Below are positions 1 to 64,000 of a DNA stretch of 64,000 nucleotides, one piece after another (the stretch's first letter is position 1; every line of letters begins with the position of its first letter). The position numbers and the translations under genes were made by a program. This DNA is from an uncultured Verrucomicrobiae bacterium. Lineage in GTDB: Bacteria; Verrucomicrobiota; Verrucomicrobiia; Limisphaerales; JAFGQR01. Location of the stretch: NCBI GenBank assembly GCA_963788655.1, contig CAWBHS010000039.1, positions 64,001 through 128,000 on the forward strand, read 5' to 3'. A model generated the notes under the pieces. It searched no databases. It saw only the letters and a program-made list of their open reading frames with translations, and had not been told where the DNA came from.

Positions 1-1
1 A

Positions 2-850
2 GAACTGGCGGGCGATCATCCCACTTGGTGTCCCGGCTGCGGTGATTTCTCCGTTTTGGCCCTCTATTTCAAGCTCCTTGAAAAACGCCGCGTCGCCCAT
101 GAGAATGTCGTAAGCATTGCCGGCATCGGTTGTTCCAGCCGGTTTCCGTACTTTGTCAACGCCTACGGGGTTCACTTCATTCACGGCCGGGCCTTACCAT
201 TTGCCAGCGGCATTTCGCTGAGCCGACCAGATTTGCACGTGTTCGCCTTTGGCGGCGATGGTGATGCTTTTTCCATCGGCGGCAACCACTTCACCCACAC
301 CGCGCGCAAGAACGTCAAAATGACGTACGTGGTGATGGACAACTGGGTGTATGGCCTGACGAAGAAACAGACCTCTCCGACCTCGCCGTTGGGCTTTAAA
401 AGCAAGACCGACGCGTGGGGCGCGATTGACCGGCCGATCAATCCCATGAAACAGGCCATCAGCGCCGGGGCCACCTTCGTGGCGCGCACCACCCACTCGA
501 ATCCCAATCACGTCCTCCAAATGATGGACGCCGCCATGAACCACGACGGCTTCAGTTTTATCGAATGCCTCAGCGAGTGCGTGGAATTTTATGAAGGCGC
601 ATTTGACGCCTCGAATCCCCGCAAGGGTGGCGTGTTCAATCTGGTTCCTCCCGATCACGATGTGACCGACGAAATCGCCGCCTACCGGCTCGCCGACACG
701 GCCTTCCCGGGCTACTTCGGCATCTTCTTCCAGCAGAACCGCCCCACCAAAAACCAGCTTGAAGGGCAAATTTCCGAGAAAGCCAAAACAACGGTGAACG
801 GCCTCAAGGATTGGGAAATCTTGAAGCAGACGTTCGACAAAATGAAGTAG
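2..850 (+). CDS. korB: 2-oxoacid:ferredoxin oxidoreductase beta subunit (5' end outside window)
   Basis: Frame open from position 2: PTWCPGCGDF, GIGCSSR, HGRALP, TPP motif GGDGD...N, YGLTKKQTSPT. Confidence 0.9.
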   Translation, partial: ELAGDHPTWCPGCGDFSVLALYFKLLEKRRVAHENVVSIAGIGCSSRFPYFVNAYGVHFIHGRALPFASGISLSRPDLHVFAFGGDGDAFSIGGNHFTHTARKNVKMTYVVMDNWVYGLTKKQTSPTSPLGFKSKTDAWGAIDRPINPMKQAISAGATFVARTTHSNPNHVLQMMDAAMNHDGFSFIECLSECVEFYEGAFDASNPRKGGVFNLVPPDHDVTDEIAAYRLADTAFPGYFGIFFQQNRPTKNQLEGQISEKAKTTVNGLKDWEILKQTFDKMK

Positions 851-984
851 CCGCCGGCCAGACGCTGAGCGAAGGTAACTCGTTCGAAAAGACTTCGCAG
901 ATGGGTCTTGGGTGTCTTTTGGGTTCACCGGTTCCGCGCAAAAGATAAGCTGCTTTGGCGGGCTGGCACCCGCATAATGCGCCG

Positions 985-1584
985 ATGCGAATTATTGGTG
1001 GAACCGCCGGCGGCACGATTTTGAGAGCGCCCAAGGGGCTGCACGTTCGCCCGACGCCGGACTTGGTGCGCCAGGCCGTGTTCAACAGTCTGGGCGTGCG
1101 GGTGGCCGGGGCGCGCGTGTTGGAATTGTTCGGCGGAACGGGCGCGCTGAGTCTGGAATGCCTGAGCCGCGGGGCGACCGAAGCCCTGTGCATCGAACGC
1201 TCCGCCAAGCACGCGCGATACATCGAACAGAACTTCGCGCAGACCGGTCTGCCGAACGGAGTCTTCCATTTGCGGGTGCAAGATGTGTTCACGGCGTTGC
1301 CGCAATTGGCTGGCGCCGGCGAATGCTTTGACCTGATCCTGGCCGATCCACCCTTTGGCGAAAAGAACATCGGGCGACGTTCGGAATCACTTTCCCAGAA
1401 ACTGCTCGATGACTCGCATCTGCCCGCCCTGCTGGTGCCCGACGGGCTATTCATTCTGGGTCATGCCAAGCGCGACGTGCTGACCATTCCCCCCCAATGG
1501 CATGAACTAAAAACCCTCAAGCACGGTGACTCGCTGATGTGTCTTCTGGTAAAGCCGGTGGCGGAACTGCGTCCAAAACTTTAG
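985..1584 (+). CDS. rsmD: 16S rRNA m2G966 methyltransferase RsmD family
   Basis: MRIIGG start, RPT, VLELFGGTGALSLE, DPPF motif. Confidence 0.88.
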   Translation: MRIIGGTAGGTILRAPKGLHVRPTPDLVRQAVFNSLGVRVAGARVLELFGGTGALSLECLSRGATEALCIERSAKHARYIEQNFAQTGLPNGVFHLRVQDVFTALPQLAGAGECFDLILADPPFGEKNIGRRSESLSQKLLDDSHLPALLVPDGLFILGHAKRDVLTIPPQWHELKTLKHGDSLMCLLVKPVAELRPKL

Positions 1585-1694
1585 CCGGAGGTCGTTAGCA
1601 GACGGGTGGCGCTCAGCCGCGAATTATAGCGCGCTCTGTCGGCGGGAGCCCCATTACCAAAACCGTGTTGACAGGTGTGGGAACGTCGCTTATC

Positions 1695-1720
1695 TATATT
1701 TCGTTATTTCGCGAAATATA
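1695..1720 (+). promoter_or_regulatory. Putative ArsR operator (9-8-9 inverted repeat TATATTTCG-N8-CGAAATATA), TTGACA at 1668-1673
   Basis: Perfect inverted repeat ending 5 bp before the arsR ATG. Confidence 0.7.
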
Positions 1721-1725
1721 ATTAA

Positions 1726-2091
1726 ATGCACGAGTTCATGAACATTACAAAAGCGTTGGCGGATGAAACCCGCGTGCGCACTTTGCTGGCATTGCGGCCC
1801 GGGGAGTTGTGCGTCTGCCAGATTACTGAATTGTTCGGACTGGCGCCGTCAACGATGTCCAAACATTTGGCGATTCTCCACCAGGCCGGATTGGTGGAGT
1901 CGCGCAAACATGGACGCTGGAATTATTTCAAGCTGCCCGACCAGAGCGCCCCGGTGGTCGTGCGCGAGGCGCTGGATTGGGTGAACAAGTCCCTCAGCAG
2001 TAATTCACACGTCATCGAAGACCGCCGACAACTCAAGCAAATCCTCAAACAAGAACCCGCCGAACTGTGCAAACGCCAATGTCAAAGATGA
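1726..2091 (+). CDS. arsR: ArsR/SmtB family As(III)-responsive repressor
   Basis: KALADETR, ELCVCQI metal box, STMSKHL HTH; heads the ars operon. Confidence 0.92.
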   Translation: MHEFMNITKALADETRVRTLLALRPGELCVCQITELFGLAPSTMSKHLAILHQAGLVESRKHGRWNYFKLPDQSAPVVVREALDWVNKSLSSNSHVIEDRRQLKQILKQEPAELCKRQCQR

Positions 2092-2516
2092 AAATTTTGT
2101 TCCTGTGCACCGGAAACTCCTGTCGTAGCCAGATGGCGGAAGGCTGGGCGCGGCACCTCAAAGGCGACCGCCTCGAGGCCTATTCCGCCGGCATCGCGAA
2201 GCACGGCCTGAATCCCCACGCCCTCCAGGTGATGGCCGAAGCCGGCGTGGACATCTCCAAGCATCACTCCAAAACACTCGATGACCTCGGCCCAATCCCG
2301 TTTGACTATGTCGTGACGGTTTGTGGCCATGCCAATGAGCATTGCCCCATTTTTCCCGGTCAGACCCAAGTCGTGCATGTGGGGTTTGACGATCCGCCAA
2401 CGCTCACCAAAGCCATGCCGGATGGGGAGGAAAAGCTGACAGTCTATCGGCGCGTGCGAGATGAAATCCGGCGGTTTGTGGAGACTTTGCCGGAATCATT
2501 GGAGCGCCAAACTTGA
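2088..2516 (+). CDS. arsC: Arsenate reductase, LMW-PTP/thioredoxin-dependent type
   Basis: CTGNSCRSQMAEG, VTVC...CP, FDDP; ATGA overlap with arsR. Confidence 0.92.
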   Translation: MKILFLCTGNSCRSQMAEGWARHLKGDRLEAYSAGIAKHGLNPHALQVMAEAGVDISKHHSKTLDDLGPIPFDYVVTVCGHANEHCPIFPGQTQVVHVGFDDPPTLTKAMPDGEEKLTVYRRVRDEIRRFVETLPESLERQT

Positions 2517-2525
2517 AAGGTAATC

Positions 2526-3407
2526 ATGGATATGAATTCAGAAATCGTGCGTGAAAAAGTTCGCGAGGGTTACGGTCAGATTGCCCGGAGCAACAGTTCG
2601 TGCTGCAACTCCGGATTAAGTTGCTGCGGTTCTGCCCCAGCAGAGGCGGAGAAACTCGCCCAACACATCGGCTATTCGTTGGAAGAATTGTCGGCATTGC
2701 CGGACGGCGCCAATATGGGCCTTTCGTGCGGCAACCCGAATGCACTGGCTGCGCTCCAGCTCGGCGAAGTGGTGTTAGACCTGGGCGCGGGGGGCGGATT
2801 CGATGTGTTTATTGCCGGCCAGAAAGTGGGCGCGAGCGGCCGAGCCATCGGAGTGGATATGACGCCGGACATGTTGGCCAAGGCGCGGAAGAACATTGCT
2901 GCCTATCGCGATCGCACGGGGCTGAACAACGTCGAATTCCGGTTGGGCGAAATTGAGCACCTGCCCGTGGCCGATGCCAGTGTGGACGTGGTCATTTCGA
3001 ATTGCGTGATCAATCTCTCGCCCGACAAACCCCAGATCTGGCGTGAAATCGCTCGCGTGCTCAAGCCGGGCGGGCGGGTTGCCGTGTCTGACCTGGCTCT
3101 GCTCCGGCCGCTGCCGCCCGAGATCGTGGAGATGGTCGAAGCGTTGGTCGGCTGTGTGGCGGGAGCGGCGCTGGTATCCGATACCGAGCGCATGGTTCGG
3201 GAAGCGGGCCTGGATGAAATCGTTCCTACAGCCAAGTCAGGCTACGTGGATCAAATGGTGGATAGCCAGGATCCGCTGTACCAGAAGATCATTGCCCACT
3301 TGCCGGCAGGAACCAAACCGGGGGACTACATCACCAGCCTGGAAGTGACTGCCCGAAAACCTCAATCGTCGAATTCGCATGAACCAAACCGCTGCTGTTG
3401 CTCTTGA
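2526..3407 (+). CDS. arsM: Arsenite S-adenosylmethionine methyltransferase
   Basis: GLSCGNP, LDLGAGGG, ISNCVINL, GCVAGA; Cys-rich termini. Confidence 0.93.
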   Translation: MDMNSEIVREKVREGYGQIARSNSSCCNSGLSCCGSAPAEAEKLAQHIGYSLEELSALPDGANMGLSCGNPNALAALQLGEVVLDLGAGGGFDVFIAGQKVGASGRAIGVDMTPDMLAKARKNIAAYRDRTGLNNVEFRLGEIEHLPVADASVDVVISNCVINLSPDKPQIWREIARVLKPGGRVAVSDLALLRPLPPEIVEMVEALVGCVAGAALVSDTERMVREAGLDEIVPTAKSGYVDQMVDSQDPLYQKIIAHLPAGTKPGDYITSLEVTARKPQSSNSHEPNRCCCS

Positions 3408-4501
3408 TTCTTCCCTCGCGCCGCCAAAGCGTCTCGACTTCTTCGAGCGTTACCTGACCGCTGTGGGTTTTGCTCTGCATGGTGGTCGGCGTGGCGTTCG
3501 GAAAGCTGTTGCCCGGACGTCACCGCGGCGTTGAGCAAACTGGAATTCGGCCAGGGCTCGCAGGTCAACGTGCCCATCGCGCGTGCTGATCTGGCTGATG
3601 ATTTACCCGATGATGCTCAAGGTGGATTTCAGCGCCATCGGCGGCATCGCGCGGAAGCCCAAGGGATTGATGGTGACGCTGTTCGTCAACTGGCTGGTCA
3701 AGCCGTTCAGCATGGCGTTGCTGGCCTGGGTGTTCATGCAGCATGTGTTTGCCGCGTGGATCGACCCGGAGACGGCCAGGAATTACACCGCCGGCCTGAT
3801 CATCCTCGCCGCCGCGCCCTGCACCGCGATGGTGTTTGTCTGGTCCTATCTGACCGATGGCGATCCGGTTTATACGCTGGTGCAGGTGGCGGTGAACGAC
3901 CTCATCATGCTGGTCGCCTTCGCGCCCATCGTGATGTTCCTGTGCGGCGTGGCCAACGTGGTGGTGCCGTCCAAGGTGCTGATCACTTCCGTGGTGGTGT
4001 TCATCGTCATTCCGCTGGCGGCGGGTTGGCTGACACGCACGCTGCTCTTGAAGTCGCACGGCAAGGAATGGTTCGAGCAGAACTTCCTGCCGAAGTTCCA
4101 TCCGGTGACGATCTTGGCGCTGCTGCTGACGCTGGTGCTGATCTTCGCGTTTCAGGCGGAGAACCTGACCACGCGCTGGCTGGCGGTGCTGTTGCTGGCG
4201 GTGCCGATCATCATCCAGGTCTATTTCAACTCCGTCGCTCGCCTACCTGCTGATGCGCTGGTTCAAAGTGCCGCACAACGTCGCGTCGCCCGGCGCGCTC
4301 ATCGGCGCGAGCAATTTCTTTGAACTGGCCGTGGCCGTGGCCATCACGTTGTTCGGTCCGGGATCGGGCGCCGCGCTGGCGACGGTGGTTGGCGTGCTGG
4401 TGGAAGTGCCGGTGATGCTCTCGGTCTGCCGAATCTGTAATCGATCGCGCACTTGGTACCAGGGCAGTCTTGGCGACGGAAGCATGACCAATGATCAATG
4501 A
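3379..4501 (+). CDS. acr3: ACR3 family arsenite efflux transporter (about four single-base frameshifts)
   Basis: MNQT...[10 protein letters not shown] / LWVLLCM / IWLMIYPMM / [10 protein letters not shown] / [14 protein letters not shown] / [10 protein letters not shown] split across frames near 3460, 3515, 3581, 4233. Confidence 0.85.
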
Positions 4502-4546
4502 CCAAGCCCATCCTACTGTCTCATCGGTAAGTGTTGGCGCGACAGC

Positions 4547-4629
4547 GTTTTGGAGTGCGGCAGTCCCCTGCCGCTTTCGATGGGTAGCCGGGCGTTCGAC
4601 AGCGGCAGAGGACTGCCGCACTCCAAAAC
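4547..4629. repeat. REP-like palindrome, TTGGAGTGCGGC family
   Basis: GTTTTGGAGTGCGGCAGTCC...GGACTGCCGCACTCCAAAAC inverted arms; related copies elsewhere in window. Confidence 0.85.
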
Positions 4630-4832
4630 CTGATACGGTTGCTTGGGTAGTCCCTTCCGCAAACGAGCCGAAGCTGATGTTCCGACGAGCCTTCCCCACG
4701 TTCCCCGATTCCGAATACCAAACTTCAGGGGAAGGCGGTTCGCTGTCCTGCCAAAGCGCGCTTGAGAAAACTTGCGACCAGGCGGCCATGGTGGTGATTT
4801 CATTTGGCCTTCGCGTCCTTCAATGGAAAGAC

Positions 4833-4859
4833 TTGACAAAATTAGCCATTTAGCGAAAT
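4833..4859 (+). promoter_or_regulatory. TTGACA followed by ArsR-like operator AATTAGCCATTTAGCGAAAT
   Basis: Resembles the box at 1698-1717; directly upstream of second arsR. Confidence 0.6.
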
Positions 4860-4869
4860 GTATTTGCCA

Positions 4870-5178
4870 ATGGCTATTAAACCATCGATTACTCCGTCAC
4901 AATTCAAGGCGCAGGCGCAAGTGTTCAAGGCCCTCGCGCACCCGGGGCGTTTGCTCATGGTGGACGAGTTGTCGCGCGGGGAACGGTGCGTGTGCGAACT
5001 CGCCAAACTGGTCGGCTCGGAGATGCCGACCGTGTCGCGGCATTTGGCCCAACTCAAACACGCCGGAATCGTCGAGGACGAGAAACGCGGGGCCCAGGTT
5101 TTTTACCGGCTGGTCACGCCGTGCGTTATGAATTTCTTTCAGTGTGTCTCGTCGGTGCGGGACAAGTCATCCCAGTAA
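4870..5178 (+). CDS. Second ArsR/SmtB family repressor (alternative start 4858)
   Basis: FKALAHPGRL, ERCVCEL, VSRHL, C-terminal C...C. Confidence 0.88.
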   Translation: MAIKPSITPSQFKAQAQVFKALAHPGRLLMVDELSRGERCVCELAKLVGSEMPTVSRHLAQLKHAGIVEDEKRGAQVFYRLVTPCVMNFFQCVSSVRDKSSQ

Positions 5179-5205
5179 GCGAACGCGGATGCCGGTGCTA
5201 TTTTT

Positions 5206-5235
5206 TTGACTTTGAAATTATCTAATTGGCTAAAT
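5206..5235 (+). promoter_or_regulatory. TTGACT followed by ArsR-like operator AATTATCTAATTGGCTAAAT
   Basis: Third variant of the 20-bp box, upstream of the permease. Confidence 0.55.
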
Positions 5236-5262
5236 GTCGAATAAGCTTAGTGTCGAGTTGCG

Positions 5263-6600
5263 ATGAATGAGGCGTGTGAAATAAATGGCTCGAACCCGAA
5301 TTGGAGCCGCGAATTGAAAGTGCTGGCCGGCTTCGTCGTGGTGTTCCTGGGCCTTTCATTCCTGCCCGTTGGCGTGCCCCGCTTCGACCATGCGCTCACC
5401 GAGGGGTTGGCGTTGACCAAATGGTACGCGCAAGAGCATGTGCTGCTGTGTCTGGTTCCGGCGTTGTTCATTGCCGGCGGGATCAGCGCGTTTGTCAACC
5501 AGGCGTCGGTCATGCGGTACTTGGGACCCAAGGCCAACAAGGCGCTGGCTTATGGCGTGGCCTCGGTGTCGGGAACCATCCTGGCGGTGTGCTCTTGCAC
5601 GGTACTGCCATTGTTCGGAGGGATCTGGATGCGCGGAGCGGGACTGGGTCCGGCCACGGCGTTTCTCTATTCGGGCCCAGCCATCAATGTGTTGGCCATT
5701 GTGCTGACCGCCCGGATTCTGGGTTTCGAATTGGGCATCGCCCGGGCGATTGGCGCGATCGTTTTCAGTGTGGTGATCGGTCTGGCCATGCACTTTGTTT
5801 TCCGGCGGGAGGAGCAAGCCAAGGCGGAGGCCGCGGTCGATTTGCCCGAGCCCGAAACGCCCCGTCCGCTTTGGCAAAATGCCTTGTTCTTTGCGGCCAT
5901 GGTCGGCGTGCTGGTGTTTGCCAACTGGAGCAAGCCCGATGAATCAACTGGCTTTTGGGCCGCAATCTACGTTTGGAAATGGCCTTTCAGCGGCGCGTTT
6001 GCCGTGGGCTTGGCAGCGGTGCTGGGTGTCTGGTTTGGATTTGCCTGGTCCGGCTTGATACTGGCCGCAGTTCCGGTGGCGGCCTTGAGTTTCATTTTTC
6101 CCCACGAGCCACAGATTGCTTTTGTGGCCGGCTGCATTGGTCTGGTGGTCTTGTGTGCGCGGCATTCGGATGCCGGCCGCGAGTGGCTGGACGCCACCTG
6201 GACGTTGGCCAAGCAAATCTTCCCGTTGCTCATCGGCGGCGTGTTTATCTCCGGGATGCTCCTCGGCCGACCCGGACACGAAGGGCTGATTCCCTCGCAG
6301 TGGGTTAGCCATTCGGTGGGAGGCAATTCGTTGTTGGCTAATGCGGCTTCTTCGGTGGTTGGCGCCTTCATGTATTTTGCCACGTTGACGGAGGTGCCCA
6401 TTCTCCAAGGCTTGCTCGGTTCCGGCATGGGGAAGGGCCCCGCGCTGGCATTGTTGTTGGCCGGGCCGGCACTTTCGTTGCCCAATATGCTGGTGCTGCG
6501 CAGCATCATGGGCACGAAGAAGGTCGTCGTTTATGTGGCGTTGGTCGTGGTGATGGCGACGGTGAGCGGGTTGGTGTTTGGGGCAGGGTGGGGGAGGTGA
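5263..6600 (+). CDS. DUF318/ArsP-like permease
   Basis: LAVCSCTVLP, FLYSGPAIN, FMYFATLTEVPI, GPALSLP; multiple TM helices. Confidence 0.85.
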   Translation: MNEACEINGSNPNWSRELKVLAGFVVVFLGLSFLPVGVPRFDHALTEGLALTKWYAQEHVLLCLVPALFIAGGISAFVNQASVMRYLGPKANKALAYGVASVSGTILAVCSCTVLPLFGGIWMRGAGLGPATAFLYSGPAINVLAIVLTARILGFELGIARAIGAIVFSVVIGLAMHFVFRREEQAKAEAAVDLPEPETPRPLWQNALFFAAMVGVLVFANWSKPDESTGFWAAIYVWKWPFSGAFAVGLAAVLGVWFGFAWSGLILAAVPVAALSFIFPHEPQIAFVAGCIGLVVLCARHSDAGREWLDATWTLAKQIFPLLIGGVFISGMLLGRPGHEGLIPSQWVSHSVGGNSLLANAASSVVGAFMYFATLTEVPILQGLLGSGMGKGPALALLLAGPALSLPNMLVLRSIMGTKKVVVYVALVVVMATVSGLVFGAGWGR

Positions 6601-6612
6601 GGGGGGATGTGA

Positions 6613-6660
6613 GATGCCGGATGCTGGATACCGGATGCCGGATGCCGGATGCCAGATGGG
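6613..6660. repeat. Degenerate 7-nt tandem repeat (GATGCCG-type)
   Basis: GATGCCG GATGCTG GATACCG GATGCCG GATGCCG GATGCCA. Confidence 0.85.
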
Positions 6661-6736
6661 GGGAATGGGAAATGGGGTGCAGTGGATGATTTTGGGTAAC
6701 GTGTGAACAACGAACGATGAACGGTGAATTGATTTT

Positions 6737-7000
6737 ATGAACAAGATATTAGTCCTCGGAACTGGCTGCGCAAAGTGCAAGACACTGGCGCAATTTACGG
6801 AACAGGCGGCGAATGAACTCGGCCTGCCATACGAACTGACCAAGGTGACCGACCTCAAGCAAATTATGGCCTTGGGCGTGATGATGACGCCGGCCTTGGC
6901 GGTCAACGGCAAGGTGAAGGTTGTGGGCAAAGTGCCAAGTGTGGCGGATCTGAAGGGCATTTTAAGCGAGTGCGCGGAGAAAGAGGCCGCTGGAAAATAG
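6737..7000 (+). CDS. Small redox-active disulfide protein (MTH895/TM0996-like thioredoxin fold)
   Basis: ILVLGTGCAKC, GVMMTPALAVNG. Confidence 0.88.
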   Translation: MNKILVLGTGCAKCKTLAQFTEQAANELGLPYELTKVTDLKQIMALGVMMTPALAVNGKVKVVGKVPSVADLKGILSECAEKEAAGK

Positions 7001-7065
7001 TCACTCTCGGAAACGAGGAGTGGAAGTAAACGCGGAGTTGAAATCGTGAAGACTGAAACTGACTT

Positions 7066-8352
7066 ATGAAAACATCAGCACGAATCGGAATCGTAGCGGC
7101 CTTGGCCGTGGCCGTCGTGGCGGCGGTGGCCCTCAAGAACAACAGTAAGATAGCCTCCGCCGAGGCGAACATGGCAAAGGAGGGGAGGCTTGAGTCAGCG
7201 ACCGGGGCGGACTCCACCACTCAGCGGCTGCCCAAACTCATCGACCTGGGCGCCGACAAGTGCATTCCCTGCAAAATGATGGCGCCCATTCTCAAGCAAC
7301 TGAAGGAAGATTACGCGGGCAAACTCGAGGTCGAATTCATCGATGTGTGGAAGAATCCGGAGGCCGGCAAGCAATACAGCATCGAACTGATTCCGACCCA
7401 GATATTCTTCAATCCTCAAGGTAAGGAATTGTTCCGCCACACGGGATTTTGGGGTCGCGAAGACCTGCTCGGGAAATGGAAGGAATTGGGCTACGACCTT
7501 GGGGGCGGCCCGCCCGCGCTGGTGCGGGAGAAAGCGATGAAGGCGGATGTTCGTCCCCGCGATCAAGTCTGTTCTTTGTGCGATGGCGACGTGAATCCGC
7601 GAACCAAAACGCTGGTTAACGGCCAGAGCGAGCAACGCACCTTGTGCTCGCCGCATTGCTATTTTATCTACTGCTCCAGCCTGATGGGAGGCGATCCGAA
7701 AAGCGAAGATGCCAAGGTTAAGGTAACCGATTGGGCTGCGGGCAAACCGCTCTCGGCGACTTCGGGCACTTATCTTTACGGCATGGACGCCAAAGGCCGG
7801 CCCACGATCAAGGCCTTTGCCAGCAAGGCGGCCGCCCTCGACGAAATGCAGCACAACCCCGGTAATGTGCTGGCTTGGGACACGCTCCGATCCAAGGAAC
7901 TGGCGACACGTTGCGGATTCTGCGACCGGGCTGTTTATCCGGAAGACGCCAGCAAAGTCGCCGTGGACGGCACCACGCACACCTATGGCTGTTGCACCCA
8001 TTGCGCCTTGGGCGTGGCAGCCCGTCTCCAAAAGGACATCGAAGTCGAAGCACGCGACGGTTTTTCCGGCGAAACGATCCGGGTGAAAACGTTGAACGGC
8101 AGCGTCGCGTCGCTGGAACCACCCACGGCGGTGGCGTGGTTCGGACAAAAACAGAATGCCGACGGCAAATGGGTTTCGGCCGGCTGTTTCAAACAGGGAT
8201 TCTTCGTCAACCAGGACCACTTGAAGCAATGGCTGGACGCCCGTCCCGCGATGACGGGACGCCAGATTACGATTGCCCAGGCGCTGGCGGACAAAATGAA
8301 GTTGACCCCGGAACAGATTGCCAAGGCGTGCAAGCTGGGGGAGTGCAAGTAA
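7066..8352 (+). CDS. Exported multidomain protein: thioredoxin (CIPC) + NosL/TRASH-like + MerB-like domains
   Basis: N-terminal signal/anchor; DLGADKCIPC...IPTQIFF; CSLC...CSPHC...AFASKAAA; CGFC...GCCTHC...IEVEARDGFSGETIRV...GCFKQGFF...WL. Confidence 0.75.
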   Translation: MKTSARIGIVAALAVAVVAAVALKNNSKIASAEANMAKEGRLESATGADSTTQRLPKLIDLGADKCIPCKMMAPILKQLKEDYAGKLEVEFIDVWKNPEAGKQYSIELIPTQIFFNPQGKELFRHTGFWGREDLLGKWKELGYDLGGGPPALVREKAMKADVRPRDQVCSLCDGDVNPRTKTLVNGQSEQRTLCSPHCYFIYCSSLMGGDPKSEDAKVKVTDWAAGKPLSATSGTYLYGMDAKGRPTIKAFASKAAALDEMQHNPGNVLAWDTLRSKELATRCGFCDRAVYPEDASKVAVDGTTHTYGCCTHCALGVAARLQKDIEVEARDGFSGETIRVKTLNGSVASLEPPTAVAWFGQKQNADGKWVSAGCFKQGFFVNQDHLKQWLDARPAMTGRQITIAQALADKMKLTPEQIAKACKLGECK

Positions 8353-8382
8353 CCAACTACAACCAGTCGAACTAAGGCGCGT

Positions 8383-9162
8383 ATGAACATCAACAGCATT
8401 GGATTCATCGGGGGCGGACGGGTAACTCGCATCTTGCTCCGCGGTTTCAAAACGGCGGGAGTCAATCTGCCCAGGGTGGTCGTCAGCGACACCAATCCGG
8501 AAGCGCTGGACGCGGTGCGGGCCATTGCCCCAAACGTCCAATCAGCCGGAGCGGACAACGCGCAGGCCGCGGCGCAGGATCTGGTTTTCTTAGCGTTGCA
8601 CCCGCCGGCCATTGGCGGTGTGGCGCCGACCATTAAGCCGGCCCTCCGTCCTGAGGCGGTGCTGGTGTCGTTGGCGCCCAAATTCACCATGGCAAAGTTG
8701 AGTGAATTGCTGGGCGGCTTTTCCCGGCTGGCGCGGATGATTCCCAACGCGCCGTCGATCATCGGTGCAGGATACAATCCCCTGGCGTGCGGCGCCGGGC
8801 TGAATGCGACCGACAAACAAGCGCTGACCAGCTTTCTGGCGCCGCTGGGCGAATGCCCCGAGGTGGCCGAATCGAAACTGGAAGGCTACGCATTGCTGAC
8901 CGCTATGGGGCCGACGTACCTGTGGTTCCAATTGCAGACCTTGCGCAAACTGGCGCTGGAATTTGGTTTGGATGACGCGGAGGTCACGCCGGCGCTCAAG
9001 CGCACGGTCTGTGGTTCCGCGCGAACGCTGCTCGACTCGGGATTGTCGCCGGCTGACGTGATGGACTTGATTCCGGTAAAACCGTTGGCCGAGGATGAAC
9101 CAGGCATCACCCAAGCCTACCGACTCCGGCTCACCGCATTGTTCCAGAAGCTTAAGGCGTGA
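8383..9162 (+). CDS. Pyrroline-5-carboxylate reductase-like NAD(P)-binding oxidoreductase
   Basis: IGFIGGG Rossmann motif, RMIPNAP, TAMGPTY. Confidence 0.8.
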   Translation: MNINSIGFIGGGRVTRILLRGFKTAGVNLPRVVVSDTNPEALDAVRAIAPNVQSAGADNAQAAAQDLVFLALHPPAIGGVAPTIKPALRPEAVLVSLAPKFTMAKLSELLGGFSRLARMIPNAPSIIGAGYNPLACGAGLNATDKQALTSFLAPLGECPEVAESKLEGYALLTAMGPTYLWFQLQTLRKLALEFGLDDAEVTPALKRTVCGSARTLLDSGLSPADVMDLIPVKPLAEDEPGITQAYRLRLTALFQKLKA

Positions 9163-9187
9163 CGCGTGAAGAGCGTAACGTGATTGC

Positions 9188-9887
9188 ATGGAACGTCTGT
9201 TCACCGGACTAACTCACGCAGTCGAAGGCACCCCGGCCATCGCGCTGGGCGCGGCGTTGGTGTGGGGTGTCCTGAGCATTGTGTTGAGTCCATGCCATCT
9301 CTCCAGCATTCCCCTCATTGTTGGTTTCATCAGCGGACAAGGCCGCACGACGACGCGCCGGGCGTTTACCGTAGCCACGCTGTTTGCAATTGGCATCCTG
9401 GTTACCATTGCGGCAGTCGGGGCCATTACGGCTGCCGCCGGCCGCATGATGGGTGACGTGGGCCAGTGGGGGAATTACCTCGTGGCAGGCATCTTTTTCG
9501 TCGTCGGCCTTTATCTGCTCGACGTGGTTCCGTTGCCCTGGTCGGGACCGGGTCAGGTGAACATGAAGGGGCGAGGAATGCTCGCGGCGTTCCTGCTGGG
9601 GCTCCTATTCGGCATCGCGGTGGGTCCCTGCACGTTTGTGTACATGGCGCCGATGCTGGGGGTGACTTTCAAACTGGCTGGCACCCAGGCGCTTTACAGC
9701 GCGTTACTGCTGCTGGCTTATGGCGTGGGCCATTGCGCCGTGATTGTCATGGCGGGGACATTCACCGAGATGGTGCAGCGTTACCTCGATTGGAACGAGC
9801 AATCCCGAGGCATCAAAATTCTGAAAGGCCGTATGTGGCGTGCTGGTGCTGGCCGGCGGGGTTTACCTGATTTACACGGCGCCGTGA
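9188..9887 (+). CDS. CcdA/DsbD-family membrane protein (frameshift near 9828)
   Basis: LSPCHLSSIP and GPCT conserved Cys pair; last TM helix AVCGVLVLAGGVYLIYTAP* lies in a shifted frame ending 9887. Confidence 0.8.
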
Positions 9888-9923
9888 CGCACGACCGTGT
9901 CATGGCTTGCCCTTGTTCGCGCC

Positions 9924-10059
9924 AGCGTTTGGAGTGCGTCCGGCTTGCGGGCGCTTTCGTGTGGAGACGAGCACGCAAAGGCGTGTTTGCCTTGCATTTG
10001 ACTTTGCGCGTCCTCCCGCAATACGAAAGCGGGAGCAAGCTCCACGCACTCCAAACGCT
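9924..10059. repeat. REP-like palindrome, TTGGAGTGCG family
   Basis: AGCGTTTGGAGTGCGT...ACGCACTCCAAACGCT. Confidence 0.8.
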
Positions 10060-10259
10060 TCGCGAGTTTCAACGCCCCCGCCCATGACACAGGTGAACAC
10101 CTTCGAAGGAACCTTGTGCATCCTACGCGCGCCGAGCACCGGTAGGACAGGGCGTCCCGCCTGTCCCGCGTTTCCGGAGAACGTTCACTTTCTCAGAGAA
10201 CGAACACTCGTTGATCCATGATCACCTCTTGGCCATTCGGGACAGCCGGGACGGCTGTC

Positions 10260-11276
10260 CTACGTTGGCTGATGGTTGTAAGCATAATCCTTGAGCGCGG
10301 TAACGTTGTCGGGCGGAGTGCCGCGCGGGATTTCGCAGCCAGCACCGACAATGTACCGCGGCCCCGCCTGGCGATGGCATTCGGCAATCGCTTGGCTGAC
10401 GGTTTCCGGAGTGCCGTCGCGTATGATGGTGACGGGATTAATGTTGCCCAGGATGATTTGATCCGAGCCCATTTTGGCGCGGCCTTCGTGGACTGGCGCC
10501 AAATAGTCCAAGTCCACAATCTCGCAATTCAGCTTGCCCATGCCTTCAAGGATCTTGCGGGTGTTGCCGCAGATGTGCAGCCGCACGCGCGTGCCCATCG
10601 CGTGCAGGCCATCGACCAGCTTCTTTTCGTAAGGCCACACGAATTCCTCGTAGAGTTGCGGGCCGATCAGTGAGGCGGCGGCGTCGCCCACGCCCATAAC
10701 GTCGATGCCCGCTTCGACTTGGGCGCGTGCGAAACGCAATTCCATTTCGACGGCGAACTCGAACAGGTCCCGCACAAAGGCCGGATCATCGAAAAAATCC
10801 AGCATCACCGTGTTGATGCCGCGCAGATCGGCGGCTTCGGCAATGGGCCCTTCAATCCAGCCTTCCACGATTTTCTCCTGTCCAACCTTCTCGCGCAGCA
10901 GCGCAATGGCCTTGACGCCGTTGTGCATGCGTCCACCGCCAAGCGGATCAGGGATTTTGAGGTGGGCCAATTTCGTTTTGTCCGCCAACAGGGCCTGGTC
11001 TTCGAGCAGCGCCGCCGGTTGGTTGTCGAAGAATTGAACCTTGGCGCCGCAGTCAGCCGCTTCCCGCGCCGGATCGGACATGGTGTTGACGTAATCGAAT
11101 CCGAAGTCTTCGGCGACGCGTAATTGACCGTTGGCCAACACGCGATAATTGGTGCAATAATCCCGGTAACGGGCGCCGATCCGGTCGGCGGCAAACATCA
11201 TCGTGATCGGCATCAACGGCAGGTGGTCCACCGCCTGGGCTGACAGGTGGGCCAGCACCCGCTCGCGACTGGTCAC
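10260..11276 (-). CDS. Uroporphyrinogen decarboxylase family protein (MtaA/CmuA-like corrinoid methyltransferase)
   Basis: TSRERV start after GGAGGAGG, EGP, LHICG and GAGCEIP Zn ligands, GNINP. Confidence 0.85.
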   Translation of the reverse strand: MTSRERVLAHLSAQAVDHLPLMPITMMFAADRIGARYRDYCTNYRVLANGQLRVAEDFGFDYVNTMSDPAREAADCGAKVQFFDNQPAALLEDQALLADKTKLAHLKIPDPLGGGRMHNGVKAIALLREKVGQEKIVEGWIEGPIAEAADLRGINTVMLDFFDDPAFVRDLFEFAVEMELRFARAQVEAGIDVMGVGDAAASLIGPQLYEEFVWPYEKKLVDGLHAMGTRVRLHICGNTRKILEGMGKLNCEIVDLDYLAPVHEGRAKMGSDQIILGNINPVTIIRDGTPETVSQAIAECHRQAGPRYIVGAGCEIPRGTPPDNVTALKDYAYNHQPT

Positions 11277-12025
11277 GGTTTGACCTCCTCCACGGTCAAT
11301 CGGCTTTCGCCGCGCTGGGACGTGATCGTGAAGCCCGGCGGCACCACCAGGAACTCGTCGTGGCTCCAGTAGCCGTCCAGCAGCCGCTGGATTAAACCCA
11401 GGTTGCAGTTGGCCTTTTCGAAGTCCCATCCAAACCACCCGGCTTCCTGCTCCGCTTGCGCGACCAATACTTCCGGATTGTCCAAGGGCGAATCACCCAG
11501 GCCGGTCGAGGAATTCGATGCCACACCGCTGGAAAGCATGGCCGGGAGTTCGAGTCCGGCCAAAGTTCGCCGGCGTCGTTGCTTGTGAGACGATCTTCCA
11601 GGTTGAGAGTGGGACGAGTGGTGGCCACGGCAGCCAGGGCGAAACCGCACACGATGTGCGTCCGCCGAGGCAGCTTTGAGAGCCCAAGCAGTTGGAGAAT
11701 GATGGATGGGAGAGGGGAAGTAAGGTTGGTCGAGTTCCGACAGTAATTTGGCCCAGTGATCGATTCGCGGCAACACCAGCGGGATGGTTTCCGCGCGCAG
11801 GCCAATCACACTATTTCGCGAGTGGGCGCAGGCGAAGACCACCGCCTGGTAATCTGATTCATCCACCAGGTCGAGCGCGGTCTGGAGGGCTTGGTGGGCA
11901 CGCTGGCATCCTTTTCGGTGGAGCGACGCCGGGAGAAACTCGGCGTCCACTTCGTTGATCGACCGCGTAATGGCCGCGGCCATTACGCGGAACAACACTT
12001 CGCAACTGATCAGCTTTAAACGCAT
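11273..12025 (-). CDS. DUF1638-like protein, divergent
   Basis: LKLISCEV, FLPASLH, PLVLPR, LIQRLLDGYW...EFLVVPPG; GTGA coupling to downstream gene. Confidence 0.65.
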   Translation of the reverse strand: MRLKLISCEVLFRVMAAAITRSINEVDAEFLPASLHRKGCQRAHQALQTALDLVDESDYQAVVFACAHSRNSVIGLRAETIPLVLPRIDHWAKLLSELDQPYFPSPIHHSPTAWALKAASADAHRVRFRPGCRGHHSSHSQPGRSSHKQRRRRTLAGLELPAMLSSGVASNSSTGLGDSPLDNPEVLVAQAEQEAGWFGWDFEKANCNLGLIQRLLDGYWSHDEFLVVPPGFTITSQRGESRLTVEEVKP

Positions 12026-12129
12026 AGATGCCTGGTTGCTGTAGCGGCAGTGCGTGTAATTATGCCTTTTTCAAAAGCCAAGACCAGATTTTTTTTAGCA
12101 ACGCTGTTGGACCGACAGGCCCAGGCAAA

Positions 12130-12232
12130 TCCGAAGACCGAAGGCCGAAATCCGAAAGAAAACCGAAAACCGAGGACCGATTGCGGAAAGGTGCTTCCGT
12201 TTCGGTTCGAAATTCTTCGGATTTCGGATTTC
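12130..12232. repeat. Degenerate ~7-nt CCGAA/TTCGG repeat arrays in inverted orientation
   Basis: CCGAAGA CCGAAGG CCGAAAT CCGAAAG ... TTCGGAT TTCGGAT. Confidence 0.7.
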
Positions 12233-12282
12233 AGGTTGGGGGGCCGGTTGACGAAATGCCGTGCATGATTTTCAATCTTCGC

Positions 12283-13017
12283 ATGGATACAGCCCTGCCA
12301 GCGGCGAACCAGTTTGTGCCCACGCGCTGGAGCGTGGTGTTGACCGCCGGGCACAGCGACACCCCGCGCGCCCAAGCGGCGTTGGCGACGCTGTGCCAGA
12401 CTTACTGGTATCCGCTTTATGCGTTCGTTCGCCGACAGGGACACAATCCCCACGATGCGCAAGACCTGACCCAGGAATTCTTCGCGCGGTTGTTGGAGAA
12501 ACAGTATCTCGCGCACATCAAACGCGAAGGCGGACGTTTCCGGTCGTTCCTGCTCACGGCGCTGATACGTTTCCTCGCCAATGAATGGGACCGCCACCAG
12601 GCGCAAAAACGCGGTGGCCAGCAAACGGTCATCTCGATCGATCAGGAAGACGCGGAGTCGCGCTATCGCCTCGAGCCAGCGCACGAATTGACGGCCGAGA
12701 AAATCTATGAGCAACGATGGGCGCAAGCGTTGTTGGATCAAGTGATGACGTGCCTGCGCGATGAATACGTCGCGGCGGGCAAACAGGCGTTGTTCGAGCA
12801 AATCAGCAACAGTTTAAGTCAAGCGCGCGGCGCGGTGCGTTACGTGGACATTGCCGCTCGATTGCACACCAGTGAAGCCGCCGTGAAGATGGCGGTGCAA
12901 CGTTTGCGCGGGCGTTATCGCGAACTGTTGCGCGCCGAAATTGCCCAAACGGTGGCCAGTCCACAGGAAGTCGAAGAAGAACTTCGGTATCTCTTCGCCA
13001 CGTTCGCCGCTTCTTAG
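12283..13017 (+). CDS. ECF-type sigma-70 factor of the kinase-associated type
   Basis: TRWSVV, YWYPLYAFVRR, DAQDLTQEFF, GRFRSFLL, region 4 VKMAVQRLR. Confidence 0.9.
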   Translation: MDTALPAANQFVPTRWSVVLTAGHSDTPRAQAALATLCQTYWYPLYAFVRRQGHNPHDAQDLTQEFFARLLEKQYLAHIKREGGRFRSFLLTALIRFLANEWDRHQAQKRGGQQTVISIDQEDAESRYRLEPAHELTAEKIYEQRWAQALLDQVMTCLRDEYVAAGKQALFEQISNSLSQARGAVRYVDIAARLHTSEAAVKMAVQRLRGRYRELLRAEIAQTVASPQEVEEELRYLFATFAAS

Positions 13018-13324
13018 CACCGCTGTTGCGGCTCTTCTGAATGACCTGGCGCCACTCCGCCGTATCCATGCAATTGATTGCGGGAAGCGCGCCCGCCTCG
13101 GGCGCCGTGGTTGGCGCCTCGCCAACCACTTTCGAGCATCCCAAGTGGCTCACTATTCAGGCACTGCTCAGTCGCGGGGCCAACCGGCGAGGGCACCGGT
13201 TGGTGGCGCTGGGTGGTGGCGCTGGGTGGCGAGGCGAACAACAAATGTCTGCGAATTTCTTTGCTGCGTATTTGATTAATTGCCTTTGAAGCGTGGGCAA
13301 AGGATCGAGTGCTCTTTTCCAACC

Positions 13325-13431
13325 GAAAGCGCCGGCAAGCCGGACGCACTCCAAACGCGGGCGCGACTTTGCGGCTGGCCTTCCCAAGTTTCGCGCCCGC
13401 GTTTGGAGTGCGTGGAGCTTGCTCCCGCTTT
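13325..13431. repeat. REP-like palindrome, TTGGAGTGCG family
   Basis: GCACTCCAAACGCGGGCGCG...CGCGCCCGCGTTTGGAGTGC. Confidence 0.8.
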
Positions 13432-13569
13432 CGGTGAGCGGCAAGCCGTTTGACTGACCGTAAGAGCCGGTTCGCCATTTCTTCTGACTTCCAGAAGTCT
13501 TTTCGTTACCTTGGTCCGGTTTTGCTTAGGGAAGCAGTGGACGCAGACAATCTGCGAGCCTGAAAAACT

Positions 13570-15614
13570 ATGAGCACAACGCGCAAATGTCCCAAGTGCG
13601 GCACGGAGCTGCCTCCCAATGTGCCGCCCGAACAGTGCCCAAAATGCCTGTTGCAGGTTGGCCTCGGCAGCCAACCCGGCGGCTCCGGTGGCACGGCGCC
13701 TGCAACGCCGCCCAATCCTCCTCCGTCGCCGGAAGAATTGGCGAAGCATTTCCCGCAATTGGAAATTTTGGAACTGCTGGGCCAGGGCGGCATGGGCGTG
13801 GTTTATAAGGCTCGTCAGCCGCGGCTGGATCGCTTGGTGGCCTTGAAAATCCTGCCCGCCGATCCGGCGCGCGATCCGTCGTTTGCCGAACGGTTCACGC
13901 GCGAAGCCCGCGCGTTGGCGCGTTTGAGCCATCCGAACATTGTGGCGGTGTTCGACTTTGGGGAAACCAACGGAATTTATTATTTCGTGATGGAGTATGT
14001 GGACGGTTTGAACCTGCGCCAACTCGAGGCCAGTGGCGGGCTCAAACCGAACGAAGCGTTAAAGATCGTTCCCGAGGTCTGCGCGGCACTCCAGTACGCC
14101 CACGACATGGGGATCGTCCATCGCGACATCAAGCCGGAAAACATCCTGCTCGACCAGCAGGGCCGCGTGAAGATCGCCGACTTCGGCCTGGCCAAACTGC
14201 TGGGCCGGCCGGCGCCGGAGGCGAGTCTCACCCAGGCGCAGCAAATCATGGGCACGCCCAATTACATGGCACCGGAACAGATGGAGCATCCGCTGGAGGT
14301 GGACCATCGGGCGGACATTTATTCGCTGGGGGTGGTCTTTTACGAAATGCTCACCGGCGAGTTGCCGTTGGGACGGTTTGCGCCGCCTTCGCAGAAAGTG
14401 CAGGTGGATGTGCGCCTCGACCAGGTGGTGTTGCGCGCGTTGGAAAAGGAACGCGAACGCCGCTATCAGCAGGCCAGCGATGTGCGGACCGACGTGGAAA
14501 CCATCGTGGCCAGTCCGAAGGCATTCCCGCCGCGCGTCGCGGTCCCCACGGCGGCTTCGGCGTGGGAAACAGCCCGTCGGGCGGTGAGGGGACCCGCCAT
14601 CGGAATTTTGGTCACCGGCATTTTGAATTGGGCGTTCATTCCCGTTTACCTTTTGGTTGGCTATTGGATATTGGCCCGGGAGAATTCTGCGCTAGGTCCC
14701 GGGCTGTTCGCCGGTGTCCTGCTGGCGGTCATGGTGTTCAGCAGTCTCATGATTGTCGCCGCGCTTAAAATGAAAGCGCTCGAGGCCTACGGCCTGGCGA
14801 TTGCCGGCAGTATTCTGGCGATGATTGTTTCCCCCGGCAATCTTGTAGGATTGCCCATGGGTATATGGGCGCTGGTTACGCTTTGCCAACGGCCGGTCCG
14901 GGAAGCGTTCAAGCAGAAACTCGCCGTCCATGCACGATTTTCTCGTCGCTCCGCCACCCAACCCGGCAGCAGGAGACGGTCGTCGGCGATGGTTCTTCAC
15001 GACGGCCACGGTTATCCTGATCGGTTTTGGGCTGATCGTGCTGTTGGTGATTGGGGGCTTCGTTGTTGCGATCGCGTTGACGGGGCTGCAGCAGGCGAAA
15101 CAACGCACCCGCGTGGCCACCCAGATGGCCGCGACCGAGGGCGCCCGACAAGTCGCCCAGTCGAACGCTGTCTGGATCGCACACCGTCAAACCTCGCTCA
15201 CCACCATCGCGTCCTTCGACCCGACCAATGCCACCGTCCCGCGGAATTTGACGGTGACGAATGGGAACTGGGTCCTGGACTGCACCAATGCGCAGACTTT
15301 TAAGCTGTTTGAGGTGCCCAATCCCGGTGTCGAGCAATGCACGTTGATCTACCAGGCCCAGCTCAAAACCGAAGGGCTCCAAGGCCGCGCTTATCTGGAA
15401 ATGTTGTGCCAGTTCTCAGGGAAAGGGGGAGTTCTTTTCGCGCGGATTGACCAAGACGGTTACCGGCACGGCGGACTGGCAGACTTATCAGACGCCATTC
15501 GTCCTGAAACAGGGGCAACAACCGGATTCGGTGAAGCTCAATCTCGTCGTCGAAGGCACAGGACGGATTTGGCTGCGCGATGTGCGGTTGCTCAAGGGAC
15601 CGCTTGAGTGGTAG
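13570..15614 (+). CDS. Membrane Ser/Thr protein kinase with zinc-ribbon N-terminus, TM helices and likely extracellular beta-sandwich (frameshifts near 14925 and 15428)
   Basis: CPKC...CPKC, GQGGMG, HRDIKPEN, DFG, APE; shifted frames continue with a TM helix and ...EFFSRG...LNLVVEGTGRIWLRDVRL*; 14930 could instead start a separate gene. Confidence 0.8.
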
Positions 15615-15624
15615 CATCCTGTTG

Positions 15625-17220
15625 GTGACGAAAAGCAAGAAATGGTGGTTGCTGGCTGTCTGTTTCTTCGGGGCAGTGGTGTTCGGAGTAGCCGGGTGGC
15701 GGCTGGTACGCTGGCGGTGGCAGGCCAGCTATGCCGGGAAGCCGGTCAGTTATTGGTTCGCGGAATATTACCAAAAGAGCGAGGCTGACCCACGAAGGCG
15801 TCAGCGCATGGCAGTGGCTTTGTATGTCTTGGAGAAACTGGGGACCAATGCGGTGCCGTATTTGGTAAAGGAGGCGTTAAGCCCCCGCGAGGACTCATCC
15901 ATGCGGAAAGGGTATTACGATTTTCTGACAGTCTTCCCCGACTCCTGGCACGTGCCGCAATTTGTGTCGCGATCAGCAATTCGCAGTCGGGCGGCCATGG
16001 TGATCGACTCCATCCATCCTCCGGCAGACATCCTGTTGCCCCGTCTCCTCGAACCGTTGAGCCGGACGAATACGGTGGACCGCCAAAGGGCTATTTCCAT
16101 TTTGAGTTCCGTGCGTGAAGGCCGGGAAACACTCGTGCCGTATTTTGTGAATGCTTTGCACGATCCGGATCCACACACGCAGATCGAAGCGGTTGAGTTC
16201 CTCGACAAACTCGGATCCCAGGCCTCGGTCGCAGTTCCGGACCTGATGGCGGTGGTCAAGAACACGAATCCCACCAACATCCTTTGTCTGGAAGCAGCAT
16301 ACGTGCTGGGCAACATTGGCAGCAACAGTGTCCCAGCGATTCCGTTGTTGAATACGGTGTATGAGCAACAGACCGATTGGTTAGTGCGCTGTTCGTTGGC
16401 GGCTGTCCTGTGTCGAATCGATCTGCAGCAAACGAATGCGCTACGTTTCCTGATTGATAACCTCGATGAACCACAATCGCCTGGCAAAGTCAGGTGGGTG
16501 GTGAGGCAGTTGCAGTGGATTGGACCGAACGCAACGCCAGCGATCCCTGCCGTACTCAAAATTGCAAAAACCGTTGACTGGGAGGCTTGGACAACTGCGG
16601 TGGATGCGTTGAAAGAGATCGGCGCCTCCGCCGAACTCTATTTGCCAGTGCTGCACGAGAAGTTGGCATCGGACAACGAGAAGTCGCGATACATTGCCGC
16701 CGCGCGAATCCTGGATCTTACCCCATCCGACACGAACGCCCGAGCAGTCATGATTGATCTAATCAAGAGGCGCTCTGAATATGAATCGTGGGCGATCAGC
16801 GATCTGGGTGACACGGGCACGAATGCCCGGGTTGCCGTCGCGATTATTATGGACACCTTAAACGGCACCAATGTCGCCTGCTGGACTGCCGTTCCCAAGG
16901 CGTTGAAAAAGATCGGCGTTTCTCCAGGATCGTATTTGCCCAAGGTGAAGGAAAAGTTGAAATCCAGCAGCGATTGGGCGCGATTAAGGATGGCCGAAGA
17001 AATCCTCGCGATTCAACCGACGGATCGTGAAGCGTTGATGACGTTGATCGCCCTCCTGAAAAGCAACTCGAAGTACGAGTTGCTCGCATTGAAGGCTCTG
17101 GCCGAGAACGGACCGGCCGCCCAAGTGGCCATTCCCGCCATCCGGGAATTGTTGAAAAGTGACGACTTGATTAGTCGCGACATGGCAAGCGACGCCCTGA
17201 AGAAGATCAGTCAAAGGTGA
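15625..17220 (+). CDS. HEAT-repeat membrane-anchored protein
   Basis: N-terminal TM, Y.GKP.S.W motif, repeated LG.IG..A..A.P.L. Confidence 0.8.
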   Translation: MTKSKKWWLLAVCFFGAVVFGVAGWRLVRWRWQASYAGKPVSYWFAEYYQKSEADPRRRQRMAVALYVLEKLGTNAVPYLVKEALSPREDSSMRKGYYDFLTVFPDSWHVPQFVSRSAIRSRAAMVIDSIHPPADILLPRLLEPLSRTNTVDRQRAISILSSVREGRETLVPYFVNALHDPDPHTQIEAVEFLDKLGSQASVAVPDLMAVVKNTNPTNILCLEAAYVLGNIGSNSVPAIPLLNTVYEQQTDWLVRCSLAAVLCRIDLQQTNALRFLIDNLDEPQSPGKVRWVVRQLQWIGPNATPAIPAVLKIAKTVDWEAWTTAVDALKEIGASAELYLPVLHEKLASDNEKSRYIAAARILDLTPSDTNARAVMIDLIKRRSEYESWAISDLGDTGTNARVAVAIIMDTLNGTNVACWTAVPKALKKIGVSPGSYLPKVKEKLKSSSDWARLRMAEEILAIQPTDREALMTLIALLKSNSKYELLALKALAENGPAAQVAIPAIRELLKSDDLISRDMASDALKKISQR

Positions 17221-17304
17221 ATGGGACAATTTTACTGGTTTTATCAGAACTGTAACTCTTCCTCGCCCGGATTTTTCACACCGAGCTTAAAACGCCAACG
17301 GCTT

Positions 17305-17379
17305 GTAACCGCCGACGTGAGGAGGCAGACCTTGTGGCCACAGGCGCTGGCAAATCCGCCTCCTCACGTCGGCGGCTAC
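17305..17379. repeat. REP-like palindrome (GTAACCGCCGACGTGAGGAGG family)
   Basis: ~25-bp inverted arms; close copy inside uvrA. Confidence 0.85.
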
Positions 17380-17544
17380 TCTTTCCCAATCCGTGGTTGT
17401 CCGCGCTGGTTGTCCGGCCAGCCGACCAGCCGAATGGCCTCAACCTTTCGAGTTGCGCGAAGGGCCCGAAACGGCTAACCTTCCGCATTAGAAATCGAAT
17501 CTGAACCGTTAAGTGTTTAAAATCCAAATCTCGGGAGCAATATT

Positions 17545-18462
17545 ATGATGCACAAACATAGTCGTCGTGAATTTCTGCTGCGGACTTCTTTGGCCGGTGC
17601 CGGTCTCATGACCGCCGCGCCGGCCCTGCTGCGGGGTGCCGAAACCGCCACCACCGGATCCTTCAAAGGCAGTGACATGGTGCCGCTGGGCAAGACCGGG
17701 ATCAAAGTGTCGCGGTTGGCCCAGGGTACCGGTTACAACGGATACAACCATTCCTCGGCCCAGACCCGCCAGGGCACGGAAGCCTTTGACCGATTGTTGC
17801 GGCACAGCTTCGATGGCGGCGTCAATTTCATCGACATGGCCGACCTCTATGGCTCACTTCCTTTGGTGGGCGATCTGCTCCAGGACCGGGACCGCGACAA
17901 GTTTGTGTTGCTAAGCAAAATCTGGCCGCGCAAAGCGAATTGGGTTAATCCGTCCGGCGGTGCCAAGGAAGAGATGGACCGGTTCCGGAAAGAACTGAAG
18001 ACGGACTGGCTGGATATTTGTTTGATCCACTGCATGACCAATGACCAGTGGACGGACGAATACAAGCGCATCCGCGACGAGCTTTCCGAACTCAAACAAA
18101 AGAAAACCGTTCGTGCCGTCGGCGTTTCCTGCCACGACTTCGGGGCGCTGAAAGTCGCTGCCGAACATCCGTGGGTGGACGTCATCTTCGCCCGGATCAA
18201 TTACAAGGGCGGCAAGGACTATTCCTGCGATGCCCCGGTGGAGGAGTTGGCCGCCGTGCTCAAGACCGCCCGCCGGAATGGCAAGGCCGTGGTGGGCATG
18301 AAGATCTTCGGCGCCGGCAAGCTTACCCAACCGGAACAGAAAGACACGTCGCTCAACTACGTCTTCAAGAACGACCTGGTGGACGCCATCACGGTGGGCA
18401 TGATGAATATCGGGGAGGTGGACGATACCCTCAAGCGCATGAGCCAGGTGGGCAAAGGCTGA
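17545..18462 (+). CDS. Aldo/keto reductase with Tat signal
   Basis: SRREFL, LGKTGIKVSRL, IDMADLYG, SK, GVSCH, GMK. Confidence 0.88.
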   Translation: MMHKHSRREFLLRTSLAGAGLMTAAPALLRGAETATTGSFKGSDMVPLGKTGIKVSRLAQGTGYNGYNHSSAQTRQGTEAFDRLLRHSFDGGVNFIDMADLYGSLPLVGDLLQDRDRDKFVLLSKIWPRKANWVNPSGGAKEEMDRFRKELKTDWLDICLIHCMTNDQWTDEYKRIRDELSELKQKKTVRAVGVSCHDFGALKVAAEHPWVDVIFARINYKGGKDYSCDAPVEELAAVLKTARRNGKAVVGMKIFGAGKLTQPEQKDTSLNYVFKNDLVDAITVGMMNIGEVDDTLKRMSQVGKG

Positions 18463-18488
18463 GCGTACCAACCGGGTTTGCAATAACT

Positions 18489-18629
18489 GTAGCTGCGTTC
18501 GTGAGAACGTGGCTGATTTTGAAGGGAAATACCGCGCCAACGTCAGGGCCCCGCGCTTCGCCGCAAATTGACCAGTTGCTTCGGCTTAAAGCGGACGCCA
18601 GTCAGCCGCGTTCTCACGAACGCAGCTAC
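18489..18629. repeat. GTAG-type REP-like palindrome between convergent genes
   Basis: GTAGCTGCGTTCGTGAGAACG...CGTTCTCACGAACGCAGCTAC. Confidence 0.85.
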
Positions 18630-18656
18630 TTCGACTAAATCGTTGCGGCTAATCCG

Positions 18657-19959
18657 CTATTTCGGCAAGGCGTTGGTAATCGTTTGGAGGCTTACGCCGA
18701 GGGTGGCTTCGGCGATGGCGTTCAGCTTCTCCTCGGGCCCGGTTAAATGGATCGTGCGATGGGTGTGTTCGATGGATTTGCCGGGCTCAAGCGCGGCGGC
18801 GCGGCGAAGACGTTTCCATTTCAAAAAACGGTCCCAGCGGTTTGGCACCCGGCGCCGGCGGTCCGTCATTGTAACTGTTGACCACGTCACCACCGTACGG
18901 ATTCTTCTGGAGTTCCCACATTGAATTGACGTAATCGGTCGTGCCTTTGGGCGGCGTGTATTGGACCAGGGTGAGCACTTTGTGCTCCGCGTCGTAGCTG
19001 CCCAGGATCGGCTTGGCGCGCTTGGGATTGATGCCGATCTTGCTGCGGTATTTGCCGTCCCCACTGAAGAACACGACGCTATCCTTCACCACGAGCCGGT
19101 TTGGCGGCACGGCGCCGAAGTAATCCGCGTTGACCGGCTTGCCGAGTTCGGAATCCGGACCTGGCTTGATGGGGATCACGATGGTCGTGGCCGGCGACGG
19201 ATTGAACATGCCGAGAATCCAGATCGAGAGCAGTCCGGTTTCTTTGGTCCAAGGATCCTGGCCTTTATTGAGAATGTGGTTGTCGCTTTGAAAGGCCACC
19301 AGTTCCACCCCGGAAACTGCGGGAACGTTCAGCAGTTTCCACGTCTGCGTGGGCGTGAGCAATTTGATGTCGCGGTCGGCTTGCACGTGAAACACGGTGC
19401 CCGAGTAGTTGGTCAAGGCAAACGAGCTGCGGAAGCTGGCCCGCGTGTCACCGCGGCTGGCGACGGTGAAGGGCTCGGTGTCGATTGGCGCCGGCGTGAA
19501 CCAGTGTTCGAGATCGAAGGGCACTCCCTTGGCAAAGAAGATCGCGAATTGGCCGCCTTCCGGCCCCAGCCAAAAGCGGTCCTCGCCACCAAACACGTTG
19601 ATGTGTTGCTGGAATTTGCGGGAGGCAATCAGCTCGCGATTGAGCCACCCGTAGCTCAATCCCTCGTTGCCGGTGGCCGTGCTGGTCATCACCCGGCCTT
19701 GCCATGCGGGCACCAGGATCACCTGCGAACTGCCGGATTGATTCGAGAGCACGATCACGTCCACGTATTTCTTCAGGAATTCGAGATCGTCGTTGAAGGT
19801 GGCGGCCGGGAGATGCGGCGCGGCCAGAACCCCGCCCACCACGGCCAAGGCGGCCATGCTGGACTGGCTGAATTTTAAAGCTTGCTTCAGACGGCCCGAA
19901 CTCGCCGGGTGGGAAGTTTTCTTTGGGGGACGATTGGAGGAATTGGCTCGTGATTTCAT
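18657..19959 (-). CDS. Conserved secreted protein, DUF6786-like (frameshift near 18805)
   Basis: WQGRVMTST, GGEDRFWLGPEGGQF, NSYNDG, EMETSSP continuing AAALEPG...HTHRTIH in a shifted frame. Confidence 0.7.
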
Positions 19960-20198
19960 AAAAGGACAATTTCAGTTCATTGATTCAGCTCTGCGCGATC
20001 GTGTCCGACAAGTGGCGCCCAAGCTCAAGGCGGCCCTGCGGAAACGTGACCGGAGCTTGCCCGCGTGCGCGCCGGCTGGCAATGCAAAAGCTTGAGCAAG
20101 ACTCGAGGCCTCAGGGTTGCCGAGTTCGGTGGAACATGGGGGTAAGCCGGTTGGGATTCCCCCTCACCCGCCCAAGAGCATGATTGCTGATCCAGTTT

Positions 20199-20429
20199 TC
20201 ATGGGGTTGGGGGAACGTTTATGCCAACAACGGTGAACCCGCCGCTGATGTGAAGATTGCCCGAAGCATCCATCACCGTCGCGGAAACTGAGTCGTTCAC
20301 ACCGGGATGCCCACCCATGCTGGTCCAGTCGTGGTCGCTGAAGGTCGCAGCGTGGAGGTTGGTGTTGGAAGCGCCGATCAGAAGGGCGGCGATGACAATC
20401 GTCGCGATTTTGGAGAAACACGTTTTCAT
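20199..20429 (-). pseudogene. Truncated chimeric copy of secreted-protein N-terminus
   Basis: MKTCFSKIATIV + AALLIGAS...AATFSD.DW.SM...GGFTVVG, ends after ~76 aa. Confidence 0.65.
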
Positions 20430-20466
20430 GGATGAGGCTCCGTCAAGTTGCATCAAGTGGGGAAGA

Positions 20467-23400
20467 CTACGGTTTGCGCAGGCGGTAGAACCGGTTGCCG
20501 GTCGGCGCGGGGATCGAAATGAAAATGCTGCTGGCGTTGGTCTGGTAACTCGCGGTGCTCACTTCGGACCAGTCGCCAAGCGTAACGGATTGGTCGAGGA
20601 CGAAATCGTCCGCCGCTCTGGTCCAGGAGACGACCACGCTTCCGCCCGAATTCGTTACCAAGAGGCGCGGAGTCACGGGCTCGACACTGAACAGATAGAC
20701 CGCGCCGGCATTCGTCCCGTCCGTGTCGTTCAGTGGCGCGCCAACAATTATCCGGTCACTCCCCAGCGCGGCCATTGACGAACCGAACGAATAATCACGC
20801 GGGGTTGGATTCGCGATGGTGGCCAGCAATGTGCCGGCAGTGTTGATAAGATAGGCCACTCCTGAATAGGGCGCGGTGGTGCTATCCCTCGCCGCAATCA
20901 GTATTCGATCGCTCCCCACCGCCGCTAACGCGCGGCCAAAGCGTTCGTAGTACCCGGGGTGGGATCCGCGAAAGTCGTCAGGAACGTGCCGTTGGTATCG
21001 AACAGATACGCCGCCCCGGAATTACCAGTGGAAGCTGAATACCACGGCGCACCGACAAGAACTCGATCGTTCCCCGCCACTACCACTGAGTGGCCGAATG
21101 CTTCGTCATATCCACCGCTGGGATTGGTGAAGGTCTTCAGCAACGTGCCGTCGGTATCGTAGAGGTAGGCCGCGCCGAGTAGGTCACCCGTCCATGGGGC
21201 GCCAATAAGCACTCGGCCGCTACCAAGCGCCGCCACCGACATTCCCATGCCGGTTTCGCCCACGCCGTTGGTGAAAGTCTTCAACAACGTGCCGTCGGTG
21301 CCGAACAGAAATGCTGCCCCGTAATTTCCTCCAAACCACGGCGCGCCAATCACCACGCGGTCGTTCCCGACCCCTGCTACTGCCTGGCCGAAATGGTCAT
21401 CGAAGCCCGGTGCGGGATTGGTGAAGGCGGTGAGCAACGTGCCATTGGTCCTGAATAGGTACGCCGCGCCTGACCAAGGGTCCCAATCGCCGCCTAGGCT
21501 GTAATTTGGCGCGCCGATAATCACTCGATCATTCCCCACCGCCGCGACGGCCCGGCCGAAGTCGGCAGAGACTTGGGAACTGGGATTGGTGAAGGTGGTC
21601 AGCAAAGTGCCGGCAGTGCTGAACAAATACGCCGCCCCGCCGACCTGGTTGTCGCCGTAGCTCTGATAACCCGGCGCGCCGATGAGCAAGCGGTCACTTC
21701 CCAACGCCGCCACGGACGAGCCAAAGTATTGGGGGTATTCCGGGGTTGGATTGGTAAAGGTGGTCACCAAGGCGGTTTGGACGAAACCGGTGAACGGGGC
21801 GATCGCGGTGAGGGTGATGTCAAACGGATTCTGGTCCGCATCGCTGCTGGCGATATGGAGCGCCGCCTCGCGAACGCCAGGCGCGGCGGGAACGAAGTTG
21901 GCGGTGAACGTCGCGCTGCCACCCGGCGGCAACACCATGGCGGGACTGGCGGTGACACCAAACTCGGCAGCATTCGCCCCGTCAATGGTGAAGCTCAGGA
22001 CCGCGAAATCCTCAAGACTGGAGTTTCTGACCGTGAAAGTGCGTTGGGACCTGCTCCCGAACACTACCCTGCCAAAGTCCACACTGCTCACGCCGTCCAC
22101 AAGACCGACGCCGGCGGGTTGTTCGACCGCGACCTCAGGCGCCGGACACCGGACGCTGTCGAGATTGTCAATGGTCGCCCTGGCGACGTAGGCCGAAACC
22201 TTGCCTCCCGCCGTCGTGAACCGGCCCCCCGCATACAGGTTGCCGCCCGACACTGCCAGCACATCGACAGCCTCGTTGATCCCCGAACCGAGGGGCGACC
22301 AACAAGTCCCGTTCCATTTGGCAATGTGGTTGGCGGGGTAGCCCCCCGCCGTCGTGAAGAAGCCCCCCGCATACAGGTCGCTCCCCGATGCCGCCAACGC
22401 CAACACCACGGAGTTCATTCCCGAACCGAGTGCGCTCCAACTGCTGCCGTTCCATTTGGCGATGTACCTGCCGAGCTACCGCCCGCCATGGTGAAGGAGC
22501 CCCCCGCATACAAGTTGCTGCCCGACACCGCCAACGCCCACACGTCGTTATTCATTCCCGAACCGAGCGCGCTCCAACTGCTGCCGTTCCATTTGGCGAT
22601 TTTATTGGCCGCGATGCCGCCCGCCGTCGTGAATGTGCCCCCCGCATACAGGTCATTGCCCGAGACCGCGAGCGCATACACAGAAGCGAAACTGGGTCCC
22701 ATTCCCGAACCGAGGGCGCTCCAACTGCTCCCGTTCCATCGGGCAATGTGGTTGGCCGGAATGCCGCCCGCCATACTAAAGTAGCCCGCCGCGTACAGGT
22801 TGTTGCCCGCAACCGCCACCGTATAGACATAGGTGTTTATTCCCGAACCGAGTGCATTCCAACTGCTCCCGTCCCACTGGGCGATTCGACTGGCCGCGCG
22901 CCCTCCGGCCGTCGTGAACATCCCACCTGCGTAGAGGTTGCTGCCGAGCACAGCCAGCTCCCGCACCGAGTTGTTCATTCCCGAACCGAGCACGTTCCAA
23001 CTGCTCCCGTTCGATTTGGCGACGCTGTTGGCCACGCTACCGCCCGATGTTGTGAAGTCTCCTCCGGCATACACGTCGCTGCCCGATACTGCCAGCGCTG
23101 ACACATTGCCGTTGATCCCCGACGGGGAAGAACCCAGCGCGCTCCAACTGCTCTCATCCCATTTGGCGATGGAATTGGCCGCGGTCCCGCCCGCCATGGT
23201 GAAGTCGCCCCCCGCATACAGGTCGCTGCCCGACACTGCCAGCGCAAAGACGTCGTAATCGTTCATCCCCGTACCGAGGGGGCTCCAACTGCTCCCGTTC
23301 CATTTAGCAATGTGATTGGCCGTGCTGCCACCCGCCGTCCTGAAGTCGCCCGCTGCATACAGGTCGCTGCCCGACACCGTCAGCGCGGACACAGAAGGAT

Positions 23401-24303
23401 CGTAACTGCCGCCAACCCCCGAACCCAACGCCGACCAACTGCTCCCGTCCCACTTAGCGATGGAATTAGCCACGCTCCCGCCTGCCGTCGTGAAGTAGCC
23501 CCCTGCATACAGGTCGTGGCCGGACACGGCAAGCGCGGTCACCGACCCTCCGTAGTAGTCTTCGCCGTCCGGAGCGCCAATCCCTGAGCCTACCGCGCTC
23601 CAACCGGACCCATCCCACCGGGCGATGTTGGTGGCCGGATTCCCGTCCGCCATCGTGAACGAGCCCCCCGCATACAGATCGCTGCCCGATACGGCCAGCG
23701 CGTACACATAGCCATCTGTTATTCCCAAGCCCAGCGCACTCCAACTGGTCCCGTTCCATTTGGCGATGTTGGTGGCCGGGCTCCCGCCCGCCGTCGTGAA
23801 CCCGCCCGCCGCATACAGGTCGCCGCCCGACACCGCCAGCTCATACAAATAGCCGTCTATCCCCGAACCGAGCGGGCTCCAATTGCTCCCGTCCCATTTC
23901 GCAATGTGATTGGCCGTGATCCCGCCCGCATTCGTGAAATAGCCCGCCGCATACAGATTGCTGCCTGACACCGCCAGCGCCGCCACGATCTGGTTCATCC
24001 CCGAGCCGAGGGCCGACCAATTCTCCCATCCCATTTGGCGATGTGATTGGCAACGACACCGCCCACAACTGTAAATTGCCCCCCGATGTAGAGATGGCCT
24101 GAACCATCCACCACCGCCGCATGCACAGGGCCGTCCGCACCGGGAATGCTGGGATTCATGCTGATCCAATTGTCGTCGCTGAAGGTCGCAGCGGAGAGGG
24201 TGGCGGTGGACGCGCCGATCAGCAGCGCGGCGAGCCCGGCCGCGCGCGCCGCCGCGGCTGACCGCAACAGGCTCGGGATGGAATTGAGGGAGTTTGCTTT
24301 CAT
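20467..24303 (-). CDS. Large secreted beta-propeller repeat protein with Ig-like (ASH/choice-of-anchor D-like) domain and FG-GAP repeats (frameshifts near 24025, 22470, 20925)
   Basis: Signal peptide MKANSL...; about 13 repeats ALAVSG.DLYAGG.FT.AGG..A..IAKW.GS.WS.LGSG; FG...IGAP repeats; ends RFYRLRKP. Confidence 0.8.
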
Positions 24304-24331
24304 AGTTCTAGCGAGGCGAAGGTTCAGACCG

Positions 24332-24432
24332 GAAACCACGAATGAACACGAATGAACACGAATGAACACGAATGAACACGAATTCGGACCAGGCCTTCCG
24401 CTCATTGATTCGTGTCGATTCGTGTGCATTCG
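24332..24432. repeat. 10-nt tandem repeat (CACGAATGAA) x ~4.5 plus inverted copies
   Basis: AATGAACACG x4 at 24341-24380; GATTCGTGTC GATTCGTGTG CATTCG at 24407-24432. Confidence 0.9.
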
Positions 24433-26410
24433 GAAAGCGCCAAGCAAGCTTGGTGGTTCTTGTTAACTGCAACGTGTTAACCATGATAAATGGTCGAGAG
24501 TCATGTAGCCGACCCTTAAGCGGGTGGGAGCGATCCTGCCCGTTGAAGCTGGGGAAGGCCAATGCGCGAGCCGTAGCGTTCCGCGAACTCGGTTCGGCCT
24601 CGTTACACAAAACTGGGAGTGGCCAGCCTGCCGGATGTGGTGAAGCCCGCATCGGTCGGGAAGATTCGATCCCATGCACCGACCGGACTCCCCGGGGTGA
24701 GAGGAGACAGCGCGCGCAGAAAGAACCACTGGGAACTTGGGAGGCCCGGTTCGGAGTCCTGGCCTGTAACGCAGGACAACCCCTGGCGGGAAGCCATAAC
24801 CGCTGGTGGGGCCGAATCGCGGCGTCGGATGGGCTCATAGTAGCGTCGATCTGCCGATCAAGTTGGCAGGGAGCCAAGGAGCCCTGGCCAGAGTCAAGCC
24901 GAGTCAGAGGAATCCGGAGCTGATTGGGATGGAGTTCATTCCTACAACAGAAGAAGCGGTGGAGGAACTTTCCTTCCGGGAAGCGATCCTGCCGCCGAGC
25001 CTGCGGGAACTGAGACAGAAGCTGGGCCAGAAAGCCAAACAACAGAAGCGGTTTCGCTTCTACAGTCTCTACGCTTTGGTGTATCGAACCGACGTGCTGC
25101 AAGCGGCTTGGGCCGCGGTGCGGCGCAACGACGGTGCGCCGGGCGTGGACGGAGTGAGCATCGAACAGATCACCACGACGCCGGAAAGCGAAGCGGCATT
25201 TCTGTCCGAGATCGAACGGAGCCTGAGGGACAAAACCTATCGTGCCCAAGCGGTGCGGCGGGTGTATATCTCGAAGGCCAACGGCAAGTTGCGGCCGTTG
25301 GGCATTCCGACGGTGCGGGACCGGGTGGTGCAAGCGGCGGTGTTGCTGATCCTGGAGCCGATCTTCGAAGCCGACTTTGAAGACTGCTCCCACGGGTTTC
25401 GGCCCGGACGATCGGCGCACGATGCCTTGCGCGCCATCCAACAGCACCTGAAGGAGGGTCAAACGGCGGTGTATGATGCGGATCTGGCTGGCTACTTCGA
25501 CAGCATTCCCCACGATAAGCTGATCGCTTGCGTGCGGATGCGCGTGGTGGACGGTTCGGTCCTGGGACTGATCCGACAATGGCTCAAGGCGCCGGTGGTG
25601 GAACCGCCCCCAGGGGGACAACCACCCACGGTGCGACGCAACGACCGGGGCACCCCCCAAGGTGGAGTGCTTTCGCCGTTGCTGGCCAATGTCTATTTGC
25701 ACTGGTTCGACCACCTCTTCCAACGAGGAGATGGACCGGCGCAATGGGCCAAAGCGAAGCTGATCCGTTACGCGGACGACTTCGTGGTCATGGCTCGCTA
25801 CATCAGTCCGAAGTTGCGGGAATGGATCGAGGGCAAACTGGAAGGCTGGCTGGACCTGCAAATCAACCGGGATAAAACTCGGATCGTGGATTTGAAGCAA
25901 TCGGGCCAGAGCCTGGATTTCCTGGGCTACACCTTTCGGTATGACCGCGATCAATACGGTCGGCCGCAGCGTTACTGGAACCTGGAACCGTCGCGCAAAA
26001 CGATGGAGCGGGAACGGAAAGCGTTGCGAGGGTTGATCAACCCGCATCAGAGTCATACGCCCATGCCGGAGTTGATTGGACGGGTGAACCGTCACCTGCG
26101 GGGTTGGTCCAACTACTTCAAGTTGGGCTATCCGCGGAAGGCATTTCGTCAGCTCAATCACTTCGTGCGGTATCGGTTGGGACGGCATCTGCAACGTCGC
26201 AGCCAACGGGGTTGGCGAGCCCGTGAGGGCGTCAGCCTGTATGCTCACTTGGACCATCTGGGACTGGTTGCGTTGTGAATGCTTTGTGGAAGAGCCGACA
26301 CTGGCGAGAGCCGGATGGGGGAAATCTCCATGTCCGGTTCGACGAGGGAGAGGGAAGCGGCGGTCATTGGTTTTCGGGCCTTTCATTCCGTGCTTTCCTC
26401 TCTACTCTAC
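24433..26410 (+). mobile_element. Group II intron, no endonuclease domain, probably bacterial class E/F-like
   Basis: RT/maturase ORF; domain V GAGCCGGATG...GAAA...GTCCGGTTC (~26308-26340) with AGC triad; domain VI with bulged A at 26404; ends CTCTAC. 5' boundary inferred from restored flanking repeat. Confidence 0.88.
24929..26278 (+). CDS. ltrA: Group II intron reverse transcriptase/maturase
   Basis: [60 protein letters not shown]. Confidence 0.95.
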
Positions 26411-26472
26411 TGGTTCAAAAACTTGATCTGGCTACTACGTGATTTGCACTGCGGGCGTTGGTGAATTTCCGT

Positions 26473-28095
26473 TCAAGGCACTGGCACGCCCACACGGTAT
26501 AAGCGGGGTATCGGGCCGACGGCGTTAGTGTCGTTAAAGGTGGTCGTGCCGGGTTGGCCGGGAAGGTTGGTCGCCAGGGGAAAGAACAGCGGCGTGGCGG
26601 ATAGGTTGGTGTTGCACTCCACCACATAACTCCGGTTGGTCACGCTCGTCCAGGTGAGGGTGACGTGGGTGGGCGTGATCACCGGCGAAGCAAGCCACAG
26701 CTCGGACAGGGCGTTGGTGGGATCAGTCCCAGCCATCCACTCCTGCCAATTGTTGTGACCGTCCTGGTCCGTGTCCGCGGCATCCGCCGAGCCGTCGGTG
26801 GGCAGGCCGGATTGCTGGAGCCAGGCGTAGGAAATCGTGCTGGCGGGCGACTGGAATTCGTAGGCGCCGATGTCCACCGTGCCGCCGGCGATGCGCGGAA
26901 GGCCGTCCAGGTCCGTGGCGGCGGTGACGTAGGCATTGTTGCCGGCGTTGATGCAGGGAGAGTTGGATTGAAGCCGCAGATTGCTCCAACCGTTCGTGTC
27001 CACGAACAGCGGCGCATTGGTGATGTTCCCGACTCCGCTCGTAGGGGCGGGTGTGGTGGAGCAGTAATTAAGATCGCAGTCGTAGTCGTAGTTGGCACCG
27101 CTCCAGTTGTCGTTGTTGTGATAGAGGATGGAGTTGTTGATTCTGCTATAGTACGCTCCGCCGATACTGTCGGCTGAATTGCCGATTACCGTACAGTTAT
27201 TGAGCAGAGAATTGTCTGCGCCGCCTCCGAACCCGGTAGCCGAATTCCCAATGATCAAGCAGTTATTTAACGCACAGACGGTAGCTCCACCGCCGTGCCA
27301 AATGGCTGTATTGCCCTTCAACGTGCAGTTGTTAAGAGTGCCGCCGGCAGCGCCGCCGCCGCCGCTGGATGTTCCCAGAGCCGAGTTGCCCACGAGCGTG
27401 CAGTGGTTCAGCGTGCCATCGCGGGTCGCGCCGCCCTGCCAACCAGCTGAATTGCCGGTGAAGGTGCAGTTGTTCAGTGTAGCATCGCGGGCTCCCCCGC
27501 CATACCAACCTGCTGAATTCCCCATGAAGGTGCAGTTGTTGAGCGAGCCACTGAAAATCCCGCCAGCGTCGGAAGCGGCTGAGTTGCCTTTGAACACGCA
27601 GTTGGACACCACAACATCCAGCCCCTCGCACCATGCCCCGCCCCCGGAATGATTAGGGTTCCACCAGTCGTTGGACGAACCCTTGGTAGCTCCATTCGTC
27701 AGCGTGAAGCCCGCCAGCACCGCGCCGTTGGTCAGATACGCGCATCGGATCGCGTTGTCACCGATGGGTCCGGAGCCCACGATGCTTGTGTACGCCGGTC
27801 CGTCGACGCTCCGCACTGTCACCGGCTTGGTCACGGCCACGCGGTTGCTCATGCCATACACCGCGCGCGCTCCGGTCTGATAGACACCGTTCGTCACCAC
27901 GATTTCGTCGCCATCCACGGCGGCATCCACGGCGTCCTGAATGGTCACAGCGGCGGTGGCCCAGGAACTGTAGGGGGCGAGGGCGTTGGTGTTGGCGGCG
28001 TCCACATAGAGGGTGGCGGCACGTGTGCCGACAAAAGCGGATAACAAGGGCAACAGGCAAATGATCGTCGCGATTTTGGAGAAACGGGCTTTCAT
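26473..28095 (-). CDS. Secreted parallel beta-helix protein with choice-of-anchor Q-like segment
   Basis: Signal MKARFSK...RA; 22-aa repeats GGG...L.NCT..GNSA; LQSNSPCINAG...VDIGAYE; D.DG.NNWQEW.AGTDP; ends RLYRVGVP. Confidence 0.85.
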   Translation of the reverse strand: MKARFSKIATIICLLPLLSAFVGTRAATLYVDAANTNALAPYSSWATAAVTIQDAVDAAVDGDEIVVTNGVYQTGARAVYGMSNRVAVTKPVTVRSVDGPAYTSIVGSGPIGDNAIRCAYLTNGAVLAGFTLTNGATKGSSNDWWNPNHSGGGAWCEGLDVVVSNCVFKGNSAASDAGGIFSGSLNNCTFMGNSAGWYGGGARDATLNNCTFTGNSAGWQGGATRDGTLNHCTLVGNSALGTSSGGGGAAGGTLNNCTLKGNTAIWHGGGATVCALNNCLIIGNSATGFGGGADNSLLNNCTVIGNSADSIGGAYYSRINNSILYHNNDNWSGANYDYDCDLNYCSTTPAPTSGVGNITNAPLFVDTNGWSNLRLQSNSPCINAGNNAYVTAATDLDGLPRIAGGTVDIGAYEFQSPASTISYAWLQQSGLPTDGSADAADTDQDGHNNWQEWMAGTDPTNALSELWLASPVITPTHVTLTWTSVTNRSYVVECNTNLSATPLFFPLATNLPGQPGTTTFNDTNAVGPIPRLYRVGVPVP

Positions 28096-28147
28096 AGAGT
28101 CTTGGGCTTTCTCTTCAGGGTTTGGACAAGCGATAAAAGTCATCTTC

Positions 28148-31100
28148 TCAATGCTTTTGCAGCACGCGAAAGAATCGCGCGGGAAGGGTCCTGCCGGCAG
28201 GATCGGTGATTTGCAGCAGGCCATTCGTGAGCGCAATGGAATTGGTTAGCCGGGTCCAATGCTCCAGGGCGAGAGCAAGGTTGGTTGAAGCATAAATCTC
28301 GCACAAAGCCAGATTGGCCTCCGTTACGGGCATGCCATCGGCGCGGCCCAGGCGCATCTGACAAGTTCCATCCGCCGCTACTTGTGAGCTGTACAACTTC
28401 AAGGCGTCGCCAGGGACTTCATAGGCTCCCATGTCCGCGGTTCCGCCCATCACGCGCGGGTTGCCATCGAGATCAGTTAGGCCGGGCGCATAAAGATTCA
28501 AGCCCGCGTTGATGCAAGGGGAGCTGGATTGCAGGCGGAAGTTGCCACCGAGGCGATTTAGGAACAGCGGCTCGGCGGTGATGTTGCCGAGGCCATGGGT
28601 CGGTGCTGGCCAGGCGCAACAATGGTTCAAAGTGAGACCCGTATAGTTAGGTTGTTCCTGTGCCGTGTTGTAATAAATAATGCAGTTGTAAAGTGTGCCG
28701 CCAAGAATCCCGCCGCCCCAATTGGCCGAGTTAGCCGTCAAGGTGCAGTTGCTGAGGACGCCAAAATACGACCCCCCGCCCGCATCCGCTGAATTGCCGG
28801 TCAAAAGGCAGTTTCTGAGCGATGCAGAACAGGAGCCGCCACCGTTCGTAGCCGAGTTGCCGATTAGGGTGCAGTTCCAGAGCGTGCCATAATAGGAGCC
28901 GCCGCCGTTCGTAGCGGAGTTGGCGCTCAACGTGCAGTTGCTGAGCACGCCGGAATAGGAGCCGCCGCCCAAATCCGCCGAATTGCCGGTCAAGCTGCAT
29001 TTGTAAAGCTCGCAATGGTACGTGCCCCCACCAGAATCTGCCGCGTTGCCATTGATGATGCAGTAATTGAGCGTGTTAGAACACGCGCCGCCGCCGAAGG
29101 TCGCCCCATTGTTGGTCAAAATGCACTTAGTGAGCAGGCCCGAATACGCGCCACCGCCGAGGACAGCCCCGTTGTTGGTCAAGGTGCAATTGTAGAGTTT
29201 GCCGGAATGGGAGCCGCCGCCATTCGTCGCCGAGTTGCCCGTAAAGAGGCAGTTGCTGAGTGTGCCGGAAAAGGAGCCGCCGCCGAAAGTGGCCCGATTG
29301 CTGATGAAGGTGCAGTTGTTGAGTTCGCCATGCCACGAACCACCGCCCTGTTCAGCCGAGTTCCCGATAAACGTGCAGTTATTCAGCGTGCCATAAATGG
29401 AGCCGCCGCCGCCGTAAGCAGCCGAGTTGTTGATAAAGGTGCAGTTCGTTACCATGGCCGTCGAAGAGCACCAGACGCCTCCACCGTAGTATGTAGTCGC
29501 TCCGTTGGTCAAAGTGAACCCGCTCAGAACCGCTCTGTCGGCCAAATAAACACACCGCATGGCCCCATCCCCGTTAGTCGTCCCCGGCGTCTGGTAGCCT
29601 TGGATTACGGTTACTTCCGGCCCATTGACGCTCCGCAGCACCATTTGCCTTTTCACTGATACCCTTTGGTATCTCCCGCCAAGGGCATAGACGCCGTTAG
29701 TGACCAGGACGGTGTCGCCGTCCTGCGCGGCATCAACGGCGTCCTGGATCACATGCGCCGCCGTATCCCAGGTGGCGTAGGGAGGAGCAGGGGCAGGGCT
29801 GTCCTGCCGGACGTACAAGAGGACTGCGTCTAACCGCATGCCCACGCCAAAGGGGTTGCTCTCCCCTGCAATGCCAGCGTCGGTTTCAGCCCGCAAGCTA
29901 ACGTTGGGAGCCAATACCGGAATCATCACCTCGCCCGCCCAGCAGCCATTGGTAAAGGATCCCGAGGCGCTGGGGGTAACCGTTGCGTCGGCGCCCAGCA
30001 GGGAAAAGGAAACCGGACCGGTAAAGTTCGTGATGATGTCATTTACCACATCCTGGGCGGTGATGGTTATTGTAAATGGGACGCCAACCTGTTGAGGGGA
30101 GGCAATGGGGCTGAAACCAAAATGATGGAGTGTGCCCGGTGGAATCACCTGGACCAAAACCGTGGTACAGATACCCCCTGGAAAGCTGTCATTGTATCCG
30201 GTCAAACGCACCGGGTAGAACCCCGGTATGTTCCAACTATGGCTCAGGTATGGGGTATTGCTCACCAGCACCCCGCCGCCAAAATCCCAGACACTGTCCG
30301 TGATTGGCCCCTCGATGTGAGCCAGGAACGAGACGGGGAAACCCGGGCCCACTTTGGTAGAGCCCGCTTCGATAGCCATGCTGAGCAGGCCGGTGACACT
30401 GCCGGCCGAAACCTGATCGGCCCCCATGCAGGGAGGATTCAGCCAGGGCTCGCCGTCAATGTCCACGCCGCGGACATAAGCGGCGCTGCCGCGTCCGATG
30501 CAGGGTGAGCCAAGCGAAAGATGGGATGCGGAGGCGAGTTGGGGCGGGTCGCTGATATTTCCGATGCCATTGGTCGGTGTTGGCAGAGTGCAAGAATAGT
30601 TCAAAGTGGTGTAAACATAGTTGGATCCTTGCGGTGCATTGTTGTAATAGACAATGCAATTGTTGAGCGTGCCAGAATACGAGCCGCCGCCGTAGGAAGC
30701 CGAATTGCCGGTCAAGGTGCAGTTGTTCAGCGTGTCATTACACGAACCGCCTCCGTAGGAAGCCGAGTTGCCGGTTAAGATGCAGTTGTTGAGCTTGCCG
30801 GAACACGAGCCGCCGCCGCCAGACGAAGCCGAATTGCCGCTCAAGGTGCAGTTGTTGAGCGTGCTATATAAGGCGCCGCCACCGGACTCAGCCGAGTTGC
30901 CGGTCAAAGTGCAGTTGTTGAGCGTGCCACCATACGAGCCGCCACCGCCATGAAAGGCGGAGTTACCCACCAGCACACAGTTGCTTAGCACGGCACCCGA
31001 TTCGCACCATACTCCCCCGGCGCGCTTCTCCTTGATATAATCCCCGCTGGTCCGGGTGTGACCATTCTTCAGGGTAAACCCGCTCAATATTGTGTTAGAC

Positions 31101-33593
31101 CTGACGTAGGCGCAACGAACAGCCCCCTCGCCGCATCCGCGTGCTTTCGGCCCCGCAGCTCCCATGATGAACGTCACCTCCGGGCCATTGACACTGCGCA
31201 CCACCATGTTTGGGCCCAGAACCACGCGGTTGGTCATCAGCCCCACGAGCGCCTTGCCACCCCGGGCGTAAACCCCGTTGGTCACCAATACGGTCCGCCC
31301 GATCTCGTTCCCGGCATCAATCGCACTCTGGATGTCCGTCGCCGCCGTGGACCAATCGGCGTACGGAAAAGCCGGCGTGGCATTGGAAGCGTTGACATAA
31401 TAAACTGCTCTGACCACCTGGACCAGGATCGTGGCGCTGACCCCCCCGGGAAAACTGTCATTGTAACCAGTTAAGCGGACGGTGTAGAGCCCCGGCTCGC
31501 TCCAGCTATGGCTCAGGTAAGGAGTGTTGCTCACCACCACCCCATCGCCAAAATCCCAAACACTGGCCATGATCGACCCCACATTCTGGGCCACGAACGG
31601 GACGTCAAAATCAGTGGCCACATTGGTGTAACCAGCCTGAATCCCCATACTGAGCGGGCCGGGAGCGCTGCCGGCCCAAAACTGGTCCGCGCCCATGCAA
31701 GGTGGATTCAGCCACGGTTCCCCGTCGATATCCACGCCGCTGATATAAGCCGCGCTACCCCGGCCAATACATGGCGAACCGGCCGAAAGATGAGAGGCCG
31801 AGGCGAGTTGGGGCGGATCGCTGATATTGCCCGGACCCGGCGGCACAGGAGTGGTGCAGCAATAGTTAAACCGTGACGGATAGTAGGATGTCGAAGAGTA
31901 ATTAACTCCCTCGAAGGCATTGTTGTAATAAACGATGCAGTTGTTGAGCGTGTCAGCAAACGAACCGCCACCGGAGAGAAGCCGAGTTGCCGGTCAAGGT
32001 GCAGTTGTTGAGCGTGCCATAGCACGAACCACCGCCCCATCCAGCCGAGTTGCCGGTCAAGAGACAGTTGGTGAGGGTGCTAAAATGCGAGCCGCCACCG
32101 TTCCCGCCCCAGTTGCCGGTCAAGGTGCAATTGTTGAGCTCGCCACCATGCGAACCGCCGCCGTGTTGCGAAGCCGAGTTGCCGCTCAAGGTGCAGTTGC
32201 TTAGCGTGCTATAAAACGCGCCGCCGCCGGCCTCAGCCGAGTTGCTGCTCAAGGTGCAGCCGGTCAGGATGCCATTGTGCGCGCCGCCGCCTTCCCAGCC
32301 GAAATTGCCGGTCAAGAGACAGTTGTTGAGCGTGCCCGAAAACGAACCACTGCCATAGCGATTGCTACTCAATATGCAGTTCTCGAGCGTGCCCGAATAC
32401 GAGCCTCCACCGGAGTAAGCCCAATTGCCGGTTAAAATGCAGTTGGTCAGCGAGCCGTCATAGGAGCCGCCGCCGCCGTTTGCCGAATTGCCGATCAAGG
32501 TGCTATTGCTAAGGACGCCGGAATACGAGCCGCCGCCGAAGGTCGCCTGATTGCTGCTCAAGATGCACATGGTGAGCACGCCATGATACGAGCCGCCGCC
32601 GTTCGTAGCGGAGTTGCCTTTTAAGGTGCAACTGTAAAGCGTGCCAGAATGCGAACCACCGCCGTTCGTCGCCGAGTTGCCTTCCAAGGTGCAACTGTAG
32701 AGCATGCCCGAATACGAGCCGCCGCCGTTCGTCCCGGAGTTACCGTTGAGGATGCAGTTGCTGAGAACGCCGGCATAGGATCCACCGCCCTGGTCAGCCC
32801 AGTTGGCGCTCATCGTGCAGTTGCTGAGCGCGCCAGAATACGACCCGCCGCCGGAGTAATGCGCCCTGTTGCCGCTCAAGCTGCAGTTGTTGAGCGTGCC
32901 CTGATAGGCCCCGCCACCGTAATTCGCCGTGTTGCCGCTGAAAGTGCAATGGTTGAATACGCCATAATACGACCCGCCTCCGTTGCGTTCCGCCACGTTG
33001 CCGCTGAACGTGCAGTTGTTGAACGTCCCATAAAATGAGCCACCCCCGTGCCGAGCGGAGTTGCCGGTCAAGATGCAGTTGGTCACGATGACGTCCGTTG
33101 AAGCGCACCAGACACCCCCGCCACATGTTTCCTGGTAATTGGTGCTGGTGGTAGTGGCTCCGTTGGTCAGAGTGAACCCGCTCAGAACCGCTCCGTCCGT
33201 CAAATAAACACAGCGCGTGGCCCCATCGGCGTTAGTCGTCGCTGGCCGGTAGCCTTGGATCACGGTTAGCTTCGGGCCATTGACGCTCCGCACTTCCAGC
33301 GCCTTCGTCACCGCTAATCGATTCGCCACCGGCCCGGAAACCGCTCGCCCGCCGGCGCTATACACCCCGTTGGTCACCAGGATCGTATCCCCAACTGCGG
33401 CCACATCCACGGCGTCCTGAATGACTGCGGCGGCGGTAGTCCAGTTGGTGTAGGGCGCGAGGGCGTTGGTATTGGCGGCGTCTACGTAAAGGGTGGCGGC
33501 ACGTGCGCCGACAAAAGTGGACAACAAAGGCAACAGGCAAACCATCGTCGCGATTTTCGAGACACAGGTTTTCATAGAGTTACGGGCTTTCAT
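28148..33593 (-). CDS. Giant secreted beta-helix repeat protein with PKD domains (one frameshift near 31975; ~1800 aa)
   Basis: ORFs 31953-33593 and 28148-31846 join after one indel; three beta-helix blocks, two WDFG.G PKD modules, ends RFFRVLQKH. Confidence 0.82.
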
Positions 33594-33700
33594 TCGATGA
33601 ACCTCAAAGCAGCTTCCTTGAATTTTAAGGACTTGTGCTGTTTGAGGTTATTGGACGCACCGGGCGAATAAAGTTTCAGGGCGATCTCATTTTGGCGGAT

Positions 33701-33794
33701 CGGAGCGCCGACTTGCAGTCGGCTTGCCTGCCGCTCAAGCACACAACGCCCCGGTCGGTCGAGCGTCCAAAGCCGGTTGCAAACCGGCGCTCCG
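33701..33794. repeat. REP-like palindrome
   Basis: CGGAGCGCCGACTTGCAGTCGGCT...AGCCGGTTGCAAACCGGCGCTCCG. Confidence 0.75.
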
Positions 33795-34135
33795 TCAAAA
33801 TGAGAATCGCCGGCGAAGGCGGTGTCCACGGCTTGCACGCTCCAATACACGGTCTGGCCGTTGGTCAGGCCGGTGAGCGGGAGGCTGTGGCGTAACATCC
33901 TGCGTCCGGAATTTTCCAGCACGAGCTGCACGCCGCGGACGACCGGTTCCACTTGCGCGCCGTCCACGGCCAGCGTCACGCGCAGTTCGCCGGAACCTTC
34001 CGGCCGGTTCTCAATCACAAAATCCTGCCGCACGCCGTCCGCGCTCACGCGGTATTCCTCGACCAATCCCGGGCGGAGGAAACGGACCAATTGGTCCGCC
34101 ACCTGCACGGTGCCGGTGGGTGGGAGCGCGCGAGC

Positions 34136-34218
34136 GTTTTGGACTGCGGCAGTCCTCTGCCGCTTTTGCAACCGCGTCGCCAGTGGGAAAGCGCCAGAGG
34201 ACTGGCGCAGTCCAAGAC
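34136..34218. repeat. REP-like palindrome, TTGGA(G/C)TGCGGC family
   Basis: TTGGACTGCGGCAGTCCTCTG...CAGAGGACTGGCGCAGTCCAA. Confidence 0.8.
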
Positions 34219-35254
34219 CTGGCGGTTCTTCAGAGTTGGCTGCGTCTCCGACGCGCCCAACCCGCGCTGCCATCACGCGCAAACGCTCAGGGGCCGTCCC
34301 GCGCGGCGGGACCATGGTGGAAACCAGCCACAATCCTTCCGTAGTGGCTTCGCCTTCCAGTTGTTGAAACGCATCGCGCAGCCTTGCCCCATAAGATGAT
34401 GTGTTCCCCGTTTTTGCATTCTTCACCTGTTCGGCGTATTTGACAGGGCAAGCGCCATCGCCGGCCATCGTCGCGGAAAGTCCGTCGCCGCGATAAACCG
34501 CCCCAGCCTTCGCGCCAATCTCCGACCAGGGAAACGGTGCAGCCTGGCTCGCGGGGCGTGAACCATGCTGGTTCGTGTGTGTGGCCGCACCATTGACGGA
34601 AGCGAGGAGTGAGAAGCAGAACAACGTGCTGGCGGCCTTGATGAGTGCGAAAGGGAGCTTTTTCATAAGGATGGTGGGACGGGACGTTGGGTTGCAGACA
34701 CAGATATTGTTGCACACGGCGAAGTGTTGGGCGCCGCTTGGATCGTCGCCCCCGCCCACAGCAGAGTGCCCAGCCTGCGGCAGTCCGGGCGGTCCTGATG
34801 GTGATAAAGGAAGTGGTTTTCACGTCGTCACGAGTGGTCCTGGCCTCCTTTCTGGGAACGGAGGACATCATATCATGTGGCTTGGCTCACGTCGAGCGCG
34901 AATCGGCACTAATTCAGGAGCCCCGGCCAGGTTCGGAGTTCCGCCTTCCGGCGGCAGGGTGTGGGAAGTTTCCGGCGGCTACGGGTAATTCGAGCGCTTC
35001 TCCGGCTAAAGCCGGGACCGCCGCGCCGCCAAATTTTCTGCCAGATTATCGTTGCCTTGTGGTTTGGCCTTGTTATGTTTTCCGGCCTTTCGGGGTGCAT
35101 CGGACGACCCTTTGCGCTATTACCGAAGGGAAAACGGCCATCAAATTGCCTTGGTTCGAGGGAGTTGGGGCGGCCACAATAACATTGAAAATAATCCCGT
35201 GTTCCGCGGGATGGTTCGCCCGAAGATTGGCGGACTACCAACCAAAGGAAAACT

Positions 35255-36127
35255 GTGCTTAGTATTGGCGTTAAGGAATTGTTGGAAGCCGGCGTCCATT
35301 TTGGACATCAAACGAAACGATGGAATCCGAAGATGAAGCCATTCATCTTCGATGCGCGCAACGGCATCCACATCATCGACCTCAGCAAAACCCTCCAGCA
35401 ATTGGAGCGCGCCTGCTCCTTCATGGCGGAGACCATCCGCAAAGGCGACCAGGTGCTTTTCGTGGGCACCAAGAAGCAGGCGCAACAAGCCATCCGCGAT
35501 GCGGCCACCTCGTGCGGCCAGTTTCACGTGACGGAACGCTGGCTGGGCGGCACGCTCACCAACTACAAAACCATCCGGCGCTCCGTGGCCCGGCTGCGGG
35601 AAATCGAAAAAATGGAGGCCGACGGCTCCATCAGCAATTACGTCAAACAGGAGCAATCCCGCTATCGCCGCGAAGCCGCCCGGATGACCAAATATTTCGA
35701 AGGCATTCGCGACATGGAAAAGCATCCGGCGGCCATGTTCGTGGTGGATATCAAGCGGGAGCAAAATGCCGTGGCCGAAGCGCGCCGTTTAAAGATTCCG
35801 ATCGTCGCGGTCGTGGACACCAACTGCGATCCGGAACTGGTGGACTATCCCATCGCGGGCAATGACGATGCGATTCGTTCGGTGCGCATGATTCTCAGCG
35901 TCATCGTGCAATCCATCAGCACGGCGCGTGGGGAGTTCCAGGCCAAGGTGAGCCAGCCGGTGCCGCAAGTCGTCCCTTCCGGTGACGTGACGCCACTGCC
36001 GGAACCGATCGCCACCCCGCCACCGACCGAACCCGCGCCGCCCCCCGTCCTGCCTCCTGAAGAGCAGGTGCAACTGCCCGCGGAAATGTCACCGGAACCG
36101 GCGCCGCCTTCCGGGCCGGGCGCCTAG
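35255..36127 (+). CDS. rpsB: 30S ribosomal protein S2
   Basis: LLEAGVHFGHQTKRWNPKM, RWLGGTLTN, DTNCDP, GNDDAIRS. Confidence 0.97.
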   Translation: MLSIGVKELLEAGVHFGHQTKRWNPKMKPFIFDARNGIHIIDLSKTLQQLERACSFMAETIRKGDQVLFVGTKKQAQQAIRDAATSCGQFHVTERWLGGTLTNYKTIRRSVARLREIEKMEADGSISNYVKQEQSRYRREAARMTKYFEGIRDMEKHPAAMFVVDIKREQNAVAEARRLKIPIVAVVDTNCDPELVDYPIAGNDDAIRSVRMILSVIVQSISTARGEFQAKVSQPVPQVVPSGDVTPLPEPIATPPPTEPAPPPVLPPEEQVQLPAEMSPEPAPPSGPGA

Positions 36128-36222
36128 TCGGAATTGCTCCGGCGCCACGGTTCGGGCCGTATAACCGGGGAAGGCCGGCTCCCAAAGAATTTGTTCAACC
36201 TCTAACTGTTAATTGAAACGCT

Positions 36223-37062
36223 ATGCCTGAAATCACTGCCGCGGATGTCGGCAAACTCCGCTTAATGACGAATGCCGGTTTAATGGACTGCAAGAAAGCC
36301 CTGACGGAAGCGCAGGGCGACCTGGACCTGGCTGTGGAAAACCTGCGCAAGAGCGGCGTGGCCACCGCCGCCAAGAAATCGTTACGGGAAGCCAAGGACG
36401 GTGTCATTGTGCAAGCCATCGCTCCCGGCGCCCGGGCCGGGCTGCTGGTGGAAGTCAATTGTGAAACCGACTTCGTGGCGCGCAACGAGAGTTTTCGCGC
36501 GTTCTGCGACGACATCGCCAAGAAGTTGCTGGAGAATCCCCAGGTTGATGTGGAGACGGACCGCGTCGCCGCCGTCGCGAAGATCGGCGAGAACATCATG
36601 ATTTCCCGCCATACGCGATTGGAAGTCAGCGGCAACGGCATGATCGCCGCCTATATCCACACGGGCGCCAAAGTTGGCGTGCTGGTGGAAGTCGGTGCCG
36701 GCAAGGAAGCCTCGGTGGCGAATGATGACTTTAAACAAGCGGTCAAGGACGTCACCCTGCAAATCGCCGCGGCCAATCCAACCGTCGTGAGCCGGGAGCA
36801 AATCGATTCAGCGATTCTCGACAAAGAAAAGGAAATCGCCGCGGCCCAGTTCAAGGACAAGCCGCCGCAAGCTCTCGAAAAAATCGTCGAAGGCAAATTG
36901 GAGAAGTTCTTCCAGTCGTCCTGCCTGTTGGATCAGGGGTTTGTGAAACAGAATTCCGAGATCTCCGTCAAAGAGCACTTGGCGGCCATTGGCAAGAAAC
37001 TTGACGACCAGATCGAAGTGCGCCGTTTTGCCCGCTTCCAAGTGGGCGAAACCACGACCTGA
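36223..37062 (+). CDS. tsf: Elongation factor Ts
   Basis: DCKKAL, EVNCETDFVA, YIH, RRFARF. Confidence 0.97.
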   Translation: MPEITAADVGKLRLMTNAGLMDCKKALTEAQGDLDLAVENLRKSGVATAAKKSLREAKDGVIVQAIAPGARAGLLVEVNCETDFVARNESFRAFCDDIAKKLLENPQVDVETDRVAAVAKIGENIMISRHTRLEVSGNGMIAAYIHTGAKVGVLVEVGAGKEASVANDDFKQAVKDVTLQIAAANPTVVSREQIDSAILDKEKEIAAAQFKDKPPQALEKIVEGKLEKFFQSSCLLDQGFVKQNSEISVKEHLAAIGKKLDDQIEVRRFARFQVGETTT

Positions 37063-37092
37063 CACTGGGCGCAAGTTGGTGAATATAAAAGA

Positions 37093-37117
37093 ACCGTTCC
37101 GCATCGCACGGAACGGT
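37093..37117. terminator. Likely bidirectional intrinsic terminator
   Basis: ACCGTTCCG-loop-CGGAACGGT with A-rich and T-rich flanks between convergent genes. Confidence 0.7.
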
Positions 37118-37149
37118 GTTTGTAGGCCTGTCAGCAGGGTTGCTGCTGG

Positions 37150-37506
37150 CTAGGCTTCAAAGGATTTGCCGCAGCCGCAGCTTTGGCTGGCGTTGGGGTT
37201 GGTGATCTTGAAACCGCCACCGGTCAGGCTGTCCACGTAGTCAATGAGGGTTCCCATCAGGTAATTGGCACTGAACGGGTCCACGACCACGGTGACGTCG
37301 TAAAATTCGTGCTGCCAGTCGTCGGTGCGGATTTCGTCGAAGACCATCCCGTATTGCATGCCGGAACAGCCGCCCGCTTCCACGTAAATGCGTAGTGCTT
37401 TGTCGGCGTCTTCTGGTTGTTTGGCCCGCAGGTTCTTCACGTGGTTGGCCGCGCTTTCGGTCAAGGTCACCGCAGTTGGCGTTTGGGTTGTCGGGCTGCT
37501 TTCCAT
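37150..37506 (-). CDS. A-type Fe-S cluster carrier (HesB/IscA/ErpA family)
   Basis: GGCSG, NPNA..SCGCGKSF. Confidence 0.92.
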   Translation of the reverse strand: MESSPTTQTPTAVTLTESAANHVKNLRAKQPEDADKALRIYVEAGGCSGMQYGMVFDEIRTDDWQHEFYDVTVVVDPFSANYLMGTLIDYVDSLTGGGFKITNPNASQSCGCGKSFEA

Positions 37507-37552
37507 ATCTGCTGTCAAATTAGGCTGCACCCGCGTGGGTGTCAACGAGGCG

Positions 37553-40298
37553 CTAAGATTTTTCCGGGGCCTCCTGCCGGCGGGCATTCTCGATTCTTTT
37601 TTCCACGGCCGGACCGTATTGGGGAAGGGCGGCGGCGAGCCGTTGGTAAATTTTGATGGCGACCTCGCGGCGGCCGGTGGCTTCGGCCAGGCGGCCGGCG
37701 TTGAGAGCGGCTTCTTTGAACCAGAACGGATCGGGCGTTTCGCCGGGACGGAGGTTTTTCTCGCTGACGACGTTGTAATAATGCTCGAAGGCGGCCTGCA
37801 GCATAATGGTCTGGTTCGTTCCGGTCTGGGACTGGGCCATGAATCGCAAGGCGTGGGCCAGGCCGACTTCGGCTTGCGAGCGGGTGTTGACGTCCGCGGC
37901 GGCCAGGCTCATGGCTTTTTGGTAGGCGTTGGTGGCGTTTTCATATTGTTTGTCGTCGGCGGTGCCCATTTGCAAATAGCAGTCGCCGATGCGGCCCCAT
38001 GCCAACGGGGCCAGCCGGTTGGTGGGGTACAGTTGCGTAATGCGACCAAAGGCCTTGAGCGCATCGACAAACTTTTGGAGGGGTTTGGCCGGGTCCGCAT
38101 CTTGTTGGATAATCGTGTCCCCGAGGGCGAAGAAGGCTTCCGCCACGATGTCCGGCGGACAATTGTTATCGTTGATCAGCGGCGTGAAATAGTAGTCGTA
38201 CGCTTGTTTCCACGCTTGCCGGGCGAAAGCGGAGCGCCCGGCCATCATGCGCGCCCGGTACGCGAAATTCGTGCTCTGCAACAGAAGCTTGTCCTGGAAA
38301 TTCTTCTCCGCGTTCACGAAGTCATGCTGGTTGTAATAGAACGTGGCCACCCGGTACCTGGGCCCGAGGCGCGAGTTGGTCCTGGGGGAACTGGGCCACG
38401 AAATTGGTGAACAGCACCAGGGCGTTGGTCAACTGGCCCGCCTGGTAGTTGGCCCAGGCGCGGTTGAACTCGGCCCGCGGCCGGAGTGAATTGGTGGGAA
38501 ACTGGCTCAGCCACTGGGTGTATTTGCCAATGGCGCCGTTCCAATTATTTTCCTGAACGTAGGTACGGGCGATGGCCAGTTCGATTTCCGGGATCAACGG
38601 CGATTGGGGCAGCCGCTTGACCAGATCCGCCAACAAGGCGCGCCCTTCGACCGGATGGTCGTCCAGCGTAAAGCCTTGCCCGACCAACAGCATGCCGCGA
38701 TCGCGATAGTCGCTGTCCGGAAACCATTCGAGGATCTTTTTCATGGCGTCGGCGGCGTCGTTCAGGTCGTTTACTTGCAGGCTCACGCGCAAGATTTGAT
38801 ACAGGGCGTGATCGAACAGCGTGTTGCGGACCCGCGGGAAGGCCTCGAAGTTCTTGATTACCGCCTGATAGTTCTGGAGCGCGTTGGTCAAGTCTTGCAA
38901 CTGGAATTGGGCGTCCGCCAATTTAAACCGCGCCACTGCGAGATCCTCGGATAGCGCCAGGTGCTCGGTGGCTTGCTTGAACGCGGTCATGCTGTCCGGA
39001 AGCTTGTCCTGCAGCCAGAGGCACCAGCCGCGATTCAATAACGCTTTGCCGAGGAACGGGCTGTTGGTGAAGGCATTGATCAATTGGTTGAACTGCGCCA
39101 GGGCCACTTCCAAATGGTTCGTTGCTGCCAGTGGCGCGTTGGTGACGGCCGCGGCTGCGTTGGTGGCGACGGTGGCGAGGTTCGTGATGACTGTGCCGCT
39201 GGTGTGCAATTTCAAGTGGACCTCGCCCAGCGTCAGCAGCGCCAAATCCGAAGCGGCGTCGTCCGGATGGCTGGTCAGAAAGTCCTGGAGACGTTGGGTG
39301 GCTTCGGCGAACCGGCCGCGGGCCAGGGTCAATTCAATGATATGGACGAGGGCTTGGCGACGATAAGGCGCGGGCACCACCGCGGCGAGGTTCTTTTCAT
39401 AAACCCGAACGGCGGCTTCGAGATCGTTCAGTCGGTGGAGAATCCCGGCCTGCAGCGCCAGCGATTCCGCGAGGTATTGCGGTTGGCCCGCGGCGGCGGC
39501 CAGGGCCAACAGATTGGTGGTGCTGCCCAGGGCCTCTTTAGGATGGTTGTCCGCCAGTTGAATCCGGCACCGCAAATACTGTCGGCGCCATTTGAATTCG
39601 GGGATCAACGACGCTTCCGGCAACTGTTCGATAGCTTGTTCGGCGGCTTGGTATTCCTTCAGTTGCAGCAGCGCTTCGGGCAGCAGCAGTTTGCCGCGGG
39701 CCACCAATTCGTTGTTCGCGCGGACTTTGGCGGCTTTTTGGAAGGCGCTGTCCGGGCGCTGCAATCGTTCGACGACTTTGCGGTAGTCGCCCAACTTGAA
39801 CCACGCCAGGGCTTCGTTATACGCGGCTTCCAACAACAGGACCGAGTCCTTGAAATCCGCCGCCAGCAGGGCGTAGGTGTCCGCCGCCGCCTGGTAATTG
39901 GAACTCTGCAAATAGACCTTGCCCTGCCAGTAGCGGTATTGGTCGGCGAACGCGCCGGCATTGGTCACCGAGGTGGTCAACAGGTTGAGCGCTGTGTCGA
40001 GCTTCCCCTGTTCGAGTGCCGCGCGTGCGCGGAACAGAATCGCTTCCGGCACGCGCGGGGACTGCGGGAACGTCTGGGCGAAGGCTGCAAAATCTTTCTC
40101 CGCGACGTCGAACACCCCGTCGCTAAATGCCCGCGCCGCCACCGTGAAGGCTTGTTGTTCATTCGTGGCCTGCTGGGCTTGGGCCGCCGGCAGCACCAGC
40201 AGCCCGAACAGGATTAAGAACCCGCTCGCCGCGGCGCCGATCAACTTATGTGGGTGCGTATGTCGATCACACTTCATTCGGCGTATAGTATTGGACAC
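37553..40298 (-). CDS. Large exported TPR protein (frameshift near 38352)
   Basis: Signal peptide, repeated TPR helices with FP.S motifs; two ORFs abut. Confidence 0.8.
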
Positions 40299-40463
40299 TT
40301 CAACTTGGGATTCGATCTAAAACTTGCATCGCCGCGACAAGGAAGATTCGAGCCATGTCTGCGCCCTGTTCATGCAGTCGCAACGAAAGCCCTCAACCGC
40401 CCAGTAGTTCTGAATTTCGGGCCTTCGCTTCGGCCTTCGGGTTTCTCCGCTCCGTTGCCGGTG

Positions 40464-43400
40464 CTATTTCAGCACCCGCTGCAAATACTGCCCCGTAAAG
40501 CTGGTTTCGCAGGCAGCCACCGTTTCCGGCGGGCCTTCCGCCACAATGCGTCCCCCGCCGACGCCGCCTTCGGGTCCCAGGTCAATTACCCAATCGGCGG
40601 TCTTGATGACGTCCAGATTGTGCTCGATCACCACCAGGGTGTTTCCGGGCGCGCGCAATTTGAACAGCACCTCTAGCAGTTTGGCCACGTCGGCGAAGTG
40701 CAGTCCGGTGGTGGGTTCGTCCAGGAGGTACAGGGTTCGGCCGGTGGCCTTGCGCGTCAGTTCGGAAGCCAGTTTGAGGCGCTGGGCTTCACCGCCGCTC
40801 AACGTGGTGGCAGATTGCCCGAGGTGTAGATAGCCCAATCCAACTTCCGCCAGCGTCAGGCACGTGTCATGAATTTGCGGCACCGCGCGAAAGAAATTCA
40901 CGGCTTCATCCACGGTCATGTCGAGCACATCGGCGATGTTCATGCCCTTGTAATTGATCTCGAGCGTCTCACGGTTGTAACGCCGTCCGCCGCATGCTTC
41001 GCACGTCACATACACCGGCGGCAGGAAGTGCATTTCAATCTTGATCAGGCCGTCACCCTGGCATTTCTCGCAGCGGCCGCCCTTCACATTGAAGCTGAAT
41101 CGGCCCGCACTGTAGCCGCGAATTTTCGCCGCCGGCAATCGGGCAAACAGATCGCGGATATGGTTGAACATGCCGGTGTACGTGGCTGGATTGCTGCGCG
41201 GCGTGCGGCCGATGGGCGTTTGGTCAATGACGATGACCTTGTCGATGTATTCTTTGCCCAGAATGTCGCGATGCGCGCCGGGACGTTCCTTCGAGCCAAA
41301 CCAAAGCCGGAACAAGGCCCGGCGCAAAATGTCGTCCACCAACGTGCTTTTGCCCGACCCGCTCACGCCGGTCACGCACGTCAGGGTTCCCAGCGGAATG
41401 CGCACGTCGAGGTTCTTCAGATTGTTCTCGGTGGCGCCAATGATTTCCAGCCAGCCCCGCACCGCGGTGGGTTTGATCCGTTGTTTGGGGATGGGGATTG
41501 CCAGTTCGCCGGTCAGGTATTTGGCGGTAAGCGAGCGGGGATTGGCGAGCACCTCCGGCAACGTCCCGGCGGCCACCACTTCGCCACCGCGCACACCGGC
41601 ACCGGGACCGAGATCGACGATGTAGTCCGCCTGGCGGATGGTGTCTTCATCGTGCTCGACGACGAGCACGGAATTGCCGATGTCGCGCAAGTGCCGGAGG
41701 GTTTGGAGCAACCGTTCGTTGTCCCGTTGGTGCAGGCCAATGCTGGGCTCGTCCAGGATGTAGAGCACGCCCACCAACCCGGCGCCGATCTGGGTGGCCA
41801 ACCGAATGCGCTGAGCCTCACCGCCACTCAACGTGCCGCTCTCGCGATTGAGCGTGAGATAGCCCAGCCCAACGTTCTTCAGGAATTGGAGGCGGGACCG
41901 GATTTCCTTGATCGGTTCGGCGGCGATCTTTTGCTGAAACTCGTTCAGCTCCAGCCCGGCAAAGAACTCGTCGGCCCGGTCAATCGACAATTCGCAGACA
42001 TCCATAATGGAGAGGCCGGGGAGGGGAGGGGTGGATGCTGGATGCTGGATGCTGGATGCCGGATTGGTGAGAGGAGATACCGGATGCCGGATGCCAGATT
42101 CCTGATCACTGATCACTGATGACTGATGACTGGCTCCAGTCTTCTGTTTGCTCTCCAGCGTTACGGCGAGGATTTCGGGCTTCAAGCGCTTGCCGCCGCA
42201 GGCGTCGCAGAATTGGGGTGCCATGAAGGCTTTCAAACGGTTGCGAGTGAATTCGCTTTCGCTTTCCTGGTAAAGGCGCTCCAGGTTGGGAATCACGCCT
42301 TCAAACGGGCGCGTCACTTTGGACGTCTTGCCGGTACGCCAGAAATGGAAATCGATTTCCGTTTCGCCTGAGCCGCGCATGAGGATCTGCTTGAAATCGT
42401 CCGGCAACTTTGTGTAGGGCACTTCCAGGTTCTGTTCGTAATGCGCAGCAACACCGCGCAGCAATGCGCGGTAGTAAGTGATCATCCGTTTGCCGCCGCG
42501 GCGCCAGGGGAGAATGGCTCCTTGTTCCAGCGACTTGTCCGGATTGGGCACCACCAGGCCGGCGTCGAATACCAATTTCTGGCCAAGTCCATGGCAGACC
42601 GGGCAGGCACCGGCGGGAGAGTTAAACGAAAAATGTTTGGGCGTGGGCGTTTCGTAACTCTGGCCGGTGGCGGGACTGTAATTGCGATTGGAGTGCAACG
42701 TCTCCAGCCAGACCACCCCGCCCAGCGTGACGGAATGGGGCGCCGTGATTGCCTCCGAGGCCGCGTGGTTTTTGGCTTTAGTGCGTGAAGTCCGAAAACC
42801 CGCAGCCACCGACGCGAGGAGGTGGACCGCTTGGCCACTTGGTGCTGGCGAATCCGCCTCCTCACGTCGGCGGCTACCCTTTTCCAACATGCTCTTAGGG
42901 TCTTTGGTGCGGCTTTCCTCTGGCAATTGGTGCAGCACCAACAAGCGGCCTTCGCCCCACTTGAGCGCCGTTTCCACCGAGTCGCTGAGCCGGACGCGGA
43001 TTTTTTCATCAATCACCAGCCGGTCCACCACCACGTCGATGTTGTGCCGTTGCTTGGGCTCAAGTTTGACGCGGACGTTGCTTTCGAGTTCGACCAGTTC
43101 ACCGTCCACCCGCGCGCGCACGAATCCCTCGCGAGCCAACCGTTCGATCACGTCGCGGAATTCGCCTTTCTGATCGCGCACCACCGGGGCCAGCAGCATG
43201 ATCCGCGTCCGGGGCGGCAGTCCCAGAATGCTATCGACAATGTCGCTGGTCGTTTGCGACGTGATGGGGATCCCGGTGACCGGACAATGCGGTTGGCCCA
43301 CGTGCGCGTAGAGCAGCCGCAGGTAATCATAAATCTCCGTGGTCGTGGCGATGATCGAGCGCGGGTTGGTGCCTGAACTGCGCTGCTCGATGGCAATGGC

Positions 43401-43649
43401 CGGCGAGAGCCCCTCAAGGTAGTCCACGTCCGGCTTCTGCATCTGGTCGAGGAACTGCCGGGCGTAGGCGGAGAGCGACTCGACATATTTCCGCTGGCCC
43501 TCCGCGTAAATCGTATCAAAGGCCAGCGACGATTTGCCTGAACCGCTCAGGCCGGTGATGACCACCAGTTTGTCGCGCGGGATGTCCAACGTGAGATCCT
43601 TGAGATTATGCTCACGCGCCCCGCCAATTTTGATCCATTCTTTCGCCAT
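40464..43649 (-). CDS. uvrA: Excinuclease ABC subunit A with two insertions
   Basis: [24 protein letters not shown] x2, [16 protein letters not shown]. Confidence 0.97.
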
Positions 43650-44002
43650 GGTTGCGAATTCCTGCTGCAAACCAAACGCCCAACGTATCGGAAGTCGTCA
43701 GCGTTGCCAAGGAGATGTCTTGATTAGACCAGCGGACTCAGGGCGACGACGTTAGTGTCCAGCGCGCGTTTGCTTCCATCAGTGGACGATTCCTATGGCT
43801 ACTACTCTCAGCCAAGGCTCCGCAAATATGCCAAGATCCAAATCAGAGTTTAAGCATGTTTTAAGTGTGCTCCTGCATTTGGCCACGACGTGGTTGTTCC
43901 AGTGACGTTTGCCTAGACACTCGTGGCGAATCCCTTTTGGGTTGATGAGACCCACTGCGCGAATTGACAAAGCAAGTAGCCGATCGAGAAGCGACACCGT
44001 GT

Positions 44003-44320
44003 TCATGGAATTTCCAAGTGACAGAATACACCGGGTTGGATGCCCGCGATGGCTTCCTGAAGTTGGCTAGCAGCGGCGAGGATGCGGCGCAGGTCGTTGG
44101 TTGAGAACTCGAGAATGGAAATGCCACGTCCGGCGAGGTTCTGTTGGTATCGAATATTCTGATCGGAAGTGATGAACAGGTCGAACTCGTTTTCTGCTAA
44201 CCGCAGGAGTTCTCCGTTCTTGATACCGCCCCATCCGCGTTTCTGCACAGTCATGCATTCGTGACCGACGAAAAGTCGATGCATCGGCCACGGCACACAC
44301 TCGTCGAGCAGAATCCTCAT
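44003..44320 (-). CDS. PIN-like toxin (DUF5615/VapC45-like)
   Basis: MRILLDEC, NGELL, FITSDQN.RYQQN. Confidence 0.85.
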   Translation of the reverse strand: MRILLDECVPWPMHRLFVGHECMTVQKRGWGGIKNGELLRLAENEFDLFITSDQNIRYQQNLAGRGISILEFSTNDLRRILAAASQLQEAIAGIQPGVFCHLEIP

Positions 44321-44526
44321 GTGGTGAGCAAAGCGGACTCGGAACGTTCCAGGAGTTGGCGGGCCATGTCGCGGGTCACGGATGGGAAGCACTCTAGGAA
44401 TTCCTCGAGGGTGTAGTTGGCCTCGAGATAGTCGAACAGTGTCTTCACCGGGACACGCGTGCCTTTGAACACTGGCATGCCCCCGAGAATATCCGGGTCC
44501 ACGGTGATCAGGTCATTCGCAATCAT
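44317..44526 (-). CDS. DUF433 antitoxin
   Basis: DPDILGGMPVFKGTRVPV, FLECFPSV; ATGA coupling to toxin. Confidence 0.88.
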   Translation of the reverse strand: MIANDLITVDPDILGGMPVFKGTRVPVKTLFDYLEANYTLEEFLECFPSVTRDMARQLLERSESALLTT

Positions 44527-44681
44527 GTCGCCAATCTACCGCATCCGGTGGCTTCCCGTAAACTCTGACCTTTGTTGCTTTGCCTTAGGGCTCCAGTTGA
44601 AGTACGGTTGTAACTTTTTCTTCCTTCGAGGCTCACTTACGGCAGATACGAAATTGAAAACTTGAACGTGGAATTGAGACG

Positions 44682-45032
44682 ATGAGCCAGATTGTTGAAT
44701 TGACGGATAATGGTTTTGAACAGGCGGTGTTGAAGGCGGCTGAACCGGTGCTGGTGGATTTTTACGCGCCCTGGTGCGGGCCGTGCAAAATGTTGGCGCC
44801 CGCGCTGGACGCGCTGGCCGGGGAGTTCGCCGGTCGCGTCAAATTTGCCAAGGTAAACGTGGATGACGCACCGCGCCTGGCCGGGCGCTACGGCATCACT
44901 GGTGTGCCCACGTTGATGTTGTTTCACCAGGGCGAAAAGGTGGACGAAGTGGTGGGCATGGCGCCACCGGCCGCGTTGAAAGCGTGGCTCAACAAAGTCG
45001 CCCAATCGGCGCCAACCGTAATTGCCAATTAA
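44682..45032 (+). CDS. trxA: Thioredoxin
   Basis: DFYAPWCGPC, GVPT. Confidence 0.92.
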   Translation: MSQIVELTDNGFEQAVLKAAEPVLVDFYAPWCGPCKMLAPALDALAGEFAGRVKFAKVNVDDAPRLAGRYGITGVPTLMLFHQGEKVDEVVGMAPPAALKAWLNKVAQSAPTVIAN

Positions 45033-45036
45033 CCCG

Positions 45037-45204
45037 ATGATCCTCCGAATTGTCATCGGGGCCGTCGTGGGCGGTGCGTTGGGGTACGTGCTTTACCGAT
45101 TCGTCGGCTGCTCCACCGGCGCTTGCCCACTAACCAGCAATCCGTGGATCAGCACGATCTATGGAATGGTCGTGGGCGCGATGCTCGCCGGAAGCGTTAA
45201 ATAG
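45037..45204 (+). CDS. Small membrane protein with GC..GACP motif (DUF6132-like)
   Basis: Two TM segments around YRFVGCSTGACPLTSNP. Confidence 0.75.
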   Translation: MILRIVIGAVVGGALGYVLYRFVGCSTGACPLTSNPWISTIYGMVVGAMLAGSVK

Positions 45205-45423
45205 GGGTGGCGAGTCAAAAGAGGGCATCGTCGCAAGGGGGATGCGGTGGACGCTTTCAGGAGCGCCGGCGTTTCCGTCGGCCAAACCACATCACAAGGT
45301 CCAATGCGGGTCAACGCCGGTGCTCCATTCGGGATTTCGAGTCCGGTCGGGCTTGACTCCACCAGAATGCTTAGAAATGATTCCGCGCCCAGACGTTTTC
45401 GGCAGATTATCTTATTGATGTAA

Positions 45424-46737
45424 ATGAAGACTTGGCACGTTCTATTAATCGGCGGACTCAGCCTGGCGCTACGAAGTGCCGCAGCCGAGTCCTGGACGCT
45501 GGAAAACGCGTTGACCTATGCCTTGGCCCACAATCCCGATGCGCGTTTGGCATTACATCGCATTGCAGCCGCGCAAGGCGGGTTGCAGCAGGCCAACGCC
45601 GCGTTCATGCCGCAGGTGCAGTTCCAATCAAGCTACATGCGGACTGACAACCCGATGCAGGCCTTTGGCTCGATTCTGAATCAACGTTCCGTGCATCGCG
45701 TGCCGAACTTCGACGATGTGCCGGACGTGGACAATCTCAATTTGCGCGGCCTGGCCTCGGTGCCGCTATACGCCGGCGGGCGGAACGCCGCGGGACGCCA
45801 CGCCGCCAAGGCCTACGAGGCGGCGGCGAAGATGAATTCCGAGGCGATTCGCAATCAGTTGGCTTACGAAGTGTCGCGCGCGTTTTACAATGTTTTGAAG
45901 ACCCGTGAATTCATCCGAGCTACCGAGGCGGGTGTGCGTTCCTTTTCCAATAACTTGGCCATCGCCCAGAAGCGCCTTGACGGCGGCACGCTCCTCAAAT
46001 CGGACGTGCTTGACGTGAAGGTGAGGTTGGCGCAGGCGCGGGAGGATTTAGTGCGCGCCCGCAATGCCTACGCCTTGTCAGAACGTGCGCTGCGTAACTT
46101 GCTGGGGATCGAGCAAGGTGAATTCACCGTGGCCGACACGGCGCCCACGCTGGCTGTCCCCCAGACTGTGGACTACACGCATCGTCCCGAGTTGGCCGCC
46201 AGTTACCAACAGCAACGGGCCGCCGAAGCTGAAGTACGTCGCGCCAAAAGCACGTATTGGCCGAGCGTGAATGCTTTTGGCAGCCTTGACTATGATTACG
46301 GCTGGAGATTTGAAGGCAGCAGCCGGAGTTACACCGCCGGCGTGATGCTGCAATGGAATCTGTGGGACGGGAATCTGACTCGGGGCAAAGTCCGCGAAGC
46401 CAAAGCCAATCTCGAAACCGCGCAGGAAGAAGAGCGCAAACTGCGGCTGGGAATCGACCTGGAAGTCGAGCAAGCCCGCATCCGGCTGCGCGAAGCCAAC
46501 GAACGGCTGGCGGTGACCGAAACCGTGATTGCTCAAGCCCAGGAAAGCGTTGATCTCACGCGCTCGCGGTTTGAGCAAGGCCTGGCGATTTCCACCCAGC
46601 TTATCGATGCTGAAACCGCGCTGGTGGCGGCGCGTGTTCGTCGGGCCGAGGCCGAAGGGGATCAGCGTATTGCCATTGCCGCGCTTCGCAAAGCGCTCGG
46701 TTTGCCGCAGCTTAATTCGACTTCAACGTCCCAATAG
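45424..46737 (+). CDS. TolC-family outer membrane factor
   Basis: Signal peptide, AL.HNP, duplicated OEP helical repeats. Confidence 0.88.
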   Translation: MKTWHVLLIGGLSLALRSAAAESWTLENALTYALAHNPDARLALHRIAAAQGGLQQANAAFMPQVQFQSSYMRTDNPMQAFGSILNQRSVHRVPNFDDVPDVDNLNLRGLASVPLYAGGRNAAGRHAAKAYEAAAKMNSEAIRNQLAYEVSRAFYNVLKTREFIRATEAGVRSFSNNLAIAQKRLDGGTLLKSDVLDVKVRLAQAREDLVRARNAYALSERALRNLLGIEQGEFTVADTAPTLAVPQTVDYTHRPELAASYQQQRAAEAEVRRAKSTYWPSVNAFGSLDYDYGWRFEGSSRSYTAGVMLQWNLWDGNLTRGKVREAKANLETAQEEERKLRLGIDLEVEQARIRLREANERLAVTETVIAQAQESVDLTRSRFEQGLAISTQLIDAETALVAARVRRAEAEGDQRIAIAALRKALGLPQLNSTSTSQ

Positions 46738-46740
46738 ATT

Positions 46741-47775
46741 ATGAGCAGACGATTCTTACCTTGGACCGGTTTGGGCGCGTTGGGCGCGGTGCTGATACTC
46801 GCTGGCTGCGAACAAGTCACCCCGCCGCCTTCCACCAATACCTTGCCTCCGGCCACAGTGCGCGCGCAAACGGTGGAAAACAAAAAGCGCGTGGCGACCG
46901 AAGAAGCAGTCGGCACCGTGCGCGCCAAATTGCAGGCCACCATTCAAGCCAAGATCAGCGGGCGGATTATTGATTTGCCGGTGGTGGCGGGCCAGGCCGT
47001 GAAGTCCGGCGACTTGCTGGCCCAGTTGGACGCCGGCGAAATCCAGGCCCGTCTCGAACAAGCCAAGGCGATTCGGGATCAGGCCCAGAGTGATCGGAAG
47101 CGTTATGAAAATCTGCTGAAGCAAAATGCCGTCACCCAACAGGAGTACGATGCGGTGGAATCGCGCTATCGGGTGGCCGCTGCGTCGGTTACGGAAGCCG
47201 AAACCATGCTGAATTACGCCCGGGTGGAGGCGCCGTTCGACGGCGTCATCAGCCGCAAATTCATGGATGTGGGCGATCTCGCGTCACCAGGGCGGCCTTT
47301 GCTGCTGCTGGAAGCGCCGAAGGCCTTGCGGTTTGAGACCGACATTTCCGAGGGGCTCATTGGTCAAGTTCGCGTCGGCCAGAAAATGAATATTCGCGTC
47401 AGCCCTTCGGCCAACCCCATTGAAGGAACCGTCAGCGAAGTCGCACCAACCTCCGACCCGAACAGTCGGACCTTCCGCGTGAAGTTGGATGTGCCCACGG
47501 CGCCCGGATTGCGCATCGGCCAGTTTGGCCGGGCGGAGGTGCCGGTGGGCGAATCCGTCTCTGCCCGCGTGCCGGTTTCGGCGGTGGTGCGACGCGGGCA
47601 AATGGAAATGGTCTTTGTGATCAAAGATCAGGCGGCGCAGTTGCGATTGGTGAAGACGGGCCGGCAGCTCGGTGACGAGATTGAAATCCTCTCCGGCCTG
47701 AATCCCGGCGAGCAAGTGGCGATTACGGGTGCCGAGACGCTGATTGATGGCCAGCCGGTAAGGGTGGAGAAGTGA
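46741..47775 (+). CDS. RND periplasmic adaptor (lipoprotein)
   Basis: LAGC lipobox, G.V...V..G..V..G, APFDG, SRTF. Confidence 0.9.
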   Translation: MSRRFLPWTGLGALGAVLILAGCEQVTPPPSTNTLPPATVRAQTVENKKRVATEEAVGTVRAKLQATIQAKISGRIIDLPVVAGQAVKSGDLLAQLDAGEIQARLEQAKAIRDQAQSDRKRYENLLKQNAVTQQEYDAVESRYRVAAASVTEAETMLNYARVEAPFDGVISRKFMDVGDLASPGRPLLLLEAPKALRFETDISEGLIGQVRVGQKMNIRVSPSANPIEGTVSEVAPTSDPNSRTFRVKLDVPTAPGLRIGQFGRAEVPVGESVSARVPVSAVVRRGQMEMVFVIKDQAAQLRLVKTGRQLGDEIEILSGLNPGEQVAITGAETLIDGQPVRVEK

Positions 47776-47862
47776 TGACAGGCTTGCTTAAGAAACCGCA
47801 CGAGGCTCGACGTTCTCCAGTAGTGCAGATTTTGAATGAGCGGCTAGCGCTGGCGCGGCAGC

Positions 47863-47943
47863 GTTTTGGAGTGCGGCCGTCCTCTGCCGCTTTCGAACGC
47901 ACGGAACCTTCGAAAGCGGCAGAGGACGGCCGCACTCCAAGAC
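47863..47943. repeat. REP-like palindrome inside efflux operon
   Basis: TTGGAGTGCGGCCGTCCTCTGCCGCTTTCGAA...TTCGAAAGCGGCAGAGGACGGCCGCACTCCAA. Confidence 0.85.
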
Positions 47944-48093
47944 CTGGCGGCTATTCGCAGGGCGTCTTGAGCAAACAACCCGATGGGGCTTCTCCGCGCA
48001 GCCTGTTGAGCTTCTTGAAAGATCCAATCCCCAGCGCCGACCTGCCTCGGCAGGCTGCCCACGTCTGCCAATACTTCGGTTCTCCTGATTAGA

Positions 48094-51000
48094 ATGAAAT
48101 CTTCCCCCGACGATCAATCCACCGCCCATCTTGGCCTCGCCGGCCGGGTGGCCCAGGCGTTCATCGATTCCAAGCTCACGCCCCTCGTGGTGTTCACGTC
48201 GATCCTGCTGGGCGTGGGCGCCACCATTCTGCTGCCCCGCGAGGAAGAACCGCAGATCAAGGTGCCCATGATCGATGTGATGGTCGCCGCGCCCGGCTCC
48301 AGCTCGAAGGAAGTCGAGGAGCGGGTGACTCGGCCCATGGAGAAGCTGCTGTGGGAAATCAAAGGCGTGGAATACATTTATTCCACGTCCCGGCCCGGAC
48401 AGAGCCTGGTGATTGTGCGGTTCAAGGTGGGCGAAGACATCGAGAAGAGCCTCGTCAAACTCAACCAGAAATTGCAGTCGAACTTCGACCGGATACCACA
48501 CGGCGTCTCGATGCCGCTGGTCAAGCCCAAGTCGATTGATGACGTACCCATTCTGACGCTCACCCTGCACAGCACCAACCAGGATCACCTGACGCTGCGG
48601 CGGTTGGCCGCCCAATTGGATGATGCCGTGAAGCAAGTGCCGCAGGTCGCCGAGACGATGATCATCGGCGGCGAACGGCGGCAAGTGCGGGTGCTGCTGG
48701 ACCCGGTGCGCCTGGCGTCGCGCAACCTGACGGTTGTGGGGATTGTGCCGATGCTGATGCAGGCCAACCGCCAGACTTATTCCGGCGGCCTTACCACCGA
48801 CAACCAAGAAGTCGTGGTCGAAACCGGCGGCTTTCTCGAAAACGCCCGCGAAGTGGGCAATGTCGTCGTGGGTGTCTATGCCGGCAAGCCCGTTTACCTG
48901 CGAGAAGTGGCGAACATCATCGATGGCGGGGAAGAGCCGTCGCAGTATGTCTTCTACGGTTCCGGCGCTGCCGAGTCGAACCTCGCCAATGAACAACCGG
49001 CCGTAACGCTGACGATCGCCAAACGCCCTGGTGCCAATGCCATCACTGTCGTGGACAAAGTGCTCAGCAAGGTCAACGAGGTCCGCGAGCATTTTATTCC
49101 GGCGGACGTGGACATCACCGTCACGCGCAACTACGGCGAAACCTCTTTGGAGAAATCCAACGAACTGCTCTATCACATGGGCATCGCCGTGCTGAGCGTG
49201 TCGTTCCTGATTCTCCTGACGTTGGGCTGGCGGGAATCCTGCATCGTTGCCATCGCCATTCCTACCACGCTGGCGCTGACGCTGCTGGTGTTTTATCTCT
49301 ATGGCTACACGTTGAACCGTATCACGCTCTTCGCCTTGATCTTCTCCATCGGCATTCTGGTGGATGACGCCATTGTGGTGGTCGAAAACATCGTGCGCCA
49401 TTTCCACCTGCCCGGCAGCAAAGGACGCAATTGGTCCACGATCGCTGTCGAGGCGGTGAGCGAGGTGGGCAACCCGACGATCCTGGCAACGTTCGCCGTC
49501 ATTGCGGCGGTGCTGCCGATGGCGTTCGTGGGCGGCTTGATGGGCCCGTACATGCGGCCCATTCCGATTGGTTCCAGCGCGGCGATGCTGTTCTCGCTGG
49601 CCATTTCCTTCATGGTGACACCGTGGGCGGCCATCCGCGTTTTGAAATGGGGCAAAAAGCAAAAGGTCAGCGAATCAGGTGCCGAAGCCGAAGCCGCAGC
49701 GCATGGTCACGAGGCGACTGAGGAAAGTTTTTTTGCCCGGTCCTATCGCAAGCTGATGACGCCCTTGATCGAACATCGCGGTTGGCGCTGGGCTTTCTTG
49801 GTAGTTCTGGCCGTATTGCTCATGGCCGCGATGTCCACCGTGGCGCTTGGTTGGGTGAAGGTGAAGATGTTGCCGTTCGACAACAAGAGCGAGTTTCAGA
49901 TCATCCTCAACCTGCCCGAAGGCAGTTCGCTGGAGAAGACCGCCGAGGCCGCGCGGGCGATTGCTGCGACGGTGCGAACGGCGCCGGAAGTGGTCGATTA
50001 CCAGGTCTATGTGGGTACGGCGGCGCCATTTAATTTCAACGGACTGGTGCGGCATTATTTCCTGCGGTCGGGTGCCAATATCGCCGACCTGCAAATCAAC
50101 CTGGTCGGCAAACATGCGCGTTCCGCGCAGAGCCACGAAATCGTCAAACGTCTGCGGCCACTCGTGGATGACGTGCTCAAGCAATATCCCGGCGCGCGCG
50201 CCGCGCTGGCGGAAGTGCCGCCCGGTCCGCCGGTGTTGCAGACGCTGGTTGCGGAAGTCTATGGGCCCAACGAACAAGACCGGCTTAAACTGGCGGGGAA
50301 GATCGTGGACATCCTCAAGGAGACGGATGGAGTAGTGGACGTGGATTATTACATCGAAGCGGACCAGCCCAAGGCGCGGTTCGTGGTGGACAAAGCCAAG
50401 GCGGCGTTGAACGGCATCAGCACCGAAACGATTGACCAAACGCTGAGCATTGCCGTCGGCGGCCGCTCCATCGATCTCGTCCACAAGCCGCGGGAGAAGG
50501 AGGACGTTGATTTGTTTTTGAAGGTTCCCCGCACGTCGCGCACCACGCCGGAAGACTTGCTCGCGTTGCGGGTGCGCAGCGGTGATGCCAATGCCCTGCC
50601 CGAACCCGGCGCCGCGGGCGGGGCGCCGCCCTTGGTGCCGTTGCGTGAATTGGTCACCATCGAAAACACCCTGGCGGACAAAAGCATTTACCACAAGAAC
50701 CTGATGCCGGTGCGTTACGTCCTCGGCGACGTGGCCGGAGTGATTGAAAGTCCGGGGTATGCCATCTTTAAGATGAACCACGACCTCGACCAATTGGACG
50801 CCCGCGACTACGGCGGCACGCAGGCGAAGCTCAAGATCCTCAATTATGCGCAGCCGTTCACCGACTTCCAACCCACGGTGAAATGGGATGGCGAATGGCA
50901 CATTACCATCGAAGTGTTCCGCGATCTCGGACTGGCTTTTGCGGCGGTGCTGATCTTGATCTACGTGCTGATGGTGGGTTGGTTCAAGTCGTTCTTCACG

Positions 51001-51420
51001 CCGTTGATTGTGATGGTCGTCATTCCGTTTTCGTTGATCGGCATCCTGCCGGCGCACGGATTGTTGAATGCCTTCTTCACGGCCACGTCGATGATCGGCT
51101 TCATGGCGGGCGCGGGCATCGTGGTGCGGAATTCGATCATCCTGGTGGACTTCATCGAACTGCGGCTGGCCGAAGGCTTGTCGCTGCACGACGCGGTGAT
51201 CGAAGCCGGCATGATCCGGTTCCGCCCGATCATGCTCACGGCGATGGCCGTGGTGGTGGGTGCGGCGGTGATTCTGTTCGATCCGATTTTCCAGGGCCTG
51301 GCCCTTTCGCTCATGGCGGGCGGCGTGGTGTCGATGCTGATCAGCCCGGTTGTGGTGCCGGTGCTGTACTACATGAGTCATTCACGGAAGGCAGTGAAGG
51401 GGGGAAGGGGGGAAGGGTGA
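48094..51420 (+). CDS. RND efflux permease (AcrB/AcrD/AcrF family)
   Basis: [41 protein letters not shown]. Confidence 0.93.
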
Positions 51421-51740
51421 AGGCGTGAAGCGTGATGGGATGAAGCGTGAAAGTGGTGGCAGGCATGTGCGGATTGCAGAGGCAGTCTGAGTTTCGATGC
51501 GCAGCTTTCAGTGGCCATTTTGGAACGGGGCGCCGTTAATCGCGCAAGTTTCTAGCACTACAGCGACACTTTCACAAATAGGCACGCGGCCTTTAGGCCG
51601 CTTCAAGCACCCAAGGCCAACCAGCGGTTTGCGGGATAGGACCGTGAAGCGGCGTAACCGCCGCGCTCCTGCCGCGTTCGCCCGAACTTTCGCCGCAGTT
51701 TTAGAGTGCGTCCGGCTTGGCGGCGTTACCCAAAATAAAA

Positions 51741-51770
51741 GCAAAGGCCCCGACGGATCGGGGCCTTTGC
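51741..51770. terminator. Intrinsic terminator hairpin (minus-strand gene)
   Basis: GCAAAGGCCCCGA-CGGA-TCGGGGCCTTTGC preceded by an A-run. Confidence 0.75.
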
Positions 51771-51800
51771 AATTCTTGGATGGCTGATGAGCGAGCCGGC

Positions 51801-53078
51801 TTATTTGGCTTCCTGGAGAAAGACGAACACGCCCTTCTTGTTGCCGACGATCACGTCCGGTCGTTTGTCGCCGTTCAGGTCGGCGGCGGCGACTTGCGTG
51901 CCTACGCCGGAGTCGTTGTCGATCAGGTGCGGGATGAATTTCGCGGTCTTGTCCGCACTACGAACTGTCTGAAACCAATAGAGCACGGCCGGGGCGTTGG
52001 GTTCTTCATCGCCTTCCGGTCCATGGGCCCAAAACCGTTTGCCGACGACGAAGTCTTTCACGCCGTCGCCGTTCATGTCCACCAGATCAATAGCGTGTGG
52101 TTGCGAGAATTTCACTCCGTAGGCATTATCCTCGGGTTTCTTGCCCATGATGAGATGTTGCTTGAAGCTGATCTTGCCGTCGGCTTTGATTTGCTCATAC
52201 CAAGCCAAGCCATAACCGTGGGGGGCCAGCGCCGTCAGCACGTCGTTCAAGCCGTCGCCATTGAAATCGTAGGCATACATTTGGGAACTGCCGGTGCCGG
52301 GAGCAAACGGAAACGGATGATTCGCCCAAACGGGATCTCCAGCTAGTGAAGCCGGTTGCTCCCACCAGCCATTGGCTTCAATGATGTCCGCGCGCCCGTC
52401 GCCGTTCACGTCGCCAAAGCCCAGCCCGTGCGTGTACCGCTGCCAGGGGCCTTTCGGCGTGATCGCATGCCAGGTCCAGGGCTGATCGGGATGACTCCAA
52501 TCCGGCGAGGCATAACCGAAATAGCCACCGGAGTTGCAAATAATTTCCGGTTTCTCGTCCCCGGTCAGATCGCCAAAGGCCGGCGACTCATTGTCCAGCA
52601 CGTCGATGGCTTTGTGCGGCGCCCAATGCTCGTTGCCGTCGTCGTTCTTTTTGCCCTGTGGATTCTCATACCAAAAGACCGCTGTGCCGGGAAATCCATA
52701 CACGATGATGTCATCCCAACCGTCTTGGTTGAAATCATAGACAAAGGTCAAAAAGTCGTCCGAGTAATCATTTTCATGTCCCAGTGCGCCCTTGTAACCG
52801 GGGATCGTGATCTCGGTGCCGTCGGACTTTTTGATCTTCGATGTTTTGGTGGCGGGACGGAACTCGTGCCGTTGTTTGAAATCCGGCCCAGCCCACCAGA
52901 ACGGACCGCCGCACACGTCCTGGACGCCGTCGTGATTGAAATCGCCATAATAGGCGCCTTCGCACCAGAACTGATCGGTAATTTGGATCATACGAAATGT
53001 GTCAGCGCCTTGGTCGGCCGCCTGCGCCAATGCGCCCGCCAGAACAATGCCCGCGATAGCCAGTGAGAATTTCATCAT
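51801..53078 (-). CDS. Secreted FG-GAP/VCBS repeat protein
   Basis: Signal peptide; repeated D.NGDG..D motifs. Confidence 0.85.
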   Translation of the reverse strand: MMKFSLAIAGIVLAGALAQAADQGADTFRMIQITDQFWCEGAYYGDFNHDGVQDVCGGPFWWAGPDFKQRHEFRPATKTSKIKKSDGTEITIPGYKGALGHENDYSDDFLTFVYDFNQDGWDDIIVYGFPGTAVFWYENPQGKKNDDGNEHWAPHKAIDVLDNESPAFGDLTGDEKPEIICNSGGYFGYASPDWSHPDQPWTWHAITPKGPWQRYTHGLGFGDVNGDGRADIIEANGWWEQPASLAGDPVWANHPFPFAPGTGSSQMYAYDFNGDGLNDVLTALAPHGYGLAWYEQIKADGKISFKQHLIMGKKPEDNAYGVKFSQPHAIDLVDMNGDGVKDFVVGKRFWAHGPEGDEEPNAPAVLYWFQTVRSADKTAKFIPHLIDNDSGVGTQVAAADLNGDKRPDVIVGNKKGVFVFLQEAK

Positions 53079-53242
53079 GGGAAATGGATGCCAGGTTTAA
53101 GCGTGTGGGTCAAGCGGGATGGAAGGCGGAAGAAAAAGTTGATGAGTTGAACCGTTGAAGAGTTATGAGGTCGTGCAGCGACTCGTGGCCGTAGCAAGTT
53201 AGTGATCGAACCCGGTGCTGCTTGCGGCCCTCGGCATTCGGT

Positions 53243-55832
53243 CAGATCTCGGTAAAAGTGCATGTTTGGCTGCTGAAGAGCCGCAGGTTCAATTCCGGGA
53301 AAACGGATGGTGGTAAGCTGGGTGGAGGGTAATCTCTGGGCGAGCGCGCAGGTGCTGAAGCGCGCACTCGATCATGAGCGCGACCTACACTGGGCAACTG
53401 ATTCTTGGGACTGACAAGCGTAATCCGCTGTTCACGGTTTACGCCCAAGAGGACGGGGAGGAGGCGCAACTGCACGTTTACTACGGGCTGGAGTTGCTGG
53501 AGGTGGTGTCAGCCGACCGCCACGAGCCCAGTTTCAAAATGCTGGTGGGGCGACTGTACAACGCGGGGGTAAGCGTGGGCGTACTCCAGCAAACCTTCCA
53601 CGCCGATGGCAAAACGATTCAGCGCTGGGGGCGAGCGTTGCGCAGTCGCAATGCCCAGGAGTTGATCCGCGTGCTGGAAGGTCGGCGGCGCAGCCGCAAA
53701 CTCAGTCCCGAGATCCAAGCCTACGTGCGGGTGCGCTGGCCGGACTTGGTGAGCCAGGGCCTTTACGGGATCGGCAAACGGCTGCGCCAAGAGATCCAGT
53801 CGGTGTTCGGGGTGACACTTTCCCAGGAGACGCTGCGCCCCCTGATGGGCGAGTTGAAGCGGCAAGCCGCTGCCAGCACCTCGCCGGTGCAACCGCAAGC
53901 CACAACCGCAGAGGGTCTCCCGCAGGACCGCCCAAAGGCTACTGAAGATCAAGCGCTTGACGTGGAGGGGCGGGAGAAGCCTTGCGGTTGTGCCGAGGAG
54001 GCGGGGGGAGCGGCGGCGCCCGTCTTGGAGGGGGTGCCAGCCGCGCCCCAGACCCTGTGGTGTGATCACCTTGGGGTGCTGATTTTCGCGCCGGTGTTGG
54101 TCGCCGTAGCGCAAGTCACCGAAACGGTCCAAGGCCTGTTCAAGCAGTGGCTGGCCAGTCTGCTGGTGGGGGCCTTGAACATCGAGCAAACCAAGTTCCT
54201 CAGTTGGCCCGACCTCTCCCGGCTCTTGGGATCGGTGGTCCGCTTTCCTTATCCGCAACGCCAGGAACTGGAACGGGTCGCCAACAGGGCGAACATAGAA
54301 GCGTTGGCGCGCTTCAATGCCCAGCAGCTCGGCGCCGACGCGCACTGCCAGTTCTACTTCGACCCGCACACCAAGCATTACACCGGACAACAGAACGTGC
54401 TGGAAGGTTGGTGTGCGGCCATCCGCTGGGCGGACAAAGCGGTGCACAGCGATTTCATCCACACGGTGGCGGGCGAGCCGCTTTACTTCGAAACCACGGA
54501 TAATTTCGCCGATCTGCGGCAGCGCTTTTTCGCCGTGGTGCAGCGTTGCCGCCAGGTGCTGAAGTGGCCCGCCGACCGGGTGCTCACTTTCGTGCTCGAC
54601 CGCGCCATTTTCGGGAAGGAGGTCTTCGAGAAGGTGTTGGCCGATCCGAAGCTGCACCTGATTACCTGGGAAAAAGGCTACGTGCGGCAAGACTGGCCGC
54701 CTCCCGGCGGGAGGAGCGGGGCGCTGGTGATCGAACGGGCGCGCAACCGGGCCGAGGATATTCGGGCCTATCATCTGGAATACTGGGACCGCCCCTGGCC
54801 GAAGGACCCGCGCTTGCGCCAACTGGTCGTGCAGGCGACTAATCCCCGCGGTCGCGTCATTCAAGTCGCGATCTTGACGGACGACCTGAGCAGCGCCGCC
54901 AGCGGGATTATCCGGCTGATGTTCAACCGCTGGGTACAAGAGAACGACTTCAAGTATCTGGACAAGCATTTTGGCATCAATCAGATCACCAGCTACGGCG
55001 TGACGGAGTACGCGGAGTTGCGCCAAGCGGTGCAGGATCGGCAGGTGCGCAGCGCCGAGCTCAAAGCGCTCCAGGAGCAGCGGCGCCAACTCCGGGCGCG
55101 GCAGAGCCGATTATTACTGCTGCAAAGCCAAGGCGAGCACGCGGACCAACAACGTGAGCAACGGATCCAAGCGCTGGAAAAGCAACCCGAGGCCGAGCCC
55201 GTCCAGAAGGAATTGGCCCGTTTGCGTCAGCGGCAGAGTCGGTGGCACAGCACGCGTTTGGTGCGTCAAGAACAGATCCGGAAGCTCAGCAAGGAGCTAG
55301 CGGAGCTGGAAATCAAGGCCCAGGCGGCGCAACAGACCGAGTCGCGCTTGGAGCGGCTGATTGCCGACAAGATGGTCCGCCTGGATCCGGAGAAAAAACG
55401 GTTGATGGATAGCCTGCGGATCATCGCGCGCAACATCTTCTACCGGGCGTTGCAGCCTTTCAAAAAGGCCTACAACAACTATCGGGATGACCACGATCAG
55501 TTCCGGCAACTGACCCAAGCCAGCGGCGTTTTAGAGCTGGGGGCCAAGCAGGTGGTGGTTCACCTGATGCCGCAGGTGGGTTATCCCCCGCAAGTACGGC
55601 GCATCATCGGCACGGTACTCGACGACCTCAACGCCCAGAAACCGGTGTTACCGGACGGTAGCGGTCGCCCCTTGAAGCTGCGCCTGGCCCAACGCAGTGA
55701 GATGAAACTCTCGATTCACCCCACCAGTTGACGTGGGCGGCTTGGTGGCGGGCCGCCCGCCGGCTGACGCCGGACGCCGGAAATGAACCTGCGGCTCTTT
55801 TCGCAGTACCGAGGCGCCTTTACTGAGGTCTG
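53243..55832 (+). mobile_element. Insertion sequence, 2590 bp, 56-bp imperfect TIRs, 5-bp TSD TCGGT
   Basis: Left CAGATCTCGGTAAAAG...AAGAGCCGCAGGTTCAATTCCGG matches reverse complement of 55777-55832; TCGGT at 53238-53242 and 55833-55837. Confidence 0.9.
53374..55731 (+). CDS. Putative DDE transposase, 785 aa
   Basis: Fills the IS; HTH-like N-terminus; FYFDPH, FVLDR, RWVQENDFK. Confidence 0.8.
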   Translation: MSATYTGQLILGTDKRNPLFTVYAQEDGEEAQLHVYYGLELLEVVSADRHEPSFKMLVGRLYNAGVSVGVLQQTFHADGKTIQRWGRALRSRNAQELIRVLEGRRRSRKLSPEIQAYVRVRWPDLVSQGLYGIGKRLRQEIQSVFGVTLSQETLRPLMGELKRQAAASTSPVQPQATTAEGLPQDRPKATEDQALDVEGREKPCGCAEEAGGAAAPVLEGVPAAPQTLWCDHLGVLIFAPVLVAVAQVTETVQGLFKQWLASLLVGALNIEQTKFLSWPDLSRLLGSVVRFPYPQRQELERVANRANIEALARFNAQQLGADAHCQFYFDPHTKHYTGQQNVLEGWCAAIRWADKAVHSDFIHTVAGEPLYFETTDNFADLRQRFFAVVQRCRQVLKWPADRVLTFVLDRAIFGKEVFEKVLADPKLHLITWEKGYVRQDWPPPGGRSGALVIERARNRAEDIRAYHLEYWDRPWPKDPRLRQLVVQATNPRGRVIQVAILTDDLSSAASGIIRLMFNRWVQENDFKYLDKHFGINQITSYGVTEYAELRQAVQDRQVRSAELKALQEQRRQLRARQSRLLLLQSQGEHADQQREQRIQALEKQPEAEPVQKELARLRQRQSRWHSTRLVRQEQIRKLSKELAELEIKAQAAQQTESRLERLIADKMVRLDPEKKRLMDSLRIIARNIFYRALQPFKKAYNNYRDDHDQFRQLTQASGVLELGAKQVVVHLMPQVGYPPQVRRIIGTVLDDLNAQKPVLPDGSGRPLKLRLAQRSEMKLSIHPTS

Positions 55833-55891
55833 TCGGTTTTCGGCCTTTGTTGCGTTCCCGCTTGCTCCGCGACGGTCTTTCCGTTTCCAAT

Positions 55892-56548
55892 ATGTCCATG
55901 CAATCACGCGCGCAAATCTGCTCCGCCCTGACCGATCCTGGGATCATCGCCATCATCCGGGCCGATGATCCGGCCAAAGCGCTGCCCGCCTGCGAGGCGC
56001 TGTTGGCCGGGGGCGTTAAGGCCATTGAATTGACCCTGACCATTCCCAATGCCATCGCCGTGATTGGCGCCGTGGCGAAAGACTTGGGTGATCGCGCTTT
56101 GCTTGGTGCCGGCACGGTGCTCAATGCCGAAACCTGTCGGGCCGCCATTGATGCCGGAGCCCAATACATCGTTAGTCCCATCACGCGGCTCGAATTAATT
56201 GAGGCCGCACACGCGGCGGACAAGCCGGTGATGATCGGCGCCTACACGCCCACCGAAGCGCAGTCAGCCCACGAAGCGGGCGCGGATTTCATCAAAATCT
56301 TCCCCGCCGACAAACTCGGGCCTTCCTATATCAAGGCCCTTCGCGCCCCGTTGCCGCACTTGCGTCTCGTGCCCACCGGCGGCGTGGATTTGCAGACCGC
56401 CGCCGACTTCCTGAAAGCCGGCAGCGCTGCTTTGGGGGTGGGATCGTCGCTGGTTTCCGCCAACATTCTTCGGGAATCCAATTGGTCCGAATTGACCCGT
56501 CTGGCGAAGGCATTTGTGGTGGCGGTGAATTCCGCGCGGGCAACATAG
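55892..56548 (+). CDS. eda: KHG/KDPG aldolase
   Basis: IAIIR, IELT, GAGTV, TPTE, IKIFPA, PTGGV. Confidence 0.9.
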   Translation: MSMQSRAQICSALTDPGIIAIIRADDPAKALPACEALLAGGVKAIELTLTIPNAIAVIGAVAKDLGDRALLGAGTVLNAETCRAAIDAGAQYIVSPITRLELIEAAHAADKPVMIGAYTPTEAQSAHEAGADFIKIFPADKLGPSYIKALRAPLPHLRLVPTGGVDLQTAADFLKAGSAALGVGSSLVSANILRESNWSELTRLAKAFVVAVNSARAT

Positions 56549-56554
56549 CGACGA

Positions 56555-57110
56555 TTACGGCAGAGCTAATTTGGCTTTCGAACCGCGCACAATGGTTTGC
56601 ACGACTTGCGGTTCGCCGGGATGATCGTAGCGGGCGACGATCTTTTGATAGAACTTTCGGGCTTCGGCGTGACCGTCCCGCGTCCCACAATAGATCCGCG
56701 GCAGATTTCAAAGCCATGATGATGTCCCAGCTTTGCTGCGGGTATTTTCGCTCGACGGCGGCGTAGAATCTAACGGCCGCGTTCAGGTTCGTCTGCGCGG
56801 CGCGAATATTCGCCAGGCTGCGCAGCGCTTGCGCTGCCCAGTAGGCTTGGTCGGGATACTTCTTGAGCAACAATTCGTAATCCGCGGCGGCTTGGTCCAG
56901 CAGTTTATGCCTGGCTTCACCTTTGGCTTCGGCGTAAGGAGCATGGTGAAGCTTGGTGGCTTGCTCGAACAGCGCCTGCGCGGCGGCAGCGCGTTGTTCC
57001 GGGGATTGTTGGTGCGAGGCGCAACCCGGCAGGGCCAAAGCCAGGAGCAGCCCAACAAGTGCAATGACGGATTGGCAATCAGCCGAGCTATCGGGTGACG
57101 TTGGTTCCAT
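56555..57110 (-). CDS. TPR lipoprotein (frameshift near 56672)
   Basis: LALPGC lipobox, KKYP motifs; shifted frame continues HAEARKFYQKIVARY...LALP*. Confidence 0.65.
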
Positions 57111-58542
57111 AGCGGGTAATCAGGCGGTAGGTAAAGTCTTCTTTGGCGTGAGGTTTGAGCGGCCGGAGGAACTTCACCGTGTCGGCATCGACTTTTTCGT
57201 ATTTGGTATCGGTCGCTAAATCCCAATCACCGGCCAAATTCCGTCGGATGTCCAGCACGACGGGAATGTCCTTTGAGTTCTGCACCTCGATCTTCCAGGT
57301 TTCCGTCGTCGTCCAGCCTTTGACGTTGCCGTGGTCGTCGAAAGCCATGTCGGTCTTCATCCAATCCATCAACGTGGGTTTAACCAGCACTTCTTGATCA
57401 TAGCCGAGTTCCAATTCCACGAACTCGTCGATCGGAATGTATTTCACGCTGGTGCTGCCCACAAACGAGTAGAGCTGATCGTCGGTTACGAATCGAAACG
57501 CTTTCACGGCCCCATCGGGCAACGGTTCCTTGCCGAGCTTGCTGGCGACCGAATTGGTGAAGCGATAATAACGCATGACCTGGTCTCCCCAGCGCTCCTT
57601 CTCGAACTTGTAGTAACTCGTGGTCGGCACTTCCGCGGCCTTGAAGGAAGGCAACCGCTTGGCCCAACCGGTGGGGATGGTGTCGCGTCCTTCCACGGTG
57701 TAGAGGAAGTATTCGGACAGGCTTTCTTTGACGATTTCTTTTGGGCGCCCCGCCATACCGCCGAGTGCTCCGCCAAAACGTCCGCGCAGTTCGACACCCA
57801 ACTGCGCTTTATCGCTGAGCACGCTGGACATGGGCATTTGCTTGGCTTCGTCCACCGGCAGGCCTTTTCGCGCCAGTTGCGCGATCTCTTCCACGAGGCG
57901 GATGACTCCCACCACCAGGCGAACCTGCGTGTTCTCGTAATCCTCGCCACTGTGATTGGTTACGCGTACCTGCCCGGCAAGCGCCATTGTTTTTTCATTT
58001 TGAGCGGCTTCCGCCACGTAGTCAGCAGCCCAACTGATGCCGCTGGTGAAGTAACGGATCTCCACGACCGCTTCTCCGGCAAACTCGCTGTGAATGCGCC
58101 ATTCCAAAGTATTGGCCACTCGAGGCGGAAAACTCACGTCCAACACGTCCACTTGGTCGGCGTGCGTTAATGCTTGGAACTCCACCGAAGTGGGATCAAT
58201 CAGCGTGTTGGCCCAGGAGAATTCAAGATGATTAAGCCCGCGGCGGAACGTCAAGGTTCGCGTCTCCTTGACCATGGTCAAATCGACCGAGTTGTAAATG
58301 GTGAGTTGCACCGAATCGCGACCGGGCAGCGTGACCACGTTGATACGCGCCGTCGCCGAAGGTGTCAGGAAAAACGTCAGCACCAAGCCAAGCGCGGCCG
58401 TCGCCAGCGAGTGCAAAGTGGACGGTTTCGTAAGGAAACCGGGAGCAGTTACTGCACGACGCTCTGCCCCGGCTGAATCGGCTGCCGGGCGAGCGCTGGC
58501 ACCAGGTCGTAAGACTTGAATCGATAATGGCCGCGTTTGCAT
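57088..58542 (-). CDS. DUF4139-domain secreted protein (start uncertain)
   Basis: VQLTIYN, IDPTSV, GISWAADY, N.SGEDY. Confidence 0.75.
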   Translation of the reverse strand: MQTRPLSIQVLRPGASARPAADSAGAERRAVTAPGFLTKPSTLHSLATAALGLVLTFFLTPSATARINVVTLPGRDSVQLTIYNSVDLTMVKETRTLTFRRGLNHLEFSWANTLIDPTSVEFQALTHADQVDVLDVSFPPRVANTLEWRIHSEFAGEAVVEIRYFTSGISWAADYVAEAAQNEKTMALAGQVRVTNHSGEDYENTQVRLVVGVIRLVEEIAQLARKGLPVDEAKQMPMSSVLSDKAQLGVELRGRFGGALGGMAGRPKEIVKESLSEYFLYTVEGRDTIPTGWAKRLPSFKAAEVPTTSYYKFEKERWGDQVMRYYRFTNSVASKLGKEPLPDGAVKAFRFVTDDQLYSFVGSTSVKYIPIDEFVELELGYDQEVLVKPTLMDWMKTDMAFDDHGNVKGWTTTETWKIEVQNSKDIPVVLDIRRNLAGDWDLATDTKYEKVDADTVKFLRPLKPHAKEDFTYRLITRYGTNVTR

Positions 58543-58643
58543 CACGTCGAGATTAGACGAAACCCACGGGGATATACTCCCTCCCCCCCGCCGCCCGCCA
58601 GTTCGCCCTTGCACTTTTTTCCGGGAACCGTGAGTTTCTGGCC

Positions 58644-59456
58644 ATGCAATTCGCCATCTGCAACGAGATTTTTAAGGACTGGAAACTGGAAGACGCCATG
58701 GTCTTTGCCCGAAAGGCCGGCTATGATGCCCTCGAGATCGCGCCGTTTACGATTGCCAAATACGTCACCGATATTCCCCCGTCGGAGCGCCAGCGTATTC
58801 GCGAAGCGGCGAAACATGCGGACCTGGCTATCAGCGGCATTCACTGGGTCTTGGTGCAGGCCGACGGCATGTATTTGAATTCCCCCGAACCGGACGTCCG
58901 GAAACGTTCGGCCCAATATTTTTGCGAACTTGTCAATTTCTGCGCCGACTTGGGCGGGCGCGTTATCGTGGTCGGATCACCCAAGCAACGCAACGTTACT
59001 GAAGGCACCACGCCCGCGCAGGCGTGGGATTGGGCGAAGGAAACGTTTGAACCATCCATTCGCCTGGCCCAGGAACGCGGCGTGACGATCTGTCTGGAAC
59101 CGCTGGCCCCGGCGGAAACCAATTTTATCAACACCGCGGCCGAGGCTGTTCGTTTCATGCAACAATTCCAGACGCCCAGTTTCAAGATTATTCTCAACGT
59201 CAAGGCAATGTGTTCGGAGGGCAAACCGATCCCGCAAATCATCAAGGAATCGTGGCCGCACTTCGCCTATTTCCACGCCAACGACGCCAATCTCAAGGGA
59301 CCCGGATTTGGCGACGTGGACTTCAAGCCCATTGCCGCCGCGCTGCGGGAGGTGGGTTACGACGACACGGTGTCGGTGGAAGTGTTTAATTTTGAAGAGG
59401 GCGCCGAAGTCATCGCCCGCCAAAGCATCGCCTATTTGAAACAGGCTTTCGCTTGA
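58644..59456 (+). CDS. Sugar phosphate isomerase/epimerase (D-tagatose/psicose 3-epimerase-like TIM barrel)
   Basis: AICNE, LEIAPF, GSPKQR, LEPL...ETNF, HAND, SVEVF. Confidence 0.85.
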   Translation: MQFAICNEIFKDWKLEDAMVFARKAGYDALEIAPFTIAKYVTDIPPSERQRIREAAKHADLAISGIHWVLVQADGMYLNSPEPDVRKRSAQYFCELVNFCADLGGRVIVVGSPKQRNVTEGTTPAQAWDWAKETFEPSIRLAQERGVTICLEPLAPAETNFINTAAEAVRFMQQFQTPSFKIILNVKAMCSEGKPIPQIIKESWPHFAYFHANDANLKGPGFGDVDFKPIAAALREVGYDDTVSVEVFNFEEGAEVIARQSIAYLKQAFA

Positions 59457-59612
59457 GGTCGAGTGTTGATCTGGACGTGGCGCTAACGCGCCTTCAATCC
59501 GCGCCAATCAGATCCGGGCGCTGGCAGCGAATCTGGACGGCTCCCAAGTCGAACAGTCCACGCCCGCCGTATCCCTTCAGTAGCTGGAGTCGCGATGACG
59601 CGATTCGTCGCG

Positions 59613-59825
59613 GTAGGACAGGCGTCTCGCCTGTCTCGAATAGCCAAGCACATCCTCACCTTTTGGTGACCTGGAATGACTTCTGCGCAGCGGTGCAACT
59701 CAATGGTCTGCAGTCGTTCGAGACCGGCGGGACGCCTGTCCTACTGAATAGTCACGGCTTAACCGCGGACGAGGAAGACGTTCGCAATGCCTCTCCACCA
59801 TGTTCCGCGTCCTCACGTCGTCTAC
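59613..59825. repeat. Two adjacent GTAG-type REP-like palindromes
   Basis: GTAGGACAGGCGTCTCGCC...GGCGGGACGCCTGTCCTAC (59613-59744); degenerate CGCGGACGAGGA...TCCTCACGTCGTCTAC. Confidence 0.75.
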
Positions 59826-60464
59826 GGCTTCTCGGTCCTTTAATCGGGTGGCAACGATCCGGGCTGAACGCTGAAGAACAAAGCCCGAGATTCGAGGCAC
59901 ATTGACCGGAGGCGGATCGAAACGGGCGCTTTTATTCTGGAATCGGGCTTCAAATTTCTTTTGGATTTCCAATTTCGGCTTTCGGGCTATTCATCTCTGC
60001 CCTGGTGGCGAATAAGTTTCCGGATTTTCATCTTGCATTTTTCCGGACATGTTCAAGAATCCAAATGATGATTGTCAGCAAACATTATTAATGCGCTTGC
60101 GACCGTCCAACTCAAATGCGTATCAGATTTGTAGAAATCCGCGCGAAGGTGACCACGAGGGGATCGCTGTTGGGAAATTGATTTTTGCAGCACGAAGTTG
60201 TCCCGTTTCGTATCCACAGCCCTAGCACCTCGGGCTTGCGCGATGACGGCAACTCGTGCTGCTTCCTGTGAAATGGACCTGTCGGCCTCAGGGGGCGGGC
60301 AGGTTCATTCCGTTTCCGGCGCAAGTTGGGGTGGCATGAAACACGTCAGCACCATTCGAGCGAAAAACAGGGCGGTGTCTGGAAGCGGATTGGACGGAAT
60401 GAGCTGTTGCCAGTTCCTGGCTGAACGGTTTAGGCTGACAACTTAACGAGTCCTTGCGCAGAAA

Positions 60465-61601
60465 ATGCAGCATGAGAAAACCATTGTTTTCCGATCGAGA
60501 CGGAAGCGACGCTTCTGGTGGGGAGGGCTCACTCTGGCGGTCTTGACGGTTGCCGGCGGATGGCTGGCGGTTGCGGTCGAAGTGCCGGCAAACACTTTAG
60601 TTGGGCTTCCATCCAAGCCCGCGCCGCTGACCGGACATGATAGGGCGGGCGCCTTGACGAATTGTCCGACGGCCCTGGTCCTCCACCAAGCAGTCCTGGA
60701 AGGGTATTGCCGGGACGATGTGGATTTGGACGACGTGGATGCTTACTTCTGGCACGTATTCTCGAAATTGCCCGCCGAGGTCCGAGTGTATCCTTCGGAG
60801 AATTACTATTATTTTACCGACCACATCGCGGGCCGGGAAGTGCGGGGGAATATCCGTCTGGCGGCGGGACAACGGGAGCAGGGCAGCTTGTCGTTTTGGT
60901 ATGCGGAGACGGGCGAGCCCGCCTCTGCGGGGGGGCGCCGGTTGGTCGGATCCAAGGATTTTTCCCGAACCGACGGCGTGCAATTGCAAGCGCGCAACCA
61001 TTTCACCTGGGTGGTGACGTGGCGCAACCGGTCGGTCACGTTTCATTTGCACCGGTTACCCCAAGCGCCGCCGCGGCTTTTCCGGTTGCGGCCCCGTGAA
61101 GTGTTTGTGATGCGGACATTCGATGAATCGGGACTCCAGTTCTTTCTCTTGTTCAACACCAACGCGAACTACTTCTTCTGGGTGCTCAATGAGGAAGCCC
61201 CCGTTCCGGAGCATTTTGACCAACTGGCGCCGGATCTCCTGGTGGGGCGGCGGACTGGTTTTGCGTTCTGGGTGGATGGGAACGACTCACCTCGCAAAGT
61301 GCTTGCCGCCGTTCGCCGGGACCGCGTCGCCCGCAACGAGGAGGATGACGGTCCCTTTGACCAACTGGCCGACAATTACGCCCACCAAACGCACGTTGCC
61401 CAATGGATGGAGCGTGCGCAACCGTCGCTTAAAGGGCGCATCGACCAATACGGTTATTACACGGACACGCATCCGCCCACCCGGGTGGCCTTGGCTAATT
61501 ACGGGACCTACACCACTCCGGCAACACTGATCCAATTCATGGAACGAGCCAAGACTTCGGCAGATCCCTGCCAATTCATCTCGCGCGGGGGCGGGCTGTA
61601 A
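60465..61601 (+). CDS. Hypothetical exported protein
   Basis: 378-aa ORF with N-terminal hydrophobic segment; protein-like motifs VYPSENYYYF, DGPFDQLADNY. Confidence 0.7.
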   Translation: MQHEKTIVFRSRRKRRFWWGGLTLAVLTVAGGWLAVAVEVPANTLVGLPSKPAPLTGHDRAGALTNCPTALVLHQAVLEGYCRDDVDLDDVDAYFWHVFSKLPAEVRVYPSENYYYFTDHIAGREVRGNIRLAAGQREQGSLSFWYAETGEPASAGGRRLVGSKDFSRTDGVQLQARNHFTWVVTWRNRSVTFHLHRLPQAPPRLFRLRPREVFVMRTFDESGLQFFLLFNTNANYFFWVLNEEAPVPEHFDQLAPDLLVGRRTGFAFWVDGNDSPRKVLAAVRRDRVARNEEDDGPFDQLADNYAHQTHVAQWMERAQPSLKGRIDQYGYYTDTHPPTRVALANYGTYTTPATLIQFMERAKTSADPCQFISRGGGL

Positions 61602-61609
61602 GTTCGAAT

Positions 61610-63541
61610 TCACCATCCACCGTCCGATGTGTGTGCCGGTAAGGCGCCATCGAATTCGCCATGTTGGTCGAGACACCCCGCGGTGGCTTTGAGTTTTGTC
61701 GCATCTACAACCTGCGCTTTGGGTGTGGACTTGGTCCAAATCCATCCGGAAAAAATCATGTTAGCCGCGCCCTTTGGCGGCGTCGGATAATGCTGCTCAA
61801 TGGCCGCCTTCGCCCCGGACGTTCCTTTGAGAATAAACGCGCCCGGCCCTTGAGGCAGCGTGAACCGCTCCCCCGCCTTTAGGGCCAGGTTGGATACGAT
61901 CACGCCGGTTAACGGATGGAACACTTTGAACCGCAGTGAGCGCCGCGCTTCGAGCATCACACCATCGGGAAGAATCCCCATGGGAAAGCACACGAACTCA
62001 TTGCCCGTGGTGCTGCCGATGTTGCGGTGGCAACCGTTCGTCGCGCCGTTTACGTCGGGCCAGTAGCGGTTGGGCTGGCCGTTGCAATATACGGTGAACG
62101 GGGCGCCAGGTTCCAATCCATCGTTGCGGGTCCAACTGGCTACGTCGGGCGGCAGGATTTGGCGAATGTGTTGATACGCATTGATCCCGGCGGTGTCTTC
62201 GAAACGAACCTCCTCACCCGTGGGCGGACAACATCGGCTGTATCCAGTCACACCGGCGCGCGAGTGGTACACATAGGCCGGCAGATTCGCCAGGTAAGCA
62301 AAAACGGCCGCGGCGCACAGCTTGATCGGATCATCCTCCGAACTGACCGACGAGCCCGCCCCGATCGGCTCGTTGCTGCTCACGGGCGGCACGCCCGGCA
62401 AGTGGCCGGCCCGATACGCATCACGTACCGGCAGCCAGCCGCCTTCCGCGGTCCGCGTGTCCCGGCTGAAGTGAACGGTGGCCAGGTCTGCCGCGCTGCC
62501 GTGGTACAAGCCGATGATGCCTTCGTTGCTCGTGTCGGCGTACGAAGTGATGGCCACCAAAACGCGCGTGCGGTCGGCCAGGTATTGCGTGAACGCGCGC
62601 AAGTCCGCGATCCCCGATGCCCCAGGAAAGCCGTTTTGCCAGGCCTCGTTCGCTACTTCCAAGTGGATGAGGCACGACTCCCGTCCGGTGAGGTTTGCCA
62701 GGATCCCGTGGAGATGCGATTGCCGGTTGGCGCGCGACGGCATTACGTATTGTGCGTCGGCGAAAATGGTCACCTCGGCGCGCAGGCCGTGTTGCGCCAC
62801 CAGGTCGAGCAGGTCACGGAACTGTTGCCAGTAATCCGGCCAGGCCGGGATCACGCGTCCGCCCCGGTTGGTAAAGGTGACCGGCGCAATTTCGAGTCCG
62901 TCCCAACTCACCATGCTGAGAACGCGCACGTAGTTGAAACCTTTCGCCGCCAGCAACGTCAAGTTGTGGTTCAATCGTGCGCGGTCGTATTTGGCATGGC
63001 GCAAGGCTTGGAAGTATGAAACGCCCAGTCCGAGGAACGGTCCGGTTTCGTCGTAGAGTGAATTGCCATTCAGTCGAACCAGATTGGTGCTGCTCGCCGG
63101 ATTCCAGACCTTGACGTTGCTGAATACAGCGCCAATCGGCGCACCGGCTGAAGGATCGCGTCGCGGACTTGCGGCGATGCGCACGCTATGGCCTGCGCGT
63201 TGCTCGTTGGGAGCCAGGCCACGCACATCAAACTCGGCGGCACCCTTGCTGAGGGCCGGGATGTGCCGGTAGATGGTGTCGTTATTCCCCGTGACCTGCC
63301 AGCCGTCAGCGACCGATGCAGCCCCCGAACGTGTGCTGGTGGTGGGATCCTGCAAGGGATCGTTCAGCACCACTGCTCCGTGTCCCGCTTGCAGCCAAGC
63401 CAGCGCGCAAAGACACGCGCCATACCGGGTCACGAACGGCCGGTGAAACTGACCGGTCCACGCCCGTGCGCCGGCCATCGCCCTGAGCCAAAGGCAGGGG
63501 GTGAGACTCGATTTCTTCGGAACAACGATTGTGGTATTCAT
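61610..63541 (-). CDS. Secreted putative clan GH-A glycoside hydrolase-like protein (start uncertain)
   Basis: GFNYVRV, EVANE, TVH, NEP, YH motifs in TIM-barrel order. Confidence 0.6.
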   Translation of the reverse strand: MNTTIVVPKKSSLTPCLWLRAMAGARAWTGQFHRPFVTRYGACLCALAWLQAGHGAVVLNDPLQDPTTSTRSGAASVADGWQVTGNNDTIYRHIPALSKGAAEFDVRGLAPNEQRAGHSVRIAASPRRDPSAGAPIGAVFSNVKVWNPASSTNLVRLNGNSLYDETGPFLGLGVSYFQALRHAKYDRARLNHNLTLLAAKGFNYVRVLSMVSWDGLEIAPVTFTNRGGRVIPAWPDYWQQFRDLLDLVAQHGLRAEVTIFADAQYVMPSRANRQSHLHGILANLTGRESCLIHLEVANEAWQNGFPGASGIADLRAFTQYLADRTRVLVAITSYADTSNEGIIGLYHGSAADLATVHFSRDTRTAEGGWLPVRDAYRAGHLPGVPPVSSNEPIGAGSSVSSEDDPIKLCAAAVFAYLANLPAYVYHSRAGVTGYSRCCPPTGEEVRFEDTAGINAYQHIRQILPPDVASWTRNDGLEPGAPFTVYCNGQPNRYWPDVNGATNGCHRNIGSTTGNEFVCFPMGILPDGVMLEARRSLRFKVFHPLTGVIVSNLALKAGERFTLPQGPGAFILKGTSGAKAAIEQHYPTPPKGAANMIFSGWIWTKSTPKAQVVDATKLKATAGCLDQHGEFDGALPAHTSDGGW

Positions 63542-64000
63542 CTGTTTTTCGGTTCTGCTCGCCCGCCGGGACGTACGGAAAAGCTGCCGCAACTCCTCCA
63601 CTTGGCGTCCGATTCCGCTTCGACCAACCGCGAAATTCACCCGTCGGCTGGAAGGGAAACAGCATAAAGTCGAACGTTCCCCAAGTGAACATAAAACTCT
63701 CGCGACCTCCACCGGCCGGAAATGATGTGAGGATTGATCAGGCGCAACAAACAGTCGCCGAATGCCCGCAAGGCATGGTGGCAACCGAGTCAAGCGCGCG
63801 GCGCCTTTTGGAAGCGGCAGGGGAACCGGTAGCGATTCCCTGTTCGGGCAAGCCGGGGTGGCGCAAGCTTTCGTGGAACGTGCCGGCAAATTGTCCGGCC
63901 TCAGCCACCGGGCCGGCTTGTGTTCCGTTCGTCTTCGGTGTATCCAACCAACCGTATGAATGGCGAAATGTTTGTAGCACTGATTGAGGAAATGGTTGAC

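Follow-up and report, generated by a model that had tools for sequence, protein, structure and literature searches.

What does a group II intron recognise when it is found inside the arm of a palindrome assembled from short tandem repeats? The question is raised by a locus in a Verrucomicrobiota MAG (86% complete, 5.6% contamination), of which a stretch of 64,000 nt was analysed (the window, whose coordinates are used throughout). The origin of spliceosomal introns is modelled on group II introns, which also underlie the targetron tools for gene targeting. An earlier note on the window had placed such an intron at 24433–26410, within a palindrome of 10-nt repeats, and had proposed that it homes into a multicopy repeat. 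Our analysis confirms that this region is a real and recently mobile group II intron with the proposed ends, and it defines the target more narrowly.

The intron spans 1978 nt on the plus strand, which also carries all of its parts described here. Its domain I core (24471–24707) matches the Rfam family RF02005 (type group-II-D1D4-6) with 59.8 bits at a threshold of 49 (E = 1e-15), as do the respective regions of four relatives, and its 3' part (26306–26410) matches RF00029, which describes domains V and VI, with 47.2 bits at a threshold of 40. The 33-nt domain V (26308–26340), defined by RF00029 and by folding, forms a hairpin of -20.6 kcal/mol (z = -3.8), whereas domain VI (26344–26410; fold z = -4.3) contains a bulged A26404, which as predicted branch point sits six nucleotides (CUCUAC) upstream of the 3' splice site of an intron that ends in AC. 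An open reading frame at 24929–26278 encodes a protein of 449 residues, in which Pfam identifies a reverse transcriptase (RVT_1, 1.5e-32) and a maturase (GIIM, 1.7e-13) and no endonuclease (D/En) domain. The element thus displays the domain V hairpin, the bulged adenine of domain VI with an AY end and the reverse transcriptase-maturase reading frame in domain IV of a group II intron; its 5' motif, in contrast, is not GUGYG but GAAAGCG (24433–24439).

A search of the whole MAG for further copies and for empty sites, as the earlier note had suggested, has revealed both. Five copies were found, each exactly 1978 nt long and with 0, 1, 1, 1 and 3 differences to the copy in the window; all five start with GAAAGCG, their reading frames are intact and free of stops, and beyond the intron ends they share only a short target motif. 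Recent mobility follows from these near-identical copies in unrelated flanks and their open reading frames, although flanks may be mis-joined at a 2-kb repeat in a MAG, where the reliability of each pairing of a 5' with a 3' flank is limited by that of the assembly. The junction in the window reads CATTCG (24427–24432), intron (24433–26410), TGGTTC (26411–26416), and both ends are base-exact because of two paralogous empty sites. One of them, on contig C59 (~69294–69325), is the right arm of the palindrome without the intron, ...GATTCGTGTCGATTCGTGTGCATTCGTGGTTC; the other, on C97, is an uninterrupted paralogue of the intron site on C107, to which it is 98% identical over 2.8 kb, up to ...GCGATCCG TGGTT. 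Together with the equal length of the five copies, these sites bear out the ends that the earlier note had assigned on joining CATTCG to TGGTTC. The junction cannot slide, since the last base of the exon (G) differs from that of the intron (C) and the first base of the intron (G) from that of the 3' exon (T). In three DNA runs, contigs break at 24431–24440 and 26412–26414, as expected of a repeat with these ends; none of the contigs from the sequencing runs joins the flanks across the intron, as an empty-site allele would, or contains a spliced junction, which has no bearing on the absence of either. None of the five insertions interrupts a reading frame with a Pfam match, and insertion is probably harmless to the host.

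The features that mediate target recognition are located in domain I. EBS1 (CGGAUG, 24632–24637) is placed in a 10-nt terminal loop by the Rfam consensus, by folding and by covariation, EBS2 (ACACA, 24605–24609) is assigned by covariation and lies in an internal loop that precedes the EBS1 stem-loop on its 5' side, and A24700, also from covariation, is the candidate EBS3, with position +1 of the 3' exon as its partner. Their counterparts in the exons are IBS1 (CATTCG, 24427–24432), IBS2 (GTGT, 24422–24425) and IBS3 (T26411), and the pairing of EBS1 with IBS1 is found at all five genomic sites, at one of them with a mismatch. Across 28 aligned introns EBS1 changes together with IBS1 (CGGAT:ATCCG, CAGAT:ATCTG, CAGAGA:TCTCTG, CTAAA:TTTAG, CGAA:TTCG, CAGGAT:ATCCTG, CTGATT:AATCAG and CAAAGA:TCTTTG), and so does EBS2 with IBS2 (ACAC:GTGT, ACGCA:TGCGT, CGCG:CGCG, CTC:GAG and ACGCT:AGCGT). 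The covarying rows are kin, so that independent changes are fewer than rows; column 24607 within EBS2 covaries in 17 of 17 introns, and at 24700 an A accompanies T at +1 and a G accompanies C in the same proportion (17/17), in related rows with few changes. The covariation with the flanking exons, seen among relatives in other assemblies, establishes that the EBS1 proposed by the earlier note had been correctly identified. The fold of domain I, for which the note had also asked, retains EBS1 in a terminal loop, but not the GCCA/TGGT stem that had been described, since the Rfam consensus and the MFE fold instead predict a GGC:GCC helix (24621–23 with 24645–47) followed by GCC:GGU (24626–28 with 24639–41). 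Taken alone, this small hairpin is no more stable than shuffled sequences (z = +0.74).

The exons themselves are part of the palindrome. Its left arm (24334–24386, plus strand) starts with AACCACGAATG (24334–24344) and continues as (CACGAATGAA) x4 with a partial unit (24337–24386). On its minus strand, this arm constitutes a perfect target devoid of an intron, GTGTTCATTCG/TGGTT, with the slash marking the insertion point here and below. The right arm, which at the same time is the 5' exon (24405–24432, plus strand, TTGATTCGTGTCGATTCGTGTGCATTCG), consists of three degenerate units, TTGATTCGTG TCGATTCGTG TGCATTCG, and shows 86% complementarity with the left array across 28 nt. The palindrome is closed by the 3' exon TGGTT (26411–26415, plus strand), which pairs with AACCA at 24334–24338. 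Once the flanks are joined without the intron they read CATTCGTGGTT, the exact complement of 24334–24344, and the claim that removal of the intron restores a palindrome of 10-nt repeats, with CATTCG/TGGTT complementing AACCACGAATG, is therefore correct. Rebuilt in silico, the empty site folds into one long hairpin of -30.9 kcal/mol with DNA parameters, compared to -14.2 ± 2.5 kcal/mol for 100 mononucleotide shuffles (z = -6.7). To its left, the gene of a beta-propeller repeat protein (22415–24303, minus strand; Pfam Rax2/DUF5122 on 22415–24169) runs antisense to the intron, and ~30 nt separate its ATG (24301–24303) from the palindrome's outer end. The gene is apparently frameshifted, as two overlapping minus-strand reading frames (22415–24169 and 23995–24447) lie in different frames. 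The neighbour to the right (26473–28236, minus strand), a reading frame without Pfam family, ends 62 nt from the intron.

Within this genome the target motif is abundant and sparsely occupied. The sequence CATTCGTGGTT occurs 25 times, compared to ~4 times expected by simple arithmetic from its length alone, and inspection by eye places ~18 of these 25 occurrences after units of the ATTCGTG type. A strict target model finds 42 sites in the genome against 13 in a reversed-genome control; ~17 of the 42 lie in arrays and just one of those ~17 is occupied, which leaves ~16 array ends empty, including the opposite arm of the palindrome in the window. Accordingly, the proposed homing to a multicopy repeat holds as far as the motif belongs to such a repeat and relatives of the intron reside at comparable array ends; it does not hold for the majority of the copies, as only one or two of five are located in true arrays while ideal array sites are vacant. 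It is the copy in the window and, more loosely, the one at C60:345890 that are housed in 10-nt arrays, whereas the other three share a motif of ~16 nt, GTG-N(1-3)-(ATYCG or CTCTG)/TGG(TT or CG), within other and weaker hairpins. The MFE folds of all five sites place the insertion point in the descending arm of a hairpin, 4–5 nt from its base; for two of the five, the reconstructed site is no more stable than its shuffles (z = -0.4 and +0.8), and a requirement for a hairpin is thus not established. The intron recognises a short sequence that is supplied in bulk by the arrays, and the repeat family is unfilled.

In other assemblies, relatives of the intron occupy the ends of phased arrays of 9–10-nt units, whose sequence varies from genome to genome: their 5' exons are (CATCCGCGC)n, (ATCTGCGTNN)n, ATCCGTGNNNTCGGTGTAATCCG or TTATCTGTGTCAATCAGTGAGAATCTG and their 3' exons YGGTY. 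A start with GAAAGCG was detected at 22 loci in 11 further assemblies, several of which contain multiple copies in differing flanks. Compared to GUGYG, U2 would be replaced by AAA with G1 and GCG kept, and the motif is followed by a conserved first hairpin, CCAAGC-AA-GCUUGG. More distant relatives start with GTGCG, and a relative on another branch with GAGCG. An epsilon-epsilon' partner column that would distinguish GAAAG from G-AAA-GCG was sought in the alignment by eye, where none was consistent. Relatives at 55–62% protein identity come from MAGs of Brocadiaceae, Acidobacteriota and Thermodesulfobacteriota, which, at the level of phylum or family, we take to be the host taxa of the introns c-Ku.st.I1, So.us.I2 and Ge.ur.I1. 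These three introns have been named together (PMC3552965). In a quick tree, the root and the placement of L114, L075 and L112, whose reading frames are short or possibly in the wrong frame, are unreliable, the latter lying on a branch of 2.66. A tblastn search against plasmids retrieved only 'ltrA' genes of ~41–44% identity, which carry no class information.

The arrays appear to be old host repeats that are independent of the intron and parasitised by it. They are composed of heptamers phased by one helical turn and arranged in inverted pairs with the ends AACCRCG and CGYGGTT. Of the 301 Verrucomicrobiota genomes sampled, 144 contain their pattern, with up to 169 matches in a single one, and a reversed control pattern has no match in any listed row of this sample. 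Introns with an IEP identity of at least 54% were, apart from G000, present in only 5 of the 301 genomes, and this wide excess of genomes with arrays is what identifies the arrays as repeats of the host. Their age is suggested by a similarity of only 70–90% between array copies in the host genome, unlike the near-identical copies of the intron. For these counts we relied on neither a scan for array ends by regular expression, whose 56 matches were too loose and noisy, nor Tandem Repeats Finder, which on the whole genome fragmented the arrays into numerous consensus units of one member each and was useless for a census.

Several identities of the arrays were considered and rejected. An intrinsic terminator would require a T-run and a position downstream of genes, but the sequence after the hairpin in the window reads CAAAAA in the plus direction and TTTCCGG in the minus direction. 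Among 20 array loci, 19 of which could be scored (one being too near a contig end), crude longest-ORF calls place seven between divergent, nine between tandem and three between convergent reading frames. A REP/RAYT relationship was dismissed as the arrays lack a GTAG or CGTC tag and a link to RAYT genes is not general. A RAYT-like Y1 transposase (P0001; Pfam Y1_Tnp, with 59 bits for NF047646 below the cutoff of 80) lies 49 nt from arrays at two of its five copies (C60 and C113); at 11 loci of this gene in other genomes no array was located within 1.5 kb, and by hand tally arrays are still present in 98 of 238 genomes without a homologue. The 2.8-kb repeat shared by C97 and C107 is not an array-ended transposon, since its far end falls within a coding region and has no inverted array. 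For six copies of the ~190-nt palindromic element, Rfam returned no bacterial family and one sub-threshold match to a microRNA family.

Our best explanation, which we consider highly probable, is that an endonuclease-less group II intron targets the ends of host arrays via EBS1, EBS2 and EBS3 and tracks such arrays between genomes. In this mechanism, EBS2 (ACACA) would pair with GUG(U) of the DNA target, EBS1 (CGGAUG) with (C)AUYCG at the end of the 5' exon and EBS3 (A24700) with the exon base at +1, and the last unit of a phased 9–10-nt array could offer all three pairings. Each unit would contribute an IBS1-like heptamer followed by YG, with the preceding unit providing IBS2 and the array ending in YGGTY. 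As arrays form inverted pairs, the insertion point would come to lie in the descending arm of a hairpin, and by changing EBS1 and EBS2 the lineage may follow the arrays from genome to genome. Since the protein lacks an endonuclease, priming of cDNA presumably depends on the replication fork, as in other endonuclease-less introns; both splicing at CATTCG/TGGTTC and the pathway of mobility are what we infer for this element. A more far-reaching reading, which we advance tentatively as possible though not quite probable, envisages a retromobile clade in which the 5' GUGYG has become GAAAGCG and whose lineage would be an obligate parasite of undescribed, phylum-wide heptamer arrays, tracked via rewritten EBS1–3.

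In a rival view, the intron would home to a sequence of ~16 nt wherever it occurs and would hit arrays only since they hold this sequence many times, with array architecture and hairpin playing no part. The three copies that reside outside of canonical arrays and yet retain GTG-N-(ATYCG or CTCTG)/TGG comply with this view, as do the two reconstructed sites without significant hairpin, and pairing of EBS1, EBS2 and EBS3 would by itself suffice for specificity. It is nevertheless unexpected, if arrays were incidental, that array ends in many assemblies also house relatives with different EBS. In addition, YGG at +1 to +3 is conserved in 14/17 introns although +1 alone has a pairing partner, and all five MFE folds place the insertion in a descending arm. 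We regard plain homing as doubtful, if by no means implausible. The same position in the arm, 4–5 nt from its base in the window and in 5/5 folds, combined with a protein devoid of endonuclease, would also agree with the opposite emphasis, where a single-stranded DNA hairpin is the main recognition element, as in group IIC introns, and pairing merely fine-tunes the position. This we find rather improbable in view of the weak hairpins at two sites and of a full EBS2 and a 5–6-bp EBS1 that covary with the target in the context of a large IIB-type domain I (RF02005), whereas IIC introns, as described in the accessible part of PMC3753933, lack EBS2 and insert after a hairpin and not inside its arm.

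Two further alternatives concern the origin of the arrays and of the copies. That each unit resembles IBS1 plus the start of IBS2, and that ATTCGTG-type units adjoin related introns in distant phyla (for which the accessible text of PMC3753933 provides another case), might indicate that the arrays were produced by the intron, for example by abortive insertion or target duplication, instead of having existed before. With arrays in 144 but close intron relatives in only 5 of 301 genomes, and with array copies that have diverged while those of the intron are near-identical, this origin is barely credible. Hardly less remote is the notion that GAAAGCG renders the intron dead or defective in splicing and that its copies were spread by duplication of DNA. 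It would account for the missing GUGYG and for spliced RNA not being seen in the contigs of the sequencing runs, but not for five copies with base-exact ends in unrelated flanks with all reading frames intact, nor for the GAAAGCG start at 22 loci in 11 further assemblies, where the intron is in several cases multicopy and differently flanked. The base-exact copies, the intact reading frames and the loci elsewhere constitute a footprint of retromobility, which requires excised RNA.

Targeting of array ends via EBS1–3 thus remains our preferred explanation, and it carries several implications. Related introns that are retargeted to different 9–10-nt units, with the covariation of EBS1–3 visible, provide a ready-made specificity series, and the intron conveniently marks arrays that are present in roughly half of the Verrucomicrobiota genomes sampled. 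A proliferating clade without GUGYG would bear on the 5'-terminal contacts needed for branching and reverse splicing. If the reading as an obligate parasite with an altered 5' end were true, position 2 of the intron would be dispensable for both reactions in this scaffold, and the arrays would constitute a natural safe harbour and a host element worth studying in its own right.

Among known systems, RmInt1 and RmInt2 of Sinorhizobium meliloti (class D) are endonuclease-less IIB-type introns that home into a multicopy element via EBS1, EBS2 and EBS3. They resemble the window intron in their abundant target, where insertion is probably harmless, but these targets are genes or ends of insertion sequences and not palindromes of phased short repeats, and the introns belong to another class with a canonical 5' end. 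Group IIC introns have an IBS1 of 3–4 bp and a small domain I, and some target attC sites. Like the window intron, they are associated with hairpins in DNA, with repeats and with intergenic sites and have no endonuclease; the window intron differs by its covarying EBS2, a 5–6-bp EBS1, an RF02005-type domain I and an insertion within the descending arm, 5 nt before the base of the hairpin. In the accessible parts of the literature, IIC introns are described as lacking EBS2 and inserting after a hairpin (PMC3753933; for the IIC contrast also PMC1702495). A 5' splice site that is not directly at GUGYG is shared with C.te.I1 of Clostridium tetani (McNeil & Zimmerly 2014, PMC4024640), in which GUGCG still follows 8 nt downstream, the reading frame has been lost and mobility is absent, whereas here the motif itself is altered (G-AAA-GCG) in a proliferating retroelement. 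The arrays have a counterpart in the paired tandem-repeat sites of Geobacter metallireducens, termed 'putative global regulator binding sites' of classes 1–3 (Aklujkar et al. 2009, PMC2700814), which are likewise intergenic pairs on opposite strands with 3–5 tandem units of 7–9 nt and dozens of copies, some of which have insertion sequences at a constant spacing. Their units differ (GTTGCTYN, TCTCCGTS[Y] and MTYCTGA), as does the phylum, and the accessible sections of that paper mention no association with introns.

The closest published intron that we found, compared by its published description, is Ge.ur.I1-1, which belongs to group IIF and comes from Geobacter uraniireducens Rf4 (Nagy et al. 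2013, RNA 19:1266, PMC3753933). As far as that description is accessible, it is like the window intron in being IIB-like, in its endonuclease-less protein and in its IBS1 (AUUCG/CAUUCG) and IBS2 (CGUGU). Further AUUCG/CGUGU and CAUUCG motifs precede these in its 5' exon, at distances of 9 and 19 nt, which act as alternative 5' splice sites and whose spacing corresponds to the same phased array as in the window (PMC3753933); in the accessible text these motifs are neither recognised as members of a repeat family nor interpreted as a niche for homing. It differs by its phylum and its canonical GUGYG start. Another IIF intron, Pe.th.I2, has the same distance of six nucleotides from the branch adenine to the 3' splice site, and domain V in this group is described with a loop of 5 instead of 4 nt (PMC3753933). 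The 33-nt domain V of the window intron fits a 4-bp upper helix with the loop GAAAU, whereas its MFE fold bulges one G and leaves the 4-nt loop AAAU. The endonuclease-less protein and the IIB-like domain I carrying EBS1 and EBS2 suggest a tentative placement in class F, the group of Ge.ur.I1, So.us.I2 and Pe.th.I2, based on RNA features and the published description and not on a tree with named references. This class is further characterised by DId3, which has an alpha' motif at the tip of a stem-loop and an additional bulge loop. An intron lineage that is specialised on repeat arrays is an already known kind of behaviour; what appears to be new, judging from the sequences, is a clade that starts with GAAAGCG instead of the near-universal GUGYG and yet would have proliferated in 12 assemblies.

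The element at 24433–26410 of the window is a genuine group II intron that has been active recently, and both its exact junction and its EBS1 (the intron bases that pair with IBS1 of the 5' exon) are those proposed in the earlier note. Its 1978 nucleotides separate CATTCG (24427–24432) from TGGTTC (26411–26416) on the forward strand, in a contig that is part of an 8.96-Mb metagenome-assembled genome (115 contigs, 86% complete, 5.6% contamination). On the same strand, a reading of the upstream sequence defines a left array, where AACCACGAATG (24334–24344) opens a run of CACGAATGAA units at 24337–24386, and a right arm (24405–24432), which is a degenerate inverted copy of this array with CATTCG as its last bases. 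The intron itself comprises a IIB-type domain I (24471–24707, forward; Rfam RF02005 group-II-D1D4-6, 59.8 bits, E = 1e-15), an open reading frame for a protein of 449 residues (24929–26278, forward), whose domains are confined to RVT_1 and the group II maturase, and domains V/VI (26306–26410, forward; Rfam RF00029, 47.2 bits at a threshold of 40). The folded domain VI displays a bulged A26404, six nucleotides from the intron end, and the last bases are AC. Both neighbouring genes run antisense to the intron. The one to the left of the palindrome, encoding a beta-propeller protein on the reverse strand, looks frameshifted around 23995–24170, since the frame starting with ATG 24303 (reverse) stops at 23995 and the long Rax2/DUF5122 frame (22415–24169) is a different one, which points to a pseudogene or else to an indel in the assembly.

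The boundaries are confirmed to the base by the copies of the intron, by empty sites and by contig breaks. The genome contains five copies of exactly 1978 nucleotides, with 0, 1, 1, 1 and 3 deviations from that in the window, and the reading frame is open in all of them. Their flanks are unrelated except for a short motif, the exons being cGTGTGCATTCG/TGGTTC in the window copy (L001), aGTGTCAATTCG/TGGTTC in L002, aaGTGCGATCCG/TGGTTC in L003, ctGTGCTCTCTG/TGGTTA in L004 and ccGTGCAATCCG/TGGCGA in L005. The bases flanking each junction differ, and the ends thus cannot slide. The junction is further fixed by two uninterrupted paralogous sites, which, together with the additional copies, the earlier note had suggested as a check. 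One, on contig C59, reads GATTCGTGTCGATTCGTGTGCATTCGTGGTTC. The other, on contig C97, is an empty paralogue of the 5' flank on C107, which is 98% identical over 2.8 kb and continues through GCGATCCG TGGTT before diverging. In this duplicate pair (C97:12742–15555 and C107:3361–6167, including an N6-methylase-like reading frame), of which C107 is occupied and C97 empty, homology stops exactly at the target TGGTT, and its far end falls within a coding region. Contigs from three soil-metagenome DNA runs end at 24431–24440 and 26412–26414, as expected if a repeat is bounded at these positions. What we infer are splicing, the pathway of mobility and the part played by the hairpin.

A metatranscriptome contig from a related organism (depth of about 4) joins window position 26412 back to 24427 in the order intron 3' end, TG, T, GCATTCG, intron 5' end, and thus places one 10-nucleotide array unit between two intron ends. 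This could be a tandem insertion in adjacent units or a circle formed from an upstream alternative 5' site like that of Ge.ur.I1-1. In another genome (G023), two of five copies of a related intron (L010 and L042) lack about the first 45 nucleotides and share approximately 1 kb of identical upstream sequence, which indicates a 5'-truncated copy carried within a larger duplication. The genome of the window also harbours a second, divergent group II intron (C43:~36109–37199, reverse strand; loci L006 and L008) with about 70% nucleotide identity over part of the reverse transcriptase. As its domains V/VI match RF00029 while no match to the RF02005 domain I was obtained with Rfam, it probably belongs to another class.

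The recognition of the target is reflected in the pairing between intron and exons. EBS1, CGGAUG at 24632–24637, occupies the terminal loop of a stem-loop aligned at this position by the Rfam model and pairs with the 5' exons of all five copies, perfectly with AUCCG, with one G-U in case of AUUCG and with one mismatch for UCUCUG. The assignment is substantiated by covariation among relatives from other genomes, where an alignment of the first 300 nucleotides of 28 introns contains the EBS1/IBS1 pairs CGGAT/ATCCG, CAGAT/ATCTG, CAGAGA/TCTCTG or TCTTTG, CTAAA/TTTAG, CGAA/TTCG, CAGGAT/ATCCTG, CTGATT/AATCAG and CAAAGA/TCTTTG, although relatedness of the aligned introns makes the independent changes fewer than the rows. 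EBS2, ACACA at 24605–24609 (forward), resides in an internal loop about 25 nucleotides upstream of EBS1, its partner bases are located about 8–11 nucleotides before the junction, and the same alignment contains the EBS2/IBS2 pairs ACAC/GTGT, ACGCA/TGCGT, CGCG/CGCG, CTC/GAG and ACGCT/AGCGT. In an alignment of 17 introns, two columns covary perfectly with position +1 of the 3' exon, the middle of EBS2 and A24700, the independent changes again being fewer than the rows, which are related. The former column follows from the periodicity of the target, and the latter, being A with T and G with C at the first exon position, appears as the natural candidate for EBS3.

The 5' exons of relatives are short phased arrays too (for example CATCCGCGCCATCCGCGCCATCCG, ATCTGCGTTTATCTGCGTCGATCTG, ATCCGTGTCCTCGGTGTAATCCG and TTATCTGTGTCAATCAGTGAGAATCTG, each ending at the junction), and their 3' exons start with YGGTY in 14 of 17 cases. 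Since the array unit combines an IBS1-like heptamer with a subsequent YG, IBS2 is supplied by the unit ahead of the insertion point, and the intron is thus fitted to a periodic target. A pattern of three units and a terminal G is matched in 144 of 301 sampled Verrucomicrobiota genomes, with up to 169 matches per genome and 16 in the genome of the window, many of them paired in inverted orientation at a spacing of a few tens of bases; the reversed control pattern gave zero matches in the listed rows of this sample. Introns whose encoded proteins share at least 54% identity were found in only five of the 301 genomes, not counting that of the window, and the arrays are therefore host repeats rather than products of the intron. 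In the same genome, a palindromic family of about 190 nucleotides (about 8–9 copies, 70–90% alike; C103:~17017–17215, with relatives on C59, C48, C74, C8, C81, C63 and C50) carries ATTCGTG-type arrays as arms around an asymmetric conserved centre with GTCACC-N4-GGTGACC, has outer ends near CTTAGCCGT and CTTAGCCGTATC, and in two cases sits about 110 nucleotides upstream of a gene start. The palindrome in the window is a shorter version without this centre. Copy L004 (C60:18463; flanks C60:16958–21951) adjoins (TTTCAGCA)n and CCGCAAAGAT-type units, and a relative in genome G227 (L011) has a GAACGCANNG/CTGCGTTCNN palindrome around its insertion, in the 5' flank, the same architecture thus recurring with other unit sequences.

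As for the nature of the arrays, no match to a bacterial Rfam family was obtained. They are not simply terminators, given the missing T-run and the orientation of surrounding reading frames, which, from crude calls at 19 of 20 loci (one being too near a contig end), is divergent in 7, tandem in 9 and convergent in 3 cases. The genome also encodes a multicopy, RAYT-like HUH/Y1 transposase of 334 residues (Pfam Y1_Tnp; C60:344837–345838, forward; further copies or fragments at C62:172251–173228, C49:85402–86166, C113:33527–34045 and C50:3896–4866), whose best NCBIfam match is 'REP-associated tyrosine transposase' (59 bits, below the cutoff of 80). The motif GATAAAGTGACAGGTTCAAAGTTATTGAC precedes four of the transposase copies immediately upstream. 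One intron copy is located 49 nucleotides downstream of such a gene, and an array palindrome is found at equal distance from a second gene copy. Homologues are found in 63 of the 301 genomes, some with dozens of candidates, and by hand tally arrays are present in 46 of these, versus 98 of 238 genomes without a homologue. The latter fraction, and the fact that none of 11 loci in other genomes has an array within 1.5 kb of a transposase gene, show that this proximity to arrays is not general. The closest description that we found concerns paired sites of tandem 7–9-nucleotide repeats in Geobacter metallireducens (PMC2700814). Their annotation there is that of putative sites to which unknown global regulators bind, and insertion sequences are positioned at a constant distance from them.

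Collectively, the ends of palindromes made of phased short repeats are the speciality of this lineage. The proposal that the intron homes into a multicopy repeat thus holds for lineage and motif, but the five copies in this genome bear it out only in part. Three of them lie outside canonical arrays, in surroundings that have the motif and some potential to form a hairpin in common. CATTCGTGGTT occurs 25 times compared to about 4 expected from length alone, about 18 occurrences by eye following ATTCGTG-type units. A strict target model (GTG, 1–3 nucleotides, a full EBS1 match and TGGT) finds 42 sites in the intron-free genome versus 13 in the reversed control; about 17 of the 42 are array ends, only one of which is occupied, the empty ones including the opposite arm of the window's own palindrome. 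In minimum free energy folds, all five junctions are located in a descending arm, and only three of five reconstructed sites are more stable than shuffled sequences (z = -6.7, -4.0, -2.5, -0.4 and +0.8). At none of the insertion sites in this genome does the intron interrupt a reading frame with a Pfam match.

A second pronounced feature concerns the 5' end, which in all five copies is GAAAGCG followed by the hairpin CCAAGC-AA-GCUUGG. In a tally covering part of the 79 related loci returned by the search for relatives, GAAAGCG is found at 22 loci in 11 assemblies besides this genome, several of them multicopy with differing flanks, and GTGCG at 11 loci in 8 assemblies, these more distant relatives likewise carrying this hairpin behind the motif. 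The alignment retains G1 and GCG, with AAA in place of U2, and no partner column was seen in it that would favour GAAAG+CG as the register instead. In a quick and unfinished tree, with three doubtful reading frames on a very long branch, GAAAGCG rows separate from GTGCG rows with supports of 83–96. At a single locus (L060, JAAYAT010000245.1), an intron with 62% protein identity, inserted where an ATCCGCG-type array ends, starts with GAGCG. It is sister to a canonical intron in this tree, and its 5' motif has apparently changed independently at position 2. C.te.I1, a published exception (PMC4024640) whose 5' splice site does not adjoin a GUGYG motif, is ORF-less and immobile. In a limited search of open-access literature, neither a GAAAGCG-type start nor homing into phased arrays was found to be described, from which we do not claim absence.

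With respect to known introns, membership in class IIC is ruled out by the presence of EBS2, the long EBS1, the large domain I and the insertion inside an arm. The hallmarks of IIE/IIF listed in PMC3753933 are a small IIB-like RNA, a protein without En domain, a 5-nucleotide loop in domain V and a displaced alpha' motif. The window intron shares the small RNA and the En-less protein; its domain V of 33 nucleotides is compatible with a GAAAU loop, where the minimum free energy fold instead shows a loop of four nucleotides and a bulged G. Its distance of six nucleotides from branch point to 3' splice site equals that reported there for the IIF intron Pe.th.I2. Relatives at 55–62% identity originate from Brocadiaceae, Acidobacteriota and Thermodesulfobacteriota assemblies, in line with the grouping of Ge.ur.I1 with So.us.I2, Pe.th.I2 and c-Ku.st.I1 (Toro and Martinez-Abarca, 2013, PMC3552965), which leaves class F as the candidate placement. 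Less ordinary are the GAAAGCG start shared throughout the clade and the target arrays, which are both widespread and unexplained. The array-end habit itself is of a known kind, that of introns parasitising other repeats, and it is foreshadowed by Ge.ur.I1-1, whose 5' exon, as presented by Nagy et al. (PMC3753933), agrees with the array in the window in both motif and phasing.
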